Positions 1-32,000 of a stretch of 32,000 bases of DNA are shown here, piece after piece (within the stretch, counting starts at the first letter, position 1; the number at the start of each line of letters is the position of its first letter). The stretch is taken from the NCBI GenBank assembly GCA_000620205.1, contig JHVP01000011.1:128569-160568 (forward strand), written 5' to 3'. This DNA comes from Geodermatophilaceae bacterium URHA0031. Its GTDB lineage: Bacteria; Actinomycetota; Actinomycetes; Mycobacteriales; Geodermatophilaceae. The notes beneath the pieces are model-generated. The model ran no database searches, was not told the origin of the DNA, and saw only the letters and a list, made by a program, of their open reading frames with translations. The position numbers and the translations under genes are program-made.

Positions 1-1405
1 GCTCGGCGACGAACTGCGCGCGGCCCCAGCCGTCGAGCGAGCCGAAGGCGTCCCGGTAGCCGGTGAGCAGCCCCTTGGCGACCAGCTGCAGCAGGACGGT
101 GTTGTCGCCCTCGAAGGTGGTGAAGACGTCGGTGTCGGCCTTGAGCGCCGGCAGCCGGTTCTCCGCCAGGTAGCCGGCCCCACCGCAGGCCTCCCGGGCC
201 AGCTGGATCGTCCGGGTGGCGTGCCAGGTGTTGGCGACCTTCAGCCCGGCGGCCCGCGACTCGAGCTCGCGCTGGGCAGCCTCGTCGACGTCCGCGGCGC
301 TGAGCACGTCGTGCATCCGGGAGGTGAGCTCCTCCTGGGCGAAGTGCAGCGCGTACGTCGTCGCCAGCGCGGGCAGCAGCTTGCGCTGGTGCACCCGGTA
401 GTCGTTGATGACGACCTCCCGGTCCTCGCCGGGGGCGGCGAACTGGCGGCGGATGTCGCCGTAGCGGACCGCGATCTCCAGCGCCACCTTCGTCGCCGAC
501 CCGGCGGAGCCACCGACGCTGACCCGCCCGCGGACCAGCGTGCCGAGCATGGTGAAGAAACGGCGGGTCTCGTTCTCGATGGACGACGTGTACGTGCCGT
601 CCGCGGCGACCTGGCCGTAGCGGTCCAGCAGCATGTCCCGCGGCACTGTCACGTGGTCGAAGCTCAGCCGGCCGTTGTCCACGCCCAGCAGCCCGGCCTT
701 GGGGCCGTCGTCGCCGATGGTGACGCCGGGCATCGGGTCGCCCTGCTCGTCGCGGATCGGCACCAGGAACGCGTGCACGCCCTTGCCCTCAGGTGCGTGG
801 CCCTCCCGACCGGTGACCAGCTGCGCGAACACGACCGCCATCCGGCCGTCCTTCGCGGCGTTGCCGATGTAGTCCTTGCGCGCGGCCTCGTGGGGGGTGT
901 GCAGGTCGAAGGTCTGCGTGGCCGGGTCGTAGCTGCACGTCGTCCGCAGTTGCTGGACGTCGGAACCGTGACCGGTCTCGGTCATGGCGAAGCAGCCCGG
1001 CAGCGCGAAGCTCATGATGTCCGGCAGGTAGGCGTCGTGCTGGCGCTTGGTCCCGAGCGCCTGGACGGCCCCGCCGAACAGCCCCCACTGCACGCCGGCC
1101 TTGACCATCAGGGACAGGTCGGCGAAGGCGAGCATCTCCACCGACACGACCGAGCCGCCGGCGTCGTCCGCGCCGCCGTACTCGCGGGGGAAGCCCAGGG
1201 AGACCCGGCCGGTGCCGGCCAGCTCCTCCGCCAGGGCAGTCACCCGCTCCCGCGCCTCGGCCACCGACTCGCCGTAGACGGGCGCGTACCGGGCGCTGCC
1301 CAGTTGCTCCCGCGCCGCGCGGCGGACGTGCGCCCAGCGGCCGTCGAGGACGTCGGTGATCCGCGCCGGGTCGACCGGGGTGAGAGGGGCGGGGGTGCTG
1401 GTCAC
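1..1405 (-). CDS. acyl-CoA oxidase/dehydrogenase family protein (N-terminal ~468 codons; C-terminus lies beyond window start)
   Basis: Absent from the ORF track because it has no stop in the window. My reverse-strand translation from GTG (1405..1403) is open to base 1: VTSTPAPLTPVDPARITDVLDGRWAHVRR...CFAMTETGHGSDVQQL...GVDNGRLSFDHVTVPRD...TFEGDNTVLLQLVAKG. The motifs are ACAD/acyl-CoA-oxidase type. The GTG overlaps the TGA of the upstream TetR gene (GTGA). Confidence 0.8.
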   Translation of the reverse strand, partial: MTSTPAPLTPVDPARITDVLDGRWAHVRRAAREQLGSARYAPVYGESVAEARERVTALAEELAGTGRVSLGFPREYGGADDAGGSVVSVEMLAFADLSLMVKAGVQWGLFGGAVQALGTKRQHDAYLPDIMSFALPGCFAMTETGHGSDVQQLRTTCSYDPATQTFDLHTPHEAARKDYIGNAAKDGRMAVVFAQLVTGREGHAPEGKGVHAFLVPIRDEQGDPMPGVTIGDDGPKAGLLGVDNGRLSFDHVTVPRDMLLDRYGQVAADGTYTSSIENETRRFFTMLGTLVRGRVSVGGSAGSATKVALEIAVRYGDIRRQFAAPGEDREVVINDYRVHQRKLLPALATTYALHFAQEELTSRMHDVLSAADVDEAAQRELESRAAGLKVANTWHATRTIQLAREACGGAGYLAENRLPALKADTDVFTTFEGDNTVLLQLVAKGLLTGYRDAFGSLDGWGRAQFVAE

Positions 1406-2091
1406 GAGTTCTCCTCCAGGGTGCGCGGAGCGGGGTTGACGACGCCGGACAGGCCGACCCAGGCCAGGTCGGTCAGCTGTGCGGCGAGTTGCGGGCGGGG
1501 CACGGGGCGGTCGGCGCGCAGCCACCAGTCGGCGGCGGCGCGGACCAGGCCGATGACGCCGTGGCCCCAGGCGGCGGACGGCGCGGTGTCCTGGCCGGCC
1601 CGGGCCAGGGACTCGGCCACCAGGCGGCCCACCTCGTCGCCGACCAGGGTGGACAGGGTCCGGATCGGGTCGCTGCCGTCGTCGGCGGCCGGCGAGTGGG
1701 TGACGACGAACCGGTAGACCTCGGGATCGGCCTCGAGGAACGCGAGGTAGGTGTCGACGGCGGCCGCGACCATCTGCCGCGGGTCGGAGCTGCTGCCGAT
1801 CGCCTCCCGCAGCTTGCGGGTCAGCTGGGTGGCGACCCGTTCGCAGACCGCCACGTGCAGTTCGCTGCGGTCGGCGAAGTGCCGGTAGACGACGGTCTTG
1901 CTGGTACCGGCCTCGGCGGCGATCTCCTCCATGCCGACCGCCGCGCCCACCCGGCCGACGGCGGTCAGGGTGGCGTCGACGAGCTGTTCCCGGCGGGCGC
2001 GGCGGTGCTCGTCCCACCGGGAATCGCGCCGGTCGCGCCGGGCGGGTTCGGTCTTCACGGTACGGACGGTACGCGGTACCTCTGGTACCAC
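1402..2091 (-). CDS. TetR/AcrR family transcriptional regulator
   Basis: ORF 1402..2091. It has the N-terminal HTH typical of TetR (LVDATLTAVGRVGAAVGMEEIAAEAGTSKTVVYRHFADRSEL). The start is uncertain; an alternative GTG at 2058 (VKTEPARR) would place the GGTAC repeat array outside the CDS. Confidence 0.85.
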   Translation of the reverse strand: MVPEVPRTVRTVKTEPARRDRRDSRWDEHRRARREQLVDATLTAVGRVGAAVGMEEIAAEAGTSKTVVYRHFADRSELHVAVCERVATQLTRKLREAIGSSSDPRQMVAAAVDTYLAFLEADPEVYRFVVTHSPAADDGSDPIRTLSTLVGDEVGRLVAESLARAGQDTAPSAAWGHGVIGLVRAAADWWLRADRPVPRPQLAAQLTDLAWVGLSGVVNPAPRTLEENS

Positions 2092-2326
2092 ACAGTGCGT
2101 CTCACTCCTCCGTACCAGGGCACGCCTGGGGTGGCCCTAAATCGCCGCGGCGCCGGCTTGCCGGTGGCCGCTGCGTCGTCCGAACGGCCACCCGTCCCAT
2201 CCCGGGCGCCACATCCGTCCCCGACACCTCGGCTGCTCTGTGCAGCGCTGGGGAGGGCGTCACCGCTGACCTACGGTCCGGAACGGCACGCAGTCGTTGC
2301 GGGCCGCACGCGAACCGGGGGAGTGC

Positions 2327-3139
2327 ATGGCGGACCCGGACCAGGGCCTCGAGTCGGGCCGGACCCAGCGGTGGGACCGGGTTCCCTCACTCGGCGGACC
2401 ACCGGTCCCGCAGGGCGACCCGCTCTGGCGGGTCCTGGTCCGCGGCGCCGGCGAGCTGCTGGTCACCGCCGGGCTGGTCCTGCTGCTGTTCGTCGTCTAC
2501 GAGGTCTACGTCACCGACCTGCTCAACGACCGCACCCAGGGCGACCTGACCGAGCAGATCCACGACCAGTGGGACCAGGCCGCGGCCGCACCGGAGAACC
2601 TGGTGGCCCCGGCGGTGGGCCAGCCGCTCGCCGTCCTGCACATCCCCCGGCTCGGGGAGGACTACTCGCGGGTCGTCCTCGAGGGCGTCAGCGAGGAGCA
2701 GCTGGCGGAGGGACCGGGGCACTACACCGGCACCGCACTGCCCGGGCAGCAGGGGAACCTCGCCATCGCCGGACACCGCGTGGGCAAGGGCTCGCCGTTC
2801 CTGGACGCCGACGAGCTGCTGCCCGGCGACCCGATCGTCGTGGAGACGGCGCAGAACTGGTACGTGTACCGGGTCCTCGGTGACCCCGCGACCGGCGACT
2901 ACACGACCGACGCGAGCGGGATCCCCGGGCAGCAGATCGTCACGCCCTCCCACGTCTCGGTGATCGCCCCGACCCCGGACGCCGCAGACGCCGCGCCCAG
3001 CGGGGCGTACCTGACGCTGACCACCTGCCACCCCAGGTACTCGGCGCGGCAGCGGCTGATCGTGCACGCCGTGCTGGACGGCAGCCCGGTCAGCAAGGCC
3101 GACTCCCCCGCCGGCCCGCCGGCCCTGACCGAAGGCTGA
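2327..3139 (+). CDS. class E sortase (transpeptidase)
   Basis: In ORF 2297..3139. The ATG at 2327 is preceded by GGGGGAG. There is an N-terminal TM segment (LLVTAGLVLLLFVVYEVYV), a catalytic His context (LAIAGHRVGKG) and a TLTTCHP (TLxTC) catalytic Cys motif. Confidence 0.85.
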   Translation: MADPDQGLESGRTQRWDRVPSLGGPPVPQGDPLWRVLVRGAGELLVTAGLVLLLFVVYEVYVTDLLNDRTQGDLTEQIHDQWDQAAAAPENLVAPAVGQPLAVLHIPRLGEDYSRVVLEGVSEEQLAEGPGHYTGTALPGQQGNLAIAGHRVGKGSPFLDADELLPGDPIVVETAQNWYVYRVLGDPATGDYTTDASGIPGQQIVTPSHVSVIAPTPDAADAAPSGAYLTLTTCHPRYSARQRLIVHAVLDGSPVSKADSPAGPPALTEG

Positions 3140-3147
3140 GGACCACC

Positions 3148-3306
3148 GTGTACGGCTTCATCTGGCGGCACCTGCCCGGGCCCACCGCGGCTAAGGCGGT
3201 GATCGCGCTGGTCCTGGTCCTGGCGGTCGTCGCGCTGCTGCTGTTCGTCGTCTTCCCGTGGGTCGAGCCCCGGCTGCCGTTCAACGACGTCACCGTCGAC
3301 CGCTGA
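3148..3306 (+). CDS. small (52 aa) hydrophobic membrane protein, coupled to sortase
   Basis: Below the length cutoff of the track. GTG at 3148 sits 8 nt after the sortase stop, with GAGGA upstream. It translates to VYGFIWRHLPGPTAAKAVIALVLVLAVVALLLFVVFPWVEPRLPFNDVTVDR*. Nearly every third codon position is G/C, as in true genes here. Confidence 0.6.
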   Translation: MYGFIWRHLPGPTAAKAVIALVLVLAVVALLLFVVFPWVEPRLPFNDVTVDR

Positions 3307-3330
3307 GCGCGCATTGCTCACGGTTCACCC

Positions 3331-3360
3331 GCACTGCACGTGCTGCAGAACGTGCAGTGC
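3331..3360. terminator. bidirectional hairpin between convergent genes
   Basis: Perfect 11-bp inverted repeat gcactgcacgt / acgtgcagtgc with an 8-nt loop. It lies between the micro-ORF stop (3306) and the helicase stop (3394). Confidence 0.55.
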
Positions 3361-3393
3361 AGGCGAAGGGCGTGCGATCAGCCGAGGGTGAGG

Positions 3394-5178
3394 TCAGCGG
3401 CCGCTGCGGCTGGGACGTCGTCCCTGACGGGAGCCGGACCGTGAACCCGGCCGGGGACGACGGGAGTCGCGGCCGCCGCCGTCGCGCCCGCCGCGGCCCG
3501 CGGGACCGCGGGTGCTGCACGGCCGGCAGGTGCTGAACCACGGGGCGATCGCGGTGCCGCACTCGCTGCACTTCCCCGAGCGACCCAGCGAGATCGCGCC
3601 GGGCAGCATCTCGGTGATCGTCTCGGAGCACTCCTCCTCGACCCACGCCGCGTCGTCGCTGCTCAACCCGCCGACCCCGGGGAACTGGCGGAGCAGGGTC
3701 TGCGCGTCGCGCGCCGCGGCCGCGGTCTGCTCGAACTCCTCGACGCTGCCGCCGACCGGGAGGTCGGGGAGGATCAGCTCCGGCGGTACCGGCAGCCCGA
3801 CGGCGTGCTGCAGCGCTGCCCTGGCCAGCACCAGCCAGCGGGTGCGCCGCGGCGGGTTGTAGTCGATCGCCAGGTTGACCAGCCGCCAGACGGTGTCCAG
3901 GTCACCGGCCGCACCGAGCGGGCCGCGCAGGAGCGGCAGCAGGGCGTGCACGCGCAGCACCAGGCCGGTCACGTCGTCGGCGGTCATCGCCTGGTCGCGG
4001 GTGGCGGCCCGGGCCCACGCCATCCACCGGGTCAGCGCCTCGGGCAGGTCCACGGCCTCGTGGGCGCCGAGGTCCTCGAGCTCCGGCCGCAGCCGCGGCG
4101 CGCGCTTGGGCAGGTCGCTCATCTCGTCGCCGCGGGCCACGGCGGCTCCGGCGCCGACCAGCGCGGCGACCGGCTTGAGGCCGCTCACGCCGATCAGGAT
4201 GCCGACCTGGCCGTGCCCGGTCAGCCCGTACCGGCCGGCGCGCCCGGCGATCTGGGCGGCCTCCCAGGTGCGCAGCGGCCGCAGCTCCTGCCCGTCGAAC
4301 TTCGTCGTCTCGGCGAAGAGGACCGTGGTGGCCGGCACGTTGATGCCGTGGCCGATCACGTCGGTGGTGACGAGCACGTCGAGCTCGCCGGTGGTGAACC
4401 GCTCGATGACCTCGCGACGGGTGGCCGGGGGGAGCGCGCCGTAGAGGACGCCGACCTTCCCGGGCCGGTGCTGGTCGAGCTCGGCCGCGACCGCGTAGAC
4501 GGTCTTGCGGGAGAAGGCGACGACGAGCGTCTGCGGGCGGACGCCGGTGGTGCGCACCGGCGCCTTGAGGACGTCGAGCCGGGACAGCCGCTTGTGGTTG
4601 ACGACCTCGACGTGCTCCGCGTCGGCGACCAGCGGCTTGAGCACGAGGTAGGCCTCGGCGGCGGAGATCAGGTGCATCTCGCGGTACTCACCGGTCAGCA
4701 GCAGGCGGGCCCAGTGGTGGCCGCGGTCCGCGTCGGTGACCCAGTGCGCCTCGTCGAGCACCAGCATCTCGCCGCGGTCCGGGGCCTTCTCGACGGTGCA
4801 GCAGACGATCGGCGCGAAGGGGTTGATCTCCTCCTCACCGGTGGACAGGCCGACGGTGCCCTCGGGCAGCTGGGCTGACAGCTTGGCGTAGGCCTCGTGA
4901 GCGAGCTGGCGCAGCGGCGCCGCGTAGACGCCGGAGCCGGTCGCGGCCAGCGCCTGCAGCGACTCGTAGGTCTTGCCGGAGTTGGTGGGGCCGAGGTGGA
5001 AGACGACGTTCTCGGGTCGGGTCCCGCGCGTCGGGAGCTCGGGGGCGGCGCCGTCGACCCAGATCTGCTGGGCGCGCTTCTCGTCGCGGGCGGCGGTCCG
5101 GTCGGCTTCGCGGGTGGCGGCCTCGCGAGTGGCGCTGCGCTCGCGGCGCCGGGAGGGGGTCTGCTGCGGGACGGTCAC
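3394..5178 (-). CDS. Suv3/SUPV3L1-like superfamily-2 ATP-dependent (RNA) helicase with C-terminal zinc ribbon and Arg/Gly/Ser-rich tail
   Basis: ORF 3394..5292. I prefer the GTG at 5178 (VTVPQQ), which has GAAGGA 10 nt upstream. Motifs: Walker A GPTNSGKT, motif II LDEAHW, VTTDVIGHGINV, QIAGRAGR. The C-terminus has CSEC-x10-CRPC followed by RGGRDGGGRDSRRPRPGSRSGSRQGRR. Confidence 0.85.
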   Translation of the reverse strand: MTVPQQTPSRRRERSATREAATREADRTAARDEKRAQQIWVDGAAPELPTRGTRPENVVFHLGPTNSGKTYESLQALAATGSGVYAAPLRQLAHEAYAKLSAQLPEGTVGLSTGEEEINPFAPIVCCTVEKAPDRGEMLVLDEAHWVTDADRGHHWARLLLTGEYREMHLISAAEAYLVLKPLVADAEHVEVVNHKRLSRLDVLKAPVRTTGVRPQTLVVAFSRKTVYAVAAELDQHRPGKVGVLYGALPPATRREVIERFTTGELDVLVTTDVIGHGINVPATTVLFAETTKFDGQELRPLRTWEAAQIAGRAGRYGLTGHGQVGILIGVSGLKPVAALVGAGAAVARGDEMSDLPKRAPRLRPELEDLGAHEAVDLPEALTRWMAWARAATRDQAMTADDVTGLVLRVHALLPLLRGPLGAAGDLDTVWRLVNLAIDYNPPRRTRWLVLARAALQHAVGLPVPPELILPDLPVGGSVEEFEQTAAAARDAQTLLRQFPGVGGLSSDDAAWVEEECSETITEMLPGAISLGRSGKCSECGTAIAPWFSTCRPCSTRGPAGRGGRDGGGRDSRRPRPGSRSGSRQGRRPSRSGR

Positions 5179-5367
5179 AGAGCGGGAGTGTCCTTCGGTG
5201 AGGGGAGGCGGTGGGAGGTCGACGCGCGCGTGCGCGGACCTGCACGGAAGTGGAACACCGCCGTCCCGCACATCATGCCCGACCTGGTCCATCGGCCGTC
5301 TCTCAGCAGGTTCCAGGCCGGGGTCGGGAGATGGGCCCGCGCCGGGGCGATAGCCTCGTCATCGTCA

Positions 5368-5454
5368 GGAGGGCTCGCCTAGTGGCCGATGGCGGCGGTC
5401 TTGAAAACCGCTATGGGGTCAAACCCATCGTGGGTTCGAATCCCACGCCCTCCG
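5368..5454 (+). tRNA. tRNA-Ser (anticodon UGA), long variable arm, no encoded CCA
   Basis: Folded by hand. Acceptor GGAGGGC/GCCCTCC plus discriminator G. Anticodon arm GCGGT-CTTGAAA-ACCGC. Variable arm ATGGG..CCCAT. T arm GTGGG-TTCGAAT-CCCAC. Confidence 0.93.
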
Positions 5455-5456
5455 CT
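5428..5456 (+). repeat. attL-type direct repeat (T-arm to 3' end of tRNA-Ser)
   Basis: tcgtgggttcgaatcccacgccctccgct is identical to 8867..8895. Confidence 0.9.
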
Positions 5457-6335
5457 CCGATCAGCGGTCTGGTCTTCGTTCGACCGGGCGTTGGGCTCCC
5501 CGAGGGGGCTCAGCGCCCCCGTCGTGCCAGCCGCGTGTCCGTACGGTTCTTGAGTACCTGCGGTTGGCACATACCAGGTCCGAGTCCGACAAGGCCTCGG
5601 GCCCCTCGTGGCGGTGAGGCGGCATCTGCGGACGTCCTGATTCCTCGATTTTCGGTCATCCTCATGCTTGAGCTCTTCGACCGGTCGCGCTCGCCATCGC
5701 GTCTGGGATATGAGTGCAACGGCCGCGGGTCGTCGTGGACCGCTGCACGTCGTCTCGCTGGTTGGTAGCTCGACACTTCGATGCGCCCCGCCGACTGCCA
5801 TCAGTCGCCCCCAGGATGGTCATTTCATCAGCTGGCGTTCAGTCCGCAGGGGTCCGCAGGCCTTGATCAGCGCCACTTGGCCTTGCCCGAGCGCGGCACC
5901 TTGATCGTGGACACCCCGCAGCGGAGGGCGCCGCAGGTCCTGGGACTGCCCTACTGCTTGGCTGCGGGTTCGTCGCTTGGCGGGGCGTGGGCAAGTCTGC
6001 CTCTCAGGGCATGCGTCCTGAATGCGCCGCCCGCTACGGGACAGACTGCCGGGACGCTCGCTTGGTCCCGCCTTCGTCCAAGAGGGCTTTGGGGACAACG
6101 CGCCAGTCCCGAACGCGCCTGGCTCAAACAGAGAAAGCAGCCTTGCTGTCTTCTACGGCACCGGACGCGCCAGTCGGGCGATCCCGGGACGCGAAGTCTT
6201 CACTGCCGTATCCGTTCATGACCACGAGACCCCGGCCGAGCCGGTGACGTACCGGTGACGGAGGGGTCGTAGCGTTGACCGCTGATGATGTCCGCGCTGG
6301 CGGCAGGGTCGAGCCCAGTAGGGTCAGGGGGAGTC

Positions 6336-6686
6336 ATGGCTGATCCCGAACTCGAGTATCTGGTCACCCTGGACGAAGAATCGTTGCTCATGGAAATAGC
6401 CATGGCGGATGATCCGCACCTTGCACTCCACGCGCCAGACGATTTGATCGATTATGGCCGCGCCGCGGTCGCGCGTGTACTGCCACAGGCTCGAGCCCTG
6501 ATCTGCCCACATCATTCATCGATCAAGGGACTCCTTTCTTCACCCGAGTTCGAGGTGATCACCACCGTCGCCGCTTATCTCGTGGCTGGCCTCGCGGGTG
6601 CGCTCGTGAAGCCACTAGCCACCTATCTCGTCAAGCGTGGCATCGAGCCCCTGTGTGCAAACTGGAAATCAAATGCTTCCGGCTAG
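6336..6686 (+). CDS. hypothetical protein, 116 aa, acidic N-terminal half plus hydrophobic (possible TM) segment
   Basis: In ORF 6285..6686. The ATG at 6336 is preceded by AGGGGGAG. Sequence: MADPELEYLVTLDEESLLMEIAMADDPHLALHAPDDLIDY...VITTVAAYLVAGLAGALV. Codon usage is atypical for the host. I recognise no family. Confidence 0.6.
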   Translation: MADPELEYLVTLDEESLLMEIAMADDPHLALHAPDDLIDYGRAAVARVLPQARALICPHHSSIKGLLSSPEFEVITTVAAYLVAGLAGALVKPLATYLVKRGIEPLCANWKSNASG

Positions 6687-8166
6687 CTCTGCGGTTGGCG
6701 GCCAGGCGCAGTTTGACGAGGCGGTCGGTGCCGTGCACCTGCCGTTCCCTGTCGCGCACATGGACTTCCTTCGACCCACTCTAGATACATGGCAAGATCA
6801 TCTCAAGGCCTTTCATGAATGGGTGCACTTTTACCAGTTCGCCAGCACCAGCTATGGAATAATGTATCGCGCAGCGACAATGGCCCAGGTCCTTGCAGTC
6901 GCCCGGCTTCTGCGATTTTACGAGCCCGCAGGAGGTAGGTGTCGGCTTCCACTCACAAGTAACAACATCCCCTCGTTGATCACACTGGGCCAAGGCCCTG
7001 AGTCAGTCCAGGCTCAATGGCAAACGGAACTTCGCCTCGTGCAATTGCTTGAGGAATATCGCACAACAATCTATGGGTACAGGGTCGCCAAGCCTCAGGC
7101 TGCCGCCGCAACAGAACCAGAACGGCGATTGTTCCTGATGGTGCTGCAGGAGGAAGTGGGGTTGCCGCCACTACTGTTCGTCTGGCCTCACGAGTGGCTG
7201 CCGGACGAAGCCGCGGCCATCAATCTCATTGACACCAAGGTCATGCTCGAGTCGCATGCACATGCGTTGGCTGGCCTCTGGATGATTCAAGCCGTCGAAC
7301 GCTTTCATCTCCCCGATGAGCTCAGAGAGAAGGCGCTTGCATACACCGATCGCCTTGCTAAAGGCCCGTATGGACGTTTCCTTGGGGTTAAAGCCGAGCC
7401 CGAGTACTTGCTCCATACAATATGCACATTGTGCGACCTCGCCCTGAACCCCCCCGGCTTCACCAAGTGGCCGCCGCAAACCACGACAGTGATGTTTGAT
7501 ACAACGTGGGCTCCGGTGTCACGCCTCCTTCATCTACTAGCTCTTCACAGCGAGGGCCGGTTGCCCCATCTCAGCATGTCCCGTGCGGGCTGGCAGCTGC
7601 AGTTCCTTCAAGAACTGCATGGAACCCTGGACTCCGGGTGGGACCAGTACTTTCCGCCGTATGACCGAGTTCCATGGAATGGGGCGCAGGGTTTGGTCTC
7701 GGACATCGTTGGCAAGGTCCTCGGATCCATTGATAAATCTTTTCTTCCACCGGTCGCGGCATTGTATCTGGAGGACTGGTTTCAGTCGTACGCCGCGGTC
7801 GATCTCATGCGTTCCTCCATTCCCGAACCTCTGCTGCTTGCCGGTAACTCCATAGAGGACCTTGAGCGATTGGTTGCGACAGCAGGTGCTCCGACTGTTC
7901 TGGTGCGCCAAGGCCAATCGGATCACGTTTTCCCCCGCTGGTGTACCGGTTTAGCGCATGCGGGATACCTGAAAGCGCAGGATCCTACATGGAATGACAC
8001 AGTCGTCGGTGCCGGCCTCGGCTGGATGATGGCTCTTCGATGCCTTCTCAATGAGACGAAACGAGAGCTCGTGCCCACGTTGCATGCCCCCCTCCATGCT
8101 GGCGTCGACCTCACGCTCGCCGACGTCCTGGGGTGGTATGGCCGCCGGCTAGATGACTTCGACTGA
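6673..8166 (+). CDS. hypothetical protein, ~497 aa, Trp-rich, N-proximal HExxH (HEWVH) motif; possible zincin-like enzyme
   Basis: ORF 6637..8166. An ORF of ~500 codons in ~50% GC DNA is unlikely by chance. The ATG at 6673 overlaps the upstream stop by 14 nt; an alternative GTG is at 6637. The motif reads KAFHEWVHFYQF. I recognise no family. Confidence 0.75.
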   Translation: MLPASSAVGGQAQFDEAVGAVHLPFPVAHMDFLRPTLDTWQDHLKAFHEWVHFYQFASTSYGIMYRAATMAQVLAVARLLRFYEPAGGRCRLPLTSNNIPSLITLGQGPESVQAQWQTELRLVQLLEEYRTTIYGYRVAKPQAAAATEPERRLFLMVLQEEVGLPPLLFVWPHEWLPDEAAAINLIDTKVMLESHAHALAGLWMIQAVERFHLPDELREKALAYTDRLAKGPYGRFLGVKAEPEYLLHTICTLCDLALNPPGFTKWPPQTTTVMFDTTWAPVSRLLHLLALHSEGRLPHLSMSRAGWQLQFLQELHGTLDSGWDQYFPPYDRVPWNGAQGLVSDIVGKVLGSIDKSFLPPVAALYLEDWFQSYAAVDLMRSSIPEPLLLAGNSIEDLERLVATAGAPTVLVRQGQSDHVFPRWCTGLAHAGYLKAQDPTWNDTVVGAGLGWMMALRCLLNETKRELVPTLHAPLHAGVDLTLADVLGWYGRRLDDFD

Positions 8167-8339
8167 AGAGAAAAGGGTCCCGACACCTGCAAGTGCTGGC
8201 CACGTAGAAGCTCGACAGCTATCCGTCGACTGAGGGGTCTGCGGTCTGAGTCCTGTGCTCAGGTTCGGTCGCCTTTCGGACCTGCCAGACCCGCGGCGAT
8301 GCCGTCACCCAAGCGCTGCGGCTCCTGGTCCGCCTCCGC

Positions 8340-8570
8340 GAACGATCAGGAAACGTTCAAGCCCTTCCGATCTGCAGCCGCTCCTCCAGCGACAGATACC
8401 GCGCCGACACCGCCCGCGGTGCCGCCGGCGGTCGACCGCCCCGAGGCACGTCGCCACCGATATCCCGGCCGCCGACACACGCCGACAGCCTCAAGCCTGC
8501 GAGAAGGCAGAACCCGACGTCACCAGCTCCCAGAACCGTTGCTGCCTCTCATCCCGAACCCGCCGCCACT
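8340..8570 (-). pseudogene. IS30-family-like transposase remnant (N-terminal HTH region only; frameshifts and stops)
   Basis: Reverse-strand translation across three frames gives WRRVRDERQQRFWELVTSGSAFSQA* / LEAVGVCRRPGYRWRRASG / GGRPPAAPRAVSARYLSLEERLQIGRA*. From memory this matches the ..RFWxLVxxGxSxxxAAxxVGVSxxTGxRWxRxxGG..GRYLSLxEREEI.. N-terminus of actinobacterial IS30-type transposases. No DDE domain follows. Confidence 0.45.
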
Positions 8571-8823
8571 TGGAAACCACCACAACACCTCGCGCTCACA
8601 GGGTATTGCGACGAGCGCCTGAATGCGCCGCCGCCCTCAGGGACACCCGACTTGGTAACCGTGCCAGCACCACATCGGCGGCCATCGCTGTCGACTGCCA
8701 GCTGCTTCGGCCGTGCCCGCTACGTGCCCGTACGACGGGCGCAAAGAGGGCAATCGGACCCATCAGCGGTGAGCCAACTGGGTTGCTGAGCAGCGGATAC
8801 GCAAGAATGGGCAGCTCTGAGAA

Positions 8824-8895
8824 CGTGGCCGAGAGAACTTGGGAACCGCTAAGAGGTAACTCCTCTTCGTGGGTTCGAATCCCACGCCCTCCGCT
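8824..8895 (+). pseudogene. partial/degenerate tRNA-Ser copy (attR); includes exact 29-nt repeat 8867..8895
   Basis: The sequence gtggccga...cttgggaACCGCTaAGAGGtaacTCCTCTtcGTGGGTTCGAATCCCACGCCCTCCG aligns to the D-loop, the 3' anticodon-stem strand, a different but self-complementary variable arm, the T arm and the 3' acceptor strand of the 5368..5454 tRNA. The 5' acceptor strand is missing and the anticodon stem cannot pair. Confidence 0.7.
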
Positions 8896-9363
8896 GGGCT
8901 GTGCTCTCGCGCGTGGGCTGGACAGTGCTGACGTCGCTCAGACGTTCGCGCGGCGAAGCCGCAGCCGTGGCAGCGGTCCGAAGCCCCATTTCCCCGCGCG
9001 GCTCCGCCGTCGATCACGGAGAGCGACGCCCGCCCGAGGTGTGCTGTGCGGTCTGGCCTGGGACGTGCAGCGTCGCGAGGTGCGTACTTCCGCCAGGTGA
9101 AGTCAGTCCTCGCCCGCGGCAGGGGGATGGCCCCCGGTCCGGTTGCCCGCTTGGTCCGCCCCTCGTTCCGCGGAGTCGGTTCCGACGTGACGTGATCGCC
9201 GCGGCCCGCAAGGGTGAGGCGTCGGACTCCCAGGTGCCCCGTGACTTGCGCCGGCGCAGCAAGCTGGCGGTCGGCGGCACCGTGTTGCCGGCCGGCCACC
9301 GTGGCATCCACGCCGAAGTGATCAACTGAGCGCCGGTCTTCCACGATCTCGCCCTTGGATCAC

Positions 9364-9404
9364 GGTCATCGTGGGCGGCCCGGGTCGGACCGCCCACGAT
9401 GACC
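9364..9404 (-). terminator. hairpin terminator of BNR lipoprotein gene
   Basis: Perfect 15-bp inverted repeat ggtcatcgtgggcgg / ccgcccacgatgacc with an 11-nt loop. It begins 8 nt downstream of the stop at 9412..9414 (minus strand). Confidence 0.6.
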
Positions 9405-9411
9405 TCGTCGA

Positions 9412-11694
9412 TCAGGAACCCTGCAGCAGTTCGGTCGGATTGCGGAGCACCCAGATCTCCGGCGCGGAGCCCGAGTTCGCCGCCAGCAGCAGCGAGTCCC
9501 CGTCCGCCGCGACGTCGACACCGGCAAGCGGACGGTTCGCCGGCACTGGAATGGCGCGCCAGTCCTCGCCGTCCTGCGACATCCACACGACGGCACCACG
9601 CTGTCCGTCGGACCCGAGCGTGCCGGCCGCGGCGAAACCGCCGTCGACCACGCGGATCGGGCCGAAGCTGTCGCCACGTTCACCGAGCTCCGTCGCTTCG
9701 AAGGTGACGCCGTCCGTCGTCCGCCACACCGTCTCGCGGCCCCCGCGGAGTCCCTGCAGCAGCGTCGTGCCGTCCGTGGTCGTGCAGGAACTGAGTGACC
9801 CGAACGTGCCGCCGAGCGCTGCCGTGTCGATCTGCTGCCACTGATCGCCGGTCCGCCGCCAAGCGAGCGGACGCTCCTGCGCCTGCTCAACGGCCTCCCC
9901 GACGACCAGCAGGTCCCCCTCGGGCAGCGCGCAGGCCCCGCTCGCCGTGAACTCGCCACCGGGCATGGTGGAGGCGAACGGGCCGACCTCGCGCGCCCAC
10001 GTGACCCCGTCGGCCGACGTCCAGACAGCTGCCTCGTTGAGCGCGCCGGCGTAGAACGACTCTCGGCTGATGCCCACGGCCACCCACATCCCGCCGCTGT
10101 ACGTGACACTGGTCAGCCTCTCCGACCGGGGTGTGTCGAAGCCAGCCACCGGTGTCCACCCGCCTCCCGCTGGACGAAACCAACCGGTCAGGTTCTGCCT
10201 CGAGGTGCCATCGTCCTCGGTCAGGACCTGGGTGCCGAGCAGTGCCGATGCGCCTTGCGGGTCGCCAGCCAGTTCCATCCCCGCGAGACGGTCGCTCCCG
10301 GCCGGGTCCCAGGGCCGATCGGTCACGACGCCACCGCTCACCGTGTAGGCGGCGATGTCCCAGTTCGGCATCCAGTCGCCTGTCGCGGTCGTGGAGACCG
10401 TCCATCGCGAGCCCACCACCACCGGCGAGCTGTCGCTCTGGAACTGCCCGAGGCTGCGTCCGGCATCGTTGGTCCCGAGCATGACCGGGTCGTTGGCCCA
10501 GTGGCCGCGTGCGTCCATGACTCCTACGCGGCCGACGTTCCGCGCGGACTGCGCGATCACCGCAGAGCCGTCATCTGACATGCCAGCGACGGCATTGGCG
10601 CCCGGAAGCTCCCAGTCGGTCGCCGATCCCAGCACCGACCACGTGCCGGTGACGTCGCGCTGCAGCGCGGCGAAGCGCAGCTCATTGTCGACCTGGATGG
10701 TCGCAACCAGCCGGTCGCCGCCCACCGTCGGCGCAGCGAGCCACGCACTGGCACCCTCGTGCCGTGCGAAGCCGTCCCGGTCTTCGTCCAGCGCGGGCAG
10801 TTGCTCGGCGGTCCACTCGATGCCGTCGGCCGACGACCAGGCCGCCGCGGTGGCGAGGCTGTCGGCACCCCAGAGATGGCCGGTCACCACGAACCGTTCC
10901 CCCTGCACGGCGACGCCAGACGGGACCGACGGTCCCGAACCGGGCCCCACCGCCACGCTCCACGTGCTGCCGCCGTCGGTCGAGCGGTACACGACGCTCT
11001 CGTCGGTCCGACCCGGTGCCGCCGCCTGGGCGACGGCGATCACCGTGTCCCCGTGAACCGCCACGCCGTTGAACCCGCGGAACTCACGGGCCTCCGGCGC
11101 ACCGGGCAGGACCATCAGATCGCTGTCCTCACCAGCCCGCACGGCCACTGGCCGGTCATCGCGGTCCTGACCGACGATGAGCACCCCGTCGCCGAGCGGA
11201 ACGGCAGCCCCGGGTTCCACGGCCGCGTCGATGGCCTCGTCCGGGAGCTCGACCACGTCCCAGGCGGAGCGGTCGCTGGACTCGACGAGGAAGGGCACGA
11301 TCGACTCACCGGCCCGCCACGTCGTGCCGGCCACCCAGGTCATCGCACCATCCGTGGTCGCGACGGCGGCTTCGCCGTAGGCATCGGCGGGCAGGGGCAG
11401 GTCCTTCCACCGCCACTCGTCGCCGAGGTCGGTCCAGACGCGGGCGCGGTCGGGCTCTCCCGGGTCAGCGCCCGAGACCGCCAACAACGGCGGCAGATCT
11501 CCGTGCGCGCCGAGAACAGCCCGGACGTCGATCCTCGGTCCGTTCATCTCCGCAGTCACGGGCAGAGCGCTCTGCGACCATTCCGCCCGCTCGTCGAGCG
11601 TCGATGACGCCTCACTCGGACCACAGGCGGTAAGGGTCAGGGTCAGCAGGCCCGCGCCCGCGACGAACGCCCGGTGGCGGGCGGACCAGAACAT
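9412..11694 (-). CDS. BNR/Asp-box repeat (sialidase-fold, beta-propeller-like) lipoprotein
   Basis: ORF 9412..11754. The ATG at 11694 has GAGGAG 9 nt upstream. Signal peptide with lipobox: MFWSARHRAFVAGAGLLTLTLTAC. Asp-box motifs: YRSTDGGSTWS, WSSADGIEW, WTSADGVTW, WRTTDGVTF, WMSQDGEDW. Confidence 0.8.
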   Translation of the reverse strand: MFWSARHRAFVAGAGLLTLTLTACGPSEASSTLDERAEWSQSALPVTAEMNGPRIDVRAVLGAHGDLPPLLAVSGADPGEPDRARVWTDLGDEWRWKDLPLPADAYGEAAVATTDGAMTWVAGTTWRAGESIVPFLVESSDRSAWDVVELPDEAIDAAVEPGAAVPLGDGVLIVGQDRDDRPVAVRAGEDSDLMVLPGAPEAREFRGFNGVAVHGDTVIAVAQAAAPGRTDESVVYRSTDGGSTWSVAVGPGSGPSVPSGVAVQGERFVVTGHLWGADSLATAAAWSSADGIEWTAEQLPALDEDRDGFARHEGASAWLAAPTVGGDRLVATIQVDNELRFAALQRDVTGTWSVLGSATDWELPGANAVAGMSDDGSAVIAQSARNVGRVGVMDARGHWANDPVMLGTNDAGRSLGQFQSDSSPVVVGSRWTVSTTATGDWMPNWDIAAYTVSGGVVTDRPWDPAGSDRLAGMELAGDPQGASALLGTQVLTEDDGTSRQNLTGWFRPAGGGWTPVAGFDTPRSERLTSVTYSGGMWVAVGISRESFYAGALNEAAVWTSADGVTWAREVGPFASTMPGGEFTASGACALPEGDLLVVGEAVEQAQERPLAWRRTGDQWQQIDTAALGGTFGSLSSCTTTDGTTLLQGLRGGRETVWRTTDGVTFEATELGERGDSFGPIRVVDGGFAAAGTLGSDGQRGAVVWMSQDGEDWRAIPVPANRPLAGVDVAADGDSLLLAANSGSAPEIWVLRNPTELLQGS

Positions 11695-12093
11695 CAAGAG
11701 TGAACTCCTCGTTCGAAGCGGCCGTTGCCGTTTCGCCCAGCGTGCATCGGACACTCCGCAGGCAAGGCACAGTGATCGGCGGTCTCACTCGAACGAGGCC
11801 GGCCTGACCTTCCATCGGTCGACCACGGCGCGCGTCCATCCACGCGCCCGCAGACAAGACGAACCGAGGTGTCCCCACCGAGACCCGACGGGGCTCCGAC
11901 CAGCCAGCCCGGCGGCAGAATCGCACGCGCCTCGCGCGCGGTGGACGGATCTGGCATGCCGGCGACCGATGACTCCTGCCCGTCGTCGCAGTCGATCCTG
12001 TGTGCGCGAGGACGCAGCGGATTTCGAGGGACCGGACCCAGGGCACGTCGGTGATGACAGGCGGCCCGCCGGTCACGGCGGAGGGGTGCCGGC

Positions 12094-12492
12094 ATGGCAG
12101 TGATCGAGGACGTCCGGCCGTTGGGCGCCGAACTGGAGCGCTCGTACGAGGTGTACGTGGGCGGCCGGGTGAAGTTCCGCGTCGGGCAGCTCGTCTACGT
12201 GGCGTTCTCCTCGGACGAGAGCGTGATGGGCTTCGCGTTCCCCAGGGAGGAGCGGGAGGCGTTGGTCCGCAGCGACCCGCGCACGTTCCACCTGCCGACG
12301 GCGTCGGACATGCGCTTCAACTGGGTCCACGCCGACCTCGCTGCACTGGACCCGACCGAGGCCCGGGAACTGGTCGTCGACGCGTGGCGCATGGTCGTCC
12401 CGAAGAAGCTGTCGCGTGCCTACGACCTCCTGCACCCGACAGGGCGGGGCGGAGACCTGGCCCGTCCCGGGCGTGGTCAACCTGGAGGTTGA
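12094..12492 (+). CDS. MmcQ/YjbR-family protein
   Basis: ORF 12094..12492 with GGAGGGG upstream. The pattern ..FRVGQLVYVAF..VMGFAFPREEREALVRSDPRTFHLP..DMRFNWVHADLAALD..ELVVDAWRMVVPKKL matches YjbR-like proteins as I remember them. Confidence 0.65.
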   Translation: MAVIEDVRPLGAELERSYEVYVGGRVKFRVGQLVYVAFSSDESVMGFAFPREEREALVRSDPRTFHLPTASDMRFNWVHADLAALDPTEARELVVDAWRMVVPKKLSRAYDLLHPTGRGGDLARPGRGQPGG

Positions 12493-12528
12493 CCACGGGG
12501 TGTGGTCGGTCTAGCCTCGTGGTCAACC
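12472..12528 (+). promoter_or_regulatory. 11-mer repeat array (cgtggtcaacc x2 direct, x1 inverted) overlapping a TTGACC-N17-TAGCCT promoter-like element
   Basis: cgtggtcaacc at 12472..12482 and 12518..12528, with its exact reverse complement at 12487..12497. -35-like TTGACC at 12489..12494 and -10-like TAGCCT at 12512..12517, with a 17-nt spacer. It lies upstream of the CDS starting at 12565. Confidence 0.4.
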
Positions 12529-12564
12529 GAAGAGTTGAGTACAAACCTCGCGAAGGGACCTCCG

Positions 12565-13179
12565 ATGACATCCGCCCCGCAGGGTCCGGCCCAGCAGCAC
12601 GCCCACGACGCGGCCCGGTTCACCGAGCTGGTCCGGTCCGCCTCGCCCGGCGACTGGGCCCGTCCCAGCCCGGTCGCCGGGTGGACGGCTCTCGACGTCG
12701 TCCAGCACCTGGTCGACTGGCCGCGCGGCTTCCTCACCGGCGCCGGGATCGAGCTCCCGGCCCTGGACGTCGAGGCCGACCCCGCCGCCGCCTGGGAGCA
12801 GCACGTCGCCGACATCCAGGCCGTCCTCGACGATCCCGCCGGGCGGGTGCTCAGCAACCCGCACACCGGCGACCGGCCCGTGGACGAGGCGATCGACCAG
12901 TTCTACACCGGTGACGTCTGGATGCACTCCTGGGACCTCGCCAAGGCGCTCGGTCGCGAGCCCGACCTGGGCCAGGAGCGCTGCAGCGCCGCGCTGGCGG
13001 CGATGGAGCCCATCGATCAGCTGCTGCGCGACAGTGGCCAGTACGGTCCCGCCGTGCCCGTCGCCGACGACGCCGCCCCGCAGGACAGGCTGATGGCCTT
13101 CATCGGCCGCGACCCCTCCTGGCAACCCGGCGCCGGGTCGTCACGGACGAGCGTCGGGACCGGGGGAGTCCTCGACTGA
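12565..13179 (+). CDS. mycothiol-dependent maleylpyruvate isomerase-like / DinB-fold protein (TIGR03086-like)
   Basis: In ORF 12502..13179. The ATG at 12565 follows GAAGGGA. Contains WARPSPVAGWTALDVVQHLV (DinB/MDMPI N-terminal motif) and ..FYTGDVWMHSWDLAKALG. Confidence 0.7.
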   Translation: MTSAPQGPAQQHAHDAARFTELVRSASPGDWARPSPVAGWTALDVVQHLVDWPRGFLTGAGIELPALDVEADPAAAWEQHVADIQAVLDDPAGRVLSNPHTGDRPVDEAIDQFYTGDVWMHSWDLAKALGREPDLGQERCSAALAAMEPIDQLLRDSGQYGPAVPVADDAAPQDRLMAFIGRDPSWQPGAGSSRTSVGTGGVLD

Positions 13180-14040
13180 GGTCGGCCGGGCCGCGGGCTG
13201 GGTCGGCAGGTCGCGCACCGAGCGCGGCTCACGGCCGAGCAGCTCGCCGAGCAGCGGGTCGACGCCGGCGAAGAACCCCTGCTCGGCGGCCTGGTACATG
13301 CCGAGCAGGAAGCGGGCGACGAACTCCGGCTGCCCGGCGGCGACCTGGCCGGCGACCCACTCGTCCTCGTCCACGACCACCCGCTCGATCGTCCGCCCGG
13401 TCAGCTCGGACGCGACGGCGGCGATGTCCGCGAACGTCGGCGCCGCGCTCGCGGTGAGCGTCCTCGGGCCCTCGTACCCGCCGTTCGAGGCGACGACGAC
13501 CGCGGCAGCCTCGGCGGCGTCCTCGCGCGCCGTCCAGGACACCGGCCCGTCGGCCGGCACGGCGATCACCCCGGTCTCCCGCCACGGACCCGTCAGCCAG
13601 GTCAGGCTGTGCGCGTAGAAGCCGTTCCGCAGCGACGTCCACGGGACGCCGGACCCGGCGAGCAGCTCCTCGGTCGCGGCGTGGTCGCGGCCGGCGGAGA
13701 ACGGGGTGTCCGGGGCCGCGCCCTGGTGGCTGGTGTAGAAGATGCGCCCGACCCCCGCGGCGACGGCGGCCTCGATCGCTGCACGGTGCAGGCCGACCGC
13801 GTCCGCGGCCGGGTCGCTGGAGGAGACCAGGAGCAGCTGGTCCGCGCCGGCGAAGGCGTCGGGCAGCGACGCCGGGTCGGCGTAGTCGCCGCACCGGACC
13901 TCCACCCCGCGCTCGGCGAAGCGCTGGGCCCGGGTCACGTCGCGTACCGCGACGGCGATCTCGCTGGCAGGCAGGCGCTGGAGCAGGTGGTCGACGGTCG
14001 CGCCGTTCAGCGCGCCGGTCGCTCCGGTGATGACGATCAT
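13141..14040 (-). CDS. NmrA-family / SDR-type NAD(P)H-binding oxidoreductase
   Basis: ORF 13141..14040. It has an N-terminal Rossmann motif (MIVITGATGALNG) and an NmrA-like body. It is divergent from a TetR gene. Confidence 0.8.
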   Translation of the reverse strand: MIVITGATGALNGATVDHLLQRLPASEIAVAVRDVTRAQRFAERGVEVRCGDYADPASLPDAFAGADQLLLVSSSDPAADAVGLHRAAIEAAVAAGVGRIFYTSHQGAAPDTPFSAGRDHAATEELLAGSGVPWTSLRNGFYAHSLTWLTGPWRETGVIAVPADGPVSWTAREDAAEAAAVVVASNGGYEGPRTLTASAAPTFADIAAVASELTGRTIERVVVDEDEWVAGQVAAGQPEFVARFLLGMYQAAEQGFFAGVDPLLGELLGREPRSVRDLPTQPAARPTSVEDSPGPDARP

Positions 14041-14124
14041 GGTCAGCTCTCCCGTATCGATGGAAACAACGGCAGGCTAACCATGGAAACATAGTGATAG
14101 CAACACTGCGTTATCGTTGGAACC

Positions 14125-14856
14125 ATGATGGACGCGCCCAGCCGTCGGAGCGACACGCGGTCGAGGATCGTCGACGTCGCGGCGCGACTCCTCCAGGAGG
14201 GCGGCCCGGCGGCGGTGACCACGCGCGGGGTCGCAGAGGCAGCCGGGGTGCAGGCGCCGGCGATCTACCGCCTCTTCGGGGACAAGGACGGCTTGCTGGA
14301 CGCCGTCGCCGAGCACGTGATCGCCACCCAGGTGTCCAGCAAGGCCGCGGTCGTGCAGGCGGCGTCGGTGGGGGGCGTCGACCCGCTCGACGACCTGCGC
14401 TCCGGCTGGGAGGCGCAGATCGCCTTCGGGGTGGCGAACCCGGGCCTGTTCCGCCTGCTCAGCGACCCCGAGCGGGTGGTGAACTCACCGGCGGCGCAGG
14501 CCGGGCGGCGGGTGCTGGAGTCCCGGGTCCACCGGGTGGCCGCGGCCGGGCGGCTCCGGGTCAGCGAGCGACGTGCCGTCGACGTCATCCAGGCCGCCGG
14601 CATCGGCACGATCCTCACGCTGCTCTCGACCCCGGTGGAGCAGCGCGACCCGGGCCTCGCCGACACCGTGTTCGAGGCCGTCCTCGCCCAGGTCCTCACC
14701 GACGCCCCACAGCCGGAGCAGCTCGGTCCGATGGCCATCGCGGTCGCCTTCCGGGCGATCGCGCCCGGGTTCGACGTGCTGAGCGACGGCGAGCAGCGAC
14801 TCCTCGCCGAGTGGCTCGACCGCATCGTCGGCGCCCCTCGCTCCGGCCGTCGGTAG
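14125..14856 (+). CDS. TetR/AcrR family transcriptional regulator
   Basis: ORF 14125..14856. HTH: RIVDVAARLLQEGGPAAVTTRGVAEAAGVQAPAIYRLFGDKDGLL. Confidence 0.85.
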   Translation: MMDAPSRRSDTRSRIVDVAARLLQEGGPAAVTTRGVAEAAGVQAPAIYRLFGDKDGLLDAVAEHVIATQVSSKAAVVQAASVGGVDPLDDLRSGWEAQIAFGVANPGLFRLLSDPERVVNSPAAQAGRRVLESRVHRVAAAGRLRVSERRAVDVIQAAGIGTILTLLSTPVEQRDPGLADTVFEAVLAQVLTDAPQPEQLGPMAIAVAFRAIAPGFDVLSDGEQRLLAEWLDRIVGAPRSGRR

Positions 14857-14926
14857 CCGCCCCCGCCGCGCGGGTCGGCCTCGCCGATCGCCTCCCGGCG
14901 AGACCCTGACCGGCCCAGGAAGGTGG

Positions 14927-14950
14927 GACGGCCCCGCCGGCCGTTTCTTC
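14927..14950 (+). terminator. possible intrinsic terminator after TetR
   Basis: Stem gacggcc / ggccgtt (7 bp including one G-U), loop ccgcc, followed by a T-rich tcttc. Confidence 0.35.
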
Positions 14951-15172
14951 GACCGACGGAGCCTGGATCGCACGATCTCCCGGGAACGACCGCGTGACCC
15001 GGACCCAGTGTTCTCCGCCGGGTCCTCGACCGGCCAGCCCACGACGCGCGAGGTGACCGGCGAGCGGGGGCAGCCCACGACCGGCGCCGCGTCGCCAGTC
15101 GCCTCACCCCGAAGGGTCCCCTGCTGATCGGTCGTGCCCCAGCATGTGGCGGTGCCTGCCGATCCAGAGGGC

Positions 15173-16213
15173 ATGCGCATCCCGCGGACCATGAGGGCAC
15201 GAGACCCTCGAGCAGCAGCCCGGACGGCGGTCCTGGTGCTGCTGGTCTGCGCCGTCACCCTGATGGTCTTCTCGCTCTTCGGCCCCAACGCCGTCTCCCA
15301 GACGGGGATCACGGCGTCCTGGATCAGTGCCGCACTGCTCGTCGCCCTCGCCGCCGCCTTCCAGCTCGCCCTGCCGGAGCGGATCGACCGCCACGGTGGC
15401 TACGTGCTGATCGCGCTGATCGGGGTGACTCTTTGCTGCGGGATGAACTGGATCACCAGTGACCCCTCGGCCGGCGCCCAGGCGTTCCTCGCCTTCCCGG
15501 TCCTGTGGGCCGGGGTGCACCTGCGCCGGGACGCCGTCGCGCTGGTCACCCTGGTCGCGATCGGCGGTGACGCGGTCGTGCTGTTCCACCTCGAGCCGCT
15601 CGGCAACGCCGTCACCGACCTCAGCTTCTTCGGCGCCGTGCTCGCCGTGATGGCCCTCATGCTGGTGCGCTCCGGGGAGACCCAGGACCGGCTGGTCGCG
15701 CTGCTCCAGGAGCAGGCCAGCATCGACTCGCTGACCGGGCTGGTCAACCGCCGGGTCCTCGACGAGGCCCTCAGCACCGCCCTGACCACCCGGATCAGCC
15801 GGCACGGCACCGCGCTGGTGCTCGTCGACGTCGACTCCTTCAAGTCCATCAACGACCAGCACGGGCACCCCGTCGGCGATGACGCGCTGGCACACATCGC
15901 CGGCGTGCTCGGCACCGTGGTGCGGGCCAGCGACGCGGTGGTCAGCCGGATGGGCGGCGACGAGCTCGCCGTCCTGCTGCTCGACTGCCCCGCCGACGTC
16001 GCGGTCCGCCGGGCCACCGAGGTGCTGGACGCCGTCCGCGCCGCGCCCCTGGTCCTCCCGGACGGCGGCCTGCTGGGGATCTCGGTCAGCCTCGGTGTGG
16101 CCCACGCCCCCTCGCACGCCCTCGGCCTGGAAGAGCTCTACGCGGCCGCCGACCAGGCGCTGTACGCGGCCAAGCGCGCGGGGCGCGGCCGGGTCGAGGT
16201 GGCCGGCGTCTGA
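15173..16213 (+). CDS. membrane-anchored GGDEF-domain protein (diguanylate cyclase-like; motif reads GGDEL)
   Basis: In ORF 15134..16213. The start is uncertain (GTG 15134, ATG 15173 or ATG 15191). The N-terminus has multiple hydrophobic helices. The C-terminal GGDEF domain reads SLTGLVNRRVLDE..VLVDVDSFKSINDQHGHPVGDDAL..RMGGDELAVLL..ADQALYAAKRAGRGRV. Confidence 0.85.
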   Translation: MRIPRTMRARDPRAAARTAVLVLLVCAVTLMVFSLFGPNAVSQTGITASWISAALLVALAAAFQLALPERIDRHGGYVLIALIGVTLCCGMNWITSDPSAGAQAFLAFPVLWAGVHLRRDAVALVTLVAIGGDAVVLFHLEPLGNAVTDLSFFGAVLAVMALMLVRSGETQDRLVALLQEQASIDSLTGLVNRRVLDEALSTALTTRISRHGTALVLVDVDSFKSINDQHGHPVGDDALAHIAGVLGTVVRASDAVVSRMGGDELAVLLLDCPADVAVRRATEVLDAVRAAPLVLPDGGLLGISVSLGVAHAPSHALGLEELYAAADQALYAAKRAGRGRVEVAGV

Positions 16214-16231
16214 GAGGACCCCGCTGCAGGG

Positions 16232-17347
16232 TCAGATGAGCCGGCGCACGGTGGCGGCGAGGGTCCGCGCGGTCAACCGGCCGTCGGCCAGGCCGAGGGC
16301 GACCACGTCGTCGAACACCCGCTGCTCGGCCACGGCCGCCCGCACGGCGGCGTCCATGAGCAGCGGCCACCGGCTCAGCTGAGAGGCGGCACCCGAGGAC
16401 CGCAGGTGCGCGCCCAGCCGCTGGTGCAGCGCCCGCCGCAGCACCTGCCCGGCCTGCGCCCCGGCCGCCGACGCCGCTCCGGCGAGCGCTCCGGACAGCA
16501 CCGCGTAGAAGATCCCCTCGCCGGTCAGCGGGTTGATCAGCGACTGCGCGTCCCCGGCCAGCAGCACCCGCCCACCCGGCAGCCGGGGCCGGCCGGTCGA
16601 CAGCGGCAGCCGGTGCGCCCGCAGCCCGGTCGGCTCGACCCCCGGCAGCATCCGGTGCAGCCCGGCCAGCAGCTCCGCCCGGGTCACCCCGCCCGAGACG
16701 AGCTCGCCGTACCCCACGTTGGCCCGCCCGTCGCCCAGCGGGAACGACCAGGCGTACGCCGGCCAGCGCTGCTGCGTCGTCGTCACCACCTGCACGCCGT
16801 CCATCCCGGGCAGCACGGGGGCGTAACCACGGATCGCGACGGCCAGCCGGTCCGGCCGGTTCGGGAGCACACCCAGTGCCCGCCGGACGACGGACTCCGC
16901 GCCGTCCGCGCCGACCAGCACGGGCGCCCGGAACCGGCCGTCGACCTCGACGTGCGTGGGGTGGACGACGACCGACCGGACCGTGTGCCGGTGGAACCGG
17001 GCGCCGCCGGCCAGCACCTGCTCGAGCAGCCGTCCGTCCAGGACCGCCCGGGGGACGACGACCGACGGGCGCGCCGTGGCCCGCTCGACCGTCGTCCCGC
17101 GCGGGCCCCGCAACCGGAGCCGGGGGACGGCGGGGAAGCCGTCGGTCAGCGCCGCGACGTCGATGCCGAGGACGGCCAGCACGTCCAGCGCCTCAGGGGC
17201 GATCCCGTCACCGCAGACCTTGTCCCGCGGGAAGGCGGCGCGGTCGAGCACCAGCACGTCGGCGTCCGGACGGGCCCGGCGGACGGCGGCGGCACACGCG
17301 GCTCCCGCCGGACCGCCGCCGACGACGAGGACGTCCGCGTGCTCCAT
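16232..17347 (-). CDS. geranylgeranyl reductase family / FAD-dependent oxidoreductase
   Basis: This is the C-terminal 371 codons of track ORF 16232..17974, starting at the ATG at 17347. Contains MEHADVLVVGGGPAGAACA (the FAD GxGxxG motif), ..CGDGI.. and ..LAGDAQSLINPLTGEGI. Confidence 0.8.
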   Translation of the reverse strand: MEHADVLVVGGGPAGAACAAAVRRARPDADVLVLDRAAFPRDKVCGDGIAPEALDVLAVLGIDVAALTDGFPAVPRLRLRGPRGTTVERATARPSVVVPRAVLDGRLLEQVLAGGARFHRHTVRSVVVHPTHVEVDGRFRAPVLVGADGAESVVRRALGVLPNRPDRLAVAIRGYAPVLPGMDGVQVVTTTQQRWPAYAWSFPLGDGRANVGYGELVSGGVTRAELLAGLHRMLPGVEPTGLRAHRLPLSTGRPRLPGGRVLLAGDAQSLINPLTGEGIFYAVLSGALAGAASAAGAQAGQVLRRALHQRLGAHLRSSGAASQLSRWPLLMDAAVRAAVAEQRVFDDVVALGLADGRLTARTLAATVRRLI

Positions 17348-17349
17348 GC

Positions 17350-17949
17350 TCAGGCGGCCGGCGGGGTCCACTTGCGGGCCGGGTGCTCGTAGCCCTCGAC
17401 GAAGGCCAGCAGCTCCGCGGCGTCGTGCACCACGCCGAGCGCCTCCAGCCGGTGCGCGGCCAGGTAGCCGTCGTCGACCATCCGGCGCAGCTGGGTCAGC
17501 TGCGGTTGCCAGAACCCGTCGACGTCGAGGAACGCCGTCGGCTTTGCGTGCAGACCGAGCATCCCCCAGGTCCAGGCCTCGAACAGCTCCTCGAGGGTGC
17601 CCGCGGCGCCGGGGAGCGCGACGAAGGCGTCGGCCAGCTCGGCCATCCGCGCCTTGCGCTCGTGCATCGTCTGCACGACCTCGATGTGCTGCAGCCCGGG
17701 GTGCGCCAGCTCGTCGTCCACCAGGTGCTGCGGGATGACCCCGACGACCTCGCCGCCGGCGGCCAGCGCGGCGTCGGCGACGACGCCCATCAGGCCGACG
17801 TGCCCGCCGCCGTAGACGACGCCGATGCCGGCGGAGGCCAGGTCGGCGGCGAAGGCCGCGGCGGCCTGCTGGTGGGACGGCGGCCCGGCCTGGGACCCGG
17901 TGAAGACGGCGATGCGCACGCCCCGGACGGTAGTGGAGTGCCAGCGCAT
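17350..17949 (-). CDS. LOG family protein (TIGR00730; nucleotide 5'-monophosphate phosphoribohydrolase type)
   Basis: ORF 17350..17949. Contains VVYGGGHVGLMG and ALPGAAGTLEELFE (the PGGxGTxEE-type motif). The stop is 2 nt before the downstream gene start. Confidence 0.85.
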   Translation of the reverse strand: MRWHSTTVRGVRIAVFTGSQAGPPSHQQAAAAFAADLASAGIGVVYGGGHVGLMGVVADAALAAGGEVVGVIPQHLVDDELAHPGLQHIEVVQTMHERKARMAELADAFVALPGAAGTLEELFEAWTWGMLGLHAKPTAFLDVDGFWQPQLTQLRRMVDDGYLAAHRLEALGVVHDAAELLAFVEGYEHPARKWTPPAA

Positions 17950-17980
17950 CGTTTTCCGAGCGCTGGCACTCCACTCAGCC

Positions 17981-18436
17981 TCACGCGTAGGCGCGGGTGA
18001 CCCACTCGGCGATGCAGACCGGCTTGTCGCCGCCCTCGCGCTCCACCGTGACGGCGACGGTGTTCTGCAGCCCGCCGGCGACCTCCTCCACGTCCTTGAG
18101 CACCACGCGCGCCCGGACCTTCGAGCCGACCGGCACCGGCGCGGGGAACCGCACCTTGTTGAGGCCGTAGTTCACGCCCATCTTCGCGTCGGTGATCGTG
18201 TAGGTCTGCGAGACCAGCGGCACGATGAGCGACAGGGTCAGGTAGCCGTGCGCGATCGGGCCGCCGAACGGGCTCTCCTTCTTCGCCCGCTCGACGTCGA
18301 CGTGGATCCACTGGTGGTCACCGGTGGCGTCGGCGAACAGGTTGACCGCTTCCTGGGTCACCTCGTACCAGTCGCTGACGCCGAGCTCCTGGCCCTTCAG
18401 CGAGGGCAGTTCGGCGATCGTGGTGGTGGTGGTCAT
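17981..18436 (-). CDS. MaoC-like (R-specific) enoyl-CoA hydratase/dehydratase
   Basis: ORF 17981..18436. Hotdog-fold motif: FADATGDHQWIHVDVERAKKESPFGGPIAHGYLT. Its ATG overlaps the stop of the upstream ligase (ATGA). Confidence 0.85.
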   Translation of the reverse strand: MTTTTTIAELPSLKGQELGVSDWYEVTQEAVNLFADATGDHQWIHVDVERAKKESPFGGPIAHGYLTLSLIVPLVSQTYTITDAKMGVNYGLNKVRFPAPVPVGSKVRARVVLKDVEEVAGGLQNTVAVTVEREGGDKPVCIAEWVTRAYA

Positions 18437-19959
18437 GCGTCCTCCTCGGTGAGCACGTACGTGTGTCGTAGGTCGGGCTTCCGGATCTTGCCGGTCGCGG
18501 TCTTGGGGAGCTCCGCCACGTAGCGGACCTCCTTGGGCACCTTGAACCCGGCGAGCCGTTCTCGCAGCCTGGCGCGCAGGGCGTCGCCGTCCTGGGCGGC
18601 GCCGGGGGCGGGGACGACGACGGCCAGGCCGACCTCGCCCCAGTGCGGGTCGGGCACCCCGATGACCGCGACCTCTTGCACCTCGGGCAGCTCGAGCATC
18701 ACGGACTCGACCTCGGCCGGGTACACGTTCTCCCCGCCGGAGATGATCATGTCCTTGTAGCGGTCGCGGATGTAGAGGAAGCCCTCGTCGTCCATCGAGC
18801 CGGCGTCCCCGGTGTGGTACCAGCCGTCCCGCAGCACCTCGGCGGTGCGCTGCGGGTCGTCCCAGTAGCCGGCCATCACGTTCGGCCCGGAGACGACGAC
18901 CTCGCCGACCTCGTCCACGTCGGCGTCGGTGCCGTCGAACCGCACCACCCGGACGTCGGTGAAGAAGAGCGGCTTGCCCGCGGAGCCGACCTTGCGGACG
19001 GCGTCGGCCGAGTCGAGCACCGTGCAGCCCGGCGCCGCCTCGGTCATCCCGTAGGCCTGCTGCATGGTCACCCCCCGTTCGAGCCAGGTCTGCAGGGTCG
19101 GCAGCGGCAGCGGAGCGCCGGCGGCGCCGATCGTGCGCAGCTGCGAGAGGTCACGGGTGCGGAACTCCGGCAGCCGCGACATCGCGTCCAGCATCGTCGG
19201 GACGGCGAAGAAGGAGTTGACCCGCTGCTCCTCGATGACCCGCAGCGTCTCGGGCGGGTCGAAGCGACGGACGACGACCGCGCAGCCGCCGCGCATCAGG
19301 GTGGGGTTGAGCGTCCCGTTCAGCCCGCCGATGTGGAACAGGGGCGCCAGCCCCAGGGTGCGCTCGTCGGCGGTGAAGTCCATGCCCATCGCCTGGTTGA
19401 CCGCGTTCCACGTCATGTTGCCGTGGGTGAGCACCGCGCCCTTGGGCCGGCCGGTGGTGCCGGAGGTGTACATGACGAGGCACGGGTCCTCGAGCGCCAC
19501 CGGGACGTCGCGGGGCTGCGGGTCCGCGGCCGCCAGCAGGTCCTCGTACGGCAGCGAGTCGTTGCCGGCCGGTTCGGCGGCGATCCAGGTGGGGACGACG
19601 TCGTGCAGCGCGTCGGCAAGCCCGCCGTGTTCGCGGCCGTGCACGACCACCGAGGCCCCGGAGTGCTCGAGCACGTACTGCACCTCGGGGGCGGTGAGCC
19701 GGGCGTTGACCGGCACCCAGATCGCGCCGAGCTGCCCGCAGGCGTAGAGGGTCTCCAGCGCCGAGGGGTGGTTGCCGCCGGTCCAGGCCACCCGGACACC
19801 CGGCTGCACGCCCAGGCTCTCCAGCGCCGCGGCGGCCCGGCGTACCCGAACCGCGAACTCACCGTGGCTGGTCGTCGTCCCCTCGAACCAGATGGCGTCC
19901 CGGTCCGGCGAGATCCGCAGCCGCCGCTCCGGCCAGGAGCCCAGGCCCGCGTTCCTCAC
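18433..19959 (-). CDS. AMP-dependent acyl/aryl-CoA synthetase (ligase)
   Basis: In ORF 18433..20049. The GTG at 19959 overlaps the upstream stop (GTGA). Motifs: YTSGTTGRPKGAV, YGMTE, GWYHTGD, ISGGENVYPAEVE, PKTATGKIRK. Confidence 0.9.
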   Translation of the reverse strand: MRNAGLGSWPERRLRISPDRDAIWFEGTTTSHGEFAVRVRRAAAALESLGVQPGVRVAWTGGNHPSALETLYACGQLGAIWVPVNARLTAPEVQYVLEHSGASVVVHGREHGGLADALHDVVPTWIAAEPAGNDSLPYEDLLAAADPQPRDVPVALEDPCLVMYTSGTTGRPKGAVLTHGNMTWNAVNQAMGMDFTADERTLGLAPLFHIGGLNGTLNPTLMRGGCAVVVRRFDPPETLRVIEEQRVNSFFAVPTMLDAMSRLPEFRTRDLSQLRTIGAAGAPLPLPTLQTWLERGVTMQQAYGMTEAAPGCTVLDSADAVRKVGSAGKPLFFTDVRVVRFDGTDADVDEVGEVVVSGPNVMAGYWDDPQRTAEVLRDGWYHTGDAGSMDDEGFLYIRDRYKDMIISGGENVYPAEVESVMLELPEVQEVAVIGVPDPHWGEVGLAVVVPAPGAAQDGDALRARLRERLAGFKVPKEVRYVAELPKTATGKIRKPDLRHTYVLTEEDA

Positions 19960-20831
19960 CGCAGCCCCAGCGCCCGGATCGCGTTCTCCTTCATGATCAG
20001 CGGCTTGACCTCGGGCTTGATGTCCAGCTGCTCGAAGTCGGCGATCCACCGCTCGGGGCGCAGCAGCGGGTAGTCCGAGCCGAACAGCACCTTGTGCTTG
20101 AGCAGCCCGTTGGCGGCCTTGACCAGCTGCGGTGGGAAGTACTTCGGCGACCAGCCGGACAGGTCGATGTAGGCGTTGGCCTTGTGCGTGGCGACCGAGA
20201 TCGCAGCGTCCTGCCAGGGCACCGAGGGGTGGGCCATGATGATCGTCAGGTCGGGGAAGTCGGCGGCGACGTCGTCCAGCAGCATCGGGTCGGAGTAGCG
20301 CAGCTTGATCCCGCGCCCGCCGGGGAGTCCCGCCCCGATCCCGGTCTGACCGGTGTGGAACAGCGCCGGGACGCCGAGGGCCTGGATCTCCTCGTACAGC
20401 GGGTACACCGACCGGTCGTTGGGCTCGAAGGCCTGGATCGACGGGTGGAACTTGAACCCGCGGACCCCGTGCTGCTCGACGAGCTTGCGGGCCAGCGCGA
20501 TGCCCGTGCTGCCCCGCGCCGGGTCGACCGAGCCGAAGGGGATGAGCACGTCGGGGTGCTCGGCGGCGAGGTCGGCGATCTCCTCGTTGGACAGCGCCGG
20601 GTGCCCGGTGGCGTGCTCGATGTCGACGGTGAAGACGACGGCGGCCATGTTCTTGGCCCGGTAGTCCGCGGCGATGTCCGGCACGGTCGGGTTGTAGGGG
20701 TCGCCCTTGAAGTACTTGGCGGCCGCCTCGTTGAGCTCGTCGTCCAGCGCCAGGTGGCCGTGGGTGTCGGCGTGCACGTGGGTGTGCACGTCGATCGCGA
20801 CCAGCCCGTCGAGGTCCAGTTGGAGCGTCAC
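19956..20831 (-). CDS. amidohydrolase-2 superfamily metal-dependent hydrolase
   Basis: This is the C-terminal 291 codons of track ORF 19956..21800. The GTG at 20831 overlaps the SDR stop (GTGA). Contains VAIDVHTHVH (the HxH metal motif), ..FKFHP.., ..HTGQ.., ..IIMAHPSVPW.. and ..LFGSDYP. Confidence 0.8.
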   Translation of the reverse strand: MTLQLDLDGLVAIDVHTHVHADTHGHLALDDELNEAAAKYFKGDPYNPTVPDIAADYRAKNMAAVVFTVDIEHATGHPALSNEEIADLAAEHPDVLIPFGSVDPARGSTGIALARKLVEQHGVRGFKFHPSIQAFEPNDRSVYPLYEEIQALGVPALFHTGQTGIGAGLPGGRGIKLRYSDPMLLDDVAADFPDLTIIMAHPSVPWQDAAISVATHKANAYIDLSGWSPKYFPPQLVKAANGLLKHKVLFGSDYPLLRPERWIADFEQLDIKPEVKPLIMKENAIRALGLR

Positions 20832-21736
20832 TTCGGTGGCTCCGGCAGCTGCTGGCCCACCGTCTGCAGGGAGCCCTCGAAGGCCTTCGGCCAGACCTCG
20901 GCGATGGCGTCGGCGGACCAGCCGGTGCCGTCGGCGAACTCGACGACGACCTCGCTGGGGTGCGACCAGAGCGCCAGCCGGTCCCCGCCGATGCCGACCG
21001 CCTGCCCGGTGATCCCGGCCGCGGCGTCGGAGGCGAGGAAGGCGACCAGCCCGGCGGCGTCCTCCGGCGTCCCGAAGCCCATCTCCTGGCGGGCGAAGGC
21101 CGGCAACGGCTCGCCCTTCTTCAGCATCTCGATGTACGGCTGGACGAAGGGGACGGTCTCGGTCATCGCGGTGGCGGCGACCGGGACGATCGCGTTCACG
21201 GTGATCCCCGCCCGGGCCAGCTCCATCGCCCAGGTGCGGACCATGCCGACGATCCCGGCCTTGGCCGCGGCGTAGTTGGTCTGGCCGAAGTTGCCGACCT
21301 GGCCGGTGGGGGACCCGACGCAGATGATCCGGCCGCCCTCGCCCTGCTCGCGCATCCGGATCGCCGCCGCCCGGGTGCAGGTGAACGTCCCGCGCAGGTG
21401 GGTGGTGATGACCGCGTCGAACTGCTCGTCGGTCATCTTCCACAGCGTGGTGTCGCGCAGGATGCCGGCGTTGTTGACCAGGACGTCCAGCCGGCCGAAC
21501 TCGGCCACCGCCCGGTCGACCAGCGCCTGGGCGGCCTCGCTCGTGCCGACGGGCACGACCTCGGCCACGGCGCTGCCGCCTGCTTCGGTGATCGAGGCGA
21601 CCGCCGCCTCGGCGACCGCCGCCTCGACGTCGTTGACCACGACCGCGGCGCCGCGACGGGCCAGCTCGGTGGCGTAGGCGAGGCCGAGGCCCCGCCCGGA
21701 TCCGGTGACGACGGCGACCTTGCCGGTCAGGTCCAC
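20828..21736 (-). CDS. SDR-family NAD(P)-dependent (3-hydroxyacyl-CoA) dehydrogenase
   Basis: ORF 20828..21736 (GTG start, AGGAGC upstream). Contains TGSGRGLG (Rossmann motif), NNAG, and YAAAK (the YxxxK catalytic motif). Confidence 0.85.
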   Translation of the reverse strand: MDLTGKVAVVTGSGRGLGLAYATELARRGAAVVVNDVEAAVAEAAVASITEAGGSAVAEVVPVGTSEAAQALVDRAVAEFGRLDVLVNNAGILRDTTLWKMTDEQFDAVITTHLRGTFTCTRAAAIRMREQGEGGRIICVGSPTGQVGNFGQTNYAAAKAGIVGMVRTWAMELARAGITVNAIVPVAATAMTETVPFVQPYIEMLKKGEPLPAFARQEMGFGTPEDAAGLVAFLASDAAAGITGQAVGIGGDRLALWSHPSEVVVEFADGTGWSADAIAEVWPKAFEGSLQTVGQQLPEPPK

Positions 21737-21814
21737 GGGTGCTCCTCAAGAGACAGGGGGTGGTCCCGGCAACGTAGGTGGGTATCGTGGAGGTTGTCAA
21801 CGATGGAGGTGTGC

Positions 21815-22243
21815 ATGGGTCAGCCCCTGGCCGACGACCTGGGATTCCTGCTCTCCCGCGCCAGCGGGCAGGTCGTGCGGGCGACGAACGCCGCCCTGGC
21901 CGAGCACGGGCTGCGCGTGCGGTCCTACTCGGTGCTGGTGCTGGCCTGCGAGGCCGCGGACGGGCTCAGCCAGCGCGAGCTGGCGACCGTGCTCGGCCTG
22001 GACCCCTCCCAGGTCGTGCTGCTGGTCGACGAGCTGGCCGCCGCCGGGCTGGTGGAGCGGCAGGCGGCCGAGGCGGACCGGCGCACCCGGCTCGTGGTCC
22101 CGACACCTGAGGGCCGACGAGTCCGCGACGCCGCCGGCCGGGCTGCGGACGCCGCCGCCGAGACCCCGCTGGGGCTGCTCGGGGACGGCGAGCGGGACCG
22201 GCTCCGGGACATGCTCACCCGCATCTGGACCGCCACCGGCTGA
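21815..22243 (+). CDS. MarR family transcriptional regulator
   Basis: In track ORF 20960..22243. The ATG at 21815 follows GGAGGT. The winged HTH reads LSQRELATVLGLDPSQVVLLVDELAAAGLVERQAAEADRRTRLVVPTPEG. It is divergent from the SDR operon. Confidence 0.85.
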   Translation: MGQPLADDLGFLLSRASGQVVRATNAALAEHGLRVRSYSVLVLACEAADGLSQRELATVLGLDPSQVVLLVDELAAAGLVERQAAEADRRTRLVVPTPEGRRVRDAAGRAADAAAETPLGLLGDGERDRLRDMLTRIWTATG

Positions 22244-22261
22244 GCGCCGGGGGCGCGCCGT

Positions 22262-22333
22262 CGCCGTCCACCGAAAGCGCGCCTGTGGCGCCGTCCCCCG
22301 CGACGCCGTCCACCGAAGGCGCGCCTTTGGCGC
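22262..22333. repeat. imperfect tandem repeat (period 42 nt, 28/30 identical cores), each core with a GC hairpin
   Basis: cgccgtccaccgaaagcgcgcctgtggcgc (22262..22291) versus cgccgtccaccgaaggcgcgcctttggcgc (22304..22333). Each contains GCGCC-nnn-GGCGC. The repeat lies between the convergent MarR and PaaX genes. Confidence 0.7.
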
Positions 22334-22383
22334 TGCCCGCCGGCGACCTCGTGCACCGCGAGCGCGCTCAGGCCGGGGAGGGG

Positions 22384-23244
22384 TCAGCGGCCGTGGGCGC
22401 GGAGGCTGCGTTCCAGTGCGGCGCGGGCGGCCGGGGCGAGGCCGTCGAAGACACGGCGGTAGACCGCGCTGCTGACCGCGGCGGGCCAGGCCGGGCCCAG
22501 CTGCGGGGCGGGCAGGCCCGGGTCGGTGCGCAGCAGGGAGAGCCAGTCCGCGCCCAGCAGCGTGAGCTGCGCCAGCGACCCCGCGACCCGGGGCGGGCGG
22601 CTCCACGTGTCGATGAACCAGGTGTGCGCCGCGCGGACGGCCGGCACGTCCCAGGCCCGGTGCACCAGGCGGTGCACGTCGGTCCCCGGCAGCGGCCGGG
22701 CGGCGAAGGCGTCGGCCAGGCCGGCGACGTCGGCCAGGTCCGAGCGACCCAGGACGGCGACGACGTCGACCGTCCCCGGCGCGATCCACAGCCCGTCCCG
22801 CAGCCCGCCGAACCCGGCCCAGGTCAGCCGTGCGCGCACCCGGTGCCGCAGGTCGCGGCGGCTCTCCGGCACCGAGTAGCTCAGCAGCGTCCACTCGCCG
22901 TCGGGGTGCTCGAACGGCGCCGGGGAGGCCACCCGGTCGGTGGCGCGGCGCAGCACGTCCTCGGCGCGAGGGGTGAGGGTGTACTCCGCCGTCCGGCCGA
23001 CCTGCCCCCGGACGAGCAGCCCACGCTGGGTCATCCGCTTGAGGGTGGCCCGCGCCGCGGCCTCGGTCACCCCGAGGTCGGCCAGCAGGTCGAGCAGGGT
23101 CCCCGACGGCAGCGGCGGCAGGCCGGCGTCCACGACCAGGGCGCCGAAGAAACTCAGCAGCAGCGACTGCGGCCGGTGCGCAACGCCGGACGCCGACGGT
23201 TCCTCGCCACCGGGCTCGTCCTCGACGGCCGGCAGTGCGCTCAT
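22384..23244 (-). CDS. PaaX-family transcriptional regulator
   Basis: In ORF 22384..23361. The ATG at 23244 follows GGGGAGG. Contains PQSLLLSFFGALVVD..LLADLGVTEAAARATLKRMTQRGLL...WTLLSY..RDLRHRVRARLTWAGFGGLRDGLWIAP, which is typical of PaaX N and C domains. Confidence 0.8.
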   Translation of the reverse strand: MSALPAVEDEPGGEEPSASGVAHRPQSLLLSFFGALVVDAGLPPLPSGTLLDLLADLGVTEAAARATLKRMTQRGLLVRGQVGRTAEYTLTPRAEDVLRRATDRVASPAPFEHPDGEWTLLSYSVPESRRDLRHRVRARLTWAGFGGLRDGLWIAPGTVDVVAVLGRSDLADVAGLADAFAARPLPGTDVHRLVHRAWDVPAVRAAHTWFIDTWSRPPRVAGSLAQLTLLGADWLSLLRTDPGLPAPQLGPAWPAAVSSAVYRRVFDGLAPAARAALERSLRAHGR

Positions 23245-23314
23245 GGAGCCTCCCCGTTCCTGCTGCAGATCCCGGCACGACGGGACCAGATGCGGAACAA
23301 AGCTAGACACTCGC

Positions 23315-23343
23315 TTGACGCACGTCGAGATGTTCTCTAACTT
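23315..23343 (+). promoter_or_regulatory. sigma-70-type promoter candidate for ABC/ligase operon
   Basis: TTGACG (23315..23320), a 17-nt spacer, then TAACTT (23338..23343). It sits in the only AT-richer stretch of the PaaX/ABC divergent intergenic region. An imperfect inverted repeat TGACGCA..TGCGTGA flanks it. Confidence 0.4.
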
Positions 23344-23405
23344 TTGCGTGACCTGGACCACGAAGATGCGCGATCGGGTCCTGCCGCCGAACCAGGAGGA
23401 CGTCC

Positions 23406-24971
23406 ATGTCCCCGCCCCTGCTGTCCGTGGAGCACCTCCACGTCGTCTACGACGGCACGATCAGCGCCCTGTCCGACGTGTCCCTCACCGTCGACGAGGG
23501 CCAGGTCGTCGCGGTGCTCGGGTCCAACGGCGCGGGCAAGACCTCGCTGCTGCGCGCCATCTCCCGGGCGCTGGACTCCTACGGCGGCGCGGTCACCGGT
23601 GGCTCCGTCCGGTTCGACGGGGTGGACCTGGCCGGGCTGGACACCGCCGCCGTCGTCCGCCGTGGCCTGGTGCAGGTGCCCGAGGGGCGGCGGATCTTCC
23701 GCGACCTGAGCGTGGAGGACAACCTGCGCGCCGGCGGCTACACCGTGCGCGACGCGAAGGCCCGCGCCGAGGCGCGGGACCGGGTGTTCGACCTGTTCCC
23801 GATCCTCGCCGAGCGGCGCGAGCAGCCCGGCGGCCTGCTGTCCGGCGGCCAGCAGCAGATGCTGGCGATGGGCCGGGCGCTGATGGCCTCGCCCCGGCTG
23901 CTGCTCCTCGACGAGCCCTCGCTGGGCCTGGCACCGCTGCTGGTCGACCAGATCGGCGAGATCGTCACCGAGATCAACCGGCAGGGCACCGCGGTCCTGC
24001 TGATCGAGCAGAACGCGGTGATGGGCCTGCGGGTCGCCGACGCCGCCTCCGTGCTCGAGGTCGGCCGGGTCACCGCCGCCGGCACGGCCGCGGAGCTGTC
24101 GGCCAGCGACGAGGTGCAGGAGCGCTACCTGGGGGTCGCCGTCCCGGTCGTGACGACCGACCCCGTCGTCGTCGACGAGCCGGAGATCCCGACGGCGCAG
24201 CCGCCCCAGCAGCTGCGGGTCGAGGGGCTGACCGTCCGGTTCGGCGGCATCGCCGCGCTGTCCGACGTCAGCTTCACCGTCGAGCCGGGCACCGTGCACG
24301 CGCTGATCGGCCCCAACGGAGCCGGCAAGTCCACCCTGGTCAACGTGCTGGGCGGGGCCTACCGGGCCACCGAGGGCACCGTCCACTACGGCGACGAGGA
24401 GCTCACCGCGCTGTCCGCCCACCGGGTGGCCGGGCTCGGCGTGGCCCGCACGTTCCAGAACATCTCGCTGGCCCTCGAGGACACCGTCGAGGACAACCTG
24501 CTCGTCGGCCGGCACCGGCTGATGCGGGGCGGTGTGGTGTCCGGGGCCTGGAAGACGCCGCGGGTGCGCCGCGAGGAGCGCGAGCACCGGGAGACCGTCG
24601 CCGGCATCGCCGAGCTGCTCGGCATCGGCCACCTTCTGCGCACCCCGGTGCACACGCTGGCCTACGGCGACCGCAAGCGCGTGGAGATGGGCCGGGCGCT
24701 GGCCGCCCGCCCCTCGCTGCTGCTGCTCGACGAGCCGGTCGCCGGGATGACCCACGGCGAGTCCCAGGACATGGCCGAGACGATCCGCCAGGTCCGCCGC
24801 GACCTCGGCCTGTCGATCGTGCTGGTCGAGCACGACATGCCCTTCGTGATGGGGCTGGCCGAGCAGGTCACCGTCCTGGACTTCGGCAAGAAGATCGCCG
24901 AGGGCACGCCCGCCGAGGTGCAGCGGGACCCCGAGGTCGTCCGCGCCTACCTGGGGGCATCAGCGGCATGA
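23406..24971 (+). CDS. fused double ABC ATPase (LivF-like N-half + LivG-like C-half), branched-chain/HAAT-type transporter
   Basis: ORF 23406..24971 with AGGAGGA upstream. First half: GSNGAGKTS, LSGGQQQMLAMGRAL, LLLLDEPS. Linker: PVVTTDPVVVDEPEIPTAQPPQQ. Second half: GPNGAGKST, LAYGDRKRVEMGRALA, LLLLDEPVAGM. Confidence 0.88.
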   Translation: MSPPLLSVEHLHVVYDGTISALSDVSLTVDEGQVVAVLGSNGAGKTSLLRAISRALDSYGGAVTGGSVRFDGVDLAGLDTAAVVRRGLVQVPEGRRIFRDLSVEDNLRAGGYTVRDAKARAEARDRVFDLFPILAERREQPGGLLSGGQQQMLAMGRALMASPRLLLLDEPSLGLAPLLVDQIGEIVTEINRQGTAVLLIEQNAVMGLRVADAASVLEVGRVTAAGTAAELSASDEVQERYLGVAVPVVTTDPVVVDEPEIPTAQPPQQLRVEGLTVRFGGIAALSDVSFTVEPGTVHALIGPNGAGKSTLVNVLGGAYRATEGTVHYGDEELTALSAHRVAGLGVARTFQNISLALEDTVEDNLLVGRHRLMRGGVVSGAWKTPRVRREEREHRETVAGIAELLGIGHLLRTPVHTLAYGDRKRVEMGRALAARPSLLLLDEPVAGMTHGESQDMAETIRQVRRDLGLSIVLVEHDMPFVMGLAEQVTVLDFGKKIAEGTPAEVQRDPEVVRAYLGASAA

Positions 24972-25861
24972 GCTACTTCCTGGAGCAGGTCCTCAACGGG
25001 CTGTCCTACGGCCTGGTGCTGAGCCTGATCGCCGCGGGCTTCGCCATCGTCTTCACCTCCACCGGGGTGCTGAACTTCGCGCACGGCTCGATCGTGCTCT
25101 TCGGTGCCTACCTCGTCGCGGTGCTGCACCCGACGATCGGCTTCTGGCCGGCGCTGCTGGTCGCGATGGCGGGGTGCGCGCTGGTCGGGGTGGCGATCAA
25201 CGCCCTGCTGGTGCGCCACCTGGCCGACAAGAACGCCGGCACCGCGGCGATCCTGATGCTCGGTGTGGACATCGTGCTGCTGACCGAGCTCACCCGGCGG
25301 ATCGGCAACAAGGTGCTCACCCTCGGCGCCCCGTGGGGCGCCTCGGTGGTCCGGTTCGGCGACGTGTCGCTGCCCACCGGCCGGGTGGTCGCCGCCGGCC
25401 TCACCGTGGTCGCGTTCGCCGCTCTCTGGTACCTGTTCTCCCGCACCGACCTGGGCGTCGGCATGCGCGCCGCGGCCGCCGACGGGCCGACCGCCTCGCT
25501 GATGGGCATCCGGCTCTCGCGCACGGCGGCCACGGGCTGGGCGCTGGCCGGGGTGCTGGCCGCCGTCGCCGGCGTCTTCCTCACCTCCTTCCCCGCACCC
25601 GGGGTGGCGCCGACCGTGGCGCTCAGCGCCTTCGCGGCCATCCCCGCCTGGGTGCTCGGCGGCTTCGACTCCGTCCCGGGTGCGGTGGTCGGGGGCCTGA
25701 TCATCGGGCTCACCAGCGCGCTGGTCACCGGCTACGAGAGCGACCTCGCGGGTGTCGTCGGCACCGGGTTCGGCGAGGTCGCCCCCTACGTCGTCATGAT
25801 CGTCGTCCTGCTCGTGCGGCCCTCGGGCCTGCTGGGCAGCAAGGAGGCCGTCCGTGTCTGA
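24968..25861 (+). CDS. HAAT-family ABC permease (LivH-like)
   Basis: The ATG at 24968 overlaps the ATPase stop (ATGA). Begins MSYFLEQVLNGLSYGLVLSLIAAGFAIVFTSTGVLNFAHGS, a typical LivH N-terminus. The protein is polytopic. Confidence 0.88.
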   Translation: MSYFLEQVLNGLSYGLVLSLIAAGFAIVFTSTGVLNFAHGSIVLFGAYLVAVLHPTIGFWPALLVAMAGCALVGVAINALLVRHLADKNAGTAAILMLGVDIVLLTELTRRIGNKVLTLGAPWGASVVRFGDVSLPTGRVVAAGLTVVAFAALWYLFSRTDLGVGMRAAAADGPTASLMGIRLSRTAATGWALAGVLAAVAGVFLTSFPAPGVAPTVALSAFAAIPAWVLGGFDSVPGAVVGGLIIGLTSALVTGYESDLAGVVGTGFGEVAPYVVMIVVLLVRPSGLLGSKEAVRV

Positions 25862-27014
25862 GCTCCCGCGCCGGATCGGCGGGCTGGTGCTCGTGCTGGT
25901 CGCCCTGGCGCTGCCCCTGGTGCTGTCGGACTTCTGGCTGCAGACCGGCCTGTTCGTCATGGCCACGGCCATCGGTGCGGTCGGGCTGACCCTGCTGGTC
26001 GGCGTCGCCGGGCAGCTGTCCCTCGGGCACGCCGCCTTCGCCGGGATCGGCGCGTACGTCTACACCTGGTCCACCGGTGAGTCGACGACGACGGTCAGCG
26101 GCGCCGGTCTCCCCCCGGTGGTCGGGCTGGTCCTCGCCGCAGCGGTCAGCGCGCTGGTGGGGGCGGCCTTCTCGCCGGTCGCCGGTCGGCTCCGCGGCAT
26201 CTACCTGGGGCTGGCCACGCTCGGGCTGGTCTTCATCGTCCGGCACCTGCTGGTCAACCTGGACCAGTGGACCGGGGGGTTCACCGGCCGCTCGGTGGAG
26301 TCCTTCGCCCTCGGCGGCTTCAGCTTCAGCAACAAGGACCCCGACTACCTCGCCGTCGCCGGCGTCGAGTTCGAGGGGCTGCACCGCCTCTGGTACCTCT
26401 TCCTCGTCCTGACGCTGGTCGGCTGCTGGCTGGCCGGCAACCTGCGGTCCGGCCGCACCGGCCGGGCCTGGGCCAACGTCCGGGACTCCGAGACGGCCGC
26501 GGCGGCGATGGGCATCGGGGTGGCCCGGGCCAAGGCGTCGGTGTTCGTCGTCTCCTCCGCCTACGCCGGGGTGGCCGGGGCGATGCTGGCGCTGGCCTAC
26601 GGCCGGATCGCCCCCGACGTCTTCGGCCTCACCGCGTCCGTCGACTTCCTGGTGATGATCGTGCTCGGTGGCCTCGGCTCGGTGGGCGGCGCCGTGGTCG
26701 GGGCGCTGTTCGTCACCGCGCTGCCGCTGGTGCTGGCCGAGTACAGCGGGTCGCTGCCCTTCCTGGCCGCGCCGGGCTCGGGCGGGCTGGACCCCGCCAC
26801 GACCGCCCGGATGGTCTACGGGCTGGCGATCATCGCCGTCCTGCTCTTCCTCCGCGGCGGCCTGGCCGGCGCCGCCCGCCGGCTCCGCCACCGGACCTCC
26901 CGGACCTCGCCCCCGTCCCCGGCGGGTCCCGCACCGCACGACCCGATCAGCACCGATGACGTCGGCCGCCCGGCCGCGGTCACTCCATCACGGTCGAAGG
27001 AGACCACCCGATGA
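25854..27014 (+). CDS. HAAT-family ABC permease (LivM-like) with Pro/Ser/Arg-rich C-terminal tail
   Basis: ORF 25854..27014 (GTG start, 8-nt overlap with the LivH-like gene). Contains LLVGVAGQLSLGHAAFAGIGAY. The last ~50 aa are low complexity. Confidence 0.85.
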   Translation: MSELPRRIGGLVLVLVALALPLVLSDFWLQTGLFVMATAIGAVGLTLLVGVAGQLSLGHAAFAGIGAYVYTWSTGESTTTVSGAGLPPVVGLVLAAAVSALVGAAFSPVAGRLRGIYLGLATLGLVFIVRHLLVNLDQWTGGFTGRSVESFALGGFSFSNKDPDYLAVAGVEFEGLHRLWYLFLVLTLVGCWLAGNLRSGRTGRAWANVRDSETAAAAMGIGVARAKASVFVVSSAYAGVAGAMLALAYGRIAPDVFGLTASVDFLVMIVLGGLGSVGGAVVGALFVTALPLVLAEYSGSLPFLAAPGSGGLDPATTARMVYGLAIIAVLLFLRGGLAGAARRLRHRTSRTSPPSPAGPAPHDPISTDDVGRPAAVTPSRSKETTR

Positions 27015-28279
27015 AGCACCTGCCCCGCGCCCGCGCACTCTCGCTCGCGGCCGTCGCCGCGCTGGCGCTGGCCGCCTGCAGCACGTCCGACCCCAGCGAG
27101 GCCAGCGGCTCGGGCGGCTCGGGTTCCGACGAGGTGGAGACCGGCAACGGGGTCACCGACGACCAGATCACCGTCGGCGTCCTCACCGACCTCTCCGGAC
27201 CGTTCGCGGCCGGCGCGGCCGTGCAGGTCACCGAGTTCAAGGCCTACTGGGACCAGGTCAACGCCGACGGCGGCATCTGCGACCGGGACGTCGTTGTCGA
27301 CGTGCAGGACCACGGCTACGACCCGCAGAAGGCGGTCACCCTCTACCGCAGCATGGCGCCCGACGTCGTGGCGCTGCAGCAGGTCCTCGGCGGCCCGACG
27401 AGCGCCGCCGTCCTGCCGCTGGCCGAGCAGGACGACCTCTACGTCGGCGGGGTCGGCTGGGCCGGGTCCGCGCTGCAGTACGAGAACAACCAGCTCCCCG
27501 GCGCCTCCAACGCGATCGAGGCGGCCAACGCGATCGACTACATGGTCGACGACCTCGACGTGCCCGAGGGGGCCAAGGTCGGCGTCGTCTACTTCACCGG
27601 CGACTACGGCGGCGACGCGCTGGCCGGCGCCGAGCACGCCGCCGAGGAGCGCGGCCTGGAGATCGTGGCGCAGGAGATCACCCCGGCCACCACCGACCTG
27701 TCCGCGCAGGCCTCGGCGCTGGCGCAGGCCGACGTGGCCGGCGTCGTGCTGGCCGCCGCGCCCACCCAGTTCGCCTCGCTGGCCGGCGTCCTCGCCTCCC
27801 AGGGCGCGAACGTGCCGATCATCGGGATGAACCCCACGTTCAACCCCTCGCTGCTCACCACGCCCGCCAAGGACGCGCTGCTGGCCAACGCCTACAGCAT
27901 CACCAGCGTCGCGCCCTACGCCTCCGACGCCGAGGGCGTGAAGGCGGCCAACGACCTGTACGCGAAGGCCGACCCCGACGGCGCCATCGGCTGGGAGGTC
28001 CCGCTGGCCTACGTGCAGGCCGAGCTGCTCAAGCAGTCGCTGGACGGGGCCTGCGAGTCCGGGGACCTGACCCCGGCGGGCGTCGTCGCCGCGCTGCGGG
28101 ACAGCTCCTCGGTCGACACGAAGGGCCTGCTGCCCGACGGGCTGGACTACTCGGAGGTCGGCCAGTCGCCGACGACGACCGTCTACCTGTCCAAGGTCGA
28201 CGCGAACGCCCCGGCCGGGCTCGCGCCGGTGGACGAGCTCAGCGGTCCCAGCGCGGAGTCCTTCTCCTACGGGAGCTGA
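27011..28279 (+). CDS. ABC substrate-binding lipoprotein (Liv/Peripla_BP_6 type)
   Basis: ORF 27011..28279 (ATGA overlap). Signal peptide with lipobox: MKHLPRARALSLAAVAALALAAC. A Gly/Ser linker is followed by a type-I periplasmic-binding fold pattern. Confidence 0.85.
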   Translation: MKHLPRARALSLAAVAALALAACSTSDPSEASGSGGSGSDEVETGNGVTDDQITVGVLTDLSGPFAAGAAVQVTEFKAYWDQVNADGGICDRDVVVDVQDHGYDPQKAVTLYRSMAPDVVALQQVLGGPTSAAVLPLAEQDDLYVGGVGWAGSALQYENNQLPGASNAIEAANAIDYMVDDLDVPEGAKVGVVYFTGDYGGDALAGAEHAAEERGLEIVAQEITPATTDLSAQASALAQADVAGVVLAAAPTQFASLAGVLASQGANVPIIGMNPTFNPSLLTTPAKDALLANAYSITSVAPYASDAEGVKAANDLYAKADPDGAIGWEVPLAYVQAELLKQSLDGACESGDLTPAGVVAALRDSSSVDTKGLLPDGLDYSEVGQSPTTTVYLSKVDANAPAGLAPVDELSGPSAESFSYGS

Positions 28280-28282
28280 CCG

Positions 28283-29830
28283 GTGCCCGCACTCGTCGTG
28301 AGCGAGCTGCGGGCGCCGGCCGCCGGCCCGGCCGACGGCGTCCTCGGGGACGTCCTCCGCCGGGCCGCGCGGCGCGCGCCCACCGACCTGCTGCTGTCCA
28401 GCCCGGGCACCGGGGAGGTGTGGACGGCGGCCGAGCTGCTGGCCGACGCCGAGGCGGTCGCCGCCGGGCTGCTCGCCCGGCACGCACCCGGCGCCCGGAT
28501 CGCCACCTGCCTGGGCAACGGACCCGCGCCCGTGCTGGTCCAGCTCGGGGTCGCGCTGGCCGGCATGACCCTGGTCCCGGTCAACCCTCGGTCCCGGCCG
28601 GCCGAGGTCGAGCACGCGCTGCGGCTCTCCGGTGCCGTGCTGGCGGTCGCTGCCGAGGAGGTGGCGGGCAACCCGGTGGCCGACCTGTGCGCCTCCGTCG
28701 ACGGCGTCGAGGTCCTCCGGGTCGGCGCCGACTGGCGAGCCGCGCTGCCCTGGGCGGCGCCCGCCGAGCTGCCCGTCGTCGACCCGCAGTCGCTGGCCCA
28801 GGTGCAGTTCACCTCCGGGACGACCGGGCGGGCCAAGGGCGTGCGGATCACCCACGCCGGGATGGTCGCGACCGGGACGGCGTTCGCCGAACGGCTGGGC
28901 CCGACCGCCGGGCGGGTGTGGTGCAACCCGATGCCGCTGTTCCACACCGCCGGCAACGTGCTCGGCGTGGTCGGGGCGCTCAGCGCGGGTGTCGAGCACG
29001 TCGTCCTGCCGTTCGCGCCGGAGCCGGTGCTGCGGGCGCTCGAGGAGCGCCGGGTGACCACGCTCTCGGCCGCGCCGACGCTGCTGGACCTGCTGGCGGC
29101 CGCGGACCCGCCCGCGCTCCCCGACCTGCGGGTGCTGTTCACCGGCGGGATGACGGTGACGCCGGCGTTCGTCGACCGGGTGGAGCGGGTGTTCGGCGCC
29201 CGGCTGTCGATCACCTTCGGCATGACCGAGACCTGCGGTGCGGTCCTGCAGACCTCCCCGGACGACCCCGACCCGGTGCGCCGGGAGACCGTCGGCGCGC
29301 CGTTGGCCGGCACCGACGTCCGGATCGCCGGCCCGGACGGCGCCGCCGTCCCCCCGGGGACGCCGGGGGAGCTGTGGGTGCGGGGCGCGCGGATCACCCG
29401 CGGTTACCTCGACGACCCGGTCGCCACCGCCGAGGCGATCGACGCCGACGGCTGGCTGCACACCGGCGACCTCGCCGAGATGTCCCCGGCCGGCGCCTGC
29501 CGGGTGGTCGGCCGGCTCAAGGACATGATCAAGACCGGCGGGGAGAACGTGTCCCCCGTGGAGGTCGAGGAGGTGCTGGTCGAGCACCCGGACGTCGCCC
29601 GGGCGGCGGTGGTCGGCGTGCCGGACCCGCGCTGGGGCGAGCTGGTGGTGGCCTTCGTCGTCCCGGCGGGGAGCCGGGACCCGAGCCCCGCGGAGCTGAC
29701 CGAGCACTGCCGGGACCGGTTGTCGCCGTTCAAGGTGCCCCGCTCGTGGCGGGTCGTCGACGAGCTGCCGATGACGGCGTCGGCCAAGGTGCAGCGGGCG
29801 GAGCTGCGGCGGATCGCGGCGGCCTCGTGA
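28283..29830 (+). CDS. AMP-dependent synthetase/ligase (aryl- or acyl-CoA ligase)
   Basis: ORF 28283..29830 (GTG start). Motifs: FTSGTTGRAKGV, FGMTET, GWLHTGD, KTGGENVSPVEVE, MTASAKVQR. Confidence 0.88.
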   Translation: MPALVVSELRAPAAGPADGVLGDVLRRAARRAPTDLLLSSPGTGEVWTAAELLADAEAVAAGLLARHAPGARIATCLGNGPAPVLVQLGVALAGMTLVPVNPRSRPAEVEHALRLSGAVLAVAAEEVAGNPVADLCASVDGVEVLRVGADWRAALPWAAPAELPVVDPQSLAQVQFTSGTTGRAKGVRITHAGMVATGTAFAERLGPTAGRVWCNPMPLFHTAGNVLGVVGALSAGVEHVVLPFAPEPVLRALEERRVTTLSAAPTLLDLLAAADPPALPDLRVLFTGGMTVTPAFVDRVERVFGARLSITFGMTETCGAVLQTSPDDPDPVRRETVGAPLAGTDVRIAGPDGAAVPPGTPGELWVRGARITRGYLDDPVATAEAIDADGWLHTGDLAEMSPAGACRVVGRLKDMIKTGGENVSPVEVEEVLVEHPDVARAAVVGVPDPRWGELVVAFVVPAGSRDPSPAELTEHCRDRLSPFKVPRSWRVVDELPMTASAKVQRAELRRIAAAS

Positions 29831-30579
29831 GGGCGGCGCTGCTGGCCGACCTGGCCGCCGAGGGCGCCGCGCTGGAGTCGGTGCTCGGCGAGCTGGCGCC
29901 CGCGGACTGGGCCCGCCCCACCCCGGCCGCGGGGTGGACGATCGCGCACCAGGTGGCGCACCTGGCCTGGACCGACGAGGTCGCGCTGCTCGCGGCCACC
30001 GACCCTGCGGCGTTCGCCGGCCTGCCGGCGGACGGCGGTGACCGTGGCGCCTCGGGGGCGACGACGGGACCTCCGGAGGCCCTGCTGGGCCGTTGGCGGG
30101 CCGGCCGGCAGCGGCTGGCCGATGCGCTGGCGGCGGTACCGGAGGGCACCCGGCTGCCCTGGTTCGGCCCGCCGATGAGCGTGGCGTCGATGGCCACCGC
30201 GCGGCTGATGGAGACCTGGGCGCACGGCGTCGACGTCCGGGACGCCCTCGGGCTGCCGCTGGAGGAGTCCCGGCGGCTGGACCACGTCGCCCACCTCGGC
30301 GTCCGCACCCGCGACTTCGCGTTCGCCGCGCACGGCCTGCCCTCGCCGGCGGCGCCGGTGCGTGTCGAGCTCACCCGCGCCGACGGCTCACGCTGGTCGG
30401 CCGGACCGGAGGACGCCGGGCAGCAGGTGAGCGGACCGCTGCTGGACTTCTGCCTGCGGGTGGTGCAGCGCCGGCCGCGGGCGGCACTGCAGCTCGTCGC
30501 CGTCGGCCCGGACGCCGACCGGTGGCTGGACGTCGCCCAGGCCTTCGCCGGAGCGCCGGGGCGCGGCAGCGAGGCGTGA
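29827..30579 (+). CDS. maleylpyruvate isomerase family mycothiol-dependent enzyme (TIGR03084-like, DinB fold)
   Basis: The GTG at 29827 overlaps the ligase stop (GTGA), in frame with the tail of track ORF 26668..30579. Contains WARPTPAAGWTIAHQVAHLAW...RLMETWAHGVDVRDALG. Confidence 0.75.
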   Translation: MRAALLADLAAEGAALESVLGELAPADWARPTPAAGWTIAHQVAHLAWTDEVALLAATDPAAFAGLPADGGDRGASGATTGPPEALLGRWRAGRQRLADALAAVPEGTRLPWFGPPMSVASMATARLMETWAHGVDVRDALGLPLEESRRLDHVAHLGVRTRDFAFAAHGLPSPAAPVRVELTRADGSRWSAGPEDAGQQVSGPLLDFCLRVVQRRPRAALQLVAVGPDADRWLDVAQAFAGAPGRGSEA

Positions 30580-30581
30580 CC

Positions 30582-30887
30582 TCAGCCGCGCGGGGTCACC
30601 GAGCGGACGAAACCGATCTGCATGCTGGAGATGCACGCCGGGAAGGTCTCGAACACCGCGGCCCGCTCCGGGGAGGCGTTGTAGGTGGCCTCGACCTCGC
30701 GGAAGGCGGCCTCGTCGCCGTCGTGCTCGACCGCCCAGGTGAAGGTGTCGTTGGCCTCGTCGGCGTAGGCGAACGGCAGCCGGAAGCCGTACTGCGCGCG
30801 GACCGGGGCCAGGCCCGGGAACCAGGCGAGGAAGTCGGCCATCCGGCCGGGTTCGACGTCGTAGCGGCGCAGCTGCACGGTGGTCAT
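30582..30887 (-). CDS. NIPSNAP-like / dimeric alpha-beta-barrel small protein
   Basis: ORF 30582..30887, 101 aa: MTTVQLRRYDVEPGRMADFLAWF... The family assignment is from memory of NIPSNAP-type sequences and is tentative. Confidence 0.55.
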   Translation of the reverse strand: MTTVQLRRYDVEPGRMADFLAWFPGLAPVRAQYGFRLPFAYADEANDTFTWAVEHDGDEAAFREVEATYNASPERAAVFETFPACISSMQIGFVRSVTPRG

Positions 30888-30904
30888 GCCGCCATTGTGC
30901 TGGC

Positions 30905-30943
30905 GGAGTGCCAGCGCAACGGAAACCGTTGCGCCGGCACTCC
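30905..30943 (-). terminator. strong hairpin downstream of VOC gene
   Basis: ggagtgccagcgcaacgg-aaa-ccgttgcgccggcactcc forms an 18-bp stem with one mismatch. It lies 15 nt after the stop at 30958 (minus strand). Confidence 0.6.
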
Positions 30944-30957
30944 ACCACGAACTCGGG

Positions 30958-31311
30958 TCAGGACGACGGCGGGACGTAGAACTGCAGGTCGTTGCCCTCG
31001 GAGTCCTTGAACGGCGCGATCCGGCCCCACGGGTGGTCGCTGATCCCGCCGGAGAAGTCCACGCCCTTGCCCTTCAGCTCCTCCACCTCGGCCTCGATGT
31101 CACCCTCGGGCTGGAAGGTGATCACGGCCCCGCCGTGCGAGTGGCCGGTGCCCTCCCGGGCGTTGAGCCCGATCATCAGCCCGTTGGCGTCGAACTCGCT
31201 CCAGTCGTCGGTGCTCTTCTGCTCGCTCAGGCCCAGGGTGTCCCGGTAGAACGCCCGCGCCCGGTCCATGTCGTCGACCGGGACCCACACACTCGCCACG
31301 CCACTCGCCAC
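30958..31311 (-). CDS. VOC (glyoxalase/bleomycin-resistance/dioxygenase) family protein
   Basis: In ORF 30958..31494. The GTG at 31311 has GAGGAG 7 nt upstream. Contains VASGVASVWVPVDDMDRARAFYRDTLGL...HPWGRIAPFKDSEGNDLQFY. Confidence 0.8.
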   Translation of the reverse strand: MASGVASVWVPVDDMDRARAFYRDTLGLSEQKSTDDWSEFDANGLMIGLNAREGTGHSHGGAVITFQPEGDIEAEVEELKGKGVDFSGGISDHPWGRIAPFKDSEGNDLQFYVPPSS

Positions 31312-31426
31312 GTCTGGACTCCTCGTCCGTCGTCGTCGGTTGTGTACGACCGGGTGCCCAGCTCCCCGCTCCGGCAACCACCCTCGGCAGGGGGCAGACT
31401 CGGCACGAGCCGACGAGAGGACGACG

Positions 31427-32000
31427 ATGGCCGACCGCACCTGGGGGTTCCGCACCCGTGCCCTGCACGCCGGCGGAGCGCCCGACCCCACCACCGGCGC
31501 GCGCGCCGTGCCGATCTACCAGACGACGTCGTTCGTGTTCGACTCCGCCGACGACGCGGCCAACCTCTTCGCGCTGCAGAAGTACGGCAACGTCTACAGC
31601 CGGATCGCCAACCCCACCGTCGCGGCCCTCGAGGAGCGGATCGCCTCGCTGGAGGGCGGGCTCGGCGCGGTGGCGACCTCGTCCGGCCAGGCCGCCGAGT
31701 TCCTCACCTTCGCCGCCCTCGCCGGCGCCGGTGACCACATCGTCGCCGGCGCCTCCCTCTACGGCGGCACGATCACGCAGCTCGACGTCACGCTGCGCCG
31801 GTTCGGGGTGGAGACGACGTTCGTGCGCGGCAACGACCCGGCCGACTACGCCGCCGCGATCACCGACCGCACCAAGCTGGTCTTCGCCGAGGTGGTGGCC
31901 AACCCGGGCAGCGACGTCGCCGACATCGCCGGGCTGGCCGAGGTCGCGCACGCCGCCGGTGTGCCGCTGGTGGTCGACTCGACCACCGCCACCCCGTGGC
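31427..32000 (+). CDS. metY: O-acetylhomoserine (thiol)-lyase / sulfhydrylase, PLP-dependent (N-terminal part; continues past window end)
   Basis: My translation from the ATG at 31427 (GAGAGGA upstream) gives MADRTWGFRTRALHAGGAPDPTTGARAVPIYQTTSFVFDSADDAANLFALQKYGNVYSRIANPTVAALEERIASLEGG..., a classic MetY/Cys-Met-metabolism PLP enzyme N-terminus. Confidence 0.88.
   Translation, partial: MADRTWGFRTRALHAGGAPDPTTGARAVPIYQTTSFVFDSADDAANLFALQKYGNVYSRIANPTVAALEERIASLEGGLGAVATSSGQAAEFLTFAALAGAGDHIVAGASLYGGTITQLDVTLRRFGVETTFVRGNDPADYAAAITDRTKLVFAEVVANPGSDVADIAGLAEVAHAAGVPLVVDSTTATPW

Follow-up and report, generated by a model that had tools for sequence, protein, structure and literature searches.

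A horizontally mobile two-gene cassette encoding an HExxH protein and a small helical partner in a tRNA-Ser islet of a Modestobacter chromosome

A foreign islet at a tRNA-Ser gene

The window analyzed here is a stretch of 32,000 nucleotides from Geodermatophilaceae bacterium URHA0031, part of a Modestobacter chromosome. It carries a foreign islet of 3.4 kb at a tRNA-Ser gene, and the sole intact gene pair of this islet is a cassette of two same-strand genes (Table 1). The edges of the islet are marked by an exact 29-nt direct repeat of the 3' end of the tRNA gene. The resident tRNA-Ser has the variable arm of the closest relative, M. excelsi, whereas the variable arm of the partial copy at the far junction is unlike it and resembles that of Modestobacter sp. 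VKM Ac-2984 (L038). In the latter, tRNA-Ser is directly followed by a homologue of window positions 8896-9076, the DNA immediately to the right of the second repeat, and this locus is therefore the empty site.

Table 1. Coordinates of the islet, the cassette genes and their conserved motifs (positions in the window)
Feature	Position	Strand	Basis or remark
tRNA-Ser (anticodon TGA), integration target	5368..5455	+	ARAGORN; Rfam tRNA, 53 bits
attL core, 29-nt 3' end of tRNA-Ser, left repeat copy	5428..5456		Repeat search, 100% identity
Left arm of the islet, no recognizable gene	5457..6335		GC 0.64-0.67; ORFs without Pfam match
Small partner gene, 116 aa	6336..6686 (ATG 6336, TAG 6686)	+	ORF; GGGGGAG RBS 5 nt upstream
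Invariant Cys57 of the small protein	6504-6506	+	Homologues
Invariant Cys107 of the small protein	6654-6656	+	Homologues
Large gene, 497 aa	6673..8166 (ATG 6673)	+	ORF; identical to NCBI protein P0001
HEWVHFYQF, conserved HExxHxxQ(F), residues 48-56, putative metal site and general base	6814..6840 (HEWVH 6814-6828)	+	Alignment
LESHA (L-E-x-H-A), residues 192-196, candidate metal ligands E193 and H195	7246..7260	+	E193 in 20/22, H195 in 18/22
DLALNPP, residues 255-261, third conserved motif	7435..7455	+	D255 in 21/22 (E in the other), A257 in 20/22, L258 in 21/22
Right arm of the islet, no recognizable gene	8167..8837		ORFs without Pfam match; no homology to other cassette loci
attR, 58-nt partial 3' tRNA-Ser copy, anticodon loop to 3' end	8838..8895	+	Last 29 nt (8867-8895) are the right repeat copy

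The cassette lies in DNA that an earlier note, made from the sequence, had called foreign and poorer in GC, and the composition agrees: the GC content is 0.57-0.58 across positions 6500-8000 compared with 0.70-0.79 in most of the window, and both cassette genes have a GC3 of 0.63, compared with 0.79-0.96 for five host genes. Given that the GC3 is unameliorated and the 29-nt repeats are exact, a recent arrival is more plausible than a long decay.

Little else was recognized within the islet. The first ~94 nt of the left arm resemble the DNA that follows tRNA-Ser in L012 and L040 (blastn and alignment), and this arm has no likeness to other cassette-bearing loci. No integrase, integrase remnant or other gene was found in the two arms or in the neighboring islet of M. 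excelsi. The remaining ORFs of the islet have zero Pfam matches, no other defense gene is present in it, and the Rfam, promoter and terminator scans returned only the tRNA and its partial copy. The repeats, the empty site and the lack of Pfam matches to the other ORFs bear out the earlier description of the pair as the only intact cargo of a tRNA-Ser islet.

The islet can be compared with tRNA-integrated islets and cis-mobilizable remnants, which are att-flanked and integrase-less. It shares with these the direct repeats of the tRNA 3' end, the partial tRNA at the far junction, the empty site in a relative and the foreign composition. It differs in that neither an integrase nor an integrase remnant is detectable and in that, at only 3.4 kb, it is incapable of self-movement.

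Two conserved proteins outside described families

The two ORFs are intact and their ends overlap, as first read from the sequence; the overlap measures 14 nt. The small protein is identical to an annotated NCBI protein (P0044). For the large gene an alternative GTG start at 6637 would give a protein of 509 aa, but the ATG start, which creates the overlap, matches P0001 and agrees with the N-termini of the homologues. Both ORFs are full-length and align with their homologues from end to end without frameshifts.

The earlier note could place neither protein in a family, and the searches lead to the same conclusion. Pfam, NCBIfam, PHROGs and PADLOC gave nothing significant for the two window proteins (the best match was phrog_26900, of unknown function, with an E-value of 0.034), and 22 large and 9 small homologues, scanned in the same way, had only scattered, chance-level matches. 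Known defense systems were checked with PADLOC-DB 2.0.0, in which neither window protein has a match and the 22 large homologues have a single one at chance level (Cas3b, E 0.09). Sequence-profile searches of the PDB were likewise negative for the pair, the best match being a truncated hemoglobin (E 0.04) in a region that lacks the motifs. Homology to a housekeeping enzyme, sought as a refutation of an undescribed system, is absent.

The large protein is rich in tryptophan (16 Trp in 497 aa) and mostly helical, in agreement with the first reading, and is predicted to be all-alpha. Hydropathy indicates neither a transmembrane segment nor a signal peptide. Its AF2 model (pLDDT 72.5, pTM 0.78) has no Foldseek match with an E-value below 0.1 in the PDB or BFVD, and no zincin fold was retrieved from the PDB. 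Ferritin-like RNR beta subunits recur among the non-significant matches in both databases (E ~1-4, TM-scores 0.1-0.2).

The HEWVH string followed by FYQ, to which the note had drawn attention while cautioning that HExxH can occur by chance, is conserved beyond chance. HExxH is intact in 19 of the 21 homologues that have the N-terminus, at identities down to 16-20%; one of the two exceptions has E in place of H48 and the other has Y in place of H52. By position, H48 and H52 are each kept in 20 of the 21 sequences, and E49 and Q55 in all of them. These four residues, E193, D255, R284 and R380 are nearly invariant (20-22 of 22 sequences) at 16-35% overall identity, and the retention of the motifs at ~20% identity points to clear purifying selection on the family. 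The WPHEW string also singled out in the large protein is not conserved among homologues. HExxH sits in a predicted helix (residues 40-58) preceded only by a short beta-hairpin, and LESHA lies within another (residues 188-210). There is no conserved Glu, Asp or His in helix 60-82, and the nearest conserved acidic residue downstream of H52 is E193, at a distance of 141 residues.

The small protein is acidic (15 D+E versus 8 K+R) and has two invariant cysteines. AF2 models it as a compact, all-helical 7-helix bundle (pLDDT 92, pTM 0.84). Conservation covers the protein end to end and is about as strong as that of the large protein; the tail that follows Cys107 is short (2-12 residues) and highly variable among homologues. 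Pfam searches of nine small proteins gave no significant match, and hence no HTH/RHH-type DNA-binding domain, and Foldseek found no match in the PDB with an E-value below 0.1, only a weak, non-significant resemblance to Bcl-2/Mcl-1-type bundles (E > 1). An intermolecular four-cysteine site, formed by C57 and C107 of the small protein with C251 and C254 of the large one, was considered and rejected because P0019 and P0033 lack the large-protein cysteines while their partners keep both of theirs.

All nine small proteins have a hydrophobic stretch in the C-terminal third, with a 19-residue hydropathy maximum of 1.3-2.3 that exceeds 1.6, a rough cut-off for transmembrane segments, in six of them. 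The membrane anchor proposed earlier for this stretch finds no positive support, since Pro, Glu, Asp, Gln or His interrupt it in several homologues and AF2 resolves it into two short helices (71-82 and 88-101) packed inside the compact bundle. It is followed by a conserved segment that contains a charged K-R-G and a cysteine.

Distribution and co-divergence of the pair

About a dozen unrelated contigs from soil bacteria carry the pair. Conserved pairing in other genomes was one of the checks that the note had called for, and it was found in 12 of 12 independent, informative loci: wherever upstream DNA is visible, a homologous gene of 107-117 aa lies directly upstream of the full-length large homologue, even at ~20% identity. 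The order is small then large and the genes are adjacent. Their junction differs between loci, with overlaps of up to 14 nt and gaps of up to 68 nt, and this variation led us to reject a fusion of the two ORFs by programmed frameshifting. For the two proteins, the matrices of pairwise identity are correlated (r=0.87, Mantel p ~1e-4), which shows, at the level of sequence, that the small and large proteins have co-diverged across very distant lineages. Homology between loci ends at the edges of the two genes and, judged by these alignments, the cassette moves between unrelated genomic contexts as a unit.

No third gene is conserved across the 12 loci, nor are any biosynthetic, transport, exporter, immunity or tailoring genes conserved around the pair. 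The small gene occurs alone in at least nine contigs (P0054 cluster). A large gene without the small one was found only in L008-L010, where it is 5'-truncated, begins at residue 160 and no longer has HExxH. Transposases occur in the neighborhoods of L006, L007, L091 and L094. The neighborhood of L008 encodes AbiEi/AbiEii and an integrase, and the neighbors in L103 include a CapP-like protease accompanied by an HTH protein, as well as an RHS toxin, MazG_C and HMUDK_hel. Overall, the neighborhoods range from actinobacterial to those encoding LPS and TonB functions, which are apparently Gram-negative.

The family is extremely rare, with about 39 members among 1.84 billion representatives. P0001 is a one-member cluster from a single contig; the cassette of the window is thus found in this strain only, and related species lack it. 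A scan of metagenome contigs added one new informative locus (L091), and a re-search of a 5.8-billion-protein database with a 22-sequence profile gained one protein. The search of GTDB representative genomes turned up no relative, and no homologue was detected in phages and plasmids (tblastn) or in viral contigs.

Possible roles of the cassette

Self-contained and horizontally mobile, the cassette forms a two-protein module. Our leading reading, possible rather than probable, is that it constitutes a mobile conflict module in which a metal-dependent effector enzyme is restrained by its small partner; readings as an oxygenase or as an enzyme with its substrate are nearly as likely. In the conflict module, the large protein would bind a metal through H48, H52 and E193 and/or H195, with E49 as the general base; in the simplest case it would be a zincin-style hydrolase with a protein or peptide as its target. 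The small helical protein, made before the enzyme and in an amount matched to it, would bind the enzyme and hold it inactive, and one of its invariant cysteines may reach the metal in the manner of a cysteine switch. The pair would then act as a toxin-antitoxin or abortive-infection type of module, with the enzyme released upon loss or titration of the small protein. From the layout, the mobility and the decay patterns we infer a possible anti-phage, abortive-infection or toxin-immunity role, as the note had done from the layout. A more specific and somewhat less likely possibility is that the cassette is the first example of a two-component conflict system not described before (toxin-antitoxin or abortive infection), which would join a metalloenzyme with a fold new to the PDB to a new helical-bundle inhibitor that silences the metal site, possibly via an invariant cysteine.

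Solo small genes, together with a solo large gene that occurs only in truncated form, are what decay should leave of a toxin and its protective partner, and the mobile or conflict-type neighborhoods favor the conflict module anecdotally. The cassette resembles type II toxin-antitoxin systems in several respects: the gene for a small acidic protein comes first and is translationally coupled to that of a larger effector, the unit is mobile, patchy and fast-decaying, and orphan small genes persist while the partnerless effector is truncated. Classical type II antitoxins usually bind DNA through a domain such as HTH, RHH or AbrB. In the small protein, which is as conserved as its partner, no domain of this kind is recognizable; the ~500-aa effector is far larger than usual toxins, and no known toxin-antitoxin family includes either protein. 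Lit (peptidase U49), an HExxH metalloprotease encoded on the integrated mobile element e14 of E. coli, acts in abortive infection as a dormant suicide effector. It would be the parallel for the large protein if the latter serves in defense, but Lit is encoded by one gene, has about 300 aa and lacks a small partner, and the large protein has no Pfam or PADLOC match. The absence of PADLOC-DB matches, of phage, plasmid or viral-contig homologues and of another defense gene in the islet also weighs against the conflict module, as do the homologues with E for H48 and Y for H52.

The hydrolase form of the conflict module meets further difficulties. The large protein resembles zincin and gluzincin metallopeptidases (HExxH plus Glu) in its conserved HExxH on a predicted helix, in its conserved Glu on a later helix and in being largely helical at about 500 aa, the size of the all-alpha peptidase families M3 and M32. 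However, it matches no Pfam or NCBIfam peptidase model and no solved zincin by Foldseek, and its HExxH lies as early as residue 48, after only a short beta-hairpin. In gluzincins the third-ligand Glu is on the following helix, about 18-75 residues after HExxH; the candidate Glu here is 141 residues downstream and not on the next helix.

The motif itself is also compatible with other chemistry. Alpha-ketoglutarate-dependent HExxH peptide hydroxylases (IPR026337 / TIGR04267; ChlH, BpmH, PflC/PosC), among them proteins annotated as peptidases that are Fe/alpha-ketoglutarate oxygenases, show that HExxH need not mean a hydrolase (PMC12636437). With this precedent, the large protein could be an accessory enzyme without toxicity that requires the small protein as a structural or regulatory subunit, for example a mono- or dinuclear Fe/Mn oxygenase using HExxH and E193/H195/D255. 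The two invariant Arg would bind an anionic co-substrate such as alpha-ketoglutarate, the target would be a small molecule or a host peptide, and the cassette would spread through a niche metabolic benefit. Three His, two or three carboxylates and two Arg suit an oxygenase as well as a hydrolase, and the E for H48 substitution, the recurrence of ferritin-like RNR beta subunits among the weak Foldseek matches and a small protein that is conserved like the large one and lacks an antitoxin-like DNA-binding domain all speak for such an enzyme. We nevertheless rank it slightly below the conflict module: those Foldseek matches are non-significant with very low TM-scores, the large protein of the window has no NCBIfam match at E up to 1, none of the 22 homologues matches the HExxH hydroxylase model, and no oxygenase family was matched. 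The pair lacks conserved biosynthetic or transport genes around it, and the extreme rarity, the patchiness and the decay into solo small and truncated large genes better fit a conflict module.

The hydroxylases resemble the cassette in having HExxH in a non-canonical, largely helical enzyme and in the adjacent small gene, whose product is the substrate in the known cases. The small protein could, by analogy, be a substrate from which the HExxH enzyme trims the tail after Cys107, or in which it modifies a cysteine, giving a bacteriocin-like or signaling product. Strict one-to-one co-occurrence and coupling, the two invariant cysteines with a variable tail behind the second, and the RiPP systems in which HExxH enzymes act on the product of an adjacent small gene (PMC12636437) are consistent with this, but we consider it less likely: the partner is a confidently folded 116-aa bundle, different from disordered leader-core precursors, its conservation spans the whole protein and not a leader, and no radical SAM, MNIO, transporter or other RiPP genes occur near the cassette, nor a conserved exporter, immunity or further tailoring gene. 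Small genes that persist without the enzyme would also make little sense for a precursor. It is very unlikely that the small protein is instead tail-anchored in the membrane and there tethers or activates a cytoplasmic protease; the hydropathy maxima and the weak Bcl-2/Mcl-1-type resemblance point in this direction, whereas the interrupted stretch, its packing within the modeled bundle and the charged, Cys-containing segment behind it argue against it. Least probable of all is that the pair is at present without function in this genome, the leftover of a decayed element that is intact by chance. The lack of an integrase, the arms without recognizable genes and the restriction to this strain would fit a leftover, but both ORFs are full-length, the whole family is under clear purifying selection, and the composition and exact repeats indicate a recent arrival.

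Given the extreme rarity of the family, the finding carries limited ecological weight. If the pair is indeed a conflict module, it would extend bacterial conflict systems by an effector chemistry and an inhibitor fold that are both new, in a compact 1.8-kb two-gene unit that would be easy to test. Under any reading, both proteins are confidently modeled and have no significant PDB match by Foldseek, which makes the pair a clean target for structure work and for asking what HExxH does beyond the known peptidase and alpha-ketoglutarate hydroxylase families.

A co-inherited, translationally coupled gene pair

The small and large genes are both intact, and the same-strand ORFs with overlapping ends described in the earlier note overlap by 14 nt with the ATG 6673 start of the large gene, which is preferred because it equals that of the NCBI protein P0001 and matches the N-termini of homologues. 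The sequences quoted in that note were correct on re-reading of the window. The small protein is identical to an already annotated hypothetical protein.

The large family comprises six clusters in a search among 5.8 billion proteins and 39 of 1.84 billion representatives in a profile search. The pairing holds beyond this strain: a same-strand gene encoding 107-117 aa immediately precedes the large gene at every locus with readable DNA upstream of a full-length member (the window, L001/L002, L003-L005, L006, L007, L091, L099, the P0045 contig, L100, L101, L102 and L103-L105). These small proteins are mutually homologous, with invariant Leu17, Cys57, Gly102 and Cys107, and the pairing is kept even at ~20% identity between large proteins; the distant homologue P0033 scores no better than E=2.5e-6 against the large-family profile. 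At the junctions the two genes overlap by up to 14 nt or stand up to 68 nt apart; some junctions are TTGA-type 4-nt overlaps. Across nine pairs, the pairwise identities of the small proteins track those of the large proteins (r=0.87; Mantel p about 1e-4), similarity between loci goes no further than the two genes themselves, and no third gene is conserved across the cassette loci. The junctions and the co-divergence indicate a single inherited unit; we conclude that the pair is co-inherited, translationally coupled and horizontally mobile.

Two exceptions were found. On at least nine soil contigs a small gene of the P0054 cluster stands alone, without any large gene, adjoining a transposase or NTP_transf_2 gene, and in L008-L010 a 5'-truncated large gene lacks the small gene and, as it begins only at residue 160, the HExxH motif. 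The solo homologue P0054 (L093-L098) has a hydrophobic N-terminal extension; its gene is followed by an ORF of 64 aa and by an NTP_transf_2 (MNT-like) gene, and L094 additionally has a DDE transposase.

Neighbourhoods of the cassette family contain, anecdotally, transposases, an integrase, AbiE, a CapP-like protease with an HTH protein, and an RHS toxin. The truncated L008 copy shares its island with AbiEi/AbiEii, a ResIII helicase and part of a phage integrase. The pair that has diverged most (P0033; L103 1-17521) lies amid conflict-type genes: an RHS/TcdB-like toxin, an HTH protein and M78 protease matching PADLOC capP (E 2e-16), Peptidase_C1 with Inhibitor_I42, MazG_C, HMUDK_hel, nucleoside 2-deoxyribosyltransferase and SRAP. 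A second metallopeptidase gene immediately 3' of the pair at two loci, L100 and L003, is probably a coincidence.

Coordinates of the islet, its surroundings and related features
Feature	Sequence	Position (nt)	Strand	Remarks
Suv3-like helicase gene	window	3394-5292	minus	flank of the islet
tRNA-Ala(GGC) call	window	4144-4241	minus	ARAGORN; 98 nt
tRNA-Ser(TGA)	window	5368-5455		insertion target of the islet
Small gene	window	6336-6686	plus	116 aa; ribosome-binding site GGGGGAG
Large gene	window	6673-8166	plus	497 aa; best start ATG 6673
Partial tRNA copy	window	8838-8895		58 nt
Second copy of tRNA-Ser end	window	8867-8895		final 29 nt; exact
Inverted repeat	window	9364-9404		19 nt; 95% complementary; 3-nt loop
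780-aa protein gene	window	9412-11754	minus	lipoprotein-like N-terminus (LTLTACG); in ~6-kb variable DNA
5'-truncated large gene	L008	9821-10852		no HExxH; no small gene
P0054 small gene	L093	1816-2238		140 aa as called
Peptidase_MA_2 gene	L100	4551-5513		3' of pair
Peptidase_M10 gene	L003	11504-13075		3' of pair

Protein families and predicted structures

Neither protein, nor any homologue, significantly matched Pfam, NCBIfam, PHROG or PADLOC models, the latter checked for known defence systems; PDB sequences gave no match, and plasmid, phage, viral-contig and GTDB-representative collections held no relatives. This agrees with the earlier note, which could place neither protein in a family, and no description of the pair was found in the literature. 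The two proteins are new families without assignable relatives, and only three things tie them to what is already known: the HExxH signature, the two-gene layout of conflict modules and the tRNA-islet vehicle.

Among 22 full-length or nearly full-length large homologues, H48 and H52 (20/21 each), E49 and Q55 (21/21 each), G62 and R380 (22/22 each), T59, P93, D255 and P386 (21/22 each), E193 and R284 (20/22 each) and H195 (18/22) are conserved. With its three named residues kept in 20-21 of 21 homologues, the HExxH is not the chance string that had been allowed for, and the large member has what its residue pattern shows to be a conserved metal-site-like signature. The WPHEW string, also singled out earlier, is not conserved; the C-terminal D-F-D is retained in closer relatives.

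As anticipated, the large protein is modelled by AF2, on six sequences, as all-alpha save for a few short strands (pLDDT 72.5, pTM 0.78), and a hydropathy scan found neither a TM segment nor a signal peptide. The HExxH lies in helix 40-58 and LESHA in helix 188-210. The small protein is predicted with high confidence to be a compact seven-helix bundle (pLDDT 92, pTM 0.84). Foldseek gave no significant match for either model against the PDB or for the large model against BFVD. Ribonucleotide reductase beta subunits (ferritin-like di-metal) recur among the non-significant PDB and BFVD matches of the large model (E about 1-4, TM 0.1-0.2), possibly just an all-alpha size effect.

Recent arrival at the tRNA-Ser site

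The window is a segment of a Modestobacter (Geodermatophilaceae) chromosome; the Suv3-like helicase has 96% identity to the M. altitudinis copy and 94% to that of M. excelsi. The foreign, lower-GC islet reported from the sequence is borne out by several features. GC is 0.57-0.58 inside versus 0.70-0.79 outside, and GC3 is 0.63 for the two genes versus 0.79-0.96 for five host genes. The repeated tRNA-Ser end is the terminus of the partial tRNA copy, whose variable arm differs from that of the resident tRNA-Ser. Window 8896-9076 has 82% identity to DNA directly 3' of tRNA-Ser in Modestobacter sp. VKM Ac-2984 (L038), which is thus an empty site. The cassette is a recent arrival in this strain, brought in by an att-flanked islet. 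No integrase was found in the 3.4-kb islet, and the ORFs of both its arms had no Pfam match.

The first ~94 nt of the left arm (5457-5549) resemble post-tRNA-Ser DNA of M. excelsi (L012 9510-9600) and Modestobacter sp. VKM Ac-2985 (L040 9608-9700), which suggests that other species have related elements, or what is left of them, at this site; the ~6.9-kb insert of M. excelsi is likewise without an integrase match. Beyond the islet, window 8896-~15100 is ~6 kb of further variable DNA, and in M. italicus and an uncultured Modestobacter (L017 and L015) the homologue of window ~15150 onward begins within ~150-200 nt of tRNA-Ser. As this DNA is missing there, the locus looks like a repeated insertion hotspot. 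The 780-aa protein had no Pfam match, and the inverted repeat just past its stop is likely a terminator hairpin. The odd length of the tRNA-Ala(GGC) call and its position within the helicase ORF suggest a false positive.

A putative effector and its partner

We infer that the large protein would be a metalloenzyme effector, with its obligate partner in the small protein. Of the readings considered, we tentatively favour one in which the small protein restrains the large one in an antitoxin or immunity-like role. Gene order and coupling favour this, as does the finding of no intact large gene without a small gene; solo small genes persist, and the only solo large gene lacks its putative catalytic N-terminus. 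The transposase, integrase, AbiE, CapP-like protease/HTH and RHS toxin neighbourhoods point the same way, if anecdotally. Against it, the putative metal-ligand spacing of the large protein is unlike that of gluzincins, the small protein has no DNA-binding domain, and no defence model matched.

Some HExxH proteins are Fe/alpha-ketoglutarate peptide hydroxylases whose fold is zincin-like (PMC12636437), so hydrolysis is not to be assumed; that the large protein is an accessory oxygenase or hydrolase with the small protein as structural subunit is nearly as likely as the restraining role. It is unlikely that the small protein is the substrate of the large one. A protease tethered to the membrane is very improbable: the hydrophobic stretch of the small protein has a hydropathy compatible with a TM helix, but the anchor once proposed there gained no positive support, the stretch being modelled as two helices of the bundle (71-82 and 88-101) and carrying Pro, Asp, Glu, Gln or His in several homologues. 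Least credible is that the pair is non-functional cargo. The pair is a robust candidate with clear borders and is amenable to experiment, though very rare.
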